Assembly: GCA_934130355.1 (NCBI GenBank)
Contig: CAKOXV010000002.1
Span: 4,204 to 68,203, forward strand
Reading direction: 5' to 3'
From: an uncultured Clostridia bacterium
GTDB lineage: Bacteria; Bacillota; Clostridia; TANB77; CAG-508
DNA: 64,000 bases
How positions within the stretch are numbered: position 1 is the first letter of the stretch; each line of letters opens with the position of its first letter. The notes beneath the pieces are model-generated. The model made no database searches. It worked only from the letters and a program-made list of their open reading frames with translations, and was not told where the DNA came from. Shown here in pieces: positions 1-64,000 of this stretch. Made by a program: the position numbers and the translations under genes.

Positions 1-43
1 TGTATGATTTTCCAATTCGTACAATTTATTGAACTTTGAAATA

Positions 44-52
44 TGGTATAAT
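44..52 (+). promoter_or_regulatory. Candidate extended -10 promoter (TGgTATAAT) for the leader and liaF-like operon
   Basis: TGGTATAAT at 44-52. No good -35 at 17 bp, since TTGAAC at 29-34 is only 12 bp away. About 270 nt of leader precede the first CDS. Confidence 0.35.
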
Positions 53-130
53 GATGGCAGTGAACGGATGTGGACGGTGTCCACAATTTGTCCACAGTAG
101 AGAAATATTTATAATATAAATAGTACGGAT

Positions 131-208
131 AATACAAATAATATAGATGTTACCTAGTCTGGAAAAGCCTGAAATACAGGTAATATTATAAATACAAATA
201 ATACAGAT
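131..208 (+). repeat. Two 18-nt direct repeats AATACAAATAATAYAGAT (131-148 and 191-208), 60 bp apart, in the leader
   Basis: Read directly from the sequence. One mismatch (T/C) between the copies. Confidence 0.8.
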
Positions 209-319
209 AATATGGGAGTACAAAGTTTTTGCCGGAAGCGGGAAAAAGTACAAGAATTGTTGTGGAAAAAACTTGTAAAACAAATGAAAAAGATTGTAAA
301 TAGAAGGGAGAAATAAAAA

Positions 320-1003
320 ATGAAAAAAATTGAAAACATAATATGGGGAGTAGTTTTAATAATTGTAGGATTAATAATAGGAGGAAATGCATTAGGAATT
401 ACTAATATAGACATATTTTTTGATGGTTGGTGGACAGTATTTATTATAATACCATGTTTAATAGGATTATTTAAAGATACTGAAAAAACAGGAAGTTTAA
501 TAGGTTTAATAATAGGTATAGTATTACTTTTAGGATGTCAAGATATTTTGAATTTTGACTTGATATGGAAATTAGCATTCCCTACAATCTTAGTAATACT
601 TGGTTTATCAATTATTTTTAAAGATACACTTGGTGGAAAAGTGGGAGATGAAATAAAAAAACTAAATGCAAAGAGAAATGGAGAAAATTCATATTGTGCA
701 ACATTTGCAGGACAAAATGCAAAATTTGATGGCGAAGAATTTACAGGAGCAGATTTAACTGCTGTATTTGGTGGAGTTAAATGTGATTTAAGAAATGCAA
801 TTATAAATTCAGATGTAGTAATAAATGCAAACAGTACATTTGGAGGAATAGAAATATATGTTCCATCAAATGTGAAAATAAAAATTAAATCAATGCCTAT
901 ATTTGGAGGAGTCGATAATAAGGCAAATACGAAAACAGATGAAAACAGCCACACGATCTATATAAACAGCACAACAATATTTGGAGGTGTTGAAATAAAA
1001 TGA
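320..1003 (+). CDS. LiaF-like membrane protein (cell wall-active antibiotics response protein, C-terminal beta domain)
   Basis: N-terminal TM helices. C-terminal ...FGGVKCDLRNA...FGGIEIYVP...PIFGGV... repeats typical of the LiaF/DUF2154-type domain. RBS GGGAG upstream. Confidence 0.6.
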   Translation: MKKIENIIWGVVLIIVGLIIGGNALGITNIDIFFDGWWTVFIIIPCLIGLFKDTEKTGSLIGLIIGIVLLLGCQDILNFDLIWKLAFPTILVILGLSIIFKDTLGGKVGDEIKKLNAKRNGENSYCATFAGQNAKFDGEEFTGADLTAVFGGVKCDLRNAIINSDVVINANSTFGGIEIYVPSNVKIKIKSMPIFGGVDNKANTKTDENSHTIYINSTTIFGGVEIK

Positions 1004-1842
1004 CAACAGCACAAAAAGTAATAAAATATATGGCTACTGCTTTTGCAATATTTCTAGTTATTACAATAGTTTTAACAATTCTGGGTGGTGTATATTCATT
1101 ATTAACTGCACTAAAACTAATTAACAAAAAGAATAATGATGATGTAGTATTAGAAGATGTTAAAGTTATATCAAGTGATGTAAAAGAAGTATCAACATTA
1201 AAGATAGATTTGTCATGTACAAACTTGAATATCAAAGTAGGAGAAGACTTTAAAGTAGAAACTAATAATTCAAAAATAACTTTTGAAGAAAATGATGGAA
1301 GTGTAAAAATAAAAGAAGAAAATCGAAAGTGGCTAAATAGCAAAAATGTTACTAGTAATTTAATAATTTATATTCCAGAAAATATGGCACAAATTGATGA
1401 AATCAAAATATCAACAGGTGCTGGAAAAATTAATATAGAAAAATTGAATGTACAAAGTTTATATCTTGAATTAGGTGCGGGAGATGTACACATAGAAAAT
1501 GCTATAGTAACTAAAGAAGCTAAAATTGATGGCGGAGTTGGAAAAAATGAATTTAAATCTTCTGAGATTAACAATTTAAAAGCAAATTTGGGAGTTGGAG
1601 GATTCAGTTTTGAAGGCAAATTGACAGGAAAAAATAAAATAGATTCAGGTGTTGGAGCAATTGATATAAGTTTAAACGGCAAAAAAGAAAACTATACTGT
1701 TGATGTAGATAAAGGAATAGGTAATATTACAATTGATGGACAAAAAGTTGAAAAAGAAGGAACTTATGGAAATGGTGAAAACTACATTGAGATTGATGGC
1801 GGAATAGGAGAAATAAAATTAAATTACAATGAAGTTATATAA
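1000..1842 (+). CDS. DUF4097-family putative adhesin / beta-strand repeat protein, N-terminally membrane anchored
   Basis: 4-nt overlap with the upstream gene (ATGA). Repeated GxGxI/V...I motifs (GAGKINIE, GAGDVHIE, GVGAIDIS, GIGNITID, GIGEIKL) as in DUF4097 proteins that pair with LiaF-like genes. Confidence 0.55.
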   Translation: MTTAQKVIKYMATAFAIFLVITIVLTILGGVYSLLTALKLINKKNNDDVVLEDVKVISSDVKEVSTLKIDLSCTNLNIKVGEDFKVETNNSKITFEENDGSVKIKEENRKWLNSKNVTSNLIIYIPENMAQIDEIKISTGAGKINIEKLNVQSLYLELGAGDVHIENAIVTKEAKIDGGVGKNEFKSSEINNLKANLGVGGFSFEGKLTGKNKIDSGVGAIDISLNGKKENYTVDVDKGIGNITIDGQKVEKEGTYGNGENYIEIDGGIGEIKLNYNEVI

Positions 1843-1846
1843 AAGT

Positions 1847-1871
1847 AAAAGAGCTATTAAATAGCTCTTTT
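1847..1871. terminator. Bidirectional hairpin terminator AAAAGAGCTAT-TAA-ATAGCTCTTTT
   Basis: Perfect 11-bp arms with A/T runs on both sides, between convergent genes. Confidence 0.7.
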
Positions 1872-1873
1872 AT

Positions 1874-2086
1874 TTATTCGTTGTCTTGTTTTTCCTCTTC
1901 TTCTTTTTCTTTTTCTTTTTCCTTCTTTTCACCAGGGATTATAATGTTTTTTGGATTTTGATCTTTTGTTTTTGGTTTTGCAGCATTAATATGCTCATAA
2001 ACAGGAGATATCTCTAGATTAGAACCATCTCCACTAATTACTTCAATTTCTTTTTTATTTTCATCATTATCAGCCATAATAGACAC
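1874..2086 (-). CDS. Small hypothetical protein with a KE-rich acidic C-terminus
   Basis: 70-aa ORF with an AAGGAG RBS upstream of the ATG. No recognisable family. Confidence 0.45.
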   Translation of the reverse strand: MSIMADNDENKKEIEVISGDGSNLEISPVYEHINAAKPKTKDQNPKNIIIPGEKKEKEKEKEEEEKQDNE

Positions 2087-2172
2087 TCCTTATTCACTTT
2101 TTTTCATCTTATCACAAAAATAAATAAAAGTAAACAAGAATTCATAAAAAATCTTACTAGAGTTAATAGTTT

Positions 2173-2537
2173 AATTATATAACTTAGCTCAAGAGGCTTT
2201 ATGATACCATTGCAACCATACATATATATTAAATAAGGGAAAATTTTGTGCATCTAAACTTGAGTATAGAAAATCTTAAAGTACATACCCGAGGAATGCT
2301 CACGTCAAAAATGAATATATTACTATTCCATGGCAAAAACATAGCTGGGGTCTTCGTCGGGGGTCTTTGCCTTATTACATAGTAACATATTCATTTTTGG
2401 ACTAAGTGAGAGAGGCTCGGGTTGTACTTTTAGATTTTCTATACTCAAGTTTAGCTTGTCCAAAATTTGGAATGACTTTAATATATATGTATGGTTGCAA
2501 TGGTATCATAAAGCCCCTTGAGCTAAGTTGTATGATT
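2173..2537. repeat. Nested-palindrome element, copy 1 (about 365 bp, same orientation as copy 3)
   Basis: Left arm AATTATATAACTTAGCTCAAGAGGCTTTATGATACCATTGCAACCATACATATATATTAA pairs with right arm TTAATATATATGTATGGTTGCAATGGTATCATAAAGCCCCTTGAGCTAAGTTGTATGATT. The inner sequence is homologous to the copies at 21971, 41743 and 46280. Confidence 0.9.
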
Positions 2538-2648
2538 AGACCACTAACTAGTAACAAAAAAACTTAATATTATCAAGTAAATCTTGACATAAAGTGGAAA
2601 ACGTGAGAAAATATAAAAAGCAAAAAATCAAGAGAAGTAGGGATATAA

Positions 2649-3263
2649 ATGGAAAAGCAAAAAATAAAAGCCATAATTGAAGCAATACTTTTTTCAGCAG
2701 GAAGAATTGTAACACAAGAAGAATTAATACTAGCTTTGGAAATTGAACAAAATGAGATTGAAAAAATAATCAAAGAGATGCAACAAGAATTTGAAGCAAG
2801 AGGAATTGAAATAATCAAAGTAGAAAATGGGTATCAATTATGTACCAAAAAAGAATATTATGAATATGTATATCCAATTATAGATAAAAGGGCAAAACCT
2901 AATTTGTCAACAGCAGCACTAGAAACACTTGCAATAATTGCATATAATCAAAGAACAACAAAAGCAGAAATAGAAGCAATTAGAGGTGTAAGTAGTGATG
3001 GAACAATTTATAAACTTTTAGATTATGGGTTAATAGAAGATGCAGGAAAAGCTGATTTGCCAGGAAGACCGATTACATATAAAACAACAGCCGAATTTTT
3101 AAAAATGTTCGGATATGAAACATTAGCAAATTTACCAGAACTACCGAAATACAAGCTAGATGCTAATAGACAAATTGTTATAGATGAGTTAATTGAAAAT
3201 GAAGGCTTAATGCCTAATGAAGAAGATGAAAATAAGGAAGAATTAATAAAAGGAGAAGAGTAA
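2649..3263 (+). CDS. scpB: Segregation and condensation protein B
   Basis: AIIEAILFSAG...LSTAALETLAIIAYNQRTTKAEIEAIRGV... matches the ScpB winged-helix pattern. About 200 aa. Confidence 0.85.
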   Translation: MEKQKIKAIIEAILFSAGRIVTQEELILALEIEQNEIEKIIKEMQQEFEARGIEIIKVENGYQLCTKKEYYEYVYPIIDKRAKPNLSTAALETLAIIAYNQRTTKAEIEAIRGVSSDGTIYKLLDYGLIEDAGKADLPGRPITYKTTAEFLKMFGYETLANLPELPKYKLDANRQIVIDELIENEGLMPNEEDENKEELIKGEE

Positions 3264-3266
3264 GAA

Positions 3267-4706
3267 ATGGAAGATAGCAAAAATTTTGTAAAAGAAATAA
3301 CAAACATAGATGAAAATTTTGCACAATGGTATACAGATATAGTTCTAAAAGCAGAACTTGCAGATTATACAGATACTAAAGGATGTATAGCAATAAGACC
3401 ATATGGATATGCAATTTGGGAAAATATACAAAATTATACAGATAAAAAATTTAAAGAAACAGGAGTAAAAAACACATATTTTCCAGTATTAATACCAGAA
3501 AGCTTATTACAAAAAGAAAAAGATCATGTTGAAGGATTTGCACCAGAAGTTGCTTGGGTAACAGAAGCAGGTGGAGAAAAATTAGATGAAAGATTATGTG
3601 TAAGACCAACATCAGAGACAATAATAACAACAATGTACTCAAAATGGCTAAAATCATGGAGAGATTTACCATTTGTATATAATCAATGGTGTAGTGTATT
3701 GAGATGGGAAAAGGAGACAAGACCATTTTTACGTTCAAGAGAATTCTTATGGCAAGAAGGACATACAATACATGAAACAGCTAAAGAAGCACAAGAAAGA
3801 ACATTACAAATGTTAGATATATATGCAGATGTTGCTGAAAACCTTTTGGCTATACCAGTAATAAAAGGAATAAAAACAGAATCTGAAAAATTTGCTGGTG
3901 CTGATGAGACATATACAATTGAAGCAATGACTTATGATGGAAAAGCATTACAATCAGGAACATCACATTATTTTGGACAAAACTTTACAAAACCATTCAA
4001 TGTATCTTTCCAAAATAGAGATGGAAAGCAAGAACATGCATATCAAACATCATGGGGAATGTCAACAAGACTAATAGGAGCATTAATAATGGCACATGGT
4101 GATAATAGGGGATTAAAATTACCACCAAGAGTAGCTCCAATACAAGTAGCGTTAGTACCAGTTGCAATGCATAAAGAAGGTGTAAAAGAAAAAGCACAAG
4201 AAATATATAATGAGTTAAAAAATAAATATAGAATAGAATTAGATGACAGAGAAAAAGTATCACCAGGATATAAATTTAATGACTGGGAAATGAGAGGTGT
4301 TCCATTAAGAATAGAAATGGGACCAAGAGATATCGAAAACGGAGTTTGTGTTCTAGTTAGAAGAGACACAAATGAAAAAATTGAAGCAAAATTAACAGAA
4401 TTGGACTCAAAGGTAGGAGAGATTTTGGAATTAATACAACAAAATATGTATGATGTTTGTAAAAAAAGAATGGAAGAAAAAACTACAATAGCGCATAATT
4501 TGGAAGAATTCCAAGAAAATATAAACAAAGAACAAGGATTTATAAAAGCAATGTGGTGTGGTTCTGCAGAATGTGAAACTAAAATAAAAGAATTAACAGC
4601 AGCAAAATCAAGATGTATGCCATTTGAACAAGAACATATTGATGATGTATGTGTATGTTGTGGAAAGCCAGCTGATAAGATGGTTATTTGGGGCAGACAA
4701 TATTAA
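3267..4706 (+). CDS. proS: Proline--tRNA ligase (archaeal/eukaryotic-like short form, about 480 aa)
   Basis: FAQWYTDIVLKAELADY...IRPYGYAIWE... plus class II motifs, and a C-terminal CxxC...CxxC zinc motif. Confidence 0.9.
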   Translation: MEDSKNFVKEITNIDENFAQWYTDIVLKAELADYTDTKGCIAIRPYGYAIWENIQNYTDKKFKETGVKNTYFPVLIPESLLQKEKDHVEGFAPEVAWVTEAGGEKLDERLCVRPTSETIITTMYSKWLKSWRDLPFVYNQWCSVLRWEKETRPFLRSREFLWQEGHTIHETAKEAQERTLQMLDIYADVAENLLAIPVIKGIKTESEKFAGADETYTIEAMTYDGKALQSGTSHYFGQNFTKPFNVSFQNRDGKQEHAYQTSWGMSTRLIGALIMAHGDNRGLKLPPRVAPIQVALVPVAMHKEGVKEKAQEIYNELKNKYRIELDDREKVSPGYKFNDWEMRGVPLRIEMGPRDIENGVCVLVRRDTNEKIEAKLTELDSKVGEILELIQQNMYDVCKKRMEEKTTIAHNLEEFQENINKEQGFIKAMWCGSAECETKIKELTAAKSRCMPFEQEHIDDVCVCCGKPADKMVIWGRQY

Positions 4707-4802
4707 TGCTAATTATGAATATTTTGTGAAAACAGTTGTAAAAAAAACAAAAAATTGATATACTTAAACTGATTAAATTTTGTTGAAAGGAAAGTGATTT
4801 TA

Positions 4803-5249
4803 ATGGAAGAAAATCAAGAAGAAAAAAAAGACAAAATAATAGAAATTGAAGAAAATACAGATGGAGCAAACGAAGGAATTAAAATTTCAAATGATGTTGT
4901 TGCTGTAATAGCTGGTGTTGCTGTATCAGAAGTACCAGGTGTAGCAGATATGTCAGGAGGATTTGCTGGAGGAATTTCAGAAGTATTAAGTGGGAAAAAG
5001 AACTTGTCAAAAGGAATCAAAGTAGATGCAAATGAAAAAGAAGTGAAAATAGATGTAAACATTATTGTAGAATATGGTTCAAGAATCCCAGATGTTGCTT
5101 ATGAAATTCAAAACAGAGTAAAAAAATCAGTTGAAAGCATGACAGGATTAAAAGTATCAGAAGTAAATGTTCATGTTCAAGGAGTAAGAACAGAAAAAGA
5201 CAATGATGAAGAAATACTAGAGGAGAACGAAAAAGAAGATAAAGAATAA
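4803..5249 (+). CDS. Asp23/Gls24 family envelope stress response protein
   Basis: ISNDVVAVIAGVAVSEVPGVADM... is the Asp23 signature. I prefer ATG 4803 (RBS GAAAGGAAAG 8 nt upstream) over the track start GTG 4794. Confidence 0.85.
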   Translation: MEENQEEKKDKIIEIEENTDGANEGIKISNDVVAVIAGVAVSEVPGVADMSGGFAGGISEVLSGKKNLSKGIKVDANEKEVKIDVNIIVEYGSRIPDVAYEIQNRVKKSVESMTGLKVSEVNVHVQGVRTEKDNDEEILEENEKEDKE

Positions 5250-5266
5250 GAAATGGAGAAACAAAG

Positions 5267-5821
5267 ATGAAATTTTTAGAAAGATTTACATTAGTTATAT
5301 ATTCACTAATAATATTAATATTATCAGTAATAACATGTTTATTAATTTTTAATTGGATTAGTTTTGGAACTATAACAGAAATGGTTTATGCACTACTAAC
5401 AGGAGTTATATCATCAAAAATAGCATTAGGAGTATGTGTAGTATTTATACTTTTATCAATTAAATGTATGTTTTTTGATGAGGGAAGCAAAGAAGATTTA
5501 AAAAATTCACAAGGAATATTTTTAAAAAATGAAAATGGACAATTAATGATTTCAAAAGAAACTATTGAAAATGTAGTAAAAAATACAGTTACAGGATTCG
5601 AAAATGTAAAACAATGTAACACTAAAATTGATGTAAATGAAGAAAATCAATTAAAAGTAACATTATTCTTAACAGTAAATGGAAACGTTGTAATAAAAGA
5701 ACTTGCAAGCAACTTACAATCAAAAATTAAAACTCAGATCAAACAAATAGTAGACTTAGATGTTAATGAAGTAAATGTTAAAATTATGGAACTTCAGGAA
5801 AACAAGAAAACAGAAAAATAA
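5267..5821 (+). CDS. amaP: Alkaline shock response membrane anchor protein AmaP-like
   Basis: Two N-terminal TM helices. Positioned directly after asp23, as in asp23-amaP operons. Confidence 0.55.
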   Translation: MKFLERFTLVIYSLIILILSVITCLLIFNWISFGTITEMVYALLTGVISSKIALGVCVVFILLSIKCMFFDEGSKEDLKNSQGIFLKNENGQLMISKETIENVVKNTVTGFENVKQCNTKIDVNEENQLKVTLFLTVNGNVVIKELASNLQSKIKTQIKQIVDLDVNEVNVKIMELQENKKTEK

Positions 5822-5852
5822 TTGCCAACAGGCAAGAATAGGATGATAGAAT

Positions 5853-6056
5853 ATGGAAGATATTAAAAATTTTGTAACAAAACATATAGGAGCAATCATT
5901 GGACTAATAGTTGCTATACTAATATTATGCACAAAGTTATATGACTTAATATTAGGAATAGTTGTACTATTACTAGGCGCAATTGTGGGAAATTATGTTC
6001 AACAAAACAAAGATGAAGTAAAAGAAAAATTAAAAAATTTTATTGATAGACTATAA
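5853..6056 (+). CDS. DUF2273-type small integral membrane protein
   Basis: 67 aa with two TM segments. Third gene of the conserved asp23 cluster. Confidence 0.5.
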
Positions 6057-6073
6057 AAGAATGGAGTAGAAAA

Positions 6074-6487
6074 ATGAAAAGGTCAGCAATTAGAGAATTA
6101 ACATTTAGACTAATATATAGTTTAGAAATTCAAAAAACAGAGGATTTAGAAGAACAGATAGAGCTATATTTAGAATGTAATGAAGTAGAAGATGAAGAAG
6201 CAAAAGAATATATAAGAAATGCAATATTTGGAATAAAAGAAAATAATGAAGATATACAAGGTTTAATAGAAAAGAATCTAAAAGCTGATTGGAAAATAGA
6301 TAGGATATCAAAAATAGACTTAAGCCTATTAAAACTTGCAATATATGAAATAAAATACAAAAAAATTCCATATAAAGTTGCTATTAATGAATGCTTGGAA
6401 TTGTCAAAAAAATATGGAGAGGAAAGTTCTAAAAATTTCGTAAATGGAATATTAGCAAGTGTTGTAAAAGAAGAAATAGGAGATTAA
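6074..6487 (+). CDS. nusB: Transcription antitermination factor NusB
   Basis: [16 protein letters not shown]...[18 protein letters not shown]...[12 protein letters not shown]...FVNGILA is the NusB pattern. It precedes xseA, as in many Firmicutes. Confidence 0.85.
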
Positions 6488-6490
6488 CAA

Positions 6491-7678
6491 ATGAAATATA
6501 ATGCAGTAACAGTAACACAATTAAATAAATACATAAAAGATAGATTTGAAGAAGACGAAAACTTAAATGCAATATTAGTAAAAGGAGAAATTTCCAATTT
6601 TAAAAACCATTACACAGGACATCTATATTTTACATTAAAAGACGAAAATTCGTTAATAAAATGTATAATGTTTAAAAGCTATGCTGAAAGGCTAGCTTTT
6701 AAACCAAAAGATGGAATGAAAGTAATGGTTTTTGGCGCTGTATCAGTTTTCGAAAGAGATGGAGTATATCAGATATATGCTAAATCTATGCTAGAAGATG
6801 GAATGGGAGATTTGCATGAACAATTTGAACAATTAAAAGCAAAACTAGAAAAAGAGGGGCTTTTTGCGCAAGAACATAAAAAAGCAATTCCATTATATCC
6901 TAAAGTAGTTGGTGTATTAACATCACAAACAGGAGCAGTAATAAGAGATATAATAAATGTATCAACAAGAAGAAATCCAAATGTTAATATTAGATTACTT
7001 CCGGTACCAGTTCAAGGACCTGGTGCGGCAGAACAAATTGCAGAAAAAATAAAAATAATGAATAAACTGAAATTAGCAGATGTAATAATTATTGGACGTG
7101 GAGGTGGTTCACTTGAAGACTTGTGGCCATTTAATGAAGAGATTGTTGCAAGAGCAATATATGAATCAGAACTTCCGATAATTTCTGCTGTAGGACATGA
7201 AACAGATTTTACGATTGCAGATTTTGTTGCGGATTTAAGAGCACCAACGCCTTCTGCAGCAGCAGAACTAGCAGTGCCAGATGTTTATGAATTAAAACAA
7301 AAAATTAGAAATGAACAAAATAAATGTAGGATTCTTCTAAAAAAACAAATAGAAATTATGAAATTAAGATATGAAAAATGCATGAAATCACGAGCATTTA
7401 CAGATCCAATGAGAAGAATAAGAGAAAATGCAGTTATTTTAGATACTAATATTCAAAAATTAGAAAATAAAATCAAAAACATAGAAAAAGATAATAAAAC
7501 AAAATATGTAAAATTAGTAGCAAAATTAGATACATTAAGCCCTTTAAAGACTTTGACAAGAGGGTATACACTAACAGAAAAAGATAATAAAATAGTAAAA
7601 AGTGCAAAAGAATTAAAACAAGGTGATGAAATTAAAATTAGATTTTTTGATGGCGAAAGACCAGCAAAATGCATGTAA
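6491..7678 (+). CDS. xseA: Exodeoxyribonuclease VII large subunit
   Basis: VTQLNKYIKDRFE...GEISNFK...GHLYFTLKD...IGRGGGSLEDLWPFNEE...SAVGHETDFTIADFVAD is the XseA signature. Confidence 0.9.
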   Translation: MKYNAVTVTQLNKYIKDRFEEDENLNAILVKGEISNFKNHYTGHLYFTLKDENSLIKCIMFKSYAERLAFKPKDGMKVMVFGAVSVFERDGVYQIYAKSMLEDGMGDLHEQFEQLKAKLEKEGLFAQEHKKAIPLYPKVVGVLTSQTGAVIRDIINVSTRRNPNVNIRLLPVPVQGPGAAEQIAEKIKIMNKLKLADVIIIGRGGGSLEDLWPFNEEIVARAIYESELPIISAVGHETDFTIADFVADLRAPTPSAAAELAVPDVYELKQKIRNEQNKCRILLKKQIEIMKLRYEKCMKSRAFTDPMRRIRENAVILDTNIQKLENKIKNIEKDNKTKYVKLVAKLDTLSPLKTLTRGYTLTEKDNKIVKSAKELKQGDEIKIRFFDGERPAKCM

Positions 7679-7692
7679 ATGGAGGAATTAAT

Positions 7693-8187
7693 ATGGAAGA
7701 ACAAAAGAAACAAAATTTATTAACATTAGTTATTATAGTTTTATCAATAGTAATATTATCACTATCATTATATACAACAATTATTTTGTTTGTATATGAA
7801 GGTGAAAGAAAAATTAACAACAATAAACAACCACAAGATAATTTAGAGACACCAATTCAAAAAGAAAATCAAATAGAAAACGAACCAAAAGATGATACAC
7901 CAGAAGAACCAAAAAATGAAGAACAAAAACCAGAAGAAACAAAACCAGAAAATCCTGAAAAAGATTATATTGGAGAAGAGGAAAACACATCAAAAGATAA
8001 TCAAACACAATCAAAAGATGAAAAAGCAATAGAACTTGTAAAAGAAAAGTATGGAAATGATGATTCTGTAACATTTAGCATAGAACAAATAAATGGAACT
8101 AAATATTATGTAGCAGTAAAGAGTGAGGAAACAGAAACAGTATGGTATGAAGTAGATACAGAAACATGGGAAGTCAGTGAATACTAG
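7693..8187 (+). CDS. Hypothetical membrane-anchored protein with a PE/K-rich linker
   Basis: ATG 7693 follows RBS GGAGGA (the track start 7669 lies inside xseA). One TM helix, then a low-complexity acidic region. Confidence 0.45.
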   Translation: MEEQKKQNLLTLVIIVLSIVILSLSLYTTIILFVYEGERKINNNKQPQDNLETPIQKENQIENEPKDDTPEEPKNEEQKPEETKPENPEKDYIGEEENTSKDNQTQSKDEKAIELVKEKYGNDDSVTFSIEQINGTKYYVAVKSEETETVWYEVDTETWEVSEY

Positions 8188-8204
8188 AAAATGGAGGAAA
8201 CAAA

Positions 8205-8426
8205 ATGAATAATGATAATTTTGAAGAAGCAATGAAGAATTTAGAAAACATAGTAAATGAATTAGAAAATGGAAATTTAAATCTTGATGAAGCAGTAAAA
8301 AAATTTGAAGAAGGAATGAATATTGCCAAAAAATGCAATACAATTTTAGAAAATGCAGAGAAAAAAATTACTATTCTTCTAGAAAAAGATGGAGAATTAA
8401 AAGAAGAAAATTTTGATGCAGAATAA
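8205..8426 (+). CDS. xseB: Exodeoxyribonuclease VII small subunit
   Basis: FEEAMKNLENIVNELENGNLNLDEAVKKFEEGM is the XseB signature. 73 aa. Confidence 0.85.
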   Translation: MNNDNFEEAMKNLENIVNELENGNLNLDEAVKKFEEGMNIAKKCNTILENAEKKITILLEKDGELKEENFDAE

Positions 8427-8446
8427 TATAAGAAAGGTAAATTTAA

Positions 8447-8887
8447 ATGAATAATTTTCAAAAAATAATAACTAACAAATATTTATATGTACCATTAGTT
8501 GTATGGTTCTGCATACAATCATTTAAAGTGATATATGAATTATTTAAAACAAAGAAATTCAATTTTAAAAGAATAATAGGTGCAGGAGGTATGCCAAGCT
8601 CACATACAGCAGTAGTAACAACTTTATCTGCAATGCTTGGAAAAAGCCAAGGATTTGATACTCCGATATTTGCAATGTCAGTAATATTTGCATTAGTAGT
8701 AATGTATGATGCTGCTGGAGTTAGAAGAGCAGCTGGAAAGCAAGCACATCTATTAAATAAAATAATAGAAACACCAGGACTTTCAAATGTAGAAGTTCAA
8801 GAAAAATTGGTAGAAGTTTTGGGACATACACCTTTACAAGTTATAGTTGGTGCAATTATAGGAATAACAGTAGGATTATTAGTATAA
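8447..8887 (+). CDS. Divergent PAP2 family membrane protein (DUF212)
   Basis: GGMPSSHTAVV...MYDAAGVRR...GHTP motifs are typical of the family. Confidence 0.75.
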   Translation: MNNFQKIITNKYLYVPLVVWFCIQSFKVIYELFKTKKFNFKRIIGAGGMPSSHTAVVTTLSAMLGKSQGFDTPIFAMSVIFALVVMYDAAGVRRAAGKQAHLLNKIIETPGLSNVEVQEKLVEVLGHTPLQVIVGAIIGITVGLLV

Positions 8888-8909
8888 TATAAAGCAATAG
8901 GAGGGTAAA

Positions 8910-10571
8910 ATGACAGACATTGAAATAGCTAAAAATACAGAACTAAAGAAAATAACAGAGATTGCAAAAAATCTTGGAATAGATGAAGATGAATTAGAAC
9001 TATATGGAAAATATAAAGCTAAAATTTCAAATTCTATAAATAATAGAATTAAAAACAATAAAGATGGAAAATTAATTTTAGTAACAGCAATGAGTCCAAC
9101 ACCTTTAGGAGAAGGAAAAACTACAATATCAATATCAATTGCTGATGGATTAAGAAAAATAGGTAAAAAGTCAATATTAGCATTAAGAGAGCCATCATTA
9201 GGACCTGTATTTGGAATAAAAGGTGGAGCAACAGGAGGAGGACATGCACAAGTAGCTCCAATGGAAGAAATTAATTTGCATTTTACAGGTGATATCCATG
9301 CAATAACCTCTGCAAATAACTTGTTATCAGCAATGATAGATAATCATATATATCATGGCAATACACTAGAAATAGAAAAGGTGGTATGGAAAAGATGTGT
9401 AGATTTAAATGATAGACAATTAAGGTGTGTAGAAACAGGACTATCAGGAGAAAGCAAAATTGTTCCTAGAAAAGATTCTTTTGATATTACTGTTGCATCA
9501 GAAGTAATGGCAATTTTATGTTTGGCAACAGATATAGAAGATTTAAAAAGCAAACTTGGAAATATTATTATAGGATATAATAAAAATGGAAAACCTGTAT
9601 ATGCAAAAGATTTGAATGCACAAGGAGCAATGACAGTTTTATTAAAAGATGCAATAAAACCAAATTTAGTACAAACTTTAGAACATACACCTGCAATAAT
9701 ACATGGTGGGCCATTTGCTAATATTGCACATGGTTGTAATAGTGTAATTGCTACTAAAATGGCAATGAAATTAGCAGATTATTGTATTACAGAAGCTGGA
9801 TTTGGCGCAGATTTAGGCGCTGAAAAGTTTTTAGATATAAAATGTAGAAAAGCCGATTTAAAACCAGATGCTGTTGTATGTGTAGCAACAATAAAAGCAC
9901 TTAAATACAATGGTGGAGTTGCTAAAGAAGATGTCCAAAAAGAAAATATGACGGCTTTAAAAGATGGAATGAATAATTTATATAAACATATAGAAAACAT
10001 TCATAAAAAATTCGGATTAAATATTATAATTGCATTAAATAAATATAATACAGATACAGAACAAGAAATTGAATTTGTTATAAACGATTTAAAAAATAAT
10101 GGAATTCAAGCAAGTGTAGTAGAAAGTTGGGCAAAAGGTGGAGATGGTGCGATTGATATTGCGACAAAATTAGTAGACCTTGTTGAACAGAAAGAAAACT
10201 TTAATTTTATTTATAATTTAAATGAAACAATTGAAGAAAAAATCAATAAAATAGTTACACAAATTTATGGAGGAAACAAAGTAAATTATACAGAAATTGC
10301 TCGTGAAAAAATCAAAAAAATTGAAGAACTAGGGTTTGGAAATTTGCCAATATGTATAGCTAAAACACAGTATTCTTTTTCTGATGATGCAAAAAAAATA
10401 AATTTTACACAATCGTTTGAATTTAATGTCAGAGATGTAGAAATAAAATCTGGTGCAGGATTTATTGTAGTATTAGCTGGAAATATAATGACTATGCCAG
10501 GTTTACCTAAAACACCATCAGCAGAGAACATTGATATTGATGCAAATGGTGAAATTACAGGAATTTTTTAA
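8910..10571 (+). CDS. fhs: Formate--tetrahydrofolate ligase
   Basis: TDIEIA...VTAMSPTPLGEGKTT...GGPFANIAHGCNS...PICIAKTQYSFSDD are canonical FTHFS motifs. Confidence 0.95.
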   Translation: MTDIEIAKNTELKKITEIAKNLGIDEDELELYGKYKAKISNSINNRIKNNKDGKLILVTAMSPTPLGEGKTTISISIADGLRKIGKKSILALREPSLGPVFGIKGGATGGGHAQVAPMEEINLHFTGDIHAITSANNLLSAMIDNHIYHGNTLEIEKVVWKRCVDLNDRQLRCVETGLSGESKIVPRKDSFDITVASEVMAILCLATDIEDLKSKLGNIIIGYNKNGKPVYAKDLNAQGAMTVLLKDAIKPNLVQTLEHTPAIIHGGPFANIAHGCNSVIATKMAMKLADYCITEAGFGADLGAEKFLDIKCRKADLKPDAVVCVATIKALKYNGGVAKEDVQKENMTALKDGMNNLYKHIENIHKKFGLNIIIALNKYNTDTEQEIEFVINDLKNNGIQASVVESWAKGGDGAIDIATKLVDLVEQKENFNFIYNLNETIEEKINKIVTQIYGGNKVNYTEIAREKIKKIEELGFGNLPICIAKTQYSFSDDAKKINFTQSFEFNVRDVEIKSGAGFIVVLAGNIMTMPGLPKTPSAENIDIDANGEITGIF

Positions 10572-10663
10572 AAACAAAATAAATCTGTTTTAAAATTGTA
10601 TAATAAAAAACAACTTAGAAATAATAATAAAAAAGCTTTTAAGCTTTTAAAGGAGGCGATTTT

Positions 10664-11596
10664 ATGTACAATTTTAGAACAGATTTAGCTCTTGAGAGAA
10701 GAGATATATATCAAAAAATAAATAAGTTAACGGAAATTGATGGAATAGAAGGAACTGAAGAACAAGTAAATGATAATATAAAAGTTTCAAGAGTAAAAGT
10801 AACAAATAAAAATGGAGAAGAAGCTATAGGAAAACCTATAGGAAATTATACTACAATCGATGTAAAAAATTTAAAACTTGCAACAGATGACGACATACAA
10901 AAAACAGCAGAAACATTAACAAATGAATTAAAATCACTTATAGATATGCATATTGACAAACAAGGAGAAGTATTAGTTGTAGGATTAGGAAATATATATG
11001 TAACTCCAGATAGTCTAGGGCCTAAAGTTACTAATGAGATAGATGTAACAAGACATATTAAAAAATATTTACCACAATATTTAGATGAAGGAACAAGAGT
11101 AGTAAGTGCAATTTCACCAGGAGTTCTTGGAACAACAGGGATTGAGACAGTTGAAATCTTAAAAGGTATTGTAGAAAATACAAAACCTCAATTATTAATA
11201 GTAATAGATGCACTAGCATCAAGAAGTATAGAGAGAATAAGTAGTACAATACAAATCTCAGATACAGGAATAGTTCCAGGAGCTGGTGTTGGAAATACTA
11301 GACAAGAAATTAGTCAAAACTCATTAGGAATTCCTGTTGTAGCAATAGGAATCCCAACAGTTGTAGAATTAGCAACTCTTGTGTCAGATGGAATCAATTT
11401 GTTTATAAATAGATTACAAGAAAAGGCAGAATCTAATGAATATTTAAATCAATTACAAAAAGATGATAAATATGAAGAAGTAAAAGAAGCTTTGAATGTC
11501 GGAGAATATAATATGATAGTAACACCTAAAGAAATTGATGATTTAATTGAAAACATGAAAGACATAGTTGCAAGAGGTATAAATTTTGCAGTATAG
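10664..11596 (+). CDS. gpr: GPR endopeptidase (spore germination protease)
   Basis: FRTDLALE N-terminus, VVGLGN...TPDSLGP, and IDALASR...ISDTGI.PG.GVGN are Gpr family motifs. Confidence 0.85.
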   Translation: MYNFRTDLALERRDIYQKINKLTEIDGIEGTEEQVNDNIKVSRVKVTNKNGEEAIGKPIGNYTTIDVKNLKLATDDDIQKTAETLTNELKSLIDMHIDKQGEVLVVGLGNIYVTPDSLGPKVTNEIDVTRHIKKYLPQYLDEGTRVVSAISPGVLGTTGIETVEILKGIVENTKPQLLIVIDALASRSIERISSTIQISDTGIVPGAGVGNTRQEISQNSLGIPVVAIGIPTVVELATLVSDGINLFINRLQEKAESNEYLNQLQKDDKYEEVKEALNVGEYNMIVTPKEIDDLIENMKDIVARGINFAV

Positions 11597-11651
11597 TATA
11601 GTAAAATAAAAATCGTTATGATATAATAAGACCATATTTTAATATGGTCTA

Positions 11652-11785
11652 TTTTATATACTAGGAAAGTCCTCTGGACTTCCTAGTATATAAAAGCTAT
11701 AATTGCTAGCCCTTTGAGATTTTCTCCTTATAGTCGAAAACTCAAATCGGGCAAGAACAAAGGGCGACTACGTCGCTTTGTTCTT
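11652..11785. repeat. Mosaic of three consecutive hairpins (about 11655-11692, 11710-11751, 11749-11785). Two of the modules recur elsewhere in the window.
   Basis: TTTTATATACTAGGAAAGTCCTCT (11652-11675) is identical to 63616-63639. GGGCAAGAACAAAGGGCGACTACGTCGCTTTGTTCTT (11749-11785) recurs at 52775-52813. Confidence 0.8.
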
Positions 11786-11816
11786 TGAAAAAGAACAGCG
11801 AAATAAGGAGGAAAAA

Positions 11817-12347
11817 ATGCCAGAAAGAGTTGAAATAACTAGAATGAAACAAAACTCAACAAATAGAGAATATGTGCTAGAAAATGTAAGAAAAGAAGGA
11901 GCGCTTGTAGAATTTGCAAGTGAAGAACTAAGAGATGACAAAGAAGTTTTGTTAGAAGCAATACATAATAACCCAGAAGCATTAGAGTTTGCAAGTGATA
12001 GGCTAAAAAGTGACAGAGAAGTAGTATACGAATCTGTTAGCAAAGTTGGGTGGACATATTGTTATGCAAAAGAAAATTTACTAGAAGACAAAGAATTACT
12101 AATGGCAGGATTAAAACTTTCAGGGCAAATATTATATTTTGCTTCACCAGAAATGAGAGATGACAAAGAAGTAGTTATGATAGCTGTGACCAATAAACCA
12201 ATAATAATAAAATACGCAAGTAACAGACTTAGAGAAGATAAAGAAATTGGACTTGCAGCAATGAAGGCAAGCAAAAAATGTTATGAGTTTTTAGGACCAA
12301 ATTTAAAAAAAGATGAAGAAATCTTGAATTTGAGAGATAATTCTTAA
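11817..12347 (+). CDS. DUF4116 repeat protein
   Basis: Repeated ...AL.FAS..LR.DKEVVL.A.. units (four or more). ATG 11817 has an AAGGAGG RBS. The track start 11778 lies inside a hairpin repeat. Confidence 0.65.
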   Translation: MPERVEITRMKQNSTNREYVLENVRKEGALVEFASEELRDDKEVLLEAIHNNPEALEFASDRLKSDREVVYESVSKVGWTYCYAKENLLEDKELLMAGLKLSGQILYFASPEMRDDKEVVMIAVTNKPIIIKYASNRLREDKEIGLAAMKASKKCYEFLGPNLKKDEEILNLRDNS

Positions 12348-12376
12348 GATTTCTATAAAATGAAAGGGGAGAAAAA

Positions 12377-12973
12377 ATGAAAATATTAAGAAAAATCAAC
12401 AAAGGTTTAATTTTAACAATTATAGTATTACTAGCATTAACTGTTTATTTAGTAAAGCAAGAAAAACAAAGAAATGAAGACAAACCAGATATTCAAAGAG
12501 CATGTGAGGAATTTATTAATTTTATAGACAAATATTCAGTATTGCCAGAAAATTTACAAAAGCTTACAGAGAAAATTGATGAAGCAAAAGTAGAAGAATA
12601 CAAAAAAGAAATGAAAACAGAATTAGCTAAATTAATGGTTGAAAATGAAGATGTAGTTAATTTGCAATATCAAAATTTAGAAACAGCATTAGATGAAAGT
12701 TATAATGTTCCAAGAAATATCACAACTAAAATTGAAAGAAAAATCATAAAAGTAACAAAATATGAATTTGAAGGAGAACAAGTTACTGTAACATTTAAAT
12801 CTAACACAAAAACAATTTCTCGATATTTAAATGAACAAAATAAAGTTCAAGAGAATCAAATTTCAACTGAAGCTGATAGTGATGAAATTTGTTTACAAAA
12901 AGTAAATGGAAAATGGAAAATAATATATTCAAATTTAAAAAACAATAATTATAACGAAAAAGAGGTGATATAA
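12377..12973 (+). CDS. Hypothetical membrane-anchored protein
   Basis: RBS GGGGAG, one N-terminal TM helix, no recognisable family. Immediately precedes the ABC transporter genes. Confidence 0.45.
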   Translation: MKILRKINKGLILTIIVLLALTVYLVKQEKQRNEDKPDIQRACEEFINFIDKYSVLPENLQKLTEKIDEAKVEEYKKEMKTELAKLMVENEDVVNLQYQNLETALDESYNVPRNITTKIERKIIKVTKYEFEGEQVTVTFKSNTKTISRYLNEQNKVQENQISTEADSDEICLQKVNGKWKIIYSNLKNNNYNEKEVI

Positions 12974-12975
12974 AA

Positions 12976-13890
12976 GTGGCTAATACTGTATTAGAATTGA
13001 AAAATGTAAGCAAAACATTTGGAAGAAGAAAAGTAATAGATGACATATCTCTTGAAGTAAAAGAAGGGGAAATCTATGGATTCCTAGGTCCAAATGGTTC
13101 TGGAAAGACAACAACCATAAAAATGATATTAAGTCTTATAAGCCTAGACAGTGGAACAATAACTGTAAATGGGTTTGATACCAAAAAACAATTTGAAAAA
13201 GCAATGGAATGTATAGGAGCTATTGTTGAAAACCCAGATATGTATAAATATATGTCTGGAATTGATAACTTAAAGCTACATGCAAGAATAAGAAATGTGG
13301 ATAAAAAGAGAATTGACGAAGTTTTAGAACTAGTAGAACTAAAAGATAGAGCAAAAGAAAAAGTTGGAAAATATTCTTTGGGTATGAAACAAAGGTTAGG
13401 ATTAGCATTAACTTTATTACATAAGCCAAAAGTTTTAATATTAGATGAACCTACAAATGGATTAGATCCAGCAGGAATAAAGAAATTAAGAGATATTTTA
13501 AAACAAATATCACATCAAGAAGGAGTTGCTGTTTTTGTATCATCACATATATTATCTGAAATGCAATTAATGTGTGATAAAGTTGCAGTTCTTAATGATG
13601 GCAAGATTGTCAAAATTGAAAATATAGTAAATGCGCAAGAGGAAAAAATTGAACAATTAGAAATAAGAGTAAAAGACACTGAAAAAGCTATACAAATCTT
13701 AAATGAAAAATTTGAAATTGAAGGAAAAGTAGAAAAAGAAAATATTGAAATAACAATTTTGTCAGAAAAAGTGCCTTCAGTTGTAAAAGAATTAGCTATT
13801 TCTGATGTGGAAATAAAAGCGGTTATACCAAAAGAACACACATTAGAAGAGATATTCTTTGATGCAACAAAAGGAGGTAAAAATGAGTAA
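12976..13890 (+). CDS. ABC transporter ATP-binding protein
   Basis: Walker A GPNGSGKTT, signature LSLGMKQRL, Walker B LILDEPTNGLD. GTG start. Confidence 0.85.
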   Translation: MANTVLELKNVSKTFGRRKVIDDISLEVKEGEIYGFLGPNGSGKTTTIKMILSLISLDSGTITVNGFDTKKQFEKAMECIGAIVENPDMYKYMSGIDNLKLHARIRNVDKKRIDEVLELVELKDRAKEKVGKYSLGMKQRLGLALTLLHKPKVLILDEPTNGLDPAGIKKLRDILKQISHQEGVAVFVSSHILSEMQLMCDKVAVLNDGKIVKIENIVNAQEEKIEQLEIRVKDTEKAIQILNEKFEIEGKVEKENIEITILSEKVPSVVKELAISDVEIKAVIPKEHTLEEIFFDATKGGKNE

Positions 13891-15319
13891 GATATTTAAA
13901 TTATTTATTGATGAAAATATAAAAACATGGAAAAAGTTTTCAACTAAATTAGCATTAGTTATTATAATTTTATCTTTAGTTGGTGTATTAGCTCTAGTAA
14001 AAATAATAGAGAAATTAGATGAGAGTTATAGTGGTGGTGTAAACTATTATGAATATGATTTTAAAGAGGATTTACAATCTCAAATAGACCTTTATAAAAA
14101 TATGTTAAATGAAGAGGGATTAACACAAAGTGAGAAGAAAGATATACAAATACAGATAGAAAGATGCGAGATGTTTATTAAATATGATATTAATCAATAT
14201 TATGATTATTGGAAAAGAGATTTAGTATATGAAATTACAGAATTAAAGTCACAAGACAACAATGAAAAAGAAATTGCAAAATTAATTGATATATTAGATA
14301 AAGATGACTTTAAACAATATATTGAATTGGAAAAAGAGAGTGCAAAAAAAGATTTAGATGATAAAAGAATTTCTCAAAAAGAATATGATGACAAAATATT
14401 AATTTTAGATTTGCAAGTAAAAAATGAAATTGGGAAAACACTAGAAAGTCCATATTGGAAAAAATTAGTATTATCAAAAATTCAACTTTTTCAACAAAGT
14501 CTAAGAACAGGAATTGATTATAGCACAGGTAAAATATTAACTGTAGAAAAAAAGCAAGAATATGAAGATAAAATCAAGTTATATGTGTATAGAATTGAAA
14601 ATGATGCTTGCCCAATAGAATATGTAGAAAATGTGAATAGAGAAATGTTTGAAGTAATGGCTTCGATGTTTGTAACCTCAGTAATAGCAATATTTGCAAT
14701 GATTATAGCAGGAGGTGCAATTTCGAGTGAAAAATCAACTGGAACAATTAAGTTCTGGGCATTAACTCCAAATAAGAGATGGAAAATACTAACTGCTAAA
14801 ATCTTATCATTAATGTTTTACATAATTTTAATAACATTGTTAATGGCAATACTAACATCTGTAGTTTCAAATCTCTTCTTCGAAACAGATGGAATCAATT
14901 ATTTGTATATAAAGGATGGAAATGTTGAAAAAATAGAAAATACAGCATTTATTATTCAATATTATTTTGCAAAAATTATACCTGTTGTAATATTTGCTAT
15001 ATTTGCATTAATGCTTTCAGTTGTTACTCAAAATACAGCTGTTGCAGTAAGTTTAAGTGTTGCAACATATATGGGAAATAGTATTGCAATGGCTATAATT
15101 AATACATTTGTAAAAAAGGATTGGGTTAAATTTATACCATTTAATAATTTGAATATTGCTAACAAAATTTTCCCATATTTTGAAAATCCAATTCAAATAT
15201 TTAGCACAGGAAGTTCTAATACAACTTCATTACAATTTTCAGTAATTGTTTTAGCAGCATGTGCAGGTTTAATGTTTGTTACAGCTTATGATAGTTTTAA
15301 TAATAGAGATATAATATAA
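13883..15319 (+). CDS. ABC-2 type transporter permease with a large extracytoplasmic/coiled insert
   Basis: ATG 13883 after AAAGGAGG, overlapping the upstream ATPase gene by 8 nt. C-terminal multi-TM ABC-2-like region. Confidence 0.6.
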   Translation: MSKIFKLFIDENIKTWKKFSTKLALVIIILSLVGVLALVKIIEKLDESYSGGVNYYEYDFKEDLQSQIDLYKNMLNEEGLTQSEKKDIQIQIERCEMFIKYDINQYYDYWKRDLVYEITELKSQDNNEKEIAKLIDILDKDDFKQYIELEKESAKKDLDDKRISQKEYDDKILILDLQVKNEIGKTLESPYWKKLVLSKIQLFQQSLRTGIDYSTGKILTVEKKQEYEDKIKLYVYRIENDACPIEYVENVNREMFEVMASMFVTSVIAIFAMIIAGGAISSEKSTGTIKFWALTPNKRWKILTAKILSLMFYIILITLLMAILTSVVSNLFFETDGINYLYIKDGNVEKIENTAFIIQYYFAKIIPVVIFAIFALMLSVVTQNTAVAVSLSVATYMGNSIAMAIINTFVKKDWVKFIPFNNLNIANKIFPYFENPIQIFSTGSSNTTSLQFSVIVLAACAGLMFVTAYDSFNNRDII

Positions 15320-15322
15320 ACT

Positions 15323-15409
15323 AATTTAATATATTACTTTCAATAGCCAAAACATATTTTGGGTCTTCGTCGGGGGTCTTGGCTTTATTTCATAGTAATA
15401 TATTAAATT
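15323..15409. repeat. Solo core hairpin (87 bp) of the nested-palindrome family
   Basis: AATTTAATATATTACTTTCAATAGCCAAAACATATTTTGGGTCTTCGTCGGGGGTCTTGGCTTTATTTCATAGTAATATATTAAATT is homologous to the central about 90 bp of copies 1 and 3, including the GGGTCTTCGTCGGGGGTC apex. Confidence 0.85.
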
Positions 15410-15596
15410 GCTTATAAAAAGAGACTCATTTGAGTAAAATGGAAACTTTAGAAAAAATTACCATAAATACTTGATTTTTACACAAAATTATAGTACAATA
15501 ATTATGTAAAAAATGTTCCTTTAACTTAGCACAATAAAAAATACACCTATTATTGTAGCTCGGTCTAAGGAGAAAAAGAAATAGGAGGTGTTAATT

Positions 15597-15860
15597 ATGA
15601 CAACAGAAAGAAAACAAGAAATCATTAATCAATATAGAAGAGATGAAAAAGACACAGGTTCATCTGAAGTTCAAATCGCTCTTTTAACAGAAAGAATTAA
15701 TGAATTAACAGAGCATTTAAAAGTTCATAAAAAAGATAACCATTCAAGAAGAGGACTTCTAAAAATGGTAGGAAAAAGAAGAAATTTATTAAACTACTTA
15801 GCTAAAAAAGACGAAAATGCATATAGAGAATTAGTTGAAAAATTAGGACTAAGAAAATAG
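15597..15860 (+). CDS. rpsO: 30S ribosomal protein S15
   Basis: [35 protein letters not shown] is the S15 signature. ATG 15597 follows GGAGG. Confidence 0.95.
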
Positions 15861-16043
15861 TTGATAAGTTGTAAGGAGACGTTTGCAACAAAGCTAACGT
15901 CTCTTTTTTAAGTAAACTGGAATTAGAAAAGTAGCTTGTATAATACGCTATAAAGCTATAGGGCATTATAGAGGTTACAATCTAATATAGTTTGCTTAAA
16001 ATATAGGTGTATATTATAAAATAAAAAGGAGAAATGAATATAT

Positions 16044-18224
16044 ATGTTTAAAAGTTATGAAACAGAATTAGCAGGAAGAAAATTAGTAATAGAAACAGGC
16101 AAACTTTGTGGACTATCAAATGGAAGTGTTGTAGTAAAATATGGTGATACAGTTGTAATGGTAAATGTAACTGCATCAAAAGAACCAAAAGAAGGAATAG
16201 ACTTTTTCCCATTATCAGTAGATTATGAAGAAAAATTATATTCAGTAGGAAAAATTCCAGGCTCATATATAAAAAGAGAAGGAAAGCCAAGTGATAAAGC
16301 AATATTAGTATCAAGAGCAATTGATAGACCTTTAAGACCACTATTTCCAAAAGATTTTAGAAATGACGTAGTAGTTGTTGCAACAGTATTATGTGTTGAA
16401 CAAGATAATTCACCAGAAGTAGCAGCAATGATAGGTGCATCAGCAGCATTATCAATATCAGATATTCCATTTGGAGGACCAACAGCAGCAGTAAATGTTG
16501 GATTAGTAAATGGAGAAATTGTTATAAATCCAACAGAAGAACAAAGAAAAGTTAGTGATTTAAACTTAACTGTAGCAGGAACTGCAGAAAAAGTTGCAAT
16601 GATTGAAGCTGGTGCAAATGAAGTACCAGATGACGTAATGCTAGAAGCAATCAAAAAAGGTCATGAAGAAATCAAAAAATTATGTGAATTTATTTCAAAA
16701 ATGAAAGAAGAAATAGGAAAACCAAAATTTGAATATAAATCATTTGCAGTAGAACATGATTTATATGAATTTTTGGAACAAAACTTTACAGAAAAAATGA
16801 AAATTGCTGTACAAGAAGTTGACAAAGAAACAAGAGACAATAATGTAGCAGAATTATCAGAAGAAATTACAGCAGCTGTAGCAGAAAAATTAGGAGAAGA
16901 AGTAGCAACAGAAAGAGCACAAGAAATAGGAGAAGCAATTTACAAATTAGAAAAGAAATGTGTAAGAGACATGATTTTCTATGAACATAAAAGAGTTGAT
17001 GGTAGAGCAATTGATGAAATAAGACCATTATCATGTGAAGTAGGATTATTACCTCGTACACATGGAAGTGCATTATTTACAAGAGGACAAACACAAGTAA
17101 TGTCAATTGTAACTCTTGGAATGATTAGTGAAGAACAAGAATTGGATGGAATTGATACAGAAACGACAAAAAGATATATGCATCAATATAATTTCCCTGC
17201 ATACAGTGTTGGAGAAGCAAGAGCTTCAAGAGGACCTGGAAGAAGAGAAATAGGACATGGTGCTTTAGCAGAAAAAGCATTAGTACCAGTGCTTCCATCA
17301 AAAGAAGAATTTCCTTATGCAATAAGAGTTGTATCAGAAGTATTATCTTCAAATGGTTCAACATCACAAGCAAGTATTTGTGGAAGTACATTATCATTAA
17401 TGGATGCTGGTGTTCCAATTAAGAGACCAGTAGCTGGAATCTCAACAGGTTTAGTAACAAATCCAGAAAATCCAGATGATTATGTAATGCTAACAGATAT
17501 CCAAGGATTAGAAGATTTCTTTGGAGATATGGACTTTAAAGTTGGTGGAACAGAAAAAGGAATTACAGCAATTCAAGTAGATATTAAAGTTGATGGATTA
17601 TCTTATAAAATAATTGAAGAAGCATTTGCTAGAACAAGAAAAGCAAGACAATATATTTTAGATGAAATTATGAAACCAGTTATTTCTGCTCCAAGAGAAG
17701 AACTTTCACCTTATGCACCACAAATTGTTACAACACAAATCAAAGTTGAAAAAATTAAAGATGTAATTGGTAAAGGTGGAGAAACAATTAACAAAATAAT
17801 TGATGCAACAGGTGTTAAAATTGACATTGAAGATGATGGACAAGTTATGATTTATTCAGCAGATCAAGAAAAAGCTTACCAAGCATTAGATATGATTGAA
17901 GATATTGTAAGAGAATTTGAAGTTGGACAAATATATTATGGAACAGTTACAAGAATTACTACATTTGGTGCATTTGTAGACATTGGTGGAGGAAAAGAAG
18001 GACTTGTTCATATTTCTAAGATTTCAAAGGAAAGAGTTAAAAACGTTTCAGACTATCTAAAAGAAGGAGACAAAGTTCCTGTTAAAGTTATAGAAATTGA
18101 CCCACAAGGAAGAATTAATTTAACAATGAAAGATTTAGTTGAACATAAAGCAGAAGAAAATGCTGAAGAAAAAACAGTTGACGAAAGTTCAACAGAAACT
18201 TCTTCTGAAGAAGTAAGTGAATAA
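16044..18224 (+). CDS. pnp: Polyribonucleotide nucleotidyltransferase (PNPase)
   Basis: Two RNase PH domains, a KH domain (GKGGETINKI) and an S1 domain (YYGTVTRITTFGAFVDI). Conserved rpsO-pnp order. Confidence 0.95.
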   Translation: MFKSYETELAGRKLVIETGKLCGLSNGSVVVKYGDTVVMVNVTASKEPKEGIDFFPLSVDYEEKLYSVGKIPGSYIKREGKPSDKAILVSRAIDRPLRPLFPKDFRNDVVVVATVLCVEQDNSPEVAAMIGASAALSISDIPFGGPTAAVNVGLVNGEIVINPTEEQRKVSDLNLTVAGTAEKVAMIEAGANEVPDDVMLEAIKKGHEEIKKLCEFISKMKEEIGKPKFEYKSFAVEHDLYEFLEQNFTEKMKIAVQEVDKETRDNNVAELSEEITAAVAEKLGEEVATERAQEIGEAIYKLEKKCVRDMIFYEHKRVDGRAIDEIRPLSCEVGLLPRTHGSALFTRGQTQVMSIVTLGMISEEQELDGIDTETTKRYMHQYNFPAYSVGEARASRGPGRREIGHGALAEKALVPVLPSKEEFPYAIRVVSEVLSSNGSTSQASICGSTLSLMDAGVPIKRPVAGISTGLVTNPENPDDYVMLTDIQGLEDFFGDMDFKVGGTEKGITAIQVDIKVDGLSYKIIEEAFARTRKARQYILDEIMKPVISAPREELSPYAPQIVTTQIKVEKIKDVIGKGGETINKIIDATGVKIDIEDDGQVMIYSADQEKAYQALDMIEDIVREFEVGQIYYGTVTRITTFGAFVDIGGGKEGLVHISKISKERVKNVSDYLKEGDKVPVKVIEIDPQGRINLTMKDLVEHKAEENAEEKTVDESSTETSSEEVSE

Positions 18225-18231
18225 GATATTT

Positions 18232-18260
18232 GGAGAATACGAAAGTATTCTCCTTTTCTT
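18232..18260 (+). terminator. Rho-independent terminator after pnp
   Basis: GGAGAATAC-GAAA-GTATTCTCC followed by TTTTCTT. Confidence 0.75.
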
Positions 18261-18291
18261 GTAAAAAAGGCAGAAATATGATATAACATGT

Positions 18292-18344
18292 AAAAAAAGG
18301 ACTGTCCCCAAATTCGCGAAAAAAAGGACCGTCCCCAAATTAGC
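18292..18344 (+). repeat. Tandem 27-bp direct repeat AAAAAAAGGACYGTCCCCAAATTMGC (x2) immediately upstream of the addA RBS
   Basis: Units at 18292-18318 and 18319-18344. Each contains the 9-bp palindrome GGACNGTCC. Confidence 0.85.
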
Positions 18345-18355
18345 AGGAGGCAAAC

Positions 18356-21300
18356 ATGGCAAATGAAGTGAAATGGACAGATGAACAAAAGCAAGCTATA
18401 TATGAAAAAGGAAGCAATATACTAGTAGCTGCTGCAGCAGGAAGTGGGAAAACAGCGGTATTAGTTGAAAGAATAATAAATAAAATAGTTAATGAAAATG
18501 TTGATATAGATAAGTTGTTAGTAGTGACTTTTACAAATGCAGCAGCATCTGAAATGAGAGAAAGAGTATTAAATGCAATATATAAAAAGATTGATGAAAA
18601 TCCTGAAGATGAAAGGCTACAAAGACAAGTAACTTTATTAAATAAATCAAATATATGTACAATAGATTCATTTTGTTTGGATGTTGTAAGAAATAATTTT
18701 TTTGAAATGGATATTTCTCAAAATTTTAGAATAGGTGATACAACAGAAATAGAAATTTTGAAACAAGATGTAATAGAAGATTTATTTGAAGATAAATATG
18801 AAACAGAAGACAAAGATTTTGAAAAATTGGTAAATACATATACCAGCTATAAAGATGACACACCTTTGAAAGAGCTAATTTTAAAAATATATACATATAT
18901 TCAGAGTGAACCATTTCCAGAAAAGTGGTTAAATGAAAAAATAGAAATGTTCAATTTAGCAGATAATTTAGAACAAGATTTTTCACAGACAATATGGGGA
19001 AAACAACTATTAAAACAAGTTGAAGAGATTTTAGAAGATGGAATTATTAAATTAGAAACAGAAAAGAAGAATTTATCAAAATATGATGAATTGTCAAAAT
19101 ATTATCTAATTATAAATGATGATATTGAACAATTAGAAATGTTAAAAGCAAATTTAGATTCATGGAACAAAGCTTATAATATAGCATTAAACATTAAATT
19201 TAAAACATGGGCAACTGATAGAAAAATAACACTTGAAGCAAAAGATACAGCAAAAATAGCAAGAGATGAAGTAAAAAAATCATTAGAAAAAGTTTTAAAT
19301 AAAATATTGATATTTGATTCAAAAGAAGCAAATGAAGATATAAATGATATGTATGAAATTTTAACAAAATTAGAAAAAATAATTTTAGAGTTTGGAGAAA
19401 AATTTTCAAAACGAAAAAAAGAAAAAAATATAGTAGATTTCAGTGATGTGGAGCATTTTGCACTAAAAATATTATTAGACGAAAATGCGCAACCTACAGA
19501 GATTGCAAAAAAATATCAGGAAAAATTTGAAGAAATAGCAATAGATGAATATCAAGACAGCAATTTGGTTCAAGAATATATATTAACCTCGATTTCAAGA
19601 GAAAACAATATTTTTATGGTAGGAGATGTTAAACAAAGCATTTATAAATTTAGACAAGCAAGGCCAGATTTATTTTTAAACAAATATAAAAATTACAAAA
19701 CAAAAGAAAATAAAAAAGAGTCAGATGATTTAAAAATTCAATTATTTAAAAACTTTAGAAGCAGAAGCGAAGTATTAGATTTTTCAAATTTTGTTTTTTC
19801 AAACATAATGACAGAAAAATTAGGAGAATTAAATTACACAACAGAAGAATATTTAAATATAGGAGCAAATTATGAAGATACAAATCAAGATTTAAGAACA
19901 GAAATAGATATTATAGATGTTGAAGAGCCAGAAGAACAAGAAAGTTATAATAATGATGACATAGATGAATCTGATGAAGAAGAACAAGAGAAAGTTGAGA
20001 ATATTGAATTAGAAGCAAAATTTGTAGCAAATAGAATTAAACAATTAATAGACAGCAAATTCCAGATATATGATGCCAAAAAACAAGAAAAAAGAGATAT
20101 AAAATACAAAGATATAGTAATTTTATTAAGGTCAACAAAAGAACCTGCACCAATATTTGAAAAAGAAATCTTAAATTTAGGAATGCCAGTATTTAGTGAT
20201 ACATCTTCAGAATATTTAGAGAGTATAGAAATTCAAACAATAATGAGCCTATTAAGAATTATAGATAATCCTTTACAAGAAATACCTCTTATAGCCACAA
20301 TGAGATCAATAATAGGAGGATTTACAGATAATGAATTAGTACAAATTCGTTTGAGTGATAAATATGACAATTTTTACAATACAATGTTAAAAGCAAAAAA
20401 AGATGTAGACAACAAGCTTCGTGGAAAAATAGATAAATTTTTAGATAACCTAGAAATGTGGAGAAAAGAGCAAGAATATCTAAGTTTAGATGAATTGATT
20501 TGGAAAATCTATAATGACACAGGATATTATAATTATGTAGGATTAATGACAAATGGAGAATTAAGGCAAGCAAATTTAAAAATGTTATTTGAAATAGCAA
20601 AACAATGTGAAAGCATTAGTTTTAAAGGATTATTCAATTTTATTAATTACATGGAAAAAATCAAAACAAGTAGTAAAGATATGGACTCAGCAAAAATAAT
20701 AGGTGAAAATGACAATGTAATTAGAATAATGAGTATTCACAAAAGTAAAGGACTTGAATTTCCAATTGTATTTTTATCAGGAGTCGGAAAGCAATTTAAT
20801 ATGCAAGATTTAAATAACAAAATATTGTTACATCCAGACATGGGAATAGGTGTAAAATACATAGATTATGATAAACAAATAGAATATGACACACTTTCTA
20901 AACAAGCTATGAGAAATCAAATAATGATTGAAACACTATCAGAAGAGATGAGAGTATTATATGTTGCTTTGACTAGAGCAAAAGAAAAACTAATTATAAC
21001 AGGATATAGTACAGCAGATAAGCAAAACAAGCTAGAAGATTTAAAAGATAAATACAATGAATTAAATTCTATAATCTTAAAAAAATGTAAAACCTATTTA
21101 GACTGGTTTAAATTAATAGATGTATATGAACACGAAAACTTCCAAAAAATTGCTATATTTAATGTCTATAATAAAAATGAAGTTTTGAAAATGTGTAATA
21201 CGAAACAGGAAAAAGAAGAAAATGGGACTGAACAAATTTTAAAAAAATTAGAAAATGTAGAGTTATGTTCTGAAAAACAAGAAAGAATAAAGAAAATGCT

Positions 21301-21970
21301 AGAATATGAATATGAAAAACAAGTTTCAACACAGTTAAAAACAAAAATGTCAGTAACAGAAATAAAGGAACTTTCAAAACCTCAAGAAGAAAGGCAAGAA
21401 AACAACAAAGTAGAGCAAATGCCTAAATTCCTTCAAACTGATAAAGAAACTAAAATAACAAATGCACAAAAAGGAACTTTAACACATTTATGTATGCAAA
21501 AATTAGATATAAACAAAAAAGTATATAGTTATGATGATGTAAAACAATTAATAAATGAATTAGAGATGAAAAAAATCATTAGCTCTAAAGAAGCAGAAGC
21601 TATTAATATTAATAATATAGTTCAATTTACAAAATCAAAATTGTGGGAAGAAATGACACATGCCCATGTTGTTCAGAGAGAGAAACCATTTTACATTAAT
21701 ATACCTGCAAAAGAATTGTATCAAGAAGATGTTGATGAAGATATTTTAGTACAAGGAATTATAGATTTATATTATATAACAGAAAAAGATGAATTAGTTT
21801 TAGTGGATTTTAAAACAGATTATGTGGAAAATAGAAATGAACAGATATTAATTGATAAATATAATACTCAGCTTGATTTGTATAAAAGAGCTTTAGAGAG
21901 TGCAACAGGAAAAAAGGTATATAGAATTTATATTTATTCAACATATTTGAACAAAGAAATACAATACTAG
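18356..21970 (+). CDS. addA: ATP-dependent helicase/nuclease subunit A (AddA-type UvrD helicase with a C-terminal PD-(D/E)XK nuclease)
   Basis: N-terminal WTDEQKQAI...AAAGSGKT helicase motif I, DEYQDSN, VGDVKQSIYKFR, and C-terminal GIIDLYY...LVDFKTD nuclease motif. 1204 aa. Confidence 0.85.
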   Translation: MANEVKWTDEQKQAIYEKGSNILVAAAAGSGKTAVLVERIINKIVNENVDIDKLLVVTFTNAAASEMRERVLNAIYKKIDENPEDERLQRQVTLLNKSNICTIDSFCLDVVRNNFFEMDISQNFRIGDTTEIEILKQDVIEDLFEDKYETEDKDFEKLVNTYTSYKDDTPLKELILKIYTYIQSEPFPEKWLNEKIEMFNLADNLEQDFSQTIWGKQLLKQVEEILEDGIIKLETEKKNLSKYDELSKYYLIINDDIEQLEMLKANLDSWNKAYNIALNIKFKTWATDRKITLEAKDTAKIARDEVKKSLEKVLNKILIFDSKEANEDINDMYEILTKLEKIILEFGEKFSKRKKEKNIVDFSDVEHFALKILLDENAQPTEIAKKYQEKFEEIAIDEYQDSNLVQEYILTSISRENNIFMVGDVKQSIYKFRQARPDLFLNKYKNYKTKENKKESDDLKIQLFKNFRSRSEVLDFSNFVFSNIMTEKLGELNYTTEEYLNIGANYEDTNQDLRTEIDIIDVEEPEEQESYNNDDIDESDEEEQEKVENIELEAKFVANRIKQLIDSKFQIYDAKKQEKRDIKYKDIVILLRSTKEPAPIFEKEILNLGMPVFSDTSSEYLESIEIQTIMSLLRIIDNPLQEIPLIATMRSIIGGFTDNELVQIRLSDKYDNFYNTMLKAKKDVDNKLRGKIDKFLDNLEMWRKEQEYLSLDELIWKIYNDTGYYNYVGLMTNGELRQANLKMLFEIAKQCESISFKGLFNFINYMEKIKTSSKDMDSAKIIGENDNVIRIMSIHKSKGLEFPIVFLSGVGKQFNMQDLNNKILLHPDMGIGVKYIDYDKQIEYDTLSKQAMRNQIMIETLSEEMRVLYVALTRAKEKLIITGYSTADKQNKLEDLKDKYNELNSIILKKCKTYLDWFKLIDVYEHENFQKIAIFNVYNKNEVLKMCNTKQEKEENGTEQILKKLENVELCSEKQERIKKMLEYEYEKQVSTQLKTKMSVTEIKELSKPQEERQENNKVEQMPKFLQTDKETKITNAQKGTLTHLCMQKLDINKKVYSYDDVKQLINELEMKKIISSKEAEAININNIVQFTKSKLWEEMTHAHVVQREKPFYINIPAKELYQEDVDEDILVQGIIDLYYITEKDELVLVDFKTDYVENRNEQILIDKYNTQLDLYKRALESATGKKVYRIYIYSTYLNKEIQY

Positions 21971-22335
21971 TAACATATAGTTGAGCAAAAAGGCTTGAAT
22001 AGCATACTTGGATTCATACATATATATTAAAAGCATTCCAAATTTTGGACAAGCTAAACATTCGTACAAAATCTAATAGTGCCAAAAGCGCCTCTTTCAC
22101 TTAGTCCAAAAATTAATATATTACTATGGAATAAGGCAAAGACCCACTATGGGGATGACCCTAGCTATGTTTTTGCCGTGAAATAGTAATATATTAATTT
22201 TTGACGTGAACATCCCTCTTTTGGCACTTAAGATTTTCTATACTCAAGTTTAGATGCACAAAATTTTCCATTATTTAATATATATGTATAAGTCCAATCA
22301 TGCTATCCGAGCCTTTTGTACTTAACTATATATTA
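21971..22335. repeat. Nested-palindrome element, copy 2 (inverted relative to copies 1 and 3). It starts at the base after the addA stop codon.
   Basis: CATACATATATATTAA...TTAATATATATGTATA inner boundaries. The inner arms are homologous to copy 4. The apex differs (GACCCACTATGGGGATGACCC). Confidence 0.9.
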
Positions 22336-22506
22336 ATTTATTAACTAAAAATTCCTGAAAAAGCAAAAACAACTTGATTAAAATAGAAAAATGGTATAAA
22401 ATGTTGTTGAGTTAGCAACGAACATAGGGATAGTATATTAGAATAGAGTACTTCTAAAAAAATTGTGGTATACTTGGGCTATGATAGATTGAAGGGATTT
22501 AGTAAA

Positions 22507-23157
22507 ATGGAAGATAAATATAATATGACAAAAGATCAAAACATATTTTTCGCCAAAAGGTGTATAGTTGATAGTATTTGGAAAAGTTCACATATTGAAG
22601 GAATTGATGTCACATATCCAGAAACTCAAAAAATTTATGATGGAGGAAATGTTGCACGTTTAAGAATTGATGAGATTCAAACAATTAATAATTTAAAACA
22701 TGCATGGTTATTTGTGTTAAACTCTATTGATGTAGAAAACAATCTTAATTTATTAAAATCTATTAATAGTTTAATTGGAAGCAATTTAGTAGATAAAGCT
22801 GGAAATATGAGAACTTATGAAGTGAGTATTGGTGGAACAACTTGGAAACCAGAAATTCCTGATGAAAATGAGGTTTCTGCTCAATTACAAAAATTATCAG
22901 AAATTGAATGTGTAACAGATAGGGCAATTAGTATAATGTGTTATTTAATGAGAACTCAATTTTTTTCAGATGGAAACAAGAGAACTGCAATGCTATTTGC
23001 AAATAAAATAATGATTGAGAATGGAAAAGGCATTATAAATATTCCCATAGATGAAGACATAAATTTTGGTGAACAATTAATAAAATATTATGAGACAGAT
23101 AATATGGAAGAGTTAAAAAAATTTATATATGATAAATGTATTGATGGGATAGTATAA
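22507..23157 (+). CDS. Fic/Doc family protein with a variant core motif (QFFSDGNKRTAM)
   Basis: The core aligns to HxFx(D/E)(G/A)N(G/K)R, with Gln in place of His and the Doc-like NKR. ATG 22507 is preferred over track GTG 22465 (RBS GAAGGGA). Confidence 0.65.
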   Translation: MEDKYNMTKDQNIFFAKRCIVDSIWKSSHIEGIDVTYPETQKIYDGGNVARLRIDEIQTINNLKHAWLFVLNSIDVENNLNLLKSINSLIGSNLVDKAGNMRTYEVSIGGTTWKPEIPDENEVSAQLQKLSEIECVTDRAISIMCYLMRTQFFSDGNKRTAMLFANKIMIENGKGIINIPIDEDINFGEQLIKYYETDNMEELKKFIYDKCIDGIV

Positions 23158-23429
23158 GGTACCAGTATATATTCAAAAATCTGATTATACTTAAATATAG
23201 AATAAAATGTTAAATAAATAGGCATTACCAAAGAATAGGTAATGTTTATTTTTTGTAAAAGTAAAAACACTAAATAAAAAAAGTCTTAAAAACATAAAAA
23301 ACAAATATTACAAAAATATTACAAGAAAGTCGTAAATATTACATTTGTGTTTTGTTTTTATGATTTGATTGCCTTTAATGGTAAAAAGTGTTATTCTTAA
23401 TATAAGAAAAGATAAAGGAGAGGGTTTAA

Positions 23430-24848
23430 ATGAAAAAGTTTAGACTAACAAGAAAGGTACAAGTAATTTTAGCAATTATTCTGGCGATAGTTGCAGGAGT
23501 AATAATAGTTGGAATTTTCTCAAATAATAAAGCTATGGCGATAACTTCCTGCCCTAATTGTGGTGGTACACGTACATTTAGATACCAATCTTCAGGAAAT
23601 GGTTCAACTCATATACGAACGGTAGTATGTAATTCTTGTGGAAGTTCTACTGAAGCTGAAACATTATTATGTACAGGAGGAAGCTGGACACAAAGCGCTA
23701 ATGAAAGTAATGGACACGCAAGATATTGTGTTTATTGTGGATATGCTACAGCAGCAGGAACATGCTATGATGATAATAATGATGGAAAATGTGATGCTTG
23801 TGGTCGTTCTGGAATGCATACACACTCATACTCATCTACATCATATAGCCAAAACAGCAATAGCATACATAATATAATAAAAAGCTGCTCTTGTGGGGCT
23901 ACTCAAAATGCAGGAACAGAAGAACATAGTTTCGAATCATATTCAAATAATGGAAATGGACAACATAGTAGAACATGTTCAAAATGTGGATATACACAAA
24001 CAGAATCTCACACAGAAGTAATAGATGAGGCAAAAGAAGCAACATGTACAGAAGCAGGAAAGACAGAAGGAAAACATTGCTCAGTATGTAATACAGTAAC
24101 AGTAGCACAACAAGAAATACCAGCAAAAGGACATACAGAAGTAATAGATAAGGCAAAAGAAGTAACATGTACAGAAGCAGGAAAGACAGAAGGAAAACAT
24201 TGCTCAGTATGTAATACAGTAATAGTAGCACAACAAGAAATACCAGCAAAAGGACATACAGAAGTAATAGATGAGGCAAAAGAAGCAACATGTACAGAAA
24301 CAGGAGAGACAGAAGGAAAACATTGCTCAGTATGTAATACAGTAACAGTAGCACAACAAGAAATACCAGCAAAAGGACATAATTATGTGGACGGAGAATG
24401 TACAGAATGTGGAAAACAACAATATGACGACATAGAAATAGAATCAGAAAAATATGAAATAGATGATATTTATATATCAAAAATACAACCAAAAACAACA
24501 GTAAAAGACGTAAAAGATGGAATACAAACAAATGCAACAGAAATAAAAATATACGATACAGAAGACAACCTTTTAAAAGATACAGATATAGTAGGAACAA
24601 AAGCAAAAATAGAATTAAAAATAGGAAACAAAACCAAAATATATAAAGCAATAGTAATAGGTGACGTAGATGGAGATGGAATGGCGGGAATATTAGATAT
24701 TATAAGTATCAATAAATATAGATTAAATAAAAAGACATTAGAAGAAATATACTTAAAAGCAGCAGATGTAACAGAAGATAACAAAATAAATCTTATCGAT
24801 ATAATCAAAGTAAACAAATATAGATTGAATAAAATAACAAAGTTGTAA
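23430..24848 (+). CDS. Secreted/anchored cysteine-rich repeat protein with a C-terminal dockerin-like module
   Basis: N-terminal TM/signal anchor. Many CxxC pairs. Three 41-aa HTEVIDEAKEATCTEAGKTEGKHCSVCNTV... repeats. C-terminal GDVDGDG...DIISINKYRL / DVTEDNKINLIDIIKVNKYRL duplicated Ca-binding dockerin-type segments. Confidence 0.6.
   Translation: MKKFRLTRKVQVILAIILAIVAGVIIVGIFSNNKAMAITSCPNCGGTRTFRYQSSGNGSTHIRTVVCNSCGSSTEAETLLCTGGSWTQSANESNGHARYCVYCGYATAAGTCYDDNNDGKCDACGRSGMHTHSYSSTSYSQNSNSIHNIIKSCSCGATQNAGTEEHSFESYSNNGNGQHSRTCSKCGYTQTESHTEVIDEAKEATCTEAGKTEGKHCSVCNTVTVAQQEIPAKGHTEVIDKAKEVTCTEAGKTEGKHCSVCNTVIVAQQEIPAKGHTEVIDEAKEATCTETGETEGKHCSVCNTVTVAQQEIPAKGHNYVDGECTECGKQQYDDIEIESEKYEIDDIYISKIQPKTTVKDVKDGIQTNATEIKIYDTEDNLLKDTDIVGTKAKIELKIGNKTKIYKAIVIGDVDGDGMAGILDIISINKYRLNKKTLEEIYLKAADVTEDNKINLIDIIKVNKYRLNKITKL
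24009..24377 (+). repeat. Three tandem 123-bp in-frame coding repeats
   Basis: The units start at 24009, 24132 and 24255 (CAY ACA GAA GTA ATA GAT ...) and are nearly identical. Confidence 0.9.
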
Positions 24849-24902
24849 AAAAGTATGTGGTAAAATGAAAATATTTAAAAGACAATATTATATGATATAA
24901 AT

Positions 24903-24930
24903 AAGTGAGGTACCAGTTGGTACCTCACTT
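24903..24930. terminator. Bidirectional hairpin AAGTGAGGTACC-AGTT-GGTACCTCACTT
   Basis: Perfect 12-bp arms between convergent ORFs, followed by ATTTTC on the plus strand. Confidence 0.75.
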
Positions 24931-24934
24931 ATTT

Positions 24935-25111
24935 TCATGCGAAACAGATTGCGATAAGAATAAAAACTACTATCATTCCGATAGAGGATATGAATTCCGG
25001 CCGGATGCTTCCACGTACAATGAGATCCATGTCTTCGTCGTACGTGTGATTAAACAGCGCCTCCTCCCAAAATCCTAATTTTTCATTTCTTTCCCAGTAC
25101 CGCTGTTCCAT
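24935..25111 (-). CDS. Small (58 aa) tail-anchored membrane protein, GC-richer than its surroundings (below the ORF-track cutoff)
   Basis: Own translation: MEQRYWERNEKLGFWEEALFNHTYDEDMDLIVRGSIRPEFISSIGMIVVFILIAICFA. GGAGG RBS 8 nt upstream and a consensus promoter upstream. Confidence 0.45.
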   Translation of the reverse strand: MEQRYWERNEKLGFWEEALFNHTYDEDMDLIVRGSIRPEFISSIGMIVVFILIAICFA

Positions 25112-25181
25112 AATAAATAACCTCCTTAAGAATGAGCTTTGCCTACAGGCGTTGCTAAAATATAAAATTTACTATACTATA

Positions 25182-25210
25182 ATTATAACATCATTGTGAT
25201 TTTTTGTCAA
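25182..25210 (-). promoter_or_regulatory. Consensus sigma-A type promoter TTGACA-17-TATAAT (minus strand) driving the 58-aa ORF
   Basis: TGTCAA at 25205-25210 and ATTATA at 25182-25187 on the plus strand, with an exact 17-bp spacer. Confidence 0.6.
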
Positions 25211-25270
25211 AATTTTAGAATTATAGTTTTTATGGAAACTCATTTATGGTAAACTAATATGATAATTTGC

Positions 25271-25900
25271 TTAATTATTAGTACAGTTATTTTTTTTCAT
25301 CATATCCATACAGGTTCCATCATTCATATAGAATTTCTTTTCTGCAAGTTTATCTTGAACACCTCTTAATGCTTCTCCAAATCTTTGGAAGTGAGCAACT
25401 TCTCTTTCACGTAAAAAGCGAAGAGGATCAATAACATCTGGATTATCTCGACATAAATCTATTAATTTTTCATAAGTAGCACGTGCTTTTTGCTCCGCAG
25501 CTAAATCTTCTTGTAAATTAGCTATTGCATCACCTTTACATGCTATATATGATGCAGTAAATGGAACGCCAGCAGCAGATTGTGGGTATACATCTACACC
25601 ATGGTCTGTATAGTAAGGACCAAGTCCAGCAACTTCTATTTCTTCAATAGAAGCATTTTTAGTTAATTGATAAACAATAGAACCAACCATTTCAAGATGG
25701 GCTAATTCTTCTGTACCTATATCATTAAGTATAGCTTTTGCGTTTTGGTCAGGCATAGCAAATCTTTGAGACAAATATCTTAAAGAAGCGGCTAATTCGC
25801 CATCAGGACCTCCATATTGGCTGATAATTACTTTTGCAAGACGAGGGTCTGTGCATTTAATGTTAACAGGGTATTGTAGTATTTTATTATAAGTCCACAT
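25271..25900 (-). CDS. cotJC: Manganese catalase family spore coat protein CotJC
   Basis: MWTYNK.LQYPV......P.LA..I..QYGGPDGELAASLRYLSQRF...IGTEELAHLEM is the CotJC/Mn-catalase signature. Confidence 0.9.
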   Translation of the reverse strand: MWTYNKILQYPVNIKCTDPRLAKVIISQYGGPDGELAASLRYLSQRFAMPDQNAKAILNDIGTEELAHLEMVGSIVYQLTKNASIEEIEVAGLGPYYTDHGVDVYPQSAAGVPFTASYIACKGDAIANLQEDLAAEQKARATYEKLIDLCRDNPDVIDPLRFLREREVAHFQRFGEALRGVQDKLAEKKFYMNDGTCMDMMKKNNCTNN

Positions 25901-25921
25901 CTAAAACATTCCTCCTTCCCA
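25901..25921 (-). other. cotJB: cotJB 3' segment (codons W-E-G-G-M-F-stop), separated from the rest of cotJB by the intervening element
   Basis: The reverse complement reads TGG GAA GGA GGA ATG TTT TAG and is immediately followed by the cotJC ATG. It joins in frame to the 5' segment through the shared AAGGCCA core. Confidence 0.8.
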
Positions 25922-26033
25922 AGGCCACCCTTAGTTTAAAAGAGAATAAAAAAAGCCAGTTTTATGAAGTGAACTTTTTGTGGTTCACCTCATTAGACTT
26001 GCTTTTGAATTGAATTGATTAGATTTAGACAAA

Positions 26034-26756
26034 TTATAAAGAATTATATAATTTGTTTAAAACGGTGCATATTACTAATTTTGGTCCTGGTCTAGTAGAA
26101 GTATTAAAATATTTTTGAAGTTTATTTTCACTACATTCATAAAACATAGAGTTTGTTGCAGACATAATATTACATTTAATATTATTAATGGTTTTATTGT
26201 GCCTTCGTGCAACAACAGGATAAATATTTTTATTCAAATTTTCATTCATTTTATAGTTTCCATACATTAAAGCAATACATTCTGATAAATATTTGGTTCC
26301 TATATAAGACAAATTATAACCAATATGTTCTAATTCTCTATTTATTGTGTTTGTTAATAATAGATTATTAAAATAAATGTGAATTCCTTTGTTTTTTGCT
26401 ATTATATCTATCTTGAAAAATAACAAATCTAAATCTGTTGAGGGAGAGACGTATTCACATACATAAAAGTCTGAATCAATAGAATTAGTGTTTTTTTCAG
26501 ATATTACAATAACAGATTTTTTACACTTTTCAGAATATATACTAGAAATAGTATGTAAGCTAGAAATGATAGAATCAATACTATCATCTACATTTATTAA
26601 TGTAATGTCAATTAAACCAGTATTCAATAACTTAATTCCTTCATTTAGAGTTTTCGTAATAGAATGAACTCTAATTTGATAACCATTTCCGGAAATATAA
26701 TTAAGTAAATATATTGAATGATTAATGTCTTTATCTATAATGAGTAGGTTTAACAT
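26034..26756 (-). CDS. Spo0A-like regulator: degenerate receiver domain plus a Spo0A C-terminal DNA-binding domain
   Basis: The C-terminus INRELEHIGYNLSYIGTKYLSECIALMY....L.KNIYPVVARRHNKT.NNIKCNI...RPGPKLVICTVLNKL aligns by pattern with B. subtilis Spo0A [28 protein letters not shown]...VLYPDIAKKFNTT.SRVERAI...KPTNSEFIAMVADKL. The N-terminus is LLIIDKD..., but LINV stands where the phospho-Asp motif LLDI is expected. Confidence 0.65.
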   Translation of the reverse strand: MLNLLIIDKDINHSIYLLNYISGNGYQIRVHSITKTLNEGIKLLNTGLIDITLINVDDSIDSIISSLHTISSIYSEKCKKSVIVISEKNTNSIDSDFYVCEYVSPSTDLDLLFFKIDIIAKNKGIHIYFNNLLLTNTINRELEHIGYNLSYIGTKYLSECIALMYGNYKMNENLNKNIYPVVARRHNKTINNIKCNIMSATNSMFYECSENKLQKYFNTSTRPGPKLVICTVLNKLYNSL

Positions 26757-26987
26757 TTCAATGCCTCCGTTTTAATCATCTATATATTAGACGGATAAGA
26801 GGGCATCAGAAGGTGCGTTTTTTGAAAAAAAGTTGAAAAAAGTTGAAAAAAATAATTTTTTTTACCTTTTTTTACCTTTTTGTCACTTTTTGCAATGAGC
26901 GTGCTATAATATTAATACTAATAAGCATTAATAAGTCAATAAGTTTTGTGTTTGATAAATTCAAACCTAAACTTTATTGATAAAATG

Positions 26988-27002
26988 GAAAAATGATTTG
27001 CT
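26988..27002. repeat. Left arm of a 15-bp perfect inverted repeat (GAAAAATGATTTGCT) flanking the GC-rich ORF
   Basis: Its reverse complement AGCAAATCATTTTTC occurs at 27573-27587. Confidence 0.85.
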
Positions 27003-27029
27003 GCGACTAACAATTTAAGGAGGACAACT

Positions 27030-27563
27030 ATGAAAAAAATCAATTTGCGTTTTGCTTCGATGGCACTTGCTATCATGATGCTGGTACTCAGCATTCCGAC
27101 TTTTGCCTTTGCAGCAGAAGAAAACACAGCTCAGCAACTGCATGAGAACGTTGTTTCTGTTGAAGAACTGGACAACGGCAAGGTTCGGACAACTTATGAG
27201 TTCGAAGTAACTCCTGAGAGTGTGGATGACAATGGTATTGCTACTTATGCAATCGATTCGTCTTTCACCATGACCGGTACCTACTATCGTGGCGCTGACA
27301 GAACGTATGATGGTGATTATCTGGACTATACTATGATTGTTACTTCCGCCGATACCAGTGAAACTAGAAAAGTTTCTATTGAGTTGTGGGATTACAATCA
27401 TAGTAGAGCTTTGCAAACTGATATCGTAACTGTAAATGGAGAAAATATTTCCACGTACGATGTTCCTATTGTTGCCAATAGAACATACTTCTTTAAATAT
27501 TATTTGGTTGGAGGTTCTACTACAAGTATCAGAATCAGAATGATTATTGATAGTTGGAGTTAA
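27030..27563 (+). CDS. Secreted hypothetical protein (signal peptide ...PTFAFA-AEEN), compositionally foreign
   Basis: AAGGAGG RBS and a classic signal peptide. Uses CTG/GGC/ACC/CGT codons that are rare elsewhere in the window. About 40% GC by eye. Confidence 0.6.
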   Translation: MKKINLRFASMALAIMMLVLSIPTFAFAAEENTAQQLHENVVSVEELDNGKVRTTYEFEVTPESVDDNGIATYAIDSSFTMTGTYYRGADRTYDGDYLDYTMIVTSADTSETRKVSIELWDYNHSRALQTDIVTVNGENISTYDVPIVANRTYFFKYYLVGGSTTSIRIRMIIDSWS

Positions 27564-27572
27564 CAAGAATTA

Positions 27573-27587
27573 AGCAAATCATTTTTC
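27573..27587. repeat. Right arm of the 15-bp perfect inverted repeat
   Basis: AGCAAATCATTTTTC is the reverse complement of 26988-27002. Confidence 0.85.
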
Positions 27588-27597
27588 TATAAAAACG

Positions 27598-27624
27598 AAA
27601 GGCATCCTGAATAAGGATGTCTTT
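27598..27624. terminator. Bidirectional terminator AAAGGCATCC-TGAATAA-GGATGTCTTTT
   Basis: Hairpin with a T-run, between convergent ORFs. Confidence 0.7.
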
Positions 27625-27629
27625 TGTTT

Positions 27630-28718
27630 TTATTTAGATAACTCTAAATCTATTTCTTTAGATGAGTCTAAGTTAATATGTAAATATAATTTATTAATAT
27701 TATCATAAGTAGAAATAGGATATGTCAATGTTATTGTACTAGAATAAGGTTCTGTGTTGTTAATGTTTTGAGAGCGCGTTTTTGTTGGTCTATATTTATT
27801 GCCATTTTCATCTTTTAAAATAATTGAATTTCTTCTATAAAGTGTTGCTTCATCAAATAATGTGTTTAATTTTAGCTCAATTGAAAGAGATGTATTAGTA
27901 AGAGAAGTTGTAATATTATCAACATAAGGACTTTCTGTAGAAGAATATTCATATGAATCTCTTGTAACGAATTTATCATCCATGCGTATTGAAAAGTTCC
28001 AATTACCATCAATATACTCAATATTATCATTTTTCATTAATTCTATATCTACAATTTCAATGTGTAACACTTGAGATGCAGGAAATTGGTTAGAAAAACT
28101 TAATACTGATTCTCTAATAGTAGTATTATCTAAAAATTCGATTTTATTGCTTGATTTTACAGTAGTACCTAAAGCATTAAAAATATTTGCATCAGAATGA
28201 TTTTTGGAAACCGCACATAATACATTATCTTCTTCATCCTTAATTGTCAAATTACCAAATGTCATACTATCAAAAGCAACATCATCTCCATAATACTTAT
28301 AAACAAATGAAATATCTAAATTCTTATCATCCATAAGTAAATAATCAACTTTAACGCCAATATCGCCACATTTTATAAAATCCATATCCACATTTTGTAC
28401 ATATCCATTGTCAACAGCTTTATCAATACCAGAATTACTATTTGTAAAAATCTTAGATATAAAATTAACTATATCTTTAGCATAAACAGTTGTTGCAGTA
28501 ATAACACCAAGAGAAACTACGAAAACAGCAACTCTTTTTAGTAGAATAGCATTATTAGTAGTATTTTCTTCTTTAGATTTAGTTGAATTTAGGGCATTTT
28601 CAATAGTACTTTGAGTAGAAAGAGGAAGCTGTGTAGCTTTATTTTTATAATAATCAAATAGCATTTTATCAAAAGCATCTGGTTGATTAAACATTTCGAA
28701 TTTATCTTTTTCTTCCAT
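27630..28718 (-). CDS. Anti-sigma factor-like membrane protein (DUF4179-type)
   Basis: Overlaps the upstream sigma gene by 17 nt. Short cytoplasmic N-terminus, a single TM helix (VAVFVVSLGVITATTVYA), and a large extracytoplasmic beta-rich domain. Confidence 0.6.
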   Translation of the reverse strand: MEEKDKFEMFNQPDAFDKMLFDYYKNKATQLPLSTQSTIENALNSTKSKEENTTNNAILLKRVAVFVVSLGVITATTVYAKDIVNFISKIFTNSNSGIDKAVDNGYVQNVDMDFIKCGDIGVKVDYLLMDDKNLDISFVYKYYGDDVAFDSMTFGNLTIKDEEDNVLCAVSKNHSDANIFNALGTTVKSSNKIEFLDNTTIRESVLSFSNQFPASQVLHIEIVDIELMKNDNIEYIDGNWNFSIRMDDKFVTRDSYEYSSTESPYVDNITTSLTNTSLSIELKLNTLFDEATLYRRNSIILKDENGNKYRPTKTRSQNINNTEPYSSTITLTYPISTYDNINKLYLHINLDSSKEIDLELSK

Positions 28719-29250
28719 TTTTTAGCCCTCCTTCATTATAAATTTCTTGCAATTTCTGTTTTGCTCTTAAAATCCTACTCTTTACAGTATTAACACTAAT
28801 ATTCAAAATCCTTGAAATCTCTGTTGGTGTATAATTGTTTTTATAATAAAGAGTAAGAATAAGTCTTTCATCATAATTCAAGCGATTTATTAACAAATCG
28901 AAATCAATCTCATTTTCTTTAGTCTGAATCTCTCTTTCTGCGTAAGAAACTACATCTATTGAAGTTGATAATGCACTAAAAAGACCTAATTCTTGTTTCT
29001 TTTTACGGTGAATGTTATTACATTCATTTATTAAGATTTTCATAATCCAAGTTTTAAAATAACTAGGAGTTTTTAATGTAGGCAATTTTGCATAAGAAAT
29101 CATAATCGTTTCTTGCAAAGCATCATTAACATCATCAATATCATGTAACTGAGAGACAGCTATTTTATACATATCAGCTTGGATGCTTTTAACTAATTTT
29201 ATATAAGCATCTTGTTCGCCTTTCAAAGAACGTTCTATTAATTCTTCCAA
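28702..29250 (-). CDS. ECF-type RNA polymerase sigma-70 family factor
   Basis: Region 2 (DDVNDALQETIMISY...FKTWIMKILINECNN) and region 4 (ERLILTLYY..NYTPTEISRILNISVNTVKSRILRAKQKL). Confidence 0.85.
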   Translation of the reverse strand: MEELIERSLKGEQDAYIKLVKSIQADMYKIAVSQLHDIDDVNDALQETIMISYAKLPTLKTPSYFKTWIMKILINECNNIHRKKKQELGLFSALSTSIDVVSYAEREIQTKENEIDFDLLINRLNYDERLILTLYYKNNYTPTEISRILNISVNTVKSRILRAKQKLQEIYNEGGLKNGRKR

Positions 29251-29506
29251 ATTAAATCTCCTTTCATTAAAATAATAATGAATTTATACAATCTATCCTA
29301 TAGAGTATAAATTTTTTTGTATAAGTATACAAGCCGCAAAAAGCGATATTAAATCTTCATATAATACATCACCACCCAAAAATCGACACAGAAAATGTCA
29401 TAATTTGTAATATATTGGTATTATAATTGAAAAAATATTAAAACGTGGAGTACATTTTGACATCTTTTTCCATATACTTAATAAAATTTACAGAGGTGAT
29501 TATGGC

Positions 29507-29620
29507 TTGAAGAAGGTAGAAGAAAATTACACAAAAAATGGAAAAGATTTATCTGAATTAATACAAGAGTGGTTTAATGAAAATAGAGAACAATTATATA
29601 AATTGTTAGAGGATAAATAA
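29507..29620 (+). CDS. 37-aa ORF translationally coupled to the recombinase (candidate accessory/directionality factor)
   Basis: Own translation from TTG: (M)KKVEENYTKNGKDLSELIQEWFNENREQLYKLLEDK. RBS GAGGTG 8 nt upstream. The stop is 1 nt before the recombinase ATG. Confidence 0.3.
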   Translation: MKKVEENYTKNGKDLSELIQEWFNENREQLYKLLEDK

Positions 29621-29621
29621 T

Positions 29622-31199
29622 ATGATTAAAATTAAAAGTAATTCAAAAGAAAAAATATGGAAAGTTGGGATATATGCAAGAATTTCGAGAGAAGACGAGA
29701 AAAGTGAAAAATATAAAGAGCAATCAGAAAGTATAGAAAATCAAATTAATTTTTTAGTTCCTATAATAGAAAAAAATGGTTGGGAGCTCGTAGAAATTTA
29801 TAAAGATGATGGATATACAGGAACAAATTTTGAAAGACCAGATTTTTTAAGAATGTTAAGAGACATTGAACTTGAAAAAATAAATTTAGTAATAACCAAA
29901 GATTTATCAAGGCTTGGAAGAGATTATATAGAAGTGGGAAAATTTATAGAAAGATATTTTCCTGTTAAAAATGTTAGATATATTGCTGTGAATGATAATG
30001 TCGATACTTATGATATAAATAATATTAATAATGATATAACACCATTTAAAGCAGTATTTAATGATATGTATTCAAAAGATATTTCAAAAAAAGTACGAAC
30101 ATCAATAATAACAAAAGCCAAAAGAGGAGAATGTATAAAAGCTTTTTTGCCTTATGGTTATAAAAAATCAATAAATGATAAAAATGTTATATTAGTAGAT
30201 GAAGAGGTAGCTGATAATATAAAATTAATATTTGATTTATATAAAAATGGAAAAAGTAAAAAAGAAATTGCCACAATATTAAATGAAAAAAATATAATAA
30301 CACCATTAAAATATAAAGAAAAAACAACTAATTATTATAATCCTAATTCAAAACACACATATAGGTGGAATACAACATCTATAAATAAAATTTTGAGAGA
30401 TAGAACTTATATAGGAGATTTGGTTCAGTTAAAATATAATAAAGTAAACTACAAAATCAAAAAAGTTGAGAAAAAGACACCTGATGAATATGTAATAATA
30501 AAAAATAATCATGTTCCAATAATAGATAATCAAACTTTCAATTTGGTACAAGATATGTTAAACAAGCAAACTAATGAATGGAATTATGGAAATGTTACTA
30601 AACATTTATTATCAGGTTTGGCTTTTTGCAAATGCGGAGGAAGAATAACTTATATTAAAAATAGTAAACAAAAATTTAGATGTATGTGTTCAAATTATAA
30701 AAAATATGGCAAAAGTTTTTGCACAAATGTACATATTAATGAGGATGAGTTGATAGAAGAAGTAATAAATTCATTAAAAGAGAATATTAAGCAGAATTTC
30801 AATATTAAAAATCTAAAGATAGTGTGGAAAAAAGATGAAACAGATTTTTTGAAAAATATACAAAAATTAAATAAAATGAAAGAAGAAACTAATAGGATAA
30901 TTGGCAACTTATATGAGGCTCAAAATAGTGGTCAAATTTCACAAGATACGTTTTTTATGCTAGTTCAAAAATATGAGGAACAAAGAAATTGCTATGAGAG
31001 AAAAATACAAAATATTAAACAATATGAACTAAAAAATGAGAAAATTCAAAATATGAGCCAAATGAAAATCATACGAAAGGTAAATGAAGTTTTAGAGTTT
31101 AAAGAGATAAATCAAGAAACTAAAAATTTGATTTTTAAATTAATTGATAAAATTATAATTGATGATAAAAACATAGAAATAAAATATAAATTCAAGTGA
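29622..31199 (+). CDS. Large serine recombinase (resolvase/invertase N-domain, recombinase domain, zinc ribbon, coiled coil)
   Basis: VGIYARISRED...S..NQ catalytic region, DDGYTGTNFERPDF, ITKDLSRLGRDY, and CKCGGR...CMCSNYKKYGKSFC zinc ribbon. Its stop codon lies 13 nt from the AAGGCCA core. Confidence 0.9.
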   Translation: MIKIKSNSKEKIWKVGIYARISREDEKSEKYKEQSESIENQINFLVPIIEKNGWELVEIYKDDGYTGTNFERPDFLRMLRDIELEKINLVITKDLSRLGRDYIEVGKFIERYFPVKNVRYIAVNDNVDTYDINNINNDITPFKAVFNDMYSKDISKKVRTSIITKAKRGECIKAFLPYGYKKSINDKNVILVDEEVADNIKLIFDLYKNGKSKKEIATILNEKNIITPLKYKEKTTNYYNPNSKHTYRWNTTSINKILRDRTYIGDLVQLKYNKVNYKIKKVEKKTPDEYVIIKNNHVPIIDNQTFNLVQDMLNKQTNEWNYGNVTKHLLSGLAFCKCGGRITYIKNSKQKFRCMCSNYKKYGKSFCTNVHINEDELIEEVINSLKENIKQNFNIKNLKIVWKKDETDFLKNIQKLNKMKEETNRIIGNLYEAQNSGQISQDTFFMLVQKYEEQRNCYERKIQNIKQYELKNEKIQNMSQMKIIRKVNEVLEFKEINQETKNLIFKLIDKIIIDDKNIEIKYKFK

Positions 31200-31213
31200 C
31201 CCAAAATGAACGA

Positions 31214-31453
31214 AGGCCATGGTTCTTCAAGCCATCTCCATTTGTTACATGGAAATTGAATTGTCAAAGGTCCATAAACTTTTTGATATTTATCTGTTAA
31301 TTCTCTATATTCTTTGGCATATTTTCTGTGTAAACAAAGTGCTTTTTCATCATCAACGTGAGTATCTAAATATAATCCTAATTCAGTCATAGCAAAATTC
31401 AAACACTTAATTCTTTCTAACATATCTTCTCTACAATTTTCGTTATCTAGCAT
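31214..31453 (-). CDS. cotJB: Spore coat protein CotJB, 5' segment (codons 1-80). The track ORF 31112-31453 reads through into the element.
   Basis: MLERIKCLNFAMTELGLYLDTH.DD..AL...YA..Y..L...Y...YGPLT...W.W..EPWP is the CotJB pattern. After codon 80 the unexcised frame gives a hydrophobic nonsense tail (SFILGHLNLYFISMFL...). Confidence 0.85.
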
Positions 31454-31815
31454 TTGTTACACCCCTTTCCAATTGTATTTGTGGCTTCTAAGAATTCATT
31501 TGTCCTCATTGATTGGCAAGGCATATAAGGGCTAACTAATTCAGGAAATAAAGTTCCCATTTTTAAGCCAACACAAGGTTTAAAAGTTTGGTCCATAAAT
31601 TGCCATGGAACATAACTTTGACCTAACATTGGATTCTCTGGAAATACACTTACTTCGTATTCTTCATCAAATCCACATTCACACATATCTTTTTCATAAT
31701 CTTCACAATTGCATGAACACATATTATTACATTGATCTTCTATTATAGTATTATCAGTAGTGTTAGAAACACTATTATTCATACAACAGCATTTTTTGAA
31801 ATTTCTAGTAAACAT
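31447..31815 (-). CDS. cotJA: Spore coat associated protein CotJA
   Basis: The C-terminal PMLGQSYVPWQ.....F.P..GL..GTLFPEL..PY motif is typical of CotJA. Overlaps the cotJB start by 7 nt. Confidence 0.8.
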   Translation of the reverse strand: MFTRNFKKCCCMNNSVSNTTDNTIIEDQCNNMCSCNCEDYEKDMCECGFDEEYEVSVFPENPMLGQSYVPWQFMDQTFKPCVGLKMGTLFPELVSPYMPCQSMRTNEFLEATNTIGKGCNKC

Positions 31816-31953
31816 ATAGTCCTCCTTTTTAATAAATATACTACATAATATGACAAAAAAATAATTATGTGAAAATTTTCAGATTTTCACATAAAATTCA
31901 TAATTATATAGTAAAATACATAAGATTAAAATCGGAAAGAAAGGAATGTTCAA

Positions 31954-34554
31954 ATGTTACAATTAAAAGATATAACAAAAACTTATTTATCAGGAGATAA
32001 TGAAGTAAAAGCACTAAAAGGAATTAGCCTTGAATTTAGAGAAAGCGAGTTTGTATCTATATTAGGTCAGAGTGGATGTGGAAAAACCACTTTGCTAAAT
32101 ATTATAGGTGGACTAGATAGATATACAACAGGAGATTTAATAATAAATGATAAAACAACTAAAGAATTTAAAGATAAAGATTGGGATACATATAGAAACC
32201 ACTCTATAGGCTTTATATTTCAGAGCTATAATTTAATACCACATCAAACAGTTTTGGCAAATGTTGAATTAGCATTAACAATATCAGGAGTAAATAAAAC
32301 AGAGAGAAGAAAAAGAGCAATTGAAGCATTAGAAAAAGTTGGGCTTGGAGATCAATTAAATAAAAAACCTAATCAAATGTCAGGTGGACAAATGCAAAGA
32401 GTTGCAATTGCAAGAGCATTAGTAAACGACCCAGATATATTATTAGCAGATGAACCAACAGGAGCTCTTGATTCACAAACAAGTGTGCAAGTAATGGAAA
32501 TATTGAAAGAAATTTCAAAAGATAGATTAATTATAATGGTAACACATAATCCAGAATTAGCTGAAAAATATTCAACAAGAATAATTAAGTTATTAGATGG
32601 AAAAGTAACAGATGATTCAAATCCTTATGTCGCAAGTAAAAAAGATTTAGACAAGGCTCGTACTAAAAAAGAAAAAACAGGAAAAGCTTCAATGAAATTT
32701 ACAACTGCAGTACGTTTAAGTATGAATAATTTAATGACTAAAAAAGGTAGAACTTTTTTAACATCATTTGCAGGTAGTATAGGAATAATAGGAATTGCAC
32801 TCATTTTATCACTTTCAAATGGAATGCAATCATATATAAATAGAGTTGAAGAAGATACATTGTCATCATATCCAATTACAATACAAGAAGCAACAATTGA
32901 TATGTCAAGTATGCTTGAATCAATGATGGGAGATGGAGATAAAACAGAACATGAGGATGGAAAAATTTATTCTCGTGCAATAGTAAATGACATATTAGAA
33001 ACAATATCAACAAAAATTCAGACAAATAATTTAGAAGAATTTAAAAAGTTTATAGAAAGTGATGAAACAAATATAAAAGATTATATAAATGCGGTTCAAT
33101 ATAGTTATAATCTTAATTTAAATATATATAAAAATGATGAAGAAAAAATTCAACAAGTAAATCCAAGCATAGTATTCGAAAAACTTGGGTTTGAAAATAT
33201 GACTCAAACTAATTCTCAATCAGAAATGTTTTCAAGTGGAATGTTTATGACACAAACTGATGTATGGACAGAAATGCTTGATAACAAAGAACTATTAAAA
33301 TCACAATATGATGTAGTTGCAGGAAAATGGCCAGAAAAATATAATGAAGTAGTATTAATTGTAGATAAAAATAATGAAATAAGTGATTATACACTATATT
33401 CATTAGGAATAAAAGATATTAAAGAATTAGAAGAATCAATGAAAAAAATAAAAAATGGTGAAGAAGTTAAATCATCAGCAGAAAATGAAAGCTATTCATA
33501 TCAAGATATTTTGAATTATAAATTTAAAGTTGTATTAAATACAGATTATTATAAAAAAGTAGGAAATGTATGGCAAGACATGTCAGAAAATGACGAATAT
33601 ATGAAAGAACTTATAAAAAATGCTGAAGAGATTTCTGTAGTAGGAATTATTAGACCAAATGAAGAAACTGTTGCAACTTCAGGCTCAGGATTAATCGGAT
33701 ATAATAAAGAACTTAAAGAATATGTAATAAATAAAATTAATGAAGCTGAAATAGTAAAAGAACAAAAAAATGATCCTAAAATAAATGTATTTACAGGAAT
33801 AGAATTTCCAGAAAATTCAGATGCTTCATTTGATTTCTCACAATTATCAGATGAACAAAAAATGCTTATGGCATCTCTTTCTCAAGAAGAATTAGCTGAA
33901 TTGATGAAAACATATTCAGAAAATGCAAAAGCTAATTATGAAGATAATCTAACGAAACTAGGAGTAGTTGAATTAAGTAATCCGAGTGCAATAAATATTT
34001 ATGCAAAAGATTTTGACTCAAAGGAAATGATTTCAAATATTATAACGGATTACAATAACAAGCAAACAGAAAACGGAAAAGAAGAAAATGTTATAAATTA
34101 TACAGATATTGTTGGAATTATGATGAATTCAGTATCTACAATTATAAATGTAATTAGTTATGCATTAATTGCATTCGTAGGAATCTCATTAGTGGTTTCT
34201 TCAATTATGATTGGAATTATAACTTATATTTCAGTTCTAGAAAGAACAAAAGAAATAGGAATTCTTCGTAGTATAGGAGCATCAAAAAAAGATGTATCAA
34301 GAGTGTTTAATGCAGAAACTTTAATTATAGGTTTAGTGGCAGGATTGATTGGTATAGGTGTAACATTATTGTTAAATATTCCTATAAACATGGTAATAAA
34401 ATCAATAACTGGAATTTCTCAAATATCAAAATTACCTGTTATTGGAGGCACAATTTTAGTTGCTATTAGTGTTGGATTAACTATGTTTGCTGGCTTAATT
34501 CCAGCAAGATTTGCAGCAAAGCGTGACCCAGTTGAGGCTTTAAGAAGTGAATAA
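31954..34554 (+). CDS. Fused ABC transporter ATP-binding/FtsX-family permease (MacB-like)
   Basis: N-terminal Walker A GQSGCGKTT, LSGGQMQRVAIARAL and LLADEPTGALD. C-terminal FtsX-type TM bundle. Confidence 0.85.
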   Translation: MLQLKDITKTYLSGDNEVKALKGISLEFRESEFVSILGQSGCGKTTLLNIIGGLDRYTTGDLIINDKTTKEFKDKDWDTYRNHSIGFIFQSYNLIPHQTVLANVELALTISGVNKTERRKRAIEALEKVGLGDQLNKKPNQMSGGQMQRVAIARALVNDPDILLADEPTGALDSQTSVQVMEILKEISKDRLIIMVTHNPELAEKYSTRIIKLLDGKVTDDSNPYVASKKDLDKARTKKEKTGKASMKFTTAVRLSMNNLMTKKGRTFLTSFAGSIGIIGIALILSLSNGMQSYINRVEEDTLSSYPITIQEATIDMSSMLESMMGDGDKTEHEDGKIYSRAIVNDILETISTKIQTNNLEEFKKFIESDETNIKDYINAVQYSYNLNLNIYKNDEEKIQQVNPSIVFEKLGFENMTQTNSQSEMFSSGMFMTQTDVWTEMLDNKELLKSQYDVVAGKWPEKYNEVVLIVDKNNEISDYTLYSLGIKDIKELEESMKKIKNGEEVKSSAENESYSYQDILNYKFKVVLNTDYYKKVGNVWQDMSENDEYMKELIKNAEEISVVGIIRPNEETVATSGSGLIGYNKELKEYVINKINEAEIVKEQKNDPKINVFTGIEFPENSDASFDFSQLSDEQKMLMASLSQEELAELMKTYSENAKANYEDNLTKLGVVELSNPSAINIYAKDFDSKEMISNIITDYNNKQTENGKEENVINYTDIVGIMMNSVSTIINVISYALIAFVGISLVVSSIMIGIITYISVLERTKEIGILRSIGASKKDVSRVFNAETLIIGLVAGLIGIGVTLLLNIPINMVIKSITGISQISKLPVIGGTILVAISVGLTMFAGLIPARFAAKRDPVEALRSE

Positions 34555-34557
34555 TGT

Positions 34558-34609
34558 AAAAAAATGGGGACGGTTCTTTTCTTTTCAAATTAGGAATTGT
34601 CCTCTTTTT
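34558..34609. repeat. Two inverted-orientation relatives of the GGACNGTCC/A-tract motif (TGGGGACGGTTCTTTT and AGGAATTGTCCTCTTTTT)
   Basis: The reverse complements AAAAGAACCGTCCCCA and AAAAAGAGGACAATTCCT resemble AAAAAGGACCGTCCCCA at 18.3 kb. Confidence 0.5.
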
Positions 34610-34694
34610 ACAGCTTTATCAAAATTGACAAAAGAAAACAAAATATGATATATTTATATAGAATTGAATTGATTTTAAAATGTAGGAGAAGAAA

Positions 34695-37600
34695 ATGAAA
34701 AAAGTAGTACATATAGGAATGGATGTTGGCTCAACAACTGTAAAAATTGCAGTTATGAATGAAAATCTAGAAATAATAGAAACATCTTATGAAAGACATT
34801 ATTCAGACACGAAGAACACAGTATGTAAAGTACTTGAAAAAATAGTAGAGAATTATAAAGATTATGAATTTACAATAGCATTAACAGGTTCAGGAGCAAT
34901 GAGTACAGCTAAGTTTTTAGATGTACCATTTATTCAAGAAGTTGTTGCATGTAAAAGAGCTGTAGAAAGATATATTCCACAAACAGATGTAGTAATAGAA
35001 TTAGGTGGAGAAGATGCAAAAATTATTTATTTCGGAAGAGCTATAGAACAACGTATGAATGGAACATGTGCAGGTGGAACAGGTGCATTTCTTGATCAAA
35101 TGGCATCATTATTAAACACAGATACTGCAGGATTAAATGAACTAGCTAAAAATTATCATACAATATATCCAATAGCTTCACGTTGTGGAGTATTTGCTAA
35201 AACTGATGTGCAACCATTATTAAATGAAGGTGCTGCAAAAGAGGATATTGCAGTATCTATTTTGCAAGCTGTTGTGAATCAAACAATATCAGGATTAGCT
35301 TGTGGTAGACCGATTAGAGGAAATGTTGCATTTCTAGGAGGACCATTAACTTATGTACCAGAACTAAGAACACGTTTTATAGAAACTTTAAATTTAAGTT
35401 TAGAACAAGCAATTGTACCAGAAGAACCACATTTATTAGTTGCAAAAGGGGCTTGTTTAGAAGCTAAAGATGAAACACCAATAAGTGTGGAAAAATTAAA
35501 AAGCAAAATAGAAGTTTTGAAACATTCTTATGATACAACAACACAACCATTAAAACCACTATTTTCAACAAATGTAGAATATGATGAATTTAAAACAAGA
35601 CATGATAAAGATAAAGTAGCTAAAAAACCATTATCAGAGCATAAAGGAGATTGTTTTATTGGGATAGATGCAGGTTCAACAACATCAAAATTAGTTGTTA
35701 CAGATAGAGATGGAACATTGCTATATTCAGCATATCAAGGAAACGGTGGAAAACCACTTGATAGTATTATAGAAATGTTAAAAAAATTGTATTCTGTTAT
35801 GCCTAAAGAAGCGGTAATTCGTTATAGTGGTGTTACAGGTTATGGAGAAAAATTAATACAAACAGCGCTAAATGTAGATTTAAATGAAATTGAAACAATA
35901 GCACATTACACAGCAGCTAAAAAGTTTGAACCAAAAGTAACAAGTATTGTTGATATTGGTGGACAAGACATGAAATACATCAAGTTAAAAAACAATACAA
36001 TTGATAATATAATGCTAAATGAAGCTTGTTCATCAGGGTGTGGTTCATTTATAGAAACTTATGCTAAAAGCTTAAACTTAAGCATTGAAGAATTCGTAAA
36101 AGAAGCATTAGAAGCAAAAAATCCAGTAGATTTAGGTTCTAGATGTACAGTATTTATGAATTCAAAAATAAAACAAGCGCAAAAAGAAGGATATACTGTT
36201 GGAGATATATCAGCAGGTTTATCATATTCTGTAATAAAAAATGCAATTCAAAAAGTAATGAAAATTAGAGATGTAAAAAAATTAGGAAGCTATATTGTTG
36301 TGCAAGGTGGAACTTTTTACAATGAAGCAGTATTAAGAACATTTGAACTAATTGTTGGAAGACATGTAATAAGACCAGATATAGCTGGACTTATGGGAGC
36401 TTATGGAATGGCATTACTTGCTTGTGAACAATATGAAGCAAATATGGATATGGAGTATCATTCAACAATTGCAACAGCAGAAGAAATGGACAAATTAGAT
36501 ATACAAGTAACACACACAAGATGTAATGGATGTGAAAATCATTGTCAATTAACAATAAATAGATTTAGCAATGGAAAAAGACACATATCAGGAAATAGAT
36601 GTGAAAAAGGAGAAGGTATAGTAAATTCACACAAAGATTTACCTAATCTTGTAAAATACAAATATGACAGAATTTTTGGATATACACCATTAGAAGAAAA
36701 AGATGCTCCTAGAGGAACAATAGGAATTCCAAGAGTTTTAAATATGTATGAAGATTATCCATTTTGGTTTACATTATTTACAAACTTAGGATTTAGGGTA
36801 ATAATCTCAGAAAAAAGCACGAGAAAAATATATGAAAAAGGCATTGAATCAATGCCATCTGAATCTGTATGTTATCCTGCAAAATTATCACATGGACATG
36901 TTATAAGTTTAATTCAAAAAGGAATAAAAACAATATTTTATCCATGTATACCATATTCACGAAAAGAATATGATGATGCAAATAACAGATATAATTGCCC
37001 AATAGTAATTTCTTATGCTGAAGTAATAAAAAATAATATTGAAGAATTAAAAAATAATGACATAAAATTTATGAATCCATTTTTACCATTTGAATCAAAA
37101 GCATTATTAAAAAGAATGATGGAGTTACCAGAATTTAAAGAATATAATTTTAACAAAAAAGAATTAAAAAATGCTATTGAAAAAGCACAAGAAGAATATC
37201 AAAAATGCAGACAAGACATACACAACAAGGGAAAAGAAACATTAGAATACATAGAAAAAAACAACTTGAAAGGAATTGTATTAGCAGGAAGACCATATCA
37301 TGTTGACCCAGAAATAAACCATGGAATTGATACATTAATAACAAGCTTAGGAATGTGTGTATTAACAGAAGATAGTATAGCAGATAAAACATTACCAGAA
37401 AGACCACTTCGTGTTGTTGACCAATGGATGTTCCATTCAAGATTATATGCAGCAGCAGATTTTGTAGGTAGACATGACAACTTGGAACTTGTTCAAATAA
37501 ATTCATTTGGATGTGGAGTAGATGCTGTTACAACAGATGAAGTTGAAGAAATCCTAACAAGTTTTGGAAAAATGTATACATTAATAAAAATTGATGAAGT

Positions 37601-39020
37601 AAATAATCTAGGTGCTGTAAGAATTCGTTTACGTTCATTACTTGCAAGTATAAATAAAAGACTAAATAATAAAAAAGAAGAAAAAGAAACAGGAGAATAT
37701 TTCTTAAAGAAAAATCCATTTACAGAGGAAATGAAAAAAGAATATGTGATTTTAATTCCACAAATGGCACCAATTCATTTCGATTTTATAGAACCTGTTT
37801 TACAAAGTGAAGGATATAAAGCAAAACTTTTAAGGGAATGTACACAACACACAATAGAAACAGGATTAAAATATGTAAATAATGATGCATGTTATCCATC
37901 AATTATTACAACAGGACAAATGGTAGAAGCATTAGAGTCTGGAGAATATGATGTAAATAAAACAGCATTAATAATGTCACAAACAGGTGGCGGATGTAGA
38001 GCAACAAATTATATTGGATTTATTCGTAAAGCTTTAAAAGATGCGGGATTTGGCCAAGTTCCAGTAATATCATTTAATGTTGTTGGAATGGAAAAAAATC
38101 CAGGATTTAAGCTAACATTACCATTACTTGAAAAACTATTAAAATCAATGGTTTATGCAGATTTATTGCAAAAAATGTTATACAAAAATAGAGCTTATGA
38201 AAAAAATAAGGGTGAAACAGACCAATTATTTGCAGAATGGATGGAAAAAGCAAAAAAACTTGCAATAAACAGCAGTTCAAAAGAATTTTCAAATGGAATA
38301 TATGAAATGGTAGAAGATTTTGAAAAAATTGAGTGGAAACAAGTCAAAGAAAAGCCAAAAGTAGGAATTGTTGGAGAGATTTTAATTAAGTATCATCCAT
38401 TTGGAAACAATTATGTAGCAAATCTATTAGAAAAAGAAGGCGCAGAAGTTGTTTTACCAGACTTTATGGGATTTGTTAAATATGTTGCAGCAAATGGAGT
38501 AATTTCACATCAATTATTAAAAAATAATGGCTTGAAATCAATATTATTTGATGTTGCTATAAAACTTATAAATTCATTCGAAAAAGATGCAAAAAAAGCA
38601 CTAGAAAAATCTAAAAAAGGCTATTTACCAACTTGTGATATTTGGCATTTGGCTGATAATGTAAAATCAGTTTTATCAACTGGAAATCAAACAGGTGAAG
38701 GATGGTTCTTAACTGCAGAAATGCTTGAATACATGGAAAATGGTATTCAAAATATAGTATGTGTTCAACCATTTGCATGTTTACCAAATCATGTTGTTGG
38801 AAAAGGTGTAATAAAAACTATTAGAGATATGTTTCCTTATGCAAATATTGTTCCTGTTGATTATGACCCAGGAGCAAGTGAAACAAATCAAGCTAATAGA
38901 ATAAAACTTCTTATGACAGTTGCTAAGGATAATTTAAAAATGAAACAAAAAGAAAAGAAAATAGCAGAAAATGAAAACATAAATGAAGAAAATATTAAAA
39001 TAAAGGGGTTAAAAAATTAA
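34695..39020 (+). CDS. Fused acyl-CoA dehydratase activase-related protein (two BadF/BadG/BcrA/BcrD ATPase domains plus a CoA-enzyme-activase C-terminal region)
   Basis: Two GxDxGSTT.K ATPase starts (GMDVGSTTVK and GIDAGSTTSK) and cysteine clusters. The 1441-aa architecture is common in Clostridia. Confidence 0.8.
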   Translation: MKKVVHIGMDVGSTTVKIAVMNENLEIIETSYERHYSDTKNTVCKVLEKIVENYKDYEFTIALTGSGAMSTAKFLDVPFIQEVVACKRAVERYIPQTDVVIELGGEDAKIIYFGRAIEQRMNGTCAGGTGAFLDQMASLLNTDTAGLNELAKNYHTIYPIASRCGVFAKTDVQPLLNEGAAKEDIAVSILQAVVNQTISGLACGRPIRGNVAFLGGPLTYVPELRTRFIETLNLSLEQAIVPEEPHLLVAKGACLEAKDETPISVEKLKSKIEVLKHSYDTTTQPLKPLFSTNVEYDEFKTRHDKDKVAKKPLSEHKGDCFIGIDAGSTTSKLVVTDRDGTLLYSAYQGNGGKPLDSIIEMLKKLYSVMPKEAVIRYSGVTGYGEKLIQTALNVDLNEIETIAHYTAAKKFEPKVTSIVDIGGQDMKYIKLKNNTIDNIMLNEACSSGCGSFIETYAKSLNLSIEEFVKEALEAKNPVDLGSRCTVFMNSKIKQAQKEGYTVGDISAGLSYSVIKNAIQKVMKIRDVKKLGSYIVVQGGTFYNEAVLRTFELIVGRHVIRPDIAGLMGAYGMALLACEQYEANMDMEYHSTIATAEEMDKLDIQVTHTRCNGCENHCQLTINRFSNGKRHISGNRCEKGEGIVNSHKDLPNLVKYKYDRIFGYTPLEEKDAPRGTIGIPRVLNMYEDYPFWFTLFTNLGFRVIISEKSTRKIYEKGIESMPSESVCYPAKLSHGHVISLIQKGIKTIFYPCIPYSRKEYDDANNRYNCPIVISYAEVIKNNIEELKNNDIKFMNPFLPFESKALLKRMMELPEFKEYNFNKKELKNAIEKAQEEYQKCRQDIHNKGKETLEYIEKNNLKGIVLAGRPYHVDPEINHGIDTLITSLGMCVLTEDSIADKTLPERPLRVVDQWMFHSRLYAAADFVGRHDNLELVQINSFGCGVDAVTTDEVEEILTSFGKMYTLIKIDEVNNLGAVRIRLRSLLASINKRLNNKKEEKETGEYFLKKNPFTEEMKKEYVILIPQMAPIHFDFIEPVLQSEGYKAKLLRECTQHTIETGLKYVNNDACYPSIITTGQMVEALESGEYDVNKTALIMSQTGGGCRATNYIGFIRKALKDAGFGQVPVISFNVVGMEKNPGFKLTLPLLEKLLKSMVYADLLQKMLYKNRAYEKNKGETDQLFAEWMEKAKKLAINSSSKEFSNGIYEMVEDFEKIEWKQVKEKPKVGIVGEILIKYHPFGNNYVANLLEKEGAEVVLPDFMGFVKYVAANGVISHQLLKNNGLKSILFDVAIKLINSFEKDAKKALEKSKKGYLPTCDIWHLADNVKSVLSTGNQTGEGWFLTAEMLEYMENGIQNIVCVQPFACLPNHVVGKGVIKTIRDMFPYANIVPVDYDPGASETNQANRIKLLMTVAKDNLKMKQKEKKIAENENINEENIKIKGLKN

Positions 39021-39772
39021 TGTTACCAATAGAAAATTATATAGCATTATTTTATATATATTCAATTGCTGGTTGGATAATGGAATCAGTAAATATATCT
39101 ATAAGAAATAAAAAATTTACCAATAGAGGATTTTTAATAGGACCATATTGCCCAATATATGGTTGGGGAGTTGTTTTAATAACAATATTATTGCAAAAAT
39201 ATCATGATGATATATTTGCAACATTTTCTCTATCAATTTTAATATGTGGAACTTTGGAATATGCAACAAGTTTTATAATGGAGAAAATTTTTAAAGCAAG
39301 ATGGTGGGATTATAGTAAAAGAAAATTTAATATAAATGGACGTATTTGTCTTGAAACATTAATTCCTTTTGGAATTGCGGGAACAACTATTACAATGTTT
39401 ATAAATCCATTTTTATTAAAATATATAAATATGGTTCCTAGAGTTGCTATGTATGTGATTTTAGGAATAATAAGTGTATTTTTTACTATAGATAGTATAA
39501 TTTCATTTAAAATAATATTGAACTTAAAGGAAATGTCTAAAGAATTTAAAGATAACACAGATGAAATTTCAGAAAAAGTTAAAAAGATTGTTAGAAAGAA
39601 AATGGTACTATATAAAAGACTTGTTGGTGCATTCCCTAAAATTAAAGAAAATGTACTATATGAAAAATGGGGAGACATAAAGAAAAAAATCGAAGAGTCA
39701 AGAGAGGAAATTCGTACTAAAATAGATAATTCAAGAGAAAATTTTGAAAAAATGTATAAGAAGAAAAATTAA
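39020..39772 (+). CDS. Putative ABC-transporter type IV family membrane protein (PF06541-like)
   Basis: FYIYSIAGWIMESV...GPYCPIYGWG...EYATSF.MEK.F.ARWWDYS motifs. Start overlaps the upstream stop. Confidence 0.6.
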   Translation: MLPIENYIALFYIYSIAGWIMESVNISIRNKKFTNRGFLIGPYCPIYGWGVVLITILLQKYHDDIFATFSLSILICGTLEYATSFIMEKIFKARWWDYSKRKFNINGRICLETLIPFGIAGTTITMFINPFLLKYINMVPRVAMYVILGIISVFFTIDSIISFKIILNLKEMSKEFKDNTDEISEKVKKIVRKKMVLYKRLVGAFPKIKENVLYEKWGDIKKKIEESREEIRTKIDNSRENFEKMYKKKN

Positions 39773-39777
39773 TGATG

Positions 39778-39812
39778 AAGCCGTATTTATGTAAAAATAG
39801 ATACGGCTTTAT
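39778..39812. terminator. Bidirectional terminator AAGCCGTAT...ATACGGCTT
   Basis: 9-bp arms, followed by TATT/T-rich sequence, between convergent genes. Confidence 0.65.
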
Positions 39813-39815
39813 TAA

Positions 39816-40691
39816 TTATGATTCATACAAGTATTTTTGAATTTTTTCTTTTAATTCAGAAGTACATTCAACTAAAGGCAATCTAGGAGTTCCAAAATTA
39901 AATCCTAACATATTAAGTGCAGCTTTGACTGGGATAGGATTTGTTTCTGCAAATAAGCAATTAATTAAAGGTAAAGCTTGTAATTGATAGTAACAAGAAT
40001 CATCAATGTGATTCTCAAAAAAATAGTCTGTAATTTTACGAGCAAGTATTGGTTTAATATTAGAAAGAACAGAAATTACACCTTTTCCGCCTAAAGCTAA
40101 TATAGGAACAATTTGATCATCATTTCCAGAATAAACAGGGAGCTCTTCACCACAAAGTTGAGAGATTTTTGCAATTTGCGAAATATTGCCACTAGCCTCT
40201 TTAATTCCAACTATATTACTGATTTTAGAAAGTTTAAAACAAGTTTCAGGTTCTATATTAATACCAGTTCTACTTGGAACATTATATAAAATAATAGGAA
40301 TTGAAACAGATGATGAGATAGATTTAAAATGTTCATATAATCCTAATTGAGTTGTTTTATTGTAATAAGGAGTAACAACTAAAAGCCCATCAGCTCCTAA
40401 TTTTTCTGCCATAATAGAATTTTCGATAGCTATATTTGTATTATTAGAGCCAGTACCAACAATTATTGGAACTTTTTTATTTGATGTTTCAATAGCACAT
40501 TTAATTAGTAATTCTTTTTCTTTTGGAGTCATAGTAGTAGCTTCTCCAGAAGTACCACATACCACAAGTGCGTCAATTCCAGAATCTATTTGAAAATCAA
40601 TAAATTTTCTGAACTCTTCCAAATTTATTCCATCAGAAGTAAAAGGGGTAGCAAGAGCTGTTGCAACACCAGTAAATAGAGTCTTTTTCAT
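39816..40691 (-). CDS. dapA: 4-hydroxy-tetrahydrodipicolinate synthase
   Basis: GV.TALATPF...G.DALVVCGTSGE..T....E... and ...YNVPSRTG are DapA motifs. Confidence 0.9.
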   Translation of the reverse strand: MKKTLFTGVATALATPFTSDGINLEEFRKFIDFQIDSGIDALVVCGTSGEATTMTPKEKELLIKCAIETSNKKVPIIVGTGSNNTNIAIENSIMAEKLGADGLLVVTPYYNKTTQLGLYEHFKSISSSVSIPIILYNVPSRTGINIEPETCFKLSKISNIVGIKEASGNISQIAKISQLCGEELPVYSGNDDQIVPILALGGKGVISVLSNIKPILARKITDYFFENHIDDSCYYQLQALPLINCLFAETNPIPVKAALNMLGFNFGTPRLPLVECTSELKEKIQKYLYES

Positions 40692-41690
40692 TTAATTTTC
40701 CTCCATTTCAATTAATTTTTCCATAATTTGAATTGCATTTGTCGCAGCACCTTTTCTAAGGTTATCTGCTACAACCCATAAATTTAGTCCATTTTTAACA
40801 CTAAAATCTTTTCGTATTCGACCTACAAAAACTTCATCATGACCTGTTGAATTTGAAGCTAAAGGATATGTTAAAGATTCTGGTTCATCCTGAACAATTA
40901 TTCCTTGCGATTTTTGCAAAATTTCTATTGCATTTTCAACAGAACAAGATTTTTCAAATTCTACATTAATACTTTCACTATGACAATTACTTACAGGAAC
41001 ACGCACAGCAGTTGCAGTAATAGGCAAATATGGATGCTCCAAAATTTTTCTGGTTTCATTTATCATTTTCATTTCTTCTTTTGTGTACCTATTAATTAAA
41101 AATGTGTCTATTTGTGGCAAACAATTATCATAAATAGGATGAGAAAACTTTAAAAGTGGTTTTCCAAGAGTCGAATTTGCTAAATCCTGTAGTCCTAAAT
41201 TTCCTGCACCAGAAACAGCTTGATATGTAGAATATACAATTCTTTTAATTTTAAAGTAATCATCTAAAGGTTTTAAAGCAACAACAGCTTGAATTGTAGA
41301 ACAATTAGGATTTGCAATGATGTTGTGATGTTGCAATAGAGTATGAGAATTGACTTCTGGAACAACTAAAGGGACATTATCATCCATTCTAAAAGCACTA
41401 CTATTATCAATAACGATACATCCTTTTTCTGCTGCTATAGGTGCAAATTTTTTCGAAACTTCAGCACCTGCTGAAAATATCGCAAAGTCAAAGTTTTCAT
41501 CAAATGAGTTTTGAGTTAATTCTCTTACAACATATTCATTGTTTAAAAAGTTTAGTTTTGTACCTGCTGATTTTGCTGAACTAAATAAATAATAATCAAA
41601 ATTAGGTAAATTCTTTTCTTCTAAAACTTTGAGAGCTGTTCTTCCAACAAGTCCAGTAGCTCCTACTATTGCTAATTTATATTTTTTCAT
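40692..41690 (-). CDS. asd: Aspartate-semialdehyde dehydrogenase
   Basis: MKKYKLAIVGATGLVG, and NPNCSTIQ containing the active-site Cys. ATG 41690 follows GGAGGAAAAAT. The track start 41792 would extend the ORF into the palindromic repeat. Confidence 0.9.
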   Translation of the reverse strand: MKKYKLAIVGATGLVGRTALKVLEEKNLPNFDYYLFSSAKSAGTKLNFLNNEYVVRELTQNSFDENFDFAIFSAGAEVSKKFAPIAAEKGCIVIDNSSAFRMDDNVPLVVPEVNSHTLLQHHNIIANPNCSTIQAVVALKPLDDYFKIKRIVYSTYQAVSGAGNLGLQDLANSTLGKPLLKFSHPIYDNCLPQIDTFLINRYTKEEMKMINETRKILEHPYLPITATAVRVPVSNCHSESINVEFEKSCSVENAIEILQKSQGIIVQDEPESLTYPLASNSTGHDEVFVGRIRKDFSVKNGLNLWVVADNLRKGAATNAIQIMEKLIEMEEN

Positions 41691-41742
41691 ATTTTTCCTC
41701 CTTAAATATATATATGCACAATTAAAGCTCCTAATTAATAAT

Positions 41743-42109
41743 TTATCCATATAGCTTGACACAATGAACTTCCTGGTATGCTTGGGTTCCATACATATAT
41801 ATTAAATAATGAAAAATTTTGTGCATCTAAACTTGAGTATAGAAAATCTTAAAGTGCCAAAAGAGGAATGTTCACGTCAAAAATTAATATATTACTATTC
41901 CATGGCAAAAACATAGCTGGGGTCTTCGTCGGGGGTCTTTGCCTTATTCCATAGTAATATATTAATTTTTGGACTAAGTGAAAGAGGCGCTTTTGGCACT
42001 ATTAGATTTTATACGAATGTTTAGCTTGTCCAAAATTTGAAATGTTTTTAATATATATGTGTGGAACCCAAGCATACCAGGAAGTTCATTGTGCTAAGTT
42101 ATATGTTAA
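41743..42109. repeat. Nested-palindrome element, copy 3 (about 367 bp), in the divergent asd / ymdB intergenic region
   Basis: Perfect 32-bp copy-specific stem CACAATGAACTTCCTGGTATGCTTGGGTTCCA / TGGAACCCAAGCATACCAGGAAGTTCATTGTG around the conserved inner sequence. Confidence 0.9.
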
Positions 42110-42195
42110 AGCATATTTTAATGGTGTAAAACTTGACTAACTAAGAGCAAAATGTTAAAATATAGTGCAGAAACAATAAAGAAAGAAGGAAAAAG

Positions 42196-42978
42196 ATGAA
42201 AATATTAGCAGTTGGGGATGTTGTTGGAGAATCAGGTGTTAGAAGATTAAAGGAATTATTACCTAAAATAAAAAAAGATGAAAATATAGATTTTGTTATT
42301 ACAAATGGAGAAAATTCAGCAGGTGGAATGGGAATTACAGAAAAGAATTTTAATGATATATTAGAAGCTGGAACAGATGTAGTAACAATGGGAAATCATA
42401 CTTGGGGAAAAAAAGACATATTTAGATTTATAGACCATGAAAAATTACTTAGACCAGCTAATTATCCAAAGGGGGTACCTGGAAAAGGACTAGGAATTTA
42501 TGGATGTAATGGTAAAAAAATTGCAGTAATGAATTTTATTGGAAGAGTAGATATAAATATACTTTCAGAAAATCCATTTATAATAGCTAAAGAAATGGTC
42601 GAAGAGGTAAAAGACAAAGTTGATATAATAATGATAGACTTTCATGCTGAAGCTACTGCTGAAAAAATAGCTGTAGCAAGATATTTAGACGGAAAAGTTA
42701 CAGCGTTATTTGGAACACATACACATGTCCAAACAGCAGATGAGCAAATTTTACCACAAGGAACAGGATATATTACAGATATAGGAATGACAGGACCTAA
42801 AAATTCTGTAATAGGAATGGATGTTAATGCATCAATAAAAAGATTTGAAACTACTTTACCAGAAAAATACAAATTAGCAGAAGGCGACTGCATGTTAAAT
42901 GGAGTTATATTTGATATTGATGATGAAACTAATAAGGTAATTGATATAAAAAGAATAAACTGTCGAAAGATGCGATGA
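42196..42978 (+). CDS. ymdB: TIGR00282/YmdB-family metallophosphoesterase (2',3'-cyclic-nucleotide phosphodiesterase)
   Basis: MKILAVGDVVG..G...L...LP.......DFVI.NGENSAGG.GIT and GNH.W, DFHAEATAEK, GTHTHVQTADE. Confidence 0.85.
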   Translation: MKILAVGDVVGESGVRRLKELLPKIKKDENIDFVITNGENSAGGMGITEKNFNDILEAGTDVVTMGNHTWGKKDIFRFIDHEKLLRPANYPKGVPGKGLGIYGCNGKKIAVMNFIGRVDINILSENPFIIAKEMVEEVKDKVDIIMIDFHAEATAEKIAVARYLDGKVTALFGTHTHVQTADEQILPQGTGYITDIGMTGPKNSVIGMDVNASIKRFETTLPEKYKLAEGDCMLNGVIFDIDDETNKVIDIKRINCRKMR

Positions 42979-43083
42979 AAAAATAGAAAAAATTTCCAAA
43001 ATGTACTAGACAAAGATTTCCAAAAGTTGTAAAATACAAAATGTAAAAGTTGCAACAAATAAATTATAGGAGGCTAAAGAGAA

Positions 43084-43347
43084 ATGGAAATTTTGAAAAT
43101 CTCATCAAAATCTAATCCAAATTCAGTAGCAGGAGCTATAGCTGGATTAGTAAAAGAATCACAAAAAGCAGAAATGCAAGCAATTGGAGCAGGTGCTCTA
43201 AATCAAGCAGTAAAGGCAGTAGCAATAGCAAGAGGATTTGTAGCACCAGCAGGAGTAGACTTAGTATGTATACCAGCCTTTGCAGAAGTTGAAGTAGAGG
43301 GAGAAGACAGAACAGGAATTAAGTTGATTGTAGAATCAAGAAAATAG
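43084..43347 (+). CDS. spoVS: Stage V sporulation protein S
   Basis: MEILKISSKSNPNSVAGAIAG...QAIGAGALNQAVKAVAIARGF is near-canonical SpoVS. Confidence 0.9.
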   Translation: MEILKISSKSNPNSVAGAIAGLVKESQKAEMQAIGAGALNQAVKAVAIARGFVAPAGVDLVCIPAFAEVEVEGEDRTGIKLIVESRK

Positions 43348-43504
43348 ATTACAGTTAATTGAATACGTTAAATGGGGGCATTTTTTTAGATGCCCTTTTC
43401 TGTGTTCAAAAGGCCCAAAAATAAATATATAAAAATACTTGAAAAAAAAGCAACAATAATATATTATAACTAAGAAGTAAGAGTTTGAGGATGGAGGGCT
43501 AAAA

Positions 43505-45085
43505 ATGAAAAGCAGTATTACAAAATATATATTTATAGTATTTGTAATTGCAATAATAATAGCTGTAATATATAAAGTGAATGATGACAAAAAAAATCAG
43601 AATGTAGAAGAAGAGCCAAAAACAACAACCAAAGAAGAAATTGTCAAAGATATTACTTTAGGTGTGGCAGAATTTGATACAATAAACCCAATATTAAGTA
43701 AAAACAAACACATTCAAGAAATATCAAAAATAATTTACGAACCATTGCTAGAGTTAGATGAAGAATACAAATTACAAAATTGTTTAGCGAAAGATTGGGC
43801 AAAAACAAGTGCTACTACATATTTAATAAAAATCAGAGATGATATAAAATGGTCTGATGGAATACAATTTCTTGCAGAAGATGTTATATTTACAATTGAA
43901 ACATTAAAAAATGTAGACTCTATATATTCACAAAATGTACAATATATAACTGATGTACAAAAAATAGATGAAGACACTATACAAATTACAATAGACCATG
44001 AAATTCCATTTTTTGAATACAATTTGATTTTTCCAATAATGAGTAGAACATACTATGAAGGGGAAGATTTTGTAAATACAGAGAAAAACTTTAAACCTGT
44101 GGGAACTGGAAAATACAAAGTATTACATAATATTAATACAGCAGTAATTTTAAGTAAAAATGAATATTATACAAGACAAGAATTGACACCTGAAGAAATA
44201 ACAATATCAAAATATGCAAGTTTAGGAGAATTATATAATGCCTTTAAACTGGGAAAATTAGATGCTATGACTACAACAAATATTGATATTGAAAATTATA
44301 TAGGAACAATAGGATATAATAATCAAGAAAATCAAGGAAGAGAATTTGATTTTTTAGCATTTAATACTCAAAATTCTGTATTATCAGCACCAGAAGTAAG
44401 AAAAGCAATTTCGTATGCAATAAACAAGGAAAATATTGTTAAATCATTATTTAATAATAAATATAAAGTAACAGATTATCCATTAGATTATGGAAGTTGG
44501 CTAAAGGGAAACTCGGCAGGAATTTCTTATAATCCAGATTTGGCAACTCAAACTTTAGAAGAAAATGGATGGATATTAAAAAATAATAGATGGCAAAAAA
44601 CAGAAAATTATTATACTAGAACAATCAACTTCAGAATTGTAGTACAAGCTTCAAATCAAGCTAGAGTTTCTGTTGCAGAAATGATAAAAGCAGATCTTGA
44701 AGCAATTGGAATAAATGTTACAATTGCAAAAGCAAGTGATAATCAATATCAATATTATTTACAAAATAAAAATTATGATTGTATTATAATGGGAATAACA
44801 AGTTCTCTAAGTCCAAATCTTGAAACATATTTTGGGGCTGACAATTATGCTAGATTTTATAATGAAGAACTAAATACACTGATTGATGATGTGAAAAATA
44901 TTTCTAAAGATAATTTGCTTCAGGAAAAGTATACTAGAATTCGTGAAATATATAATGAACAAACTCCTTATATAGGGCTATATAGTAGTTATTATTCTGT
45001 TGTTAGTAGTTGGTCATTAAGGGGGAAAATAACACCAAATTGGTATAATATTTTTATGGATATTAACAATTGGTATAAAAATTAA
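43505..45085 (+). CDS. ABC transporter substrate-binding protein, family 5 (peptide/nickel type), membrane anchored
   Basis: N-terminal TM anchor. Size and motifs (YEPLL, WSDG..F.AEDV.FT) of the SBP_bac_5 family. Confidence 0.7.
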   Translation: MKSSITKYIFIVFVIAIIIAVIYKVNDDKKNQNVEEEPKTTTKEEIVKDITLGVAEFDTINPILSKNKHIQEISKIIYEPLLELDEEYKLQNCLAKDWAKTSATTYLIKIRDDIKWSDGIQFLAEDVIFTIETLKNVDSIYSQNVQYITDVQKIDEDTIQITIDHEIPFFEYNLIFPIMSRTYYEGEDFVNTEKNFKPVGTGKYKVLHNINTAVILSKNEYYTRQELTPEEITISKYASLGELYNAFKLGKLDAMTTTNIDIENYIGTIGYNNQENQGREFDFLAFNTQNSVLSAPEVRKAISYAINKENIVKSLFNNKYKVTDYPLDYGSWLKGNSAGISYNPDLATQTLEENGWILKNNRWQKTENYYTRTINFRIVVQASNQARVSVAEMIKADLEAIGINVTIAKASDNQYQYYLQNKNYDCIIMGITSSLSPNLETYFGADNYARFYNEELNTLIDDVKNISKDNLLQEKYTRIREIYNEQTPYIGLYSSYYSVVSSWSLRGKITPNWYNIFMDINNWYKN

Positions 45086-45102
45086 ATAATTTTAAAAATT
45101 AC

Positions 45103-45131
45103 TTGACAAATGAAAAAAAGTGGTATATATT
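45103..45131 (+). promoter_or_regulatory. recA promoter TTGACA-17-TATATT
   Basis: TTGACA at 45103-45108 and TATATT at 45126-45131. Confidence 0.6.
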
Positions 45132-45139
45132 GTAGATAC

Positions 45140-45152
45140 CGAACAAGAGTTC
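45140..45152 (+). promoter_or_regulatory. LexA (DinR/Cheo) box CGAACAAGAGTTC overlapping the recA transcription start region
   Basis: Matches the Firmicute SOS box CGAAC-N4-GTTC. Located 8 nt downstream of the -10. Confidence 0.7.
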
Positions 45153-45175
45153 TTATAAAATTAGGAGGAAATAAC

Positions 45176-46228
45176 ATGGAAGAAAATTTAGAAAAAAGAA
45201 AAGCACTAGAAGTGGCAATGAGCCAAATAGAAAAACAATTTGGAAAAGGATCTGTAATGAAATTAGGAGAATTTAAAGCAATGGAGGTTGAAGCAATACC
45301 TACAGGAGCATTAAGCTTAGATATAGCATTAGGAATAGGTGGAGTACCTAGAGGAAGAATTATTGAAGTATTTGGACCAGAATCTTCAGGAAAAACAACA
45401 TTAGCGCTACATGTAATAGCAGAAGCACAAAAACAAGGAGGAGAAGCAGCATTTATAGATGCAGAACATGCATTAGACCCTGTATATGCTAAAAAATTAG
45501 GTGTAGATATAGATAATTTAATAGTATCACAACCAGATACTGGTGAACAAGCATTAGAAATAACAGAATCACTAGTTAGAAGTGGTGCATTAGATGTTAT
45601 TGTTGTAGACTCTGTTGCAGCATTAGTACCAAAAGCTGAAATAGATGGAGATATGGGAGATTCTCATATGGGACTTCAAGCAAGATTAATGTCACAAGCA
45701 TTAAGAAAACTTGCAGGAGCAATTAATAAATCAAAAACAGTATTAATATTTATAAACCAATTAAGAGAAAAAATTGGAGTAATGTTTGGAAATCCTGAAA
45801 CAACAACAGGTGGTAGAGCATTAAAATTCTATGCATCTGTAAGAATGGATATAAGAAAAGTAGAAAACATTAAACAAGATGGTGTAGTAACAGGAAACAG
45901 AGTAAGAGTAAAGGTAATAAAAAATAAAGTTGCGCCACCATTCAGAGAGGCAGAATTTGATATATTATATGGACATGGAATATCTAAAGAAGGAAATATA
46001 TTCGATATGGCTGTAAACTTAGATATTGTTGAAAAGAGTGGTTCATGGTTTAGCTATAATGGAGAAAGAATAGGACAAGGAAGAGAAAATGCTAAGAGAT
46101 ATTTAGTTGAACGCCCAGAATTACTTCAAGAAGTAGAGAAAAAAGTTAGAGATAATTTTGCTAAAGCTTTTGAACAAAGTCTAGGAGAAGAACTTCCAGA
46201 AGAAGATGATGAAGATATAGATGAATAA
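45176..46228 (+). CDS. recA: Recombinase RecA
   Basis: [33 protein letters not shown], and [25 protein letters not shown] 45176 follows AGGAGG. The track start 45110 would include the promoter and LexA box. Confidence 0.95.
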
Positions 46229-46239
46229 ATATTTTAAAA

Positions 46240-46272
46240 AGTGGTTCACTTCAAATGTGACCACTTTTTTTA
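46240..46272 (+). terminator. recA terminator AAAAAGTGGTTCAC-TTCAAA-TGTGACCACTTTTTTT
   Basis: Hairpin followed by a T-run. Confidence 0.8.
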
Positions 46273-46279
46273 TAATATT

Positions 46280-46634
46280 AAATAACTCATCTCAAATGGC
46301 TTGATATCACACCCTGGACTCATACATATATATTAAAAACATTTCAAATTTTGAACAAGCTAAACTTTCGTATAAAATCTAATAGTGCCAAAAGCGCCTC
46401 TTTCACTTAGTCCAAAAATTAATATATTACTATGGAATAAGGCAAAGACCCCCGACGAAGACCCCAGCTATGTTTTTGCCATGGAATAGTAATATATTAA
46501 TTTTTGACGTGAACATTCCTCTTTTGGCACTTTAAGATTTTCTATACTCAAGTTTAGATGCACAAAATTTTCCGTTATTTAATATATATGTATGAGTCTA
46601 GGGTGTGCTGTCAGGCCATTTGAGTTAAACTATT
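46280..46634. repeat. Nested-palindrome element, copy 4 (same orientation as copy 2), between recA and recJ
   Basis: Outer stem CTCAAATGGCTTGATATCACACCCTGGACTCA / TGAGTCTAGGGTGTGCTGTCAGGCCATTTGAG. The inner part is homologous to the other copies. Confidence 0.9.
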
Positions 46635-46678
46635 TTTACTAAAAAACTTGCTATTTTACATATATAATAGTAAAATAA

Positions 46679-48403
46679 ATGCAAGAATTAATATTAAAAA
46701 GGGGAGATTATGTAGTGACTAAAAAATGGCAAATATATCAAGTAGACACCGAGAAAATAGAAGAAATACACAAAAAATACAATATTAATAAATTATTGGC
46801 AACAATTTTAGTAAATAGAGGAATAATAGAAGAAAAGCAAATAGAAAAATTTCTTAAACCCAAAAGAAGTGATTTTTACGAACCATATAAAATGCCAGAC
46901 ATGAATATTGCAGTAGATAGAATAATAAAAGCAATAGAAAACAAAGAAAAGACGATAATATATGGAGATTATGATGTTGATGGAATAACAAGTGTAACGG
47001 TTTTAAAAAGCTTCTTAGAAGAAAGAGGATTAGTAGTAGCAGAATATATTCCAAATAGATTACAAGAAGGATATGGATTAAATAAAGCTGCTGTGGAAGA
47101 AATTGCAAAACAAGGTTATACATTAATGATAACAGTTGATTGTGGAATATCAGCAATAGAAGAAGTAAAATATGCAAATGAATTAGGGCTTGAAACAATA
47201 ATAACAGATCATCATGAACCAGGTGCTGAATTACCTAAGGCACTTGCAGTTGTTGATACAAAAAGAAAAGATAATGAATATCCATTTAGAAATTTAGCAG
47301 GTGTTGGAGTAGTCTTTAAATTAATTCAAGCAATTGGAATGAAATTAGGGCTAGATGAAAAAGAATATTTAAAATATTTAGATATTGTATGTATAGGAAC
47401 AATTTCAGACATAGTACCATTAGTAGATGAAAATAGAGTAATAGTAAAACTAGGATTAAAATTAGTAGAGCAAACAAGAAATTTGGGGCTAAAATCAATT
47501 TTACAAGCATCAGGATATAATAAGATTAACTCAAGTACAATATCTTTTGGAGTGGCACCTCGAATAAATGCTTCAGGAAGAATGGGACACCAAGAAGATG
47601 CATTACAATTATTTTTATCAAAAGAAAAAGATGAAGTTGATGAACTTACTCAAAAGTTGGAACAATATAATAAACTAAGACAAGAGACAGAAAAAAATAT
47701 ATATGCAGATGCAATAATGCAAATTGAAAGAGATGGTTTAACAAATAATAGTACAATAGTCGTAAAAGGAAAGAATTGGCATCATGGAGTAATAGGAATA
47801 GTGTCATCAAAAATCACAGAAATGTATTTTAAACCAAGCATATTATTATGCGAAGAAGATGGCTATGGCAAAGGTTCAGGAAGAAGTATACCTGGATTTG
47901 ATTTATATGAGGCTTTGACAGAATGTAATGATTGTATAGACAAATTTGGTGGACATTCAATGGCTGTAGGAATAAATGTTAAAAGTGATAAATTTGAGGA
48001 GTTTAAGCAAAAGCTAGAGCAAGTTGCAAAAGACAAGCATATAGAAGAAATAGTACCAATATTAAAAATAGATGCACAAATAAGTTTAGATGAAATAAAC
48101 AAAGAGATGGTTGATAGTTTAAATGAACTAGAACCTTATGGAGAAGAAAATAAAACTCCATTATTTGCATTTAAAAACTTAAGAATAGATTCTATTAGAG
48201 CACTTTCAGAAGGAAAACATCTTAAATTAACACTGAAAGATAGTAAAAATATTGTAAATGCAATAGGTTTTAATTTAGGCGAGCTTTCAAACGAATATAG
48301 AATTGGTGATAAAGTAGATGTTGTAGGTAATTTAGAAATCAATACATTTAATGGTGTTGATAATGTTCAAATAAATATCAAAGACATAATGAAATCACTA
48401 TAA
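46679..48403 (+). CDS. recJ: Single-stranded-DNA-specific exonuclease RecJ
   Basis: DHH motifs (IYGDYDVDGITS, TVDCGI, ITDHH) and DHHA1 (GGH..A.G). The start is uncertain: an in-frame GTG at 46715 has a better RBS (GGGGAG, 8 nt). Confidence 0.9.
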   Translation: MQELILKRGDYVVTKKWQIYQVDTEKIEEIHKKYNINKLLATILVNRGIIEEKQIEKFLKPKRSDFYEPYKMPDMNIAVDRIIKAIENKEKTIIYGDYDVDGITSVTVLKSFLEERGLVVAEYIPNRLQEGYGLNKAAVEEIAKQGYTLMITVDCGISAIEEVKYANELGLETIITDHHEPGAELPKALAVVDTKRKDNEYPFRNLAGVGVVFKLIQAIGMKLGLDEKEYLKYLDIVCIGTISDIVPLVDENRVIVKLGLKLVEQTRNLGLKSILQASGYNKINSSTISFGVAPRINASGRMGHQEDALQLFLSKEKDEVDELTQKLEQYNKLRQETEKNIYADAIMQIERDGLTNNSTIVVKGKNWHHGVIGIVSSKITEMYFKPSILLCEEDGYGKGSGRSIPGFDLYEALTECNDCIDKFGGHSMAVGINVKSDKFEEFKQKLEQVAKDKHIEEIVPILKIDAQISLDEINKEMVDSLNELEPYGEENKTPLFAFKNLRIDSIRALSEGKHLKLTLKDSKNIVNAIGFNLGELSNEYRIGDKVDVVGNLEINTFNGVDNVQINIKDIMKSL

Positions 48404-48415
48404 GGGGGAATGAGT

Positions 48416-50611
48416 ATGGCTAAAAATTATACAATAAAAGAAATAATAGACAGAGTTAAAAAAAATAAAAGATGGCCAGATATAAAATTAATACAAAAGG
48501 CTTATAATTATGCATTATTAAAACATGGAGATCAAAAAAGAAAATCAGGAGAACCATATATAATCCATCCTACAAATGTTGCTTACACAATAGCAGAACT
48601 TGGATTGGATGAGCAAACTATAAGTGCAGCACTATTGCATGATGTAGTTGAAGATACTGATGCAACTTATGAGGATATAGAAAAGGAATTTGGCTTAGAA
48701 ATTGCAGAAATGGTTGATGGGGTTACTAAATTAAAACAAATTCAACATGCAACAATAGAAGAGAATCAAGTGGAAAATTACAGAAAAATGTTTTTAGCAA
48801 TGGGAAAAGACATAAGAGTAATAATTATAAAATTAGCGGATAGATTACACAATATGAGAACATTAGAATTTCTAAGAAGAGAAAGACAAATAGCGATTGC
48901 ACAAGAAACTATGCAATTATATGCGCCACTTGCTAATCGACTTGGATTATATGCAATGAAATGGGAACTAGAAGACTTAAGTTTTCAATATTTATATCCA
49001 GAAGAATATACAGAATTAGTAAAAGGTATAGAGCAAAAAAGAGAAGAAAGATTAAAATTCATTGAAAAAATAATGAATGACATAAGAGTTCAATTGAAAA
49101 AGCAACACATAGAGGCAGAAGTAACAGGAAGAGCAAAGCATTTATATAGTATATATAGAAAAATGCAAAGAGATAATAAAACATTAGACCAAATATATGA
49201 TTTATTTGCTTTAAGAATAATTGTAAACTCTGTAAAAGACTGTTATGCAGCATTAGGTGTAGTACATGAGATGTATAGTCCAATGCCAGGAAGATTTAAA
49301 GATTATATAGCTGTTCCTAAAACAAACATGTATCAATCAATACACACAACATTACTTGGAGAGAAAGGTACGCCATTTGAAGTCCAAATACGTACGTGGG
49401 ATATGCATAGAATTGCAGAATACGGAATTGCTGCACACTGGGCATATAAAGAAGCTAATTATGGAAGTAAAAAAGGACAAAAAGTAGTAGAAGTGCAAGA
49501 AGATAAACTTGCATGGCTAAGAGAAACATTAGAGTGGCAACAAGAAATGCAAGATCCTCAACAATTTTTGGAAACTTTAAAAACAGAGTTGTTTGAAGAC
49601 GAAGTATATGTATTTACACCAAAAGGAGCTATAAAAGTTTTACCAAGAGGTGCAACACCAATAGATTTTGCATATAGTATTCATGCTGAAATTGGAAATA
49701 GAATGGTGGGAGCTAAAATTAACAGTAAAATGGTTCCAATAATAACACCAATAAAAAATGGAGACATTATAGAAATAATAACATCAGATAATTCAAAAGG
49801 CCCAAGCATGGATTGGTTAAAGTTTGTAAAGAGTTCACAAGCAAAGAACAGAATTCAACAATGGTTTAAAAAAGAAAAGAAAGCAGAAAATATTGAAAAG
49901 GGAAAAGGAGCAATTGAAAAAGAGCTAAAAAGAATAGGAATTCCTTATGTAGAACTATTTAAAACAGAATATATTAATCCAATGTTAGAAAGATATAAAT
50001 ATAAAAATCTAGAAGAAATGTATGCGGCAGTCGGATTTGGAGCTATTACAGCAACAAAGATTATTGCAAGGATGCTCATAGAATACAGAAAAGAACATAA
50101 AGAAGAAATAACTGAAGAAAAGCTAGAAGAATTATCTGAACAAAAAAGAGATAGAATTAAGCCATCAAATTCAGGAATTATTGTAAAAGGAATAGATAAT
50201 TGTTTGGTAAAATTATCAAAATGTTGTAATCCACTTCCAGGTGATGAAATTATAGGATATATAACTAAAGGAAGAGGAGTTTCAGTACACAGAAAAGATT
50301 GTATAAATATAAATGAATTATTAAAAGAAGAAAATCGAATAATTGAAGTTGAATGGTATAACCAAGAAAAAGTAACATATACAGTAGATATAGAAGTATA
50401 TGCTAATGATAGAAATGGTTTACTAGCAGATATTATTCAAAAAATAAATGATTCAAGAGCAAAACTTTTGGGTATTAATGCAAGAGCAACAAAAGAAAGA
50501 ATTGCAATAACAGATATTACTCTTGAAGTTGACAGTTTAGAGGGATTAAACAAAATCATAAGAGAACTTCGTAAAGTTGACAGTGTATATGAAGTTAATA
50601 GAAAGAAATAG
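48416..50611 (+). CDS. relA: Bifunctional (p)ppGpp synthetase/hydrolase, RelA/SpoT family
   Basis: HD domain (HGDQKRKSGEPYI.HP...LHDVVEDT), synthetase domain (RAKHLYSIYRKM, DLFALRIIV), and TGS and ACT domains. ATG 48416 (7 nt after AGGGGG) is preferred over 48410. Confidence 0.9.
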   Translation: MAKNYTIKEIIDRVKKNKRWPDIKLIQKAYNYALLKHGDQKRKSGEPYIIHPTNVAYTIAELGLDEQTISAALLHDVVEDTDATYEDIEKEFGLEIAEMVDGVTKLKQIQHATIEENQVENYRKMFLAMGKDIRVIIIKLADRLHNMRTLEFLRRERQIAIAQETMQLYAPLANRLGLYAMKWELEDLSFQYLYPEEYTELVKGIEQKREERLKFIEKIMNDIRVQLKKQHIEAEVTGRAKHLYSIYRKMQRDNKTLDQIYDLFALRIIVNSVKDCYAALGVVHEMYSPMPGRFKDYIAVPKTNMYQSIHTTLLGEKGTPFEVQIRTWDMHRIAEYGIAAHWAYKEANYGSKKGQKVVEVQEDKLAWLRETLEWQQEMQDPQQFLETLKTELFEDEVYVFTPKGAIKVLPRGATPIDFAYSIHAEIGNRMVGAKINSKMVPIITPIKNGDIIEIITSDNSKGPSMDWLKFVKSSQAKNRIQQWFKKEKKAENIEKGKGAIEKELKRIGIPYVELFKTEYINPMLERYKYKNLEEMYAAVGFGAITATKIIARMLIEYRKEHKEEITEEKLEELSEQKRDRIKPSNSGIIVKGIDNCLVKLSKCCNPLPGDEIIGYITKGRGVSVHRKDCININELLKEENRIIEVEWYNQEKVTYTVDIEVYANDRNGLLADIIQKINDSRAKLLGINARATKERIAITDITLEVDSLEGLNKIIRELRKVDSVYEVNRKK

Positions 50612-50638
50612 CTAATTTAGGTACGTACCCAAATTAGC
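50611..50638. repeat. 28-bp palindrome GCTAATTTAGGTAC/GTACCCAAATTAGC. Its right arm matches the CCCAAATTAGC motif upstream of addA.
   Basis: One mismatch between the arms. GTACCCAAATTAGCGAGAGGG here compared with GTCCCCAAATTAGCAGGAGG at 18331-18350. Confidence 0.7.
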
Positions 50639-50665
50639 GAGAGGGAAAGAGAGGAAAAATTAAAA

Positions 50666-51313
50666 ATGATTTTAAAAGAACTAAAGATTAAAACATGGAT
50701 TGGAGATGCCACAAATTGCTATATTGTTCAAGACGAAAAAACAAAAGAAACAATGGTAATTGACCCTGCTGGAGAAGTGGACAAAATAGTTGAATTACTA
50801 GACATACTTCAAGCAAATCTTAAATATATATATTTAACACATTGCCATGGAGACCACATTGGAGGAGTAAAAGAATTAAAACAAAGATATGGTGGAAAAA
50901 TTATAATAGAAAGAAAAGATGCTGAAAACTTATTAGATGTTAATACAAATCTTTCATATTATATAAATTCACAAGAAACAGTAATTGAAGCAGATGCAAG
51001 AGTAGATGATAATGATTTATTACATTTAGGAGAGTTGGAATTTAAAGTATTACATACACCAGGACATACATCAGGAAGTTCTTGTTTATATTGTGAGCAG
51101 GAAAAGTTATTATTTTCGGGAGATACACTATTTAGAGGAACATGGGGAAGAACTGATGTACCAACAGGTGACTTCAGTGATGTAATTAATTCTATAACTC
51201 AAAAACTTATGACTTTACCAGAAGAAACAATTGTGTATACAGGACACGGAAAAAGCACTATGATAAAAGAAGAAAAGCCAATTTATTTGGAATTAAAACC
51301 ACGTTTATTATAA
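50666..51313 (+). CDS. MBL-fold metallo-hydrolase (glyoxalase II-like)
   Basis: LTHCHGDHIGG motif, HTPGHT, and C-terminal GH. Confidence 0.8.
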   Translation: MILKELKIKTWIGDATNCYIVQDEKTKETMVIDPAGEVDKIVELLDILQANLKYIYLTHCHGDHIGGVKELKQRYGGKIIIERKDAENLLDVNTNLSYYINSQETVIEADARVDDNDLLHLGELEFKVLHTPGHTSGSSCLYCEQEKLLFSGDTLFRGTWGRTDVPTGDFSDVINSITQKLMTLPEETIVYTGHGKSTMIKEEKPIYLELKPRLL

Positions 51314-51383
51314 TATTTTTAGTTCTAAACAAGTTTGATTAAACATATAATAATTATAGGAACATTAGGACAAGGAGAAATGT

Positions 51384-52529
51384 ATGTTTAATGTTACAGT
51401 AATAAACGTAAAAAAATCTTTGACTCGAATACTAATACTTATAATTACAATAATAACTGTAGTTGGAATGACAAAATTGATTGCAAAATTAAAAACAAAT
51501 GAGATTTTACAAATTAATATATCGGAACAACTTATAAAATGCTTAAACAGTGAGATACCTGCAATGGAATCTACATATTATCAAGCAAATAATACAATAA
51601 TAGAAGATGGAGAAGAAGAAAAAGAAACATTTGTGGGAAAAATACTAAAAATAGAATTGTCACAACTACAGGAAAAGAAACAATATGAAATTAGTAAAAC
51701 CCCAGAAGAGGTGCCTAATACAGATGAAAAAGAAGAACCAAAGCCTGATACTTCATCAACAGAAGTTTCAACAAATGCTCAAACTGAAATAGTAACTCAA
51801 CAGCCAATAACTGAAAGTTATAACATAGATATTGGTGGAGTAAAAATAAAAAATGAAACATCTTATGAAATAAATGAATCTATATTAGAAAATTCTGTAA
51901 ATATAAATAAAGAAAATGTTTTGATTTTTCACACACATACTTGTGAAAGTTATACTCCAACAGAACAATATCAATATGAACAAACAGGAAATTTTAGAAC
52001 TACAGATTTGAATTATTCGGTTTCAAGAGTAGGAGATGAGCTTACTGACTATTTGAATAAATATGGATTTAATGTAATACATGATAAAACATATCACGAT
52101 TATCCTGCATATTCTGGCTCATATAATAGGTCAAAAACAACTGTTGAAAATATCTTAAAAAGCAATAATAGTGACATAATAATAGATTTACATAGAGATG
52201 CAATAGGAAGCAAAAGCAATTATGATCCAAGTGTAAAAATAGGAGATGATGTGGCTGCTCAGCTTATGTTTGTTATGGGAACAAATGGAGGTGGGCTATA
52301 TCATCCTAATTGGCAGTCAAATTTAAGTTTTGCAATAGAAGTTCAAAAAAAGGCAAATGAATTATACCCAGGATTATTTAAGCCAATTATTGTTAGAAAT
52401 TCAAGATATAATCAGCATCTTGGAAGTGCTGCATGTATTATTGAAGTTGGAGCTACTGGAAATACACTTGAACAGTGCTTAACTAGTATGAAATATTTAG
52501 CTAAAGTTCTAGATGAGTTTAAAAAATAG
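51384..52529 (+). CDS. spoIIP: Stage II sporulation protein P
   Basis: N-terminal TM helix, and IFHTHTCESY...DLHRD...amidase-like SpoIIP motifs. Confidence 0.85.
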   Translation: MFNVTVINVKKSLTRILILIITIITVVGMTKLIAKLKTNEILQINISEQLIKCLNSEIPAMESTYYQANNTIIEDGEEEKETFVGKILKIELSQLQEKKQYEISKTPEEVPNTDEKEEPKPDTSSTEVSTNAQTEIVTQQPITESYNIDIGGVKIKNETSYEINESILENSVNINKENVLIFHTHTCESYTPTEQYQYEQTGNFRTTDLNYSVSRVGDELTDYLNKYGFNVIHDKTYHDYPAYSGSYNRSKTTVENILKSNNSDIIIDLHRDAIGSKSNYDPSVKIGDDVAAQLMFVMGTNGGGLYHPNWQSNLSFAIEVQKKANELYPGLFKPIIVRNSRYNQHLGSAACIIEVGATGNTLEQCLTSMKYLAKVLDEFKK

Positions 52530-52542
52530 AAGCCAGTCCAAA

Positions 52543-52674
52543 TTATTTTTGAACTGGCTTACAAAAATATGCACATTCGGAATTGGTGCATAAATTAGAA
52601 TTAGAAATAATATTGTAAGAGCACTTTCCATCAATTTGATAAATACAATTTAAAGTACAATTGATATTTGTCAA
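52543..52674 (-). CDS. Candidate 43-aa cysteine-rich peptide (6 Cys), unannotated in the track
   Basis: Own translation from TTG: (M)TNINCTLNCIYQIDGKCSYNIISNSNLCTNSECAYFCKPVQK. RBS GAGGTG 6 nt upstream. Convergent with spoIIP. Confidence 0.25.
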   Translation of the reverse strand: MTNINCTLNCIYQIDGKCSYNIISNSNLCTNSECAYFCKPVQK

Positions 52675-52774
52675 TGATATCACCTCTTACTAGAATAGTA
52701 TTGTCAAAATCACAGTAAATATACAGAAAAATAAGATATATAACTAGTTATATATCTTATTTTTTATATACATT

Positions 52775-52813
52775 GGGCAAGAACAAATGGTGACTACGTC
52801 ACTTTGTTCTTGC
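52775..52813. repeat. Second copy of the GGGCAAGAACAAA.GG.GAC-TAC-GTC.CTTTGTTCTT hairpin. It overlaps the nth stop codon and acts as its likely terminator.
   Basis: GGGCAAGAACAAATGGTGACTACGTCACTTTGTTCTTGC compared with 11749-11785. C->T on the left arm is paired with G->A on the right arm. Confidence 0.8.
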
Positions 52814-53449
52814 TCTATAATATTTGCAATAATCTTTAACAGTGCAGTTGGCACAACGAGGTTTTCGTGAATCACAAGTTTTTCGACCATGCCAAACGAA
52901 AAGATGATTAATATCTTTTAAATATTCTTTAGAAAATATTTTTAATAAATCTTGCTCAATTTTTTCAGGGTCTGAGTTGTTAGAAAAACCAATTCTATTT
53001 GAGACTCTTTTTGCATGAGTATCAACTGCAATACCATTTGCAATTCCGAAAGCTTCAAGCAAAATGACATTTGCACTTTTACGTCCAACTCCAGCTAAAG
53101 ATAAAAGTTCATCCATTGTTTTGGGAACTTGTCCATTAAATTTTTCTAAAATTTGTTTTGCACATAATTTTATATTTTTTGCTTTATTTTTATAAAATCC
53201 ACAAGGATGGATAATTTGTTCTAATTCGTTTAAATCAATGTCTACAAAATCTTGAATAGTCTTGCATCTTTCAAACAAAAATGGAGTTGTTTTATTTACA
53301 CGCTCATCTGTACATTGAGCAGAAAGCATTACAGCAACTACCAATTGAAATGGTGTTCCAAAATCTAAGCTACAAGTTGCATCAGGATATGTATTTTTTA
53401 AAATTTGTACAAAGTTTTTAACATCAGTTTTTTTCAATTTTATCTCCAT
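52799..53449 (-). CDS. nth: Endonuclease III
   Basis: HhH-GPD (LL.L.GVGRK.ANV) and a C-terminal 4Fe-4S cluster C.....C..C.....C. Confidence 0.9.
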   Translation of the reverse strand: MEIKLKKTDVKNFVQILKNTYPDATCSLDFGTPFQLVVAVMLSAQCTDERVNKTTPFLFERCKTIQDFVDIDLNELEQIIHPCGFYKNKAKNIKLCAKQILEKFNGQVPKTMDELLSLAGVGRKSANVILLEAFGIANGIAVDTHAKRVSNRIGFSNNSDPEKIEQDLLKIFSKEYLKDINHLFVWHGRKTCDSRKPRCANCTVKDYCKYYRARTK

Positions 53450-53960
53450 TTAAAAGCAAATCCATTATCTGAGGATAAATGTTATTTGCATTGTTTTTCC
53501 AATTATCAGAAATTTGTTTAGCTCTTTCTCTTGAACCGGCAAAAGTAGAAACTTCAAAAATTGTTTCATTTTTTTCTACTATTTTACATTTCACAGTATA
53601 ATTTTTTTCATCTTTTGGGACGTATTCAGTGATTATAGAAGACTCTTCTGCAATATTAGAAAGTTCTTCTTTAAAAACATTATCTGCTTTTAATTTTAAA
53701 ATACCTGGTAAAAGTGATTTTGTAAGAGTTAATGCATTCTGACCATCAGAAGTAATTTTTATAATTGTATCTTCATCATTTGTAAAGGAACCAACGAAAT
53801 TAGATTCTATCAAATCTGTTAATAATTCTTGAAAATAAAAGTAATTTATATTATTAGCAGATGAAATAATTTTGTACAAGTTGTCACTTTTTATGCCATT
53901 TGGTAATTTATTTAATAAGTATAATATTAATACTTTGTTTTCTGCCAAATCTTTTTTCAT
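53424..53960 (-). CDS. DUF4364 family protein (PadR-like N-terminal winged helix)
   Basis: NKVLILYLLNKLPNGI... is the family pattern, and the gene is often adjacent to nth. Overlaps nth by 26 nt. Confidence 0.55.
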   Translation of the reverse strand: MKKDLAENKVLILYLLNKLPNGIKSDNLYKIISSANNINYFYFQELLTDLIESNFVGSFTNDEDTIIKITSDGQNALTLTKSLLPGILKLKADNVFKEELSNIAEESSIITEYVPKDEKNYTVKCKIVEKNETIFEVSTFAGSRERAKQISDNWKNNANNIYPQIMDLLLNGDKIEKN

Positions 53961-54035
53961 AGTGCGCCTCCTTTTTCAAATTTCTGTAAAAATTATAACA
54001 TGAAAAAAGCCATAAGTAAATATTTTGTGTTAAAA

Positions 54036-54055
54036 AAGTTGCAAACTTGCAACTT
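54036..54055. promoter_or_regulatory. 20-bp near-perfect palindrome AAGTTGCAAA/CTTGCAACTT in the divergent intergenic region (candidate operator)
   Basis: 9 of 10 positions are symmetric. Located between the DUF4364 gene and the phosphoesterase gene. Confidence 0.3.
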
Positions 54056-54166
54056 TAAACTTAAAAAGAGTAGTAAATAATAAAATTTAAATTTACATTG
54101 TTCGAAAAAAATATTTATGATATACTAAGAAAAATATTACAAAATAAAAATAGGAGATAAAATACA

Positions 54167-55159
54167 ATGGAAAACGAAAGAAATAATAAAGGAAAAAATT
54201 ATGCTGTTGCAGATATACATGGAATGTATGGAAGTTATGATGAAATTATGAGAAAATTAAGCCCAAGAGATCACTTATATATTATTGGTGATGTTATTGA
54301 CAGAGGACAATACGGAATTAGAATTTTGCAAGACATAATGAGAAGACAAGCAGACCCACAAAACAATCCTGATATTACTTTTTTTGTTGGAAATCACGAG
54401 ATTCAATTTTTAAATTCAGTAGTATTAATGTTAAACAATAAAATAAAAGGAAGTAGCTTGGAAAATCTTAGTATTCTTAGAAAACTAGAAAGAAGTAGGA
54501 AAACAAAAGAAAGACTTGGAGAAAAAGTTGATGATGAGTTATTGGAAAGCATTCAAAAATATAGCGAATTGTGTGAAGAGGCTGGGATAACTGGACAAAT
54601 AAAAGACTATTTGGAAACGTGGTTATATTTAAACCATGGAGAAAAGACAATGCAAGATTTTTTAAAATTGACTAATGAACAAAAAAGAGATATTTATAAT
54701 TTTTTAGTTAATTCATATGTTATGATGCCTCAAGAAATTAATGGAAAAGACTATTTATTTGTACATTCGGTGCCATCAAGAAATATAGATGTAATAAGAA
54801 AAATGAAAGAAGAAAGAAAAGGTTATAAGCTTTATGAGGTTAAACCAGAAGAATATTGTTTTGTATTACAAGCTAGAGATGAGAGAACAAGTTTGAAAAA
54901 TGAAACAGAAGCGATAGAAGCATATAAGCAGTGTAAAAGGCAAGGTTTTACAACAATATGTGGACATACATATAATGAAAATGGAAAAATTGTAAGAAAT
55001 GAAGACAGAGGATATATAAGAATTGACGCTGGATGTGGACAAAATATTAAACTAGTACTTTACTGTATTGATGATGATAGAGAAGAATACTTTGAGCCTA
55101 GAGAAGATATTGGATTTGGAGTAGGGTTTAATAACAGTGATAGTGATGAGGCAAGATAA
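54167..55159 (+). CDS. Metallophosphoesterase (Ser/Thr phosphatase / ApaH-like)
   Basis: ADIHG...GD.IDRG...GNHE motifs. Confidence 0.75.
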   Translation: MENERNNKGKNYAVADIHGMYGSYDEIMRKLSPRDHLYIIGDVIDRGQYGIRILQDIMRRQADPQNNPDITFFVGNHEIQFLNSVVLMLNNKIKGSSLENLSILRKLERSRKTKERLGEKVDDELLESIQKYSELCEEAGITGQIKDYLETWLYLNHGEKTMQDFLKLTNEQKRDIYNFLVNSYVMMPQEINGKDYLFVHSVPSRNIDVIRKMKEERKGYKLYEVKPEEYCFVLQARDERTSLKNETEAIEAYKQCKRQGFTTICGHTYNENGKIVRNEDRGYIRIDAGCGQNIKLVLYCIDDDREEYFEPREDIGFGVGFNNSDSDEAR

Positions 55160-55242
55160 TATTAATAAAAATTAGTGATATCGTGCCAAAAAAACTCGAA
55201 AAAACATATATTATAGTAGCCTGAAAAAAGAGGTGATATAAT

Positions 55243-56066
55243 ATGCAAAAAATAAAAAGAGGAGATTGCGTAACTAGAAAAAGTTATGGAAATGATGTAA
55301 TATTTTCTATTAAAAGAATAATAAAATTATCTAACAAAAAGGAAATAGCAATACTAAAAGGAATCTATATAAGAATTGAAGCAGATGCACCAATAGAAGA
55401 TTTACAAATAGTAAATAAGCAAGAACAGGAAAAATATGAAAAAGAGCTTGAAGAAAGAATAATAAATAGAAGCCAAAGAGAAAAAACAAAAAAAGAAAGC
55501 AGAAGAAAAGAAGTTGTATGTACAGGACGTATTTTACATCTTGATGGTGATAAAAAATATAGTGAAAAATCAGTAAATTATTATAGAAAAATGGGGTTAA
55601 ATGCAACTGTTAAGAATATACCAGAAAACAAACAACCTAAAGTAGTTTATAAATTGTTACAAATATATCAACCAGATATACTTATAATAACACGGACATG
55701 ATCGGCATGTTAAAAAACGGTGCAAGATATAATGATATTTTAAATTACAGAAACTCAAGACATTTTATTCAAACTGTAAAAGAAGCAAGAAAATATGATG
55801 AATTACACAATAAAAATTTAGTAATATTTGCGGGAGCATGCCAAAGTTATTTTGAAGCATTAATGGACGCAGGTGCGAATTTTGCTTCATCACCATCCAG
55901 AATTTTAATTGACTTTTTAGACCCTTTGATTGTAGCTAAAAATGTAGCTATAACAGATAAAAACAAGTATATAACTATAGATGATTTTGTGAATGAATTG
56001 AGAGATGGAAAAAAAGGAATTAATGGCATAGGAGCAAGAGGAAAAAGAAATGTAATATTTTTGTAA
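55243..56066 (+). pseudogene. yabG: Sporulation-specific protease YabG, disrupted by two +1 frameshifts about 9 nt apart (or a sequencing artefact)
   Basis: ORF1 ends ...QPDILIIT-RT-stop and ORF2 starts MIGMLKNG. The third frame between them reads GHD, so removing C55693 and C55703 restores ...DILIITGHDGMLKNG..., matching the conserved YabG PDILVITGHD motif. Downstream, VIFAGACQSYFEAL..AGANFASSPSR is intact. Confidence 0.8.
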
Positions 56067-56159
56067 CATAAATGTAATATAAATGTAACGAAACAAAGAT
56101 GAAACCGTCAACCCATTGAAAATAGTGAAATACAAGAAAACGACAAAAAAACAGTTGCT

Positions 56160-56188
56160 TTGACAAAATCACTTATAAATGATATAGT
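56160..56188 (+). promoter_or_regulatory. veg promoter TTGACA-17-TATAGT
   Basis: TTGACA at 56160-56165 and TATAGT at 56183-56188. Confidence 0.6.
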
Positions 56189-56218
56189 AAAATCATCTTA
56201 AGCAAAGTAGGTGATTTA

Positions 56219-56527
56219 ATGATTTGTAGAAATGACATCTCAAACTTAAAAACGGATATTAATGACAAAATCGGACAAAAGATAATTGTTAAAGGTTCAT
56301 TAGGAAGAAGCAAAGAATTTGCAAAAGAAGGTACAATAGAAAAAGCATACTCAAATTTATTTGTAGTAAAATATGAAGATAATGACCGTACAGCGTCATA
56401 CACATACACTGATTTACTTACAAGAACAGTAGAAGTAGATGTATTTAATGGTGAAGAATATAGTCCACTATTACCACCACTAATAGTAGAAAGTAAAAGG
56501 AAAAGAGTAAAAGAGCAACTTGTATAA
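56219..56527 (+). CDS. veg: Veg family protein (biofilm formation stimulator)
   Basis: ...IGQKIIVKGSLGRSKEFAKEGTIEKAYSNLFVVKYED...ASYTYTDLLTRTVEV matches the Veg/DUF1021 pattern. Conserved yabG-veg neighbourhood. Confidence 0.8.
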   Translation: MICRNDISNLKTDINDKIGQKIIVKGSLGRSKEFAKEGTIEKAYSNLFVVKYEDNDRTASYTYTDLLTRTVEVDVFNGEEYSPLLPPLIVESKRKRVKEQLV

Positions 56528-56623
56528 GTTGTTCTTTTTTAGTATCATTTTGAGATTTTTACAAAAAACAATTGAAAATTATATAAAATATAGTATAATA
56601 TGTGAGAAAAGGGAGGGATAACA

Positions 56624-56821
56624 ATAGATAGGATAGAATTAGCCATAAATGTAATTAATTTAAAAATAGCCAATGAGGTAAAACATAATAAAGAAAAATC
56701 ATATACAGATTTTAAAGAAAAAATTACAAAACTTCAAGAAGAAAGAGATCAAATATATAAAGACAATGAAGAAGTAATAAATAAAGTATTAACAGAATAT
56801 TTAAATGAGGTAAAGGAGTAA
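56624..56821 (+). CDS. Candidate 65-aa helical partner (antitoxin-like) of the zeta toxin gene. No canonical start codon in frame.
   Basis: Open frame 56606-56818 ending 2 nt before the zeta ATG. The strong RBS GGGAGGG (56611-56617) is followed 6 nt later by ATA. Translation: IDRIELAINVINLKIANEVKHNKEKSYTDFKEKITKLQEERDQIYKDNEEVINKVLTEYLNEVKE. Confidence 0.3.
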   Translation: MDRIELAINVINLKIANEVKHNKEKSYTDFKEKITKLQEERDQIYKDNEEVINKVLTEYLNEVKE

Positions 56822-56823
56822 AA

Positions 56824-57699
56824 ATGAAAGAGGCAAACAAATATGACTTAACAGAAGAAGAATTTTTTAGATGTTTAAAATTAGCAGAAATGCAGATATT
56901 TATGAGAAGCAAGGAAAATGAAAATCCACAATCTGTTTTTATTGTTTCACAAGCTGGTGGAGGAAAAACAGGATTAAGAAAATTTGTAGAAGGACAGAAG
57001 GAAGAAATATTTATAGAAATAAATCCTGATGAAGTTGCTGTATACCATAAATATTATGATGAGATTCTTAGAGAATTTCCAGGAGAGTCACATGCATTGT
57101 TGCAGAGATTTGTACAACCTGCATTAGACAATTATTTAAGACAAAGGGCTGTACAGTTAAAAAATAATTTAATACAAGAAGGAACCTTTGGAAGTACAGA
57201 AGGATATTTAGAAATATTAGAATATCAAAAAGAACATGGATATGATATAGAAATAGATATATTAGCAGTTGATAGATTCGAAAGTTTGCTATCTTCATAT
57301 GAAAGAGAACAATATTTTATTGAAGCAGGTTTACCACCAAGAGGAGTAGTACCTGAATATCATGATAGAGCATATTACAATTTACTAAAAACAGTAGAAG
57401 AAGTTGAAAAAAGAGGATTATATAACAGGATAAATGTATTTAAAAGAGGAAGTGTTGAGCTACAACCAGAGTTAGTACATACTTCAGGAGATGGAAGATA
57501 TCCAAGTGCTGCAGAATGTATAAGAGAAGCAAGAGCAAGTGATAGAAAAAATATATTGAGAAATCAAGCAAATTACAGAGCAAGGATACAAGCATTAAGA
57601 GATAGGATAAAAACTCAAGTGCAAATTGGTAAATTAGACAGATTAGAAAAAGAATTTAATCTATGTTTAGAGCAAGAAAATCAATTACAACAAGATTAA
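56824..57699 (+). CDS. Zeta toxin family P-loop kinase
   Basis: VFIVSQAGGGKTGLRKF (Walker A), IEINPDEV..YH, NLIQEGTFGS, and GYDIEIDILAV align by pattern to streptococcal zeta (FLLGGQPGSGKTSLRS, VIDNDTF..QH, NLVIEGTGRT, GYETKMYVMAV). Confidence 0.75.
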   Translation: MKEANKYDLTEEEFFRCLKLAEMQIFMRSKENENPQSVFIVSQAGGGKTGLRKFVEGQKEEIFIEINPDEVAVYHKYYDEILREFPGESHALLQRFVQPALDNYLRQRAVQLKNNLIQEGTFGSTEGYLEILEYQKEHGYDIEIDILAVDRFESLLSSYEREQYFIEAGLPPRGVVPEYHDRAYYNLLKTVEEVEKRGLYNRINVFKRGSVELQPELVHTSGDGRYPSAAECIREARASDRKNILRNQANYRARIQALRDRIKTQVQIGKLDRLEKEFNLCLEQENQLQQD

Positions 57700-57714
57700 T
57701 TGAAAGGAGAAAAT

Positions 57715-58593
57715 ATGATAGACTTACATATTCATACAAATTATTCGGATGGAGCAGATAGTATTACAGAGGTATTACAAAAAGCTGAAAAACTAGGATT
57801 GACATATATTTCAATTACAGACCATGATAATTGTAAGGTGTATAAAGAACTTGAAAATATGGACATAAAAAAATACTATACAGGTACAATTATACCGGGA
57901 ATTGAAATAAAATGTAGTTATAAAAAAAGATTAATAGAAATATTAGGATATAAAATTGATACTAATAAATTACAAGATTGGGCAGACGAGTATTATAAAG
58001 ATAAAACTAAGTCAAAATTACAACAAAAGTATTTTAATATACTAGTTGAAAAATGTGAAGAAATGGGACTTAAAATAAGTGAAGAAGCCAAAAATAATTT
58101 TAATCCAGAAAAAGAGTGGGCAAGTCTACATATATATAAAGAACTTGTAAATCATGAGGAAAATAAAAAAATATTACCAGAAGGGGTATTAGATACATTT
58201 GATAATTTCTCTAAAAAATATTGTGGAGATGTTAATAGTAAATTATACATAGATAAAACTGCAGATTATATATCATTAGAAGATGCAATTGAAGTAGTAA
58301 AAAAATGTAATGGGTTAGTATTTTTACCACATTTATTTATATACAAATGGGCAGAAGATAAAGAAAAGTTTATAGATGAAATTTTAGAAAATTATTCAAT
58401 TGATGGAATAGAATGTATGCATAGTGAGTTCAATGATGAACAAATTCAATATCTACTTAAATTAACAAAAGAGAGAAATTATTTTAGAAGTGGAGGAAGC
58501 GATTATCACGGTGTTAATAAAGTAGGCATAGAATTAGGATGCGGAAAAGGAAATTTGCAAATTCCAGAAGAGTTTGTAGAAGAATGGAAGTAG
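57715..58593 (+). CDS. PHP domain phosphoesterase
   Basis: IDLHIHTNYSDG...ISITDHD... and C-terminal GSDYHG. ATG 57715 follows AAAGGAG. Confidence 0.75.
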   Translation: MIDLHIHTNYSDGADSITEVLQKAEKLGLTYISITDHDNCKVYKELENMDIKKYYTGTIIPGIEIKCSYKKRLIEILGYKIDTNKLQDWADEYYKDKTKSKLQQKYFNILVEKCEEMGLKISEEAKNNFNPEKEWASLHIYKELVNHEENKKILPEGVLDTFDNFSKKYCGDVNSKLYIDKTADYISLEDAIEVVKKCNGLVFLPHLFIYKWAEDKEKFIDEILENYSIDGIECMHSEFNDEQIQYLLKLTKERNYFRSGGSDYHGVNKVGIELGCGKGNLQIPEEFVEEWK

Positions 58594-58620
58594 AAATAGT
58601 AATAAAAAGGTGGTGTTAAT

Positions 58621-59460
58621 ATGACAATAAAAGAAATACTATCAAGAGGGATGGTAATTTTAAAAGGAAATAATATAGATAGTCCTAAATTAAAAGCAAG
58701 ATTATTACTACAATATATATTAAAAAAGCCAAGACAGTATTTAATAGTATATGATAATAAAGAAGTTGAAAAAAGGCAACAATGGGAGTATTTCGTTAAT
58801 ATTGACAAATTAACCAAAGGAGTTCCATTACAACATATAACACATCATCAAGAATTTATGAAAATGGACTTTTATGTTGATGAAAATGTATTAATACCAC
58901 GACCTGATACTGAAATATTAGTTGAAGAAGCTATAAAAATAGCCCGAAAAATGAATAAGCCTAAAATATTGGATTTGTGCACAGGAAGCGGAGCTATTGC
59001 AATAGCTATAGCTAAAAATGTGTCAGAAGCTGAAGTCTACGGAGTAGATATTAGTGCTAAGGCATTAGAAGTGGCAAAGAGAAATTCTAAAGAATTAGAT
59101 GCGAAAGTTAAATTTATAAAAAGTAATTTGTTTGAAGAAGTTCAAAAAAAGAAATTTGATATAATAGTTTCAAATCCACCTTATATAAAGAAAAATGATT
59201 TGAAATGTCTTAGCCCAGAAGTTAAAAATGAACCTGAATTGGCACTAGATGGCGGAATTGACGGACTTGATTTTTATAGAAAAATTACTTCAAAGGCAAT
59301 AGAGTACCTTAAATTTGGTAGTTATTTGTGCTTTGAAATCGGTTTTGATCAAAAAGATGAGGTTGTGGATATTATTAATTCCCAAGAGCATTATACTAAT
59401 ACATATTTTAAGAAGGATTTGGGTGGTAATGATAGAGTAGTTGTGACTCAAGTTAATTAA
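58621..59460 (+). CDS. prmC: Peptide chain release factor N5-glutamine methyltransferase
   Basis: DLCTGSGAIAIA SAM motif and the VSNPPYI catalytic motif. Confidence 0.9.
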   Translation: MTIKEILSRGMVILKGNNIDSPKLKARLLLQYILKKPRQYLIVYDNKEVEKRQQWEYFVNIDKLTKGVPLQHITHHQEFMKMDFYVDENVLIPRPDTEILVEEAIKIARKMNKPKILDLCTGSGAIAIAIAKNVSEAEVYGVDISAKALEVAKRNSKELDAKVKFIKSNLFEEVQKKKFDIIVSNPPYIKKNDLKCLSPEVKNEPELALDGGIDGLDFYRKITSKAIEYLKFGSYLCFEIGFDQKDEVVDIINSQEHYTNTYFKKDLGGNDRVVVTQVN

Positions 59461-59505
59461 AGTATGTTTAAATGTATAACTATTTCATAGAGAGGAGAGG
59501 TATGT

Positions 59506-60351
59506 ATGTCGTTTTCTGCTGATTTGAAGGAAGAGTTGAGCAAAACTGAGAGTCTTGCAAATAAAGAAGCTGTTAAGTATGAATTGCTGGGATATTTAAT
59601 AAGTAGCAATATTTCAGAAGAAAAGAACAAAATTAAATTTAGTACAGAGAATGAATATAACATAAATAGATTTTCAAGATTGTTAAATAATATGGAAATA
59701 CATAATTATGATATAACACTACAAGGAAAGCTTTTTGTGATAACTGTAAGCAAAGAAAAAATAAATAATATAGAATATGTTGATAATTTGAACACAGAAC
59801 AGATTAAATGGCTAATTAGAGGGATATATTTAGGAGCAGGTTCAATAAATAATCCTGAAAAGAAATACCATTTGGAAATAGGGCTTAAAGAGAAAAAGAG
59901 CGCAGAAAATATTGTTGAATATCTAAAAATGTTCTCAATAAAAAGCAATATAATTGAAAAAAATGAACAATATGTTGTATATCTAAAAGATAGTGAAGAG
60001 ATTTCAAAATTTTTAGCTTTGCTAGGGGCAAATAAGTCAGTTCTTAGATTTGAAGAAATAAGAGTTCAAAGAGAGATGAATAACAAGATAAATAGAATTG
60101 TGAACTGTGAAACAGCAAATCTAAATAAAACAATAAATGCATCAATAGAACAAATTGAAGCGATAAGAAAACTAAAAGACACTAGAAAATTTGAGAAGAT
60201 GGAAGATCCACTAAAAGAAATAGCAGAATTAAGACTTGAATATCCTAATGCCAGTTTAATAGAATTGGGAAAAATGTTAAAAAAACCTGTTGGAAAATCA
60301 GGAGTAAATTACAGGTTAAGAAAAATAATGGAGATAGCAAATGGAAAATAA
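59506..60351 (+). CDS. whiA: DNA-binding protein WhiA
   Basis: MSFSADLKEEL N-terminus, degenerate LAGLIDADG-like domains, and a C-terminal HTH (...LIELGKML..PVGKSGVNYRLRKI). Confidence 0.85.
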   Translation: MSFSADLKEELSKTESLANKEAVKYELLGYLISSNISEEKNKIKFSTENEYNINRFSRLLNNMEIHNYDITLQGKLFVITVSKEKINNIEYVDNLNTEQIKWLIRGIYLGAGSINNPEKKYHLEIGLKEKKSAENIVEYLKMFSIKSNIIEKNEQYVVYLKDSEEISKFLALLGANKSVLRFEEIRVQREMNNKINRIVNCETANLNKTINASIEQIEAIRKLKDTRKFEKMEDPLKEIAELRLEYPNASLIELGKMLKKPVGKSGVNYRLRKIMEIANGK

Positions 60352-61474
60352 AGAAATGGGAATATATGTACATATTCCATTTTGCAAGAAAAAATGTGAT
60401 TATTGTGATTTTATATCATTTAGTAATAAAAATTCAAAAATGCAGGAATACATTGAGGCCGTATTAAAAGAAATAGAATTACAAAAAATAAAAAAACAAA
60501 TAACAACTATATATATTGGTGGAGGCACACCTTCTTATATAGATAGCAAGTACATAAAAGAAATACTTTGTGAAATATGCAAAAAAAATGTTGCGGATAA
60601 TGCAGAAATAACAATAGAAGTAAATCCAGGAACTGTTACATTAGAAAAATTAAAAGACTATAAAATGACAGGAATAAATAGGTTAAGCATAGGTCTACAG
60701 ACAACCAATGATGAGCTATTAAAACAAATAGGAAGAATACATAATGTAGAACAATTTTTAGAAACTTATAAAATGGCAAGAGAAGTAGGATTTAAAAATA
60801 TTAATGTAGATTTAATGTTAGGACTTCCAAACCAAAGAATAAAGGATTTAAAAGATAGTCTAGAAAAAATTATTCAATTACAGCCTGAACATATATCTGT
60901 ATATTCACTAATAGTAGAAGAAGGAACGCCAATTGCAAATAAAATAGAAAGTGGAGAACTAGAGCTTCCAGAAGAAGAACTAGAAAGAAACATGTATTGG
61001 TATGTTAAAAATACTTTAGAATTAAATGGATATAAACATTATGAAATATCAAACTTTACCAAAAAAGGATTTGAGTCTAAACATAATATGAATTGTTGGA
61101 ATCAAGAAGAGTATGTAGGAATAGGTATTGCTGCACATTCTTATCGAGATATAACTAGATATTCAAATACAGAAAACATGTCAGAATATATTAAAAATGT
61201 TCGAAGCAACAAGTTGGAAAGAAATAGAATAATTCATGAAATACAAAAAGAAGATGACACAAAAAAAGAATATATGCTTTTAGGGTTAAGAAAAATAGAA
61301 GGAATAAGTATAAAAAAATTTAAAGAAAAATTCGGAGATAATCCAATTTATTTATATAGAAATGAGCTAAAAAAATTGTCTGATGAAAATTTGATTAATA
61401 TTGATGAAGACAATATAAGATTAACAAATAAAGGAATAGATTTGGCAAATTTAGTTTGGGAAGAATTTGTTTAA
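60341..61474 (+). CDS. hemW: Radical SAM family heme chaperone HemW
   Basis: YVHIPFCKKKCDYCDF radical SAM motif plus a HemN_C-like tail. Confidence 0.85.
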   Translation: MENKEMGIYVHIPFCKKKCDYCDFISFSNKNSKMQEYIEAVLKEIELQKIKKQITTIYIGGGTPSYIDSKYIKEILCEICKKNVADNAEITIEVNPGTVTLEKLKDYKMTGINRLSIGLQTTNDELLKQIGRIHNVEQFLETYKMAREVGFKNINVDLMLGLPNQRIKDLKDSLEKIIQLQPEHISVYSLIVEEGTPIANKIESGELELPEEELERNMYWYVKNTLELNGYKHYEISNFTKKGFESKHNMNCWNQEEYVGIGIAAHSYRDITRYSNTENMSEYIKNVRSNKLERNRIIHEIQKEDDTKKEYMLLGLRKIEGISIKKFKEKFGDNPIYLYRNELKKLSDENLINIDEDNIRLTNKGIDLANLVWEEFV

Positions 61475-61509
61475 AAATAAAAATGGTAACCTAAGGTAGG
61501 TCGCCATTT

Positions 61510-62295
61510 TTATTTTTCTTGTTCTTCGGAATCAACAGGTCTTTCTTTTTCAATTGGATTAAATATTTTATTAACTTCTTGGTTTAATTCTGGAATCAAA
61601 TCAGATAATCCTAATTTGCTTAAGTCAGTTATTACGGATTCGTTTAGTATGTTAGAAACGGTTGCTTTACTATATCTGTGATCTTTAATGTGTTTTACTA
61701 AAGATGGAATAATAATATTTCTTAAGTCAGAATCCCAAAGCTGATTGTCAGCTCCTATATAAGCTGATATATAAGAATTTAATTCATCAACATCTTCATC
61801 TGTATATGAAAACAATAGCTCTTCTGGAAGAGAAACAAGACTTCTTATAGAAAAAGAAAGCTTTTTTAATCTAGATGCATTTTGTAATTTTGCATATTTT
61901 TCTTCTTCTACATCTATTAATTCATTTAATTTTGATTGGTATTTTACTAAAATATCTATAGCAGAGCTTACTTGGCTAAGCATATAGAAAATAATAGAAT
62001 CTCCTACAAAAGATGAAGAAACAAAGCTTATTTTTTTAGAACCATAGTTTTCAAACCTTTGTGCAAACATAGAAAGTCCAGCATCTTGAAAAATATGCAT
62101 AAATTCTATTAATTTATTATTTAAAGTTATTCCTATATTAGGAAATTCCAATTCTCGTGTTAAATCTAAAGATTTTTCAGAGATTCTGATATTAGATAGA
62201 TATTTACTTTGTGAGATACATAAATGATTTATTTTATCAAATATTGGTTTTTTGTAAGTTGCTCCAAAATTTTCTATTTCATTAGATTCTGACAT
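61510..62295 (-). CDS. Hypothetical protein
   Basis: 261-aa ORF with an AAGGAG RBS. No recognisable motif. Confidence 0.45.
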   Translation of the reverse strand: MSESNEIENFGATYKKPIFDKINHLCISQSKYLSNIRISEKSLDLTRELEFPNIGITLNNKLIEFMHIFQDAGLSMFAQRFENYGSKKISFVSSSFVGDSIIFYMLSQVSSAIDILVKYQSKLNELIDVEEEKYAKLQNASRLKKLSFSIRSLVSLPEELLFSYTDEDVDELNSYISAYIGADNQLWDSDLRNIIIPSLVKHIKDHRYSKATVSNILNESVITDLSKLGLSDLIPELNQEVNKIFNPIEKERPVDSEEQEK

Positions 62296-62493
62296 TTTAT
62301 ACTCCTTTATAATAAAAAACTAGCATAAATTATATCATAAAATTCTTGAAAATTCAAGCAATGATGATGTTTTAAAACATAAGAACATAAAATTTTAAAT
62401 AAAAATATTGAAAATTGGGAATAATATGATAAAATATGGCTAAGCAAAATTAAATTTTGTTATAGCCAAATTGGCAGAAATGGAGGTCTTTCT

Positions 62494-63570
62494 ATGGAAA
62501 GAAAAGTAAAAGTTGTTCAATATGGAGTAGGCAAAATGAGTTTATACACAATGAGATATGTGTATGAAAAAGGAGGAGAAATAGTAGGAGCTGTTGATGT
62601 TAATCCTAATGTAATAGGAAAAGACATTGGCGAAATACTAGGAGCCGAAAATAAAGGTGTAACAGTAACAAGTTTAGAAAATGCAAGAGAAATGATGTCA
62701 AGAGTAAAACCAGACATTGCAATAGTTACAACAATGAGTTTATTTAGTGATGTTGAAGAAGCACTATTATTATGTGCCGAATTAGGAATAAATGCAATTA
62801 CAACATGCGAAGAAGCATTTTATCCAGCTAATTCAAATCCAACAGCTACAAATAAAATAGATGCACTTGCAAAACAAAACAATTGCACAATAACAGGAAG
62901 TGGATATCAAGATATTTATTGGGGACAATTAATTTCTTCAATAGCAGGTTCAACACAAAAAATAACAAAAATAAAAGGAAGTTCAAGTTATAATGTTGAA
63001 GAATACGGAATAGCTTTAGCAAAAGCACATGGCGCAGGATTAACATTAGAAGATTTTGACAAAGAAGTTGCATCTGTTGATAGAATAAGTGATGAAGAAA
63101 GACAAAAACTTATAAACAATGGTGAATATTTACCATCATACATGTGGAATGTAAATGGTTGGTTATGTGAGAAATTAGGTTTAACAGTTAAATCTCAAAC
63201 TCAAAAATGTGTACCACAAACATATAAGGAGGATTTATTCTCTTCAACATTAAATATGACAGTTAAAGCAGGTGATGCAACTGGAATGAGTGCAGTTGTT
63301 ACAACTGAAACAGAAGAAGGAATTACAATAGAGAGTGAATGTATAGGTAAAGTTTATTCAAAAGAAGATTATGACAAAAATGAATGGACAGTTTATGGAG
63401 AGCCAGATACAACAATAGTTGTTGCAAGACCTTCAACAGTTGAATTAACATGTGCATCTGTTGTAAACAGAATTCCAGATGTAATTAATTCAAAACCAGG
63501 ATATGTACCAACATGTGAATTTGGAGAACTTAATTATAAAAGTAGACCTTTAAATGAATATGTAAAATAA
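62494..63570 (+). CDS. NAD(P)-binding DapB-like amine dehydrogenase family protein (2,4-diaminopentanoate dehydrogenase-like)
   Basis: N-terminal VKVVQYGVGKMS Rossmann motif. The size and pattern resemble the amine dehydrogenase/Ord family. This is a family-level call only. Confidence 0.45.
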   Translation: MERKVKVVQYGVGKMSLYTMRYVYEKGGEIVGAVDVNPNVIGKDIGEILGAENKGVTVTSLENAREMMSRVKPDIAIVTTMSLFSDVEEALLLCAELGINAITTCEEAFYPANSNPTATNKIDALAKQNNCTITGSGYQDIYWGQLISSIAGSTQKITKIKGSSSYNVEEYGIALAKAHGAGLTLEDFDKEVASVDRISDEERQKLINNGEYLPSYMWNVNGWLCEKLGLTVKSQTQKCVPQTYKEDLFSSTLNMTVKAGDATGMSAVVTTETEEGITIESECIGKVYSKEDYDKNEWTVYGEPDTTIVVARPSTVELTCASVVNRIPDVINSKPGYVPTCEFGELNYKSRPLNEYVK

Positions 63571-63615
63571 ATAAAGAACAAGGCTTAATGTGAGGCAAAT
63601 CACATTATGCCTTAT

Positions 63616-63639
63616 TTTTATATACTAGGAAAGTCCTCT
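63616..63639. repeat. 24-nt exact repeat of 11652-11675 (TTTTATATACTAGGAAAGTCCTCT); half-palindrome only
   Basis: Identical string. As at 11.65 kb, it follows a terminator hairpin. Confidence 0.85.
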
Positions 63640-63655
63640 TTGCTCTAAAGAAAAA

Positions 63656-63991
63656 TTAATAACCAACATCAGTAATATGAACAAACCTGACTTGGGAAAA
63701 GTTATAGTCACTAATTTTTTTACCAAAAACATCAAAAGTATGTGTAGCAACAGATATATTATTTAGATAGCCACCAGGCAAAATACTAACAATAAATAGA
63801 CTGTGTCCAAAATGTTTTCCATCAAAAGAAAGCTGAGCAATATCTCCAACATCAACATCATCAGAAGTAATTGGTATTCCACGAGGACCATATCCTTTAT
63901 TGTTAATTAAAAAATTATAGAGAAATTCAACACCACTCCAAGATGGAGATTTATCATATCCATTATTATAATACCAACCATTATAATTCAT
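63656..63991 (-). CDS. Putative amidase-domain (NlpC/P60- or CHAP-like) protein. The N-terminus may extend beyond the window.
   Basis: GDIAQLSFDGK.FGHSLFIV is the pattern of putative amidase domain proteins. The ORF start is 9 nt from the window end. Confidence 0.4.
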   Translation of the reverse strand: MNYNGWYYNNGYDKSPSWSGVEFLYNFLINNKGYGPRGIPITSDDVDVGDIAQLSFDGKHFGHSLFIVSILPGGYLNNISVATHTFDVFGKKISDYNFSQVRFVHITDVGY

Positions 63992-64000
63992 TTTTTGGCT

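What the first reader, a model, noticed from the sequence alone, without database searches (positions are those of the whole stretch)
26034..29250. The element's cargo is regulatory: a Spo0A-C-domain paralog with a degenerate receiver plus an ECF sigma/anti-sigma pair
The element carries no phage structural genes. Its cargo is:
- A 240-aa protein whose C-terminal half matches the Spo0A DNA-binding domain pattern. Its receiver-like N-terminus appears to have Asn (LINVDD) where the phospho-acceptor Asp (LLDI) is expected.
- An overlapping ECF sigma / DUF4179-type anti-sigma pair.

A mobile element that both resides in a mother-cell spore-coat gene and carries a possibly phosphorylation-independent Spo0A-like DNA binder and its own sigma factor could modulate host sporulation or envelope-stress programmes. 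Phage- and element-borne sporulation regulators (sigma factors, spo0A-like genes) have been reported in other Firmicutes. This combination inside a cotJB-intervening element looks unusual.
Basis: partly seen in the sequence, partly recalled or inferred. Interest (0 to 1): 0.65.

Follow-up and report, generated by a model that had tools for sequence, protein, structure and literature searches.

The report
ECF-sigma/Spo0A-like cassette on cotJB element
A 5.3-kb mobile element sitting in the spore-coat gene cotJB of a gut Clostridium carries a four-gene sensing circuit that is common on ordinary chromosomes of related bacteria; its "Spo0A-like" regulator shares only Spo0A's fold, so there is no evidence that it controls sporulation.

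Summary
The 240-aa protein (26034-26756, -) has a Spo0A_C domain above Pfam's cut-off and a receiver-like N-terminus with Asn55 where the acceptor Asp should be. It sits near an overlapping ECF sigma / DUF4179-type anti-sigma pair. All lie in a 5.3-kb serine-recombinase element inserted in the 3' end of cotJB. The exact empty site occurs in 90 metagenome contigs.

- The four genes form a conserved cassette.
- The protein belongs to a large family of about 240-aa regulators (266 clusters at E<=1e-30) in uncultured gut Clostridia, about half with Asp and about 38% with Asn at the acceptor site.
- Its recognition helix (NNIKCNIxxAT) is unlike Spo0A's (SRVERAIRHAI). The element has no perfect 0A box.

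Conserved motifs suggest this wiring. The ECF sigma transcribes the Spo0A-like gene from TGCACC-N18-CGTCTAAT. The regulator then binds tandem 10-bp AAAGGTAAAA boxes and activates the secreted-protein gene. This is inferred, not shown.

It is a new variant of known kinds, of moderate interest.

The parts
25921..25927 (-). Core TGGCCTT at the cotJC-proximal junction (attR-like). After precise excision cotJB would end ...EEPWPWEGGMF*, directly followed by the cotJC ATG.
   Evidence: Read directly from the sequence. The predicted 23-nt junction is found exactly in 90 metagenome contigs, all with uninterrupted cotJB-cotJC.
31213..31219 (-). Core TGGCCTT at the cotJB-proximal junction (attL-like). 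The element spans about 25928-31212 (about 5.29 kb).
   Evidence: A homologous junction and P' arm are present in L019.
26034..26756 (-). Spo0A-like regulator, 240 aa: an aspartate-less receiver (K9, N55, no beta5 Lys, no alpha4) joined to a Spo0A_C-fold DNA-binding domain with a family-specific recognition helix NNIKCNIMSAT.
   Evidence: dN/dS is 0.19 against the L001 copy.
26770..26816 (-). ECF-type promoter CGCACC-N18-CGTCTAAT, about 60 nt upstream of the Spo0A-like start codon.
   Evidence: The motif TG(C/A)A(C/A)C-N17-19-nnTCT(A/T)A lies at -47 to -79 (one outlier at -184) in 24 of 44 Spo0A-like genes in the loci, plus the window's own gene with a CGCACC -35 variant. Background is 0.023 per 230 nt. 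The same motif lies upstream of 10 of 41 ECF genes.
26823..26885 (.). Predicted operator: two sets of tandem boxes with a 10-bp period (AAAGTTGAAA x2 and, on the other strand, AAAGGTAAAA x2 plus two degenerate units), arranged as a 31-nt inverted repeat between the divergent promoters.
   Evidence: Of 60 tandem-box sites, 21 fall in the 300 nt upstream of Spo0A-like genes, against 0.84 expected (P about 2e-22).
26900..27029 (+). Promoter of the 177-aa gene (extended -10 TGCTATAAT, no good -35, boxes overlapping the -35 region). It has a 5' UTR of about 120 nt with a covarying hairpin followed by a conserved GGAAAATGAT motif.
   Evidence: The same box-plus-TGnTATAAT layout precedes SH3_3 protein genes in L004 and L007.
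27030..27563 (+). Secreted 177-aa protein (signal peptide, then a beta-sandwich). It is the fourth conserved cassette gene and matches no Pfam family.
   Evidence: The AlphaFold2 model has pLDDT 74, above 85 for residues 80-177. Foldseek gives only weak matches to carbohydrate-binding modules. dN/dS is 0.09.
27630..28718 (-). Single-pass anti-sigma factor, 362 aa: N-terminal cytoplasmic part, one transmembrane segment, a DUF4179-like juxtamembrane region, and an extracellular domain of about 220 aa with unknown fold.
   Evidence: It has no relative in the PDB. The extracellular part is the most divergent segment against L001 (74-86% nt identity).
28702..29250 (-). ECF sigma factor, 182 aa, with a TTG start. 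It overlaps the anti-sigma gene by 17 nt.
29507..29620 (+). 37-aa acidic ORF (pI 4.9) coupled to the recombinase start. It is a candidate recombination directionality factor. A sigma-K-like AC-N17-CATATACT lies upstream at about 29449-29478.
   Evidence: The protein is unchanged after the TTG start codon in L001 (one synonymous change) and 52% identical just upstream of the L019 recombinase. The promoter call is a consensus match only.
29622..31199 (+). Large serine recombinase, 525 aa. Its 3' end overlaps the att arm next to cotJB.
   Evidence: Pfam finds Resolvase, Recombinase and Zn_ribbon_recom. NCBIfam gives CcrB/XisF-like hits. PHROGs gives integrase phrog_95 at 1.4e-90.
31213..31815 (-). 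cotJA (31447-31815) and the interrupted cotJB (31213-31453).
   Evidence: Pfam CotJA and CotJB.
25271..25900 (-). cotJC (Mn-catalase-like), separated from cotJA/cotJB by the element.
   Evidence: Pfam Mn_catalase at 3.3e-53.

Best explanation
A 5.3-kb element with no phage genes has integrated at a conserved TGGCCTT core in the last codons of cotJB. It consists of a large serine recombinase plus a 37-aa candidate directionality factor. It carries, as a passenger, a four-gene signalling cassette that is native to the chromosomes of this clade of uncultured gut Clostridia.

Proposed working of the cassette:
1. The membrane anti-sigma factor (RsiV-like juxtamembrane region, extracellular domain of about 220 aa) holds the ECF sigma inactive until an extracellular or envelope cue triggers its removal.
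2. The freed ECF sigma transcribes the Spo0A-like gene from an ECF-type promoter (CGCACC-N18-CGTCTAAT).
3. The Spo0A-like protein lacks the acceptor Asp, so it is controlled by how much of it is made rather than by phosphorylation. It binds tandem AAAG(G/A)TAAAA boxes with a 10-bp period, head to tail, as Spo0A binds tandem 0A boxes.
4. Binding activates the divergent sigma-A promoter (extended -10, no -35) of the secreted 177-aa beta-sandwich protein, and probably reinforces its own promoter.

The protein shares Spo0A's fold but not its DNA specificity, so the circuit is an envelope or extracellular response module and not a sporulation switch.

Shown: gene content, folds, the Asn at the acceptor site, the insertion and its empty site, conservation of the cassette, and motif enrichment.
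Inferred: every regulatory arrow, the signal, and excision during sporulation.
For: Element and empty site.

Domains and folds.

The cassette is conserved without a recombinase:
- Searches show the contexts.
- Across 55 non-redundant loci, an ECF homologue lies within 5 kb in 31, an anti-sigma homologue in 28, the 177-aa homologue in 12, and a related recombinase in only 5.

All five genes are under purifying selection between two copies of the element (dN/dS 0.09-0.32).

ECF-type promoter:
- It precedes 24 of 44 Spo0A-like genes in the loci, plus the window's own gene, where about 1 would be expected by chance.
- The same motif precedes 10 of 41 ECF genes, as expected for autoregulated ECF promoters.

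Tandem boxes:
- Enriched about 25-fold upstream of family genes (P about 2e-22).
- Present across members only about 30% identical that keep the recognition helix NNIKCNIxxATNxM.
- The same box-plus-extended -10 layout precedes other secreted-protein (SH3_3) genes next to cassettes.

Supporting literature:
- DUF4179 marks RsiV-type anti-sigma factors that are cleaved on ligand binding (PMC6066255).
- Aspartate-less receivers are common, and Asn is a frequent substitute (PMC4395418, PMC12632262).
Against:
- In the window and its closest relatives the ECF operon itself lacks the ECF-type motif. The link between this sigma and this promoter therefore rests on more distant paralogues.
- The -35 is TGCACC/CGCACC, not the canonical ECF 'AAC'.
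- The boxes are A-tracts with helical phasing, so they could be UP elements or bent DNA rather than a protein site.
- Only 20 of 47 family genes have a tandem box within 300 nt upstream.
- The loci are not independent samples, because several are near-duplicates.
- The DUF4179 hit is below Pfam's cut-off.
- The function of the 177-aa protein is unknown; the fold matches are weak (TM 0.3-0.45).
Confidence: 0.55

Rival explanations
1. First reader's view. The element-borne Spo0A-like protein is a phosphorylation-independent Spo0A mimic. It acts on host sporulation either by binding 0A boxes or by titrating Spo0A partners (kinases, phosphatases, or the Spo0A receiver itself) through its pseudo-receiver. 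The element thereby tunes entry into sporulation.
For: - The Spo0A_C fold and a Spo0A-like receiver fold are present.
- The element sits in a sporulation operon.
- There are precedents: effector-only spo0A homologues on gut phages (PMC10294663), PF08769 enriched on gut Firmicutes mobile elements (10.1101/214213), and the yin element, which advances sporulation (PMC10747680).
Against: - The recognition helix shares 2 of 15 residues with Spo0A's.
- The NCBIfam Spo0A equivalog scores 28 bits against a cut-off of 200.
- The cassette is chromosomal and recombinase-free in most relatives.
- The gene has its own conserved non-0A operator and an ECF-type promoter.
- The family is absent from IMG/VR by this search.
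- Partner titration cannot be excluded with these tools.
Confidence: 0.1
2. The cargo controls the element itself. The ECF sigma and/or the Spo0A-like protein regulate the recombinase or the 37-aa ORF, and so set when the element excises from cotJB.
For: - The sigma operon and the recombinase operon are divergent, and their 370-nt intergenic region is 97% identical between two copies of the element. That is more conserved than the cargo.
- A second cotJB element (L019) also carries a Spo0A-like gene.
Against: - There is neither a tandem box nor an ECF-type motif upstream of the recombinase or the 37-aa ORF.
- Only 5 of 55 loci carrying family members have a related recombinase nearby.
- The L019 cargo is otherwise different.
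Confidence: 0.07
3. The tandem A-rich boxes are not the regulator's operator. They are UP elements or curved DNA typical of strong AT-rich promoters. The Spo0A-like protein binds elsewhere, or acts through protein contacts with the sigma or anti-sigma. The 177-aa gene is instead controlled through its conserved 5' UTR hairpin.
For: - The boxes are A-tracts in 10-bp phase.
- The 5' UTR hairpin covaries across cassettes and is followed by an invariant GGAAAATGAT.
- There is precedent for a response regulator that stabilises an ECF sigma, PorX-SigP (PMC7826278).
Against: - The G(G/A)T core inside the A-tracts is conserved across family members only about 30% identical.
- The sites are specifically enriched next to family genes.
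- There is only one perfect site in 64 kb of 28% G+C sequence.
Confidence: 0.2

Closest known systems
Spo0A (master sporulation response regulator; PDB 1LQ1, 1FC3, 1QMP)
   Same: - Same two-domain layout: a receiver-like N-terminus and a six-helix Spo0A_C domain (TM 0.86-0.88 to 1lq1).
- Predicted binding to direct repeats with a 10-bp period that overlap the -35 region of a sigma-A promoter. This resembles Spo0A at tandem 0A boxes (the last point rests on established knowledge, not a test here).
   Different: - No acceptor Asp (N55), K9 in place of the second acidic residue, no beta5 Lys, no alpha4.
- Recognition helix NNIKCNIMSAT against SRVERAIRHAI.
- 28 bits against the Spo0A equivalog model (cut-off 200).
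- Predicted operator AAAGGTAAAA, not TGTCGAA.
- Transcribed from an ECF-type promoter and linked to a sigma / anti-sigma pair, not to kinases or a phosphorelay.
Aspartate-less / pseudo-receiver response regulators (e.g. RitR, ChxR)
   Same: - Receiver fold with Asn at the acceptor position and Lys at the second acidic position, the same pair described for RitR (Lys10/Asn53; PMC4395418).
- Presumed to act without phosphorylation.
   Different: - The effector domain is Spo0A_C, not OmpR-type.
- In this family, intact-Asp and Asn forms coexist (106 D and 83 N of 217).
- Control appears to come from an ECF sigma at the level of transcription.
SigV-RsiV and other ECF30-type sigma / DUF4179 anti-sigma pairs of Firmicutes
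   Same: An overlapping ECF sigma and single-pass anti-sigma, with a DUF4179-like juxtamembrane region and a large extracellular domain. A ligand-gated proteolytic release is therefore plausible (PMC6066255, PMC7826278).
   Different: - The extracellular domain has no detectable relative with a solved structure.
- The DUF4179 score is below the cut-off.
- The conserved neighbours are a Spo0A_C regulator and a small secreted beta-sandwich protein. I found no description of that context in the ECF reclassification text searched.
- No autoregulatory promoter was seen for the window's copy.
Sporulation-gene intervening elements (skin in sigK, SPbeta in spsM, vfbin in spoVFB, gin in gerE, yin in yabG)
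   Same: - A large serine recombinase.
- Insertion inside a mother-cell sporulation gene.
- Precise excision would restore the reading frame.
- Small and non-viral like gin (PMC5595907).
- A small acidic ORF next to the recombinase, like the RDFs Skr, CD1234 and SprB (PMC10747680).
   Different: - The target is cotJB, which is not among the targets listed in the papers read.
- The insertion removes only the last six codons.
- The cargo is a complete sigma / anti-sigma / regulator / secreted-protein circuit.
- Excision during sporulation has not been shown.
Phage-borne truncated spo0A homologues of the human gut (Schwartz et al. 2023, PMC10294663)
   Same: A Spo0A_C-domain protein on a mobile element in gut Firmicutes that would not need the phosphorelay.
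   Different: - Those are effector-only proteins on phages.
- This protein keeps a degenerate receiver under purifying selection.
- It is not on a phage, and its family was not found in IMG/VR.

Membership tests
Spo0A (orthologue; NCBIfam TIGR02875) | C-terminal Spo0A_C DNA-binding domain | tested here: met
   PF08769 at 48.1 bits, cut-off 25. Foldseek TM 0.86-0.88 to 1lq1.
Spo0A (orthologue; NCBIfam TIGR02875) | Phosphorylatable receiver (acidic pair, acceptor Asp, Thr/Ser, Lys) | tested here: not met
   K9, N55 and no beta5 Lys. No PF00072 hit.
Spo0A (orthologue; NCBIfam TIGR02875) | Score at or above the equivalog cut-off | tested here: not met
   28.2 bits against a cut-off of 200.
Spo0A (orthologue; NCBIfam TIGR02875) | Conserved recognition-helix residues that read the 0A box TGTCGAA | tested here: not met
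   The helix aligned to SRVERAIRHAIEVAW reads NNIKCNIMSATNSMF, 2 of 15 identical. [quoted passage not shown]
Aspartate-less (pseudo-) receiver response regulators | Receiver (CheY-like) fold | tested here: met
   Model pLDDT 87. TM 0.72-0.78 to solved receivers. Alpha4 is missing.
Aspartate-less (pseudo-) receiver response regulators | Non-Asp residue at the phospho-acceptor position | tested here: met
   Asn55 aligns with the acceptor Asp in profile alignments to 4e7o, 4zmr and others.
Aspartate-less (pseudo-) receiver response regulators | Activity independent of phosphorylation | not testable with these tools
   Needs biochemistry. Deamidation of Asn to Asp is a known caveat (PMC4395418).
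ECF (group 4) sigma factors | Only sigma regions 2 and 4 | tested here: met
   Sigma70_r2 and Sigma70_r4_2 in 182 aa. TIGR02937 at 89.9 bits, cut-off 42.9. Best PDB relatives are SigW and RpoE.
ECF (group 4) sigma factors | Co-transcribed cognate anti-sigma factor | tested here: met
   The genes overlap by 17 nt on the same strand. The pairing is conserved in 28 of 55 loci.
ECF (group 4) sigma factors | Autoregulated ECF-type promoter upstream of its own operon | tested here: inconclusive
   No motif upstream of the window's sigma or its close homologues. It is present upstream of 10 of 41 more distant paralogues.
RsiV-like DUF4179 anti-sigma factors | DUF4179 domain spanning the transmembrane segment and juxtamembrane helices | tested here: inconclusive
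   23.8 bits against a cut-off of 30.1, residues 64-139. Homologues carry precomputed weak hits.
RsiV-like DUF4179 anti-sigma factors | Ligand-triggered site-1 cleavage and intramembrane proteolysis | not testable with these tools
   Inferred only by analogy (PMC6066255).
Sporulation-gene intervening elements | Site-specific (large serine) recombinase encoded on the element | tested here: met
   Resolvase, Recombinase and Zn_ribbon_recom. phrog_95 integrase.
Sporulation-gene intervening elements | Insertion inside a sporulation gene, with the frame restored by precise excision, and existence of the empty site | tested here: met
   A shared TGGCCTT core. The predicted junction is present in 90 metagenome contigs with intact cotJB-cotJC.
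Sporulation-gene intervening elements | Excision in the mother cell during sporulation | not testable with these tools
There is only a sigma-K-like consensus match upstream of the 37-aa ORF.
Sporulation-gene intervening elements | Recombination directionality factor | tested here: inconclusive
   A 37-aa acidic ORF is conserved upstream of the recombinase in L001 (identical after the TTG start) and L019 (52%). There is no functional test.

The most novel reading that the evidence does not exclude
The cassette could be a self-contained autoinduction or kin-signalling loop. In this reading the secreted 177-aa beta-sandwich protein is the ligand, or ligand carrier, sensed by the extracellular domain of the cognate anti-sigma factor. 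The circuit would run sigma, then Spo0A-like regulator, then secreted protein, then back to the anti-sigma. Moving the cassette on a cotJB element would transfer a private signalling channel between strains. It would also put cotJC downstream of an ECF-controlled gene while the element is integrated. The extracellular part of the anti-sigma and the 177-aa gene are the most divergent segments between two otherwise close copies of the element. The four genes always travel together.
Probability: 0.1. Interest if true: 0.7.

Novelty: new variant of a known kind. Interest (0 to 1): 0.45.

Why it matters
- It corrects a tempting annotation. Proteins labelled 'Spo0A C-terminal domain' on gut mobile elements are counted in the literature as sporulation genes. 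This large family shares the fold but not the DNA-reading residues, and it is wired to ECF sigma factors.
- It gives a testable three-tier circuit (anti-sigma, ECF sigma, phosphorylation-independent regulator, secreted protein) with predicted promoter and operator sequences. The organisms are uncultured, so such predictions are the only handle available.
- It adds cotJB to the sporulation genes that host excisable elements. It also shows that such elements can be as small as 5.3 kb and carry a chromosomal signalling cassette.

Tried and rejected
- megablast of the locus against phage genomes: no match.
- IMG/VR scans with the recombinase and with the Spo0A-like family alignment: no relatives.
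- Rfam on the whole window and, permissively, on the element: nothing credible. The 5' UTR hairpin is not a known RNA family.
- PADLOC: no defence-system match apart from a weak HTH-level hit for the sigma.
- PDB sequence search with the anti-sigma: no relative, so its sensor domain stays unassigned.
- Perfect 0A boxes: none in the element, and one in the window, which is no more than chance.
- The generic sigma-70 promoter scan is uninformative in this AT-rich DNA (50 found, 49.8 expected).
- I considered that L019 carries the element in inverted orientation. I rejected this because the P' arm next to cotJB is homologous in both, so the gene order inside the element differs instead.
- I considered positive selection on the sensor domain. 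I rejected this because dN/dS is 0.29; the uneven dS (0.035-0.52) points to mosaic recombination.

Full report
**Setting.** The window is 28% G+C chromosomal DNA of a spore-forming Clostridium-like bacterium. PNPase, AddA, Asd, DapA, an ABC transporter and other housekeeping genes surround the locus. On the minus strand lie cotJA (31447-31815), a cotJB that runs into foreign sequence after ...EEPWP (31213-31453), and 5.3 kb further on cotJC (25271-25900).

**The element is real.**
- The two junctions share the core TGGCCTT (31219-31213 and 25927-25921 on the minus strand).
- Joining them restores ...EEPWPWEGGMF*, followed at once by the cotJC start codon.
- The predicted 23-nt empty-site junction occurs exactly in 90 metagenome contigs. 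All 90 align across the junction with uninterrupted cotJ(A)B-C, at 78-85% identity to the window's flanks.
- The element (about 25928-31212) encodes a 525-aa large serine recombinase (Resolvase, Recombinase, Zn_ribbon_recom; phrog_95 integrase).
- Just upstream of the recombinase is a 37-aa acidic ORF. It is unchanged in a second copy of the element (L001) and 52% identical in front of the recombinase of a divergent cotJB element (L019).
- No phage structural gene is present, and there is no match in the phage collection or in IMG/VR.

- The 240-aa protein hits Spo0A_C at 48.1 bits (cut-off 25) over residues 138-234. It has no Response_reg hit.
- An AlphaFold2 model built on 30 homologues has mean pLDDT 87. 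It shows strand-helix repeats of a receiver that lacks alpha4, followed by six helices.
- Foldseek matches the C-terminal half to the Spo0A DNA-binding domain (1lq1, 1fc3; TM 0.86-0.88, rmsd 1.7-1.9 A). It matches the N-terminal half to receiver domains, including those of Spo0A (5wq0, 1qmp; TM 0.72-0.78).
- Profile alignment to solved receivers places Asn55 of ITLINVDD on the acceptor Asp. Lys9 replaces the second acidic residue and the beta5 Lys is missing.
- The ECF sigma (28702-29250) and the anti-sigma (27630-28718) overlap by 17 nt. The sigma assignment is solid. The DUF4179 hit of the anti-sigma is below Pfam's cut-off, at 23.8 against 30.1 bits.

A fourth gene (27030-27563, +) lies between the anti-sigma and the Spo0A-like gene. 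It encodes a 177-aa protein with a signal peptide. The four genes form a conserved cassette.

**Distribution of the cassette.**
- A search with the Spo0A-like protein found 80 clusters of proteins, nearly all about 230-250 aa. A search with the 177-aa protein found 74 clusters.
- In contigs that encode them, the order sigma, anti-sigma, convergent protein of about 175 aa, Spo0A-like recurs at 45-70% identity.
- L001 is the same cotJB element in a near-identical strain.
- L004-L012 carry the cassette with a small HTH_3 gene in place of the recombinase.
- L061-L063 come from a very prevalent gut species; the 177-aa homologue is indexed in 483 blocks of the collection. There the cassette lies among FtsW/RodA, PadR, HD-domain, CsoR and CopA genes, with no recombinase.
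- Over 55 non-redundant loci with a family member, a homologous ECF sigma lies within 5 kb in 31, the anti-sigma in 28, the 177-aa gene in 12, and a related recombinase in only 5.
- All named genomes are uncultured gut Clostridia (human, rabbit, mouse, ruminant).
The genes are ordinary chromosomal neighbours in relatives, and the element has picked the cassette up.

**The family is not Spo0A.**
- An exhaustive profile search finds 266 clusters (50% identity) at E<=1e-30 and 833 at E<=1e-10, almost all 225-250 aa.
- Among 217 members aligned, the acceptor position is Asp in 106 and Asn in 83. The second acidic position is Lys in 74. Intact and aspartate-less receivers therefore coexist in one family. 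Both are common kinds (PMC4395418, PMC12632262), and RitR has the same Lys/Asn pair.
- The recognition helix is strongly conserved within the family (N-N-I-K-C-N-I-x-x-A-T-N-x-M). It aligns to SRVERAIRHAIEVAW of Spo0A with 2 of 15 identities.
- In true Spo0A proteins all DNA-contacting residues are conserved from Bacillus to C. difficile, and they read TGTCGAA (PMC3485338).
- The NCBIfam Spo0A equivalog scores 28 bits against a cut-off of 200.
- The element has no perfect 0A box.
- The protein is not decaying. Between the window and L001, dN/dS is 0.17 for the receiver-like half and 0.23 for the DNA-binding half. All five element genes lie between 0.09 and 0.32.

**Predicted wiring: the promoter of the Spo0A-like gene.**
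- Comparing cassettes shows a conserved intergenic layout.
- About 60 nt upstream of the Spo0A-like start codon lies TGCACC-N18-19-C(G/A)TCTAAT. In the window it is CGCACC-N18-CGTCTAAT, starting at 26816.
- In more distant members the -35 becomes TGCAAC or TGAAAC, the classical ECF -35.
- The motif lies at -47 to -79 (one outlier at -184) in 24 of 44 family genes in the loci. The window's own gene carries the CGCACC variant. The background rate is 0.023 per 230 nt.
- The same motif sits 62-81 nt upstream of 10 of 41 neighbouring ECF sigma genes, as expected for autoregulated ECF promoters.
- I infer that the ECF sigma transcribes the Spo0A-like gene.

**Predicted wiring: the operator and its target.**
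- Upstream of that promoter, facing the divergent 177-aa gene, are tandem 10-bp repeats AAAG(G/A)TAAAA. In the window they sit at 26861-26879, with a mirrored AAAGTTGAAA pair, forming a 31-nt inverted repeat.
- Tandem boxes are present in members only about 30% identical.
- Of 60 sites in 1.0 Mb, 21 lie in the 300 nt upstream of family genes, which make up 1.4% of the sequence. That is 0.84 expected, P about 2e-22, with the caveat that some loci are near-duplicates.
- The window has only one perfect site in 64 kb.
- The 177-aa gene has an extended -10 (TGCTATAAT) and no usable -35, and the boxes overlap that position.
- The same layout precedes genes for secreted SH3_3 proteins next to cassettes in L004 and L007.
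- By analogy with Spo0A, which binds head to tail on tandem 0A boxes (PDB 1LQ1; established knowledge), I infer that the regulator binds these boxes and activates sigma-A promoters of secreted-protein genes.
- A regulator that cannot be phosphorylated but is made only when an ECF sigma is released is a coherent design.

**The output and the sensor.**
- The 177-aa protein models as a beta-sandwich, with pLDDT above 85 for residues 80-177. It has only weak similarity to carbohydrate-binding modules. Its role is unknown.
- The anti-sigma's extracellular domain of about 220 aa has no relative with a solved structure.
- DUF4179 marks RsiV-type anti-sigma factors whose cleavage is gated by ligand binding (PMC6066255). 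This suggests, but does not show, ligand-triggered release here.
- Between the window and L001 the divergence is uneven. The recombinase, the sigma and the cytoplasmic part of the anti-sigma are 95-97% identical in DNA. The sensor domain, the 177-aa gene, the intergenic region and the Spo0A-like gene are 74-90% identical. dS ranges from 0.035 to 0.52 and no gene shows dN/dS above 1. The history is therefore one of mosaic recombination.

**Comparison with what is known.**
- Spo0A_C genes are reported as enriched on gut Firmicutes mobile elements (10.1101/214213).
- Effector-only spo0A homologues are reported on gut phages (PMC10294663). This protein differs from those: it keeps a degenerate receiver, it is not viral, and its family was not found in IMG/VR.
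- The passages of the ECF reclassification that matched my search terms mention DUF4179 anti-sigma factors. The term Spo0A does not occur in that paper.
- The intervening-element papers I read list sigK, spsM, spoVFB, gerE and yabG as targets, and not cotJB.
- I therefore rate this a new variant of known kinds: an ECF signalling module, an aspartate-less response regulator and a sporulation-gene intervening element.

**Limits.**
- No transcript, binding or excision data were available.
- Every regulatory arrow is inferred from conserved sequence.
- The A-rich boxes could be promoter-architecture elements rather than an operator.
- A protein-level effect of the pseudo-receiver on the host Spo0A pathway cannot be excluded.

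Noticed in passing
window 29507-29620 (+) and about 29449-29478: A 37-aa acidic ORF (pI 4.9) ends in TAATATG, overlapping the recombinase start. It is unchanged in L001 and 52% identical in front of the L019 recombinase. A sigma-K-like AC-N17-CATATACT lies upstream; in L001 the -10 reads CAGATACT. It is a candidate recombination directionality factor.
   Followed up: partly
window 26930-27029 (+); homologous regions in L001, L004, L007, L009-L012, L020, L023, L030, L034: The 5' UTR of about 120 nt of the secreted-protein gene holds a hairpin whose sequence changes completely between cassettes while the pairing is kept. It is followed by a nearly invariant GGAAAATGAT about 40 nt before the start codon. 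It matches no Rfam family and its function is unknown.
   Followed up: partly
L019 4830-10570 (uncultured Clostridium sp. UMGS1531): A second, divergent cotJB element at the same crossover point, with a recombinase 54% identical. The recombinase sits at the cotJC end. The cargo is different: a Spo0A-like regulator with an intact receiver (D...D...S...K), a secreted trypsin-like protease and three small paralogous proteins. Another Spo0A-like paralogue next to a zf-HC2 anti-sigma lies just outside the element.
   Followed up: partly
L004 10360-10520; L007 9874-10030: The same tandem TTTTTTACC boxes followed by an extended -10 precede genes for secreted SH3_3-domain proteins beside the cassette. 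This suggests a small regulon of cell-surface proteins.
   Followed up: partly
window 25913-31292 compared with L001: The flanking cotJB and cotJC fragments are 100% identical in protein between the two strains. Inside the element, DNA identity ranges from 74% (anti-sigma sensor domain) to 98% (recombinase 5' region), and dS ranges from 0.035 to 0.52. The element is a mosaic.
   Followed up: yes
window 23430-24848 (+): A 472-aa secreted protein with many Cys-x-x-Cys repeats, three near-identical 37-aa repeats (HTEVIDEAKEATCTEAGKTEGKHCSVCNTVTVAQQEIPAKG) and a C-terminal type I dockerin. This hints at a cellulosome-like surface system in this organism.
   Followed up: no
L004-L011, upstream of the ECF sigma: In recombinase-free cassettes a 111-aa HTH_3 (Xre-like) gene precedes the sigma. 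It is separated from the sigma by a conserved palindrome AGTATATG-N-CATATACT. The window's element lacks this gene but keeps a related palindrome, TTGTATACTTATACAA, at about 29314-29329.
   Followed up: no

Follow-up and report, generated by a model that had tools for sequence, protein, structure and literature searches.

The 64,000-nucleotide stretch of DNA analyzed here (the window; contig CAKOXV010000002.1 of an uncultured Clostridia bacterium) carries four full copies of a nested palindromic repeat and one solo copy of its innermost hairpin. We lean, with moderate confidence, towards reading the repeat as a non-autonomous foldback family of MITE/REPIN-like type that has been shaped by correction between its arms, by flipping and by gene conversion between copies. 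The family is real, restricted to one lineage, modular and built as palindromes within palindromes; it represents an unusual form of a well-known class of bacterial repeats and does not amount to a new type of gene. Its hosts form a clade of gut Clostridia that are uncultured, AT-rich and spore-forming and have 'Clostridium sp. CAG:356' as a relative. The interest of the family lies in its architecture, in the paradox of a conserved core between diverged arms and in the reuse of one insertion site, and it is not categorically new.

Copies and their genomic setting

The full copies are 355-367 bp long and lie at 2173-2537 (forward strand), 21971-22335 (reverse), 41743-42109 (forward) and 46280-46634 (reverse), i.e., their orientation alternates +,-,+,- within 45 kb. 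An earlier note on this DNA had placed four copies at these intervals, and whole-length alignment confirms them far beyond chance. The inverted-repeat finder picks up all four, with arms of 44-73 nt that are 86-93% complementary. Allowing up to three mismatches, the boundary motif CATACATATATATTAAATAA occurs at nine sites in the window against 0.16 expected; these are both arms of the four copies and one chance site. The apex-flank motif GGCAAAAACATAGCTGGGG occurs at four sites in the window against 0.00 expected. An additional 10 kb beyond the right end of the window contained no further copies.

The copies are found only between genes, spaced roughly 4-20 kb apart, and the start codons downstream of them are 36-170 nt away. 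Copy 1, whose palindrome reaches from about 2161 to 2549 and whose core spans 2220-2490, belongs to a locus with LiaF-like, DUF4097 and 67-aa ORF genes followed by ScpB and ProRS. Copy 2 (core 22018-22287) begins immediately past the stop codon of an AddA-type gene, in the order PNPase and AddA-type helicase, then Fic. Copy 3 sits between the divergent asd and ymdB, with DapA and Asd on one side and YmdB and SpoVS on the other, and copy 4 (core 46324-46591) lies just past the recA terminator and 45 nt before recJ, which is followed by RelA. The Pfam tables on which these assignments rest bear out the housekeeping neighbors named previously (ScpB, an AddA-type helicase/nuclease, Asd/YmdB and RecA/RecJ) as well as the absence of an adjacent transposase. 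The solo core claimed in the earlier note also exists, as the innermost hairpin only: it is 84 bp long (15323-15406, forward strand), 87% identical to copy 3, and lies upstream of rpsO, 4 nt past the stop codon of the ORF before it.

The longest ORF inside the element has 35 aa, in line with the earlier statement that none of 60 aa or more is present. On the top strand, a 28-aa ORF (MFTSKINILLFHGKNIAGVFVGGLCLIP) runs across the apex, where it would be read from a highly folded mRNA. We considered a small-protein or type I toxin-antitoxin-like locus, which is very improbable. Type I toxin mRNAs typically come from multi-copy intergenic loci with a long fold-back structure, and the loci described here share this build. 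The peptide is partly hydrophobic, but not over a stretch long enough to form a membrane helix, and a single nucleotide separates the GAGG motif from the ATG. Each of the four copies has the ORF unbroken, and from the alignment copy 2 keeps the frame despite a 3-nt insertion at the apex; however, intactness carries little weight because the copies are 89-98% identical. The idea is largely refuted by non-conservation elsewhere, as only 9 aa are left in the related element of a second species (L021, see below) and no solo hairpin conserves the ORF (frameshift, no start).

Nested modules and diverged arms

The element consists of three nested parts: an inner hairpin of 82 bp, a middle module of about 190 bp, and outer arms of about 45 bp that co-vary. 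In copy 3, the left outer arm (41748-41792, forward strand) pairs with its partner, the right outer arm (42061-42105), and this pairing is perfect over 32-33 bp. The 268-bp core between them (41793-42060) is edged by the 13-bp boxes ACATATATATTAA and TTAATATATATGT, which delimit the middle module and are unchanged across species, and it encloses the innermost hairpin (41884-41965), which runs from TTAATATATTACTATT to AATAGTAATATATTAA with the apex GGGGTCTTCGTCGGGGGTC. A G-rich apex had been described as common to all copies, but in copy 2 it is replaced by the variant AGGGTCATCCCCATAGTGGGTC. The core of copy 3 carries conserved blocks that are specific to one arm, GAGGAATGTTCACG on the left and AGTGAAAGAGGC on the right. 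Bulges reported as the same in every copy are indeed shared by copies 2, 3 and 4, but not all of them by copy 1, whose right arm partly mirrors its own left arm. The core of copy 1 is of a divergent type, 89% identical to that of copy 3, with compensatory stem changes of its own and a right arm that looks partly "corrected", one stretch of it being the exact mirror of the left arm.

Within a copy, the complementarity of the outer arms over 46 nt is 93% in copy 1, 89% in copy 3 and 78% in copies 2 and 4, and the mismatches are transitions without strand bias. Between copies, the arms are of equal length and 52-74% identical, i.e., diverged homologues. The earlier description of these ends has to be narrowed accordingly. 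The outer-terminus consensus TATARCTTRRC fits copies 1 and 3 but not the others, perfectly complementary copy-specific stems are found in copy 3 but not in copies 1, 2 and 4, and the segment of about 30 bp said to differ strongly between copies does differ, but its arms are recognizably homologous and not unrelated.

Several explanations for the arms were rejected. A sensitive nhmmer profile built from nine arms found no outer arm without a core in about 80 kb of this species, which for this genome excludes that the arms are an older, independent palindromic family invaded by the core. They are not hypermutable, as copy 3 differs by 2 nt in a strain at 99.2% ANI and none of these changes is in the arms. 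A role as guides or spacers in a CRISPR-like manner does not fit either, as the arms are homologues of each other and their only match in the window is one of 14 nt (15522-15535); IMG/VR viral contigs contained no exact arm matches.

The phylogeny of the arms is incongruent with the similarity of the cores: copies 3 and 4 have 98% identity in the core but no more than 52-57% in the arms. This is predicted neither by a master-copy MITE model nor by selection on an RNA, since RNA selection would leave the core stems as free to covary as the outer stem. A conserved centre with diverging termini is unlike classical MITEs, and this, along with the outer arms never occurring without a core in the 80 kb, speaks against a mobile origin.

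Relatives of the inner hairpin and the core

Relatives were found with gapped searches that specified only the paired 13-bp ends. The ends of the inner hairpin, TTAATATATTACT ... AGTAATATATTAA, retrieved five copies in the MAG BRZ_EF__bin101 and one in another Clostridium MAG (L017). In BRZ_EF__bin101, the inner hairpin is centered in a different palindromic family, whose arms consist of one to three units of GGGAAATTTGGGGACGGTTCTCTTTTT and which also occurs as a plain hairpin without the insert. The solo hairpin of the window is 94% identical to a solo copy in this MAG (L014), whose locus lacks synteny with that of the window. In 10 of 11 contexts, the TTAA ends are flanked on the outside by 4-9 bp that are complementary yet copy-specific. 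Together, these 11 contexts suggest that the inner hairpin prefers the dyad or loop of pre-existing palindromes.

The ends of the core, ACATATATATTAA ... TTAATATATATGT, retrieved a single locus in a second species from the gut, which is related to Clostridium sp. CAG:356 (L021/23/25/28/29). Its core is about 75% identical to that of the window, the apex hairpin differs, and the 22-bp outer arms are unrelated but complementary to each other. Other hits were dismissed, four because they share the 13-bp box only (L022/26/27/30) and two that look like chance matches (L024 and L016).

When left arms are compared with reverse-complemented right arms, they differ in four blocks, each of which is kept between the two species. 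Examples are GAGGRATGTTCAC-GTC on the left against GMGCCTCTTTCACTTAGTCC on the reverse-complemented right, and GTGCATC on the left against GGACAAGC on the right. The stems between these blocks covary, as in GTGCCAAAAG/CTTTTGGCAC against CAATAAAATG/CATTTTATTG, and motifs of the GRATGTT type are repeated in direct orientation on both arms. That arm-specific blocks and internal-loop motifs are kept between two species while the stems covary counts against a mobile reading, since the same would be expected of a functional RNA or a protein-binding hairpin.

Distribution and reuse of an insertion site

Contigs from Hadza and other human gut metagenomes carry the gene for the Asd protein of the window species, and the nearest other Asd proteins are only 83% identical to it. 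One 21-mer that all copies share unchanged had no occurrence in 185,579 species-representative genomes, in the JGI metagenomes or in IMG/VR. Blastn gave no phage or plasmid match; with this "distant" search empty, and IMG/VR scans that were either empty or returned chance matches inside coding sequence (L044/L045), a phage or plasmid origin was rejected. At the syntenic loci of relatives with about 80% Asd identity there is no trace of the element, and the recA-recJ spacer measures 76 bp in syntenic relatives compared with 451 bp in the window. Within the species, each of the four sites is occupied by the element wherever a contig spans it. As all sampled strains carry the same four copies, there is no sign of current transposition. 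Numerous independent metagenome contigs break off within the element or within the solo hairpin, as expected of a multi-copy repeat.

Outside the window, the spoVB-rplM spacer was compared in three sister species whose SpoVB proteins are 88-90% identical. Starting at rplM and as far as the spoVB promoter (TTGATA-17-TATAAT), their sequences are nearly the same. Directly after the -10 box, the genomes resembling CAG:356 (L051/L053) continue with 26 nt that form no hairpin, the L021 species with a core and its own outer arms, and a third species (L047-50) with a solo inner hairpin. From this comparison we conclude that modules are gained and lost at a conserved site and that one spot was used by two different modules. 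The outer arms are missing from the empty site and therefore arrive with the element, so that a pre-existing outer-arm palindrome was rejected as the target. The comparison is not a clean filled/empty pair, as the short segment (26 nt) differs in all three species. Candidate duplications are TA for the core and TTAA for the inner hairpin, but both are palindromic and merge with the stem; they are indistinguishable from the palindrome, and thus no target-site duplication can be read. In the loci examined we saw no unambiguous target-site duplication, no transposase and no sign of current transposition, and these points, like the imperfect spoVB comparison, weigh against mobility. Lying right behind the -10 box, the L021 element is almost certainly transcribed.

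Probable inversion, mosaic copies and arm correction

A strain contig that is 99.2% identical to the window over 9 kb (L004/L055) carries the recA-recJ copy in inverted orientation with the same junction, directly after ...TATAATATTAA. The core of this copy is a mosaic of alleles of the copy 1 and copy 4 types, and its visible arm is a mosaic of the two window arms with private changes. We considered an assembly artefact, but the arm is contiguous with the unique flank within k = 141, so that the flip is probably real; the contig ends inside the element, and the far arm is not seen. In the four window copies and in L021 the left end faces the gene start, but a fixed orientation relative to the downstream gene is rejected by the flipped copy. 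Such a flip of the whole element relative to recJ in a near-identical strain also argues against a strand-specific RNA, a role that is disfavored.

The flipped copy, the mosaics and the mirrored arm of copy 1 are signatures of processes at the DNA level, namely inversion between arms, templated correction from arm to arm and gene conversion between copies. Concerted evolution of the core by gene conversion is the best available account of near-identical cores beside diverged arms, with the mosaic in L055 as direct evidence, while we infer that conversion is confined by the arms.

Folding, covariation and functional alternatives

Copy 3 folds as a single rod with -173.9 kcal/mol on the forward strand and -157.1 kcal/mol on the reverse strand, and the z-score of the fold against dinucleotide shuffles is about -17.6. 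The top strand is more stable in six of six sequences, by 3-17 kcal/mol, which represent only two or three independent lineages, and core mismatches are more often G.T (7-9) than A.C (1-5). Both the better folding of the top strand and the excess of G.T sit uneasily with a purely mobile element.

In the six-sequence alignment of the full element, 90.8% of the cells are paired. Changes on both sides were found at 41 of 126 pairs compared with 22.9 +/- 2.7 in column shuffles, none of which reached this number (0/500), and a control in which the partner was slid by 1-3 columns gave 7-17 double-changed pairs. Pairing is clearly maintained by double changes, in RNA or in DNA. Covariation, which the earlier note had left to be examined, thereby gives strong support for pairing, but fits pairing in RNA and in DNA alike. 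For the inner hairpin, an alignment of 12 sequences shows double changes at 10 of 31 pairs and almost no one-sided (G-U) intermediates.

These results bear most directly on a functional rod-like structured RNA, acting either in cis as a hairpin in 5' UTRs and intergenic transcripts or in trans, which we consider unlikely. Its internal loops GAGGRAUGUUCACG / AGUGAAAGAGGC would be the functional sites and the variable outer stem would merely close the rod, a division of roles that we regard as equally doubtful. The very stable fold, the covariation, the arm-specific blocks and loop motifs kept between two species, and the advantage of the top strand with its excess of G.T mismatches in the core are all consistent with such an RNA. 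So are the short distances to start codons and the position of the L021 element behind the spoVB -10 box. On the other hand, a scan detected no promoter or terminator inside copy 3, no consistent promoter was seen by eye at the right end in five copies, and nothing conserved of either kind was found inside the element. The earlier note had not recognized a named RNA family, and the Rfam search agrees: with 4227 models there were no matches at the gathering threshold in the whole window, which excludes a known family, and up to an E-value of 10 only generic miRNA-precursor hairpins and MicA appeared, far below threshold. Moreover, a near-perfect duplex of 170 bp would be a substrate of RNase III. 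The rod-like RNA proposed in the earlier note thus keeps strong covariation on its side, but is weakened by an inner hairpin nearly without G-U intermediates, by outer-arm mismatches without strand bias, and by an orientation that alternates relative to the flanking genes and is flipped at recA-recJ in the strain at 99.2% ANI. In addition, the core stems barely vary among copies 2, 3 and 4 while the outer stem is close to saturation, and gene conversion therefore fits better than selection at the RNA level.

If pairing matters in DNA, the element could instead be a structural or protein-binding site kept by the host, similar to REP/BIME, in which a cruciform or hairpin is bound by a nucleoid, topoisomerase or recombination protein and the arm-specific blocks are putative binding sites. 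The strictly intergenic positions at intervals of roughly 4-20 kb would suit such a site, as would the boxes that are invariant across species, the direct repetition of GRATGTT-type motifs on both arms, and compensatory changes that are of Watson-Crick type only. Tolerance of either orientation is also consistent with the flip. Nevertheless, we find this explanation, including the role given to the blocks, improbable, as close syntenic relatives manage without the element, modules are swapped or missing at the same site in sister species, and no candidate binding protein has been identified.

Proposed mechanism and significance

A non-autonomous mobile element that nests into hairpin loops was one of the candidates of the earlier note, and it is the one we favor: the hairpin occurs solo as well as at unrelated dyads, the spoVB site is polymorphic, syntenic relatives lack the element, and contigs break in it. 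The elements would move, or have moved, as DNA, mobilized in trans by an enzyme whose gene lies in another part of the genome. Preferred targets may be the dyads of palindromes and easily melted AT-rich sites, such as those just past a -10 box. Nesting could have arisen when hairpin modules landed in the centers of older palindromes, after which the composites spread as units. Intramolecular templated correction, through template switching at quasipalindromes or conversion from arm to arm, would keep the arms complementary, and selection on an RNA would not be the cause. Gene conversion between copies might produce near-identical cores next to diverged arms; the latter would keep the conversion tracts confined, perhaps assisted by the invariant 13-bp boxes. 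Effects on neighboring genes, through a hairpin in the 5' UTR or intergenic transcript, would be a by-product.

We give little credence to a more far-reaching possibility, namely that the elements represent a previously undescribed mode of propagation or that the rod belongs to a novel class of large structured RNAs whose internal loops are conserved. In the former case, small non-coding hairpin modules may enter DNA that is single-stranded or extruded, for instance at palindrome dyads and promoter bubbles, and build onion-like composites, and the core within the ACATATATATTAA boxes may "home" between copies independently of the outer arms.

If the foldback reading is right, an uncultured clade of gut Clostridia joins the bacteria with persistent hairpin repeats that lack a transposase. 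It would also be an unusually clear case of modular "palindrome within palindrome" growth, of flipping combined with gene conversion between copies, and of one post-promoter insertion site used repeatedly. The combination of a conserved centre with diverged, co-varying ends is not explained by standard MITE models. In practical terms, the element breaks metagenome assemblies of this species, and genes such as asd, recJ and spoVB receive from it a 170-bp hairpin in their 5' UTR or intergenic transcript.

Comparison with known systems

Two kinds of element can be set aside. PATEs derived from IS200/IS605 have no terminal inverted repeats, carry subterminal hairpins and follow the replication strand, while the elements described here have long terminal inverted repeats and alternate in orientation. 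Integron attC sites are imperfect palindromes of 57-141 bp that have R''/R' core sites (RYYYAAC / GTTRRRY) and lie in cassette arrays beside intI; here, the units are about 360 bp, their ends have no such core sites, and the copies are 4-20 kb apart between housekeeping genes with no integrase adjacent.

Insertion sequences that target palindromes offer a closer parallel. IS elements target REP palindromes (PMC1525189), and the preference of IS1397/ISKpn1 for PU loops and of the IS110/IS1111 family for REP or attC (PMC1525189, PMC12288879) resembles the position of the inner hairpin at dyads and loops. However, these IS are autonomous and encode a transposase, whereas the unit here is an 82-bp non-coding hairpin whose targeting we infer. 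In neither the window nor the examined loci did we find a transposase or other mobilizing enzyme, or an autonomous element whose ends match.

Quasipalindromes are corrected by template switching (PMC7202029). This process, or arm-to-arm conversion as in large palindromes, explains, with no need for structural selection, why the arms are copy-specific yet complementary and why copy 1 looks corrected. It is a mutational mechanism and not an element family, and on its own it should erase the asymmetries of the core, which has happened only partly (copy 1).

MITEs fold into long stem-loops (PMC3184786), and the present elements likewise are shorter than about 600 bp and non-coding, are dispersed in multiple copies, and are present or absent between related genomes. 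Terminal inverted repeats are also shared, as the whole element is an inverted repeat, but the copies differ in their outermost 45 bp. Classical MITEs are best conserved at their termini, whereas here the centre is conserved and the termini diverge. The palindromic MITEs (Correia/NEMIS, ERIC/IRU, RUP, Nezha and Chunjie; PMC3184786) have the same intergenic, transposase-free build as a single long stem-loop. Unlike in these, the three nested modules recur in other combinations elsewhere, and no matching parent IS was found.

REPINs keep their hairpin through compensatory changes (PMC3116915), and REPIN and REP-BIME mosaics, with their RAYT Y1 transposases (PMC3116915, PMC3333891), have the hairpin doublet, the compensatory changes and the modular mosaics in common with our family. 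Long vertical persistence is shared as well, with the same copies in all strains and an enzyme that is not adjacent to most copies; no Y1 transposase (RAYT) was found among the Pfam-annotated genes of the window region. REPs are G+C-rich palindromes of 20-40 bp at the ends of a REPIN, with the tags GTAG/CGTC and a variable spacer in the middle. The layout here is reversed, with a conserved centre and variable ends, and the element is AT-rich and about four times longer; its ends are AT-rich, not conserved between copies, and without GTAG/CGTC. Membership in either the MITE or the REPIN family is therefore not established. By analogy of both structure and behavior, the closest known systems are the palindromic bacterial MITEs and the REPIN/BIME mosaics.

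Variable site at spoVB

The spoVB spacer was compared in three sister species, with the solo-hairpin sequence (L047:3648-4000) set against that of the species without a hairpin (L051:3754-4000) and that carrying the core (L021:1855-2375). Immediately past the spoVB -10 box, a stretch of a few dozen nucleotides is wholly unlike among the three species, and the other ~200 bp of the spacer are nearly invariant. The site just downstream of the -10 box is a local hot spot of insertion or replacement.

Other palindromic families

The MAG BRZ_EF__bin101 carries palindromic repeats at five loci (L018:2033-2331, L020:5633-5980, L019:2446-2691, L015:600-865 and L014:3505-3575), which form a family separate from the window elements. 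Their arms consist of one to three tandem GGGAAATTTGGGGACGGTTCTCTTTTT units, with an inner pair GGGACAGAC...GTCTGTCCC, and the repeat takes two forms: a simple hairpin resembling a terminator (L014), and one with the 82-bp hairpin at its centre.

A second palindromic element of ~255 bp was found on metagenome contigs with a G+C content of 33-42% (L022:630-1004, L026:1841-2215, L027:2717-3095 and L030:2981-3310). The outer stem of this element, CCAACAAATGCNCA, is conserved and peculiar to it, and the only part it has in common with the window family is the 13-bp boxes ACATATATATTAA/TTAATATATATGT, the sharing of which may reflect either chance or a common recognition site.

Coding and RNA features

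A 28-29-aa ORF (MFTSKINILLFHGKNIAGVFVGGLCLIP) spans the apex, at 41868-41954 (+) in copy 3 and correspondingly in copies 1, 2 and 4. It is intact in all four window copies, and copy 2 has a 3-nt insertion yet preserves the frame. The ORF is not conserved in L021-type copies (different apex) or solo copies, and its ribosome-binding-site spacing is not usable.

When searched against the window, the outer arm of copy 3 gave an exact 14-nt match, TAACTTAGCACAAT, at 15522-15535 (E = 0.013, in a small search), between the solo hairpin, 116 nt away, and rpsO. This may be an outer-arm relic, or a chance match. Across the whole 64 kb (window positions 1-64000), no tRNA genes were found and no Rfam family reached the gathering threshold; this negative result extends to a ribosomal-protein leader ahead of rpsO and to a lysine riboswitch ahead of asd-dapA.

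Neighboring genes

In the relative encoding Asd protein P0019, the asd neighbor dapA (DHDPS) is annotated as a pair of ORFs, 119 and 146 aa long (L011:11062-11932, and likewise in L012 and L013), which suggests that the gene is frameshifted or split in this species.

The sole recombinase seen in the region is a large serine recombinase with Resolvase, Recombinase and Zn_ribbon_recom domains, encoded at 29622-31199 (+) and adjoining cotJA/cotJB (31112-31815, -). The nearest element copy lies ~7 kb away. The enzyme may be a sporulation-type (SpoIVCA-like) or a prophage recombinase.
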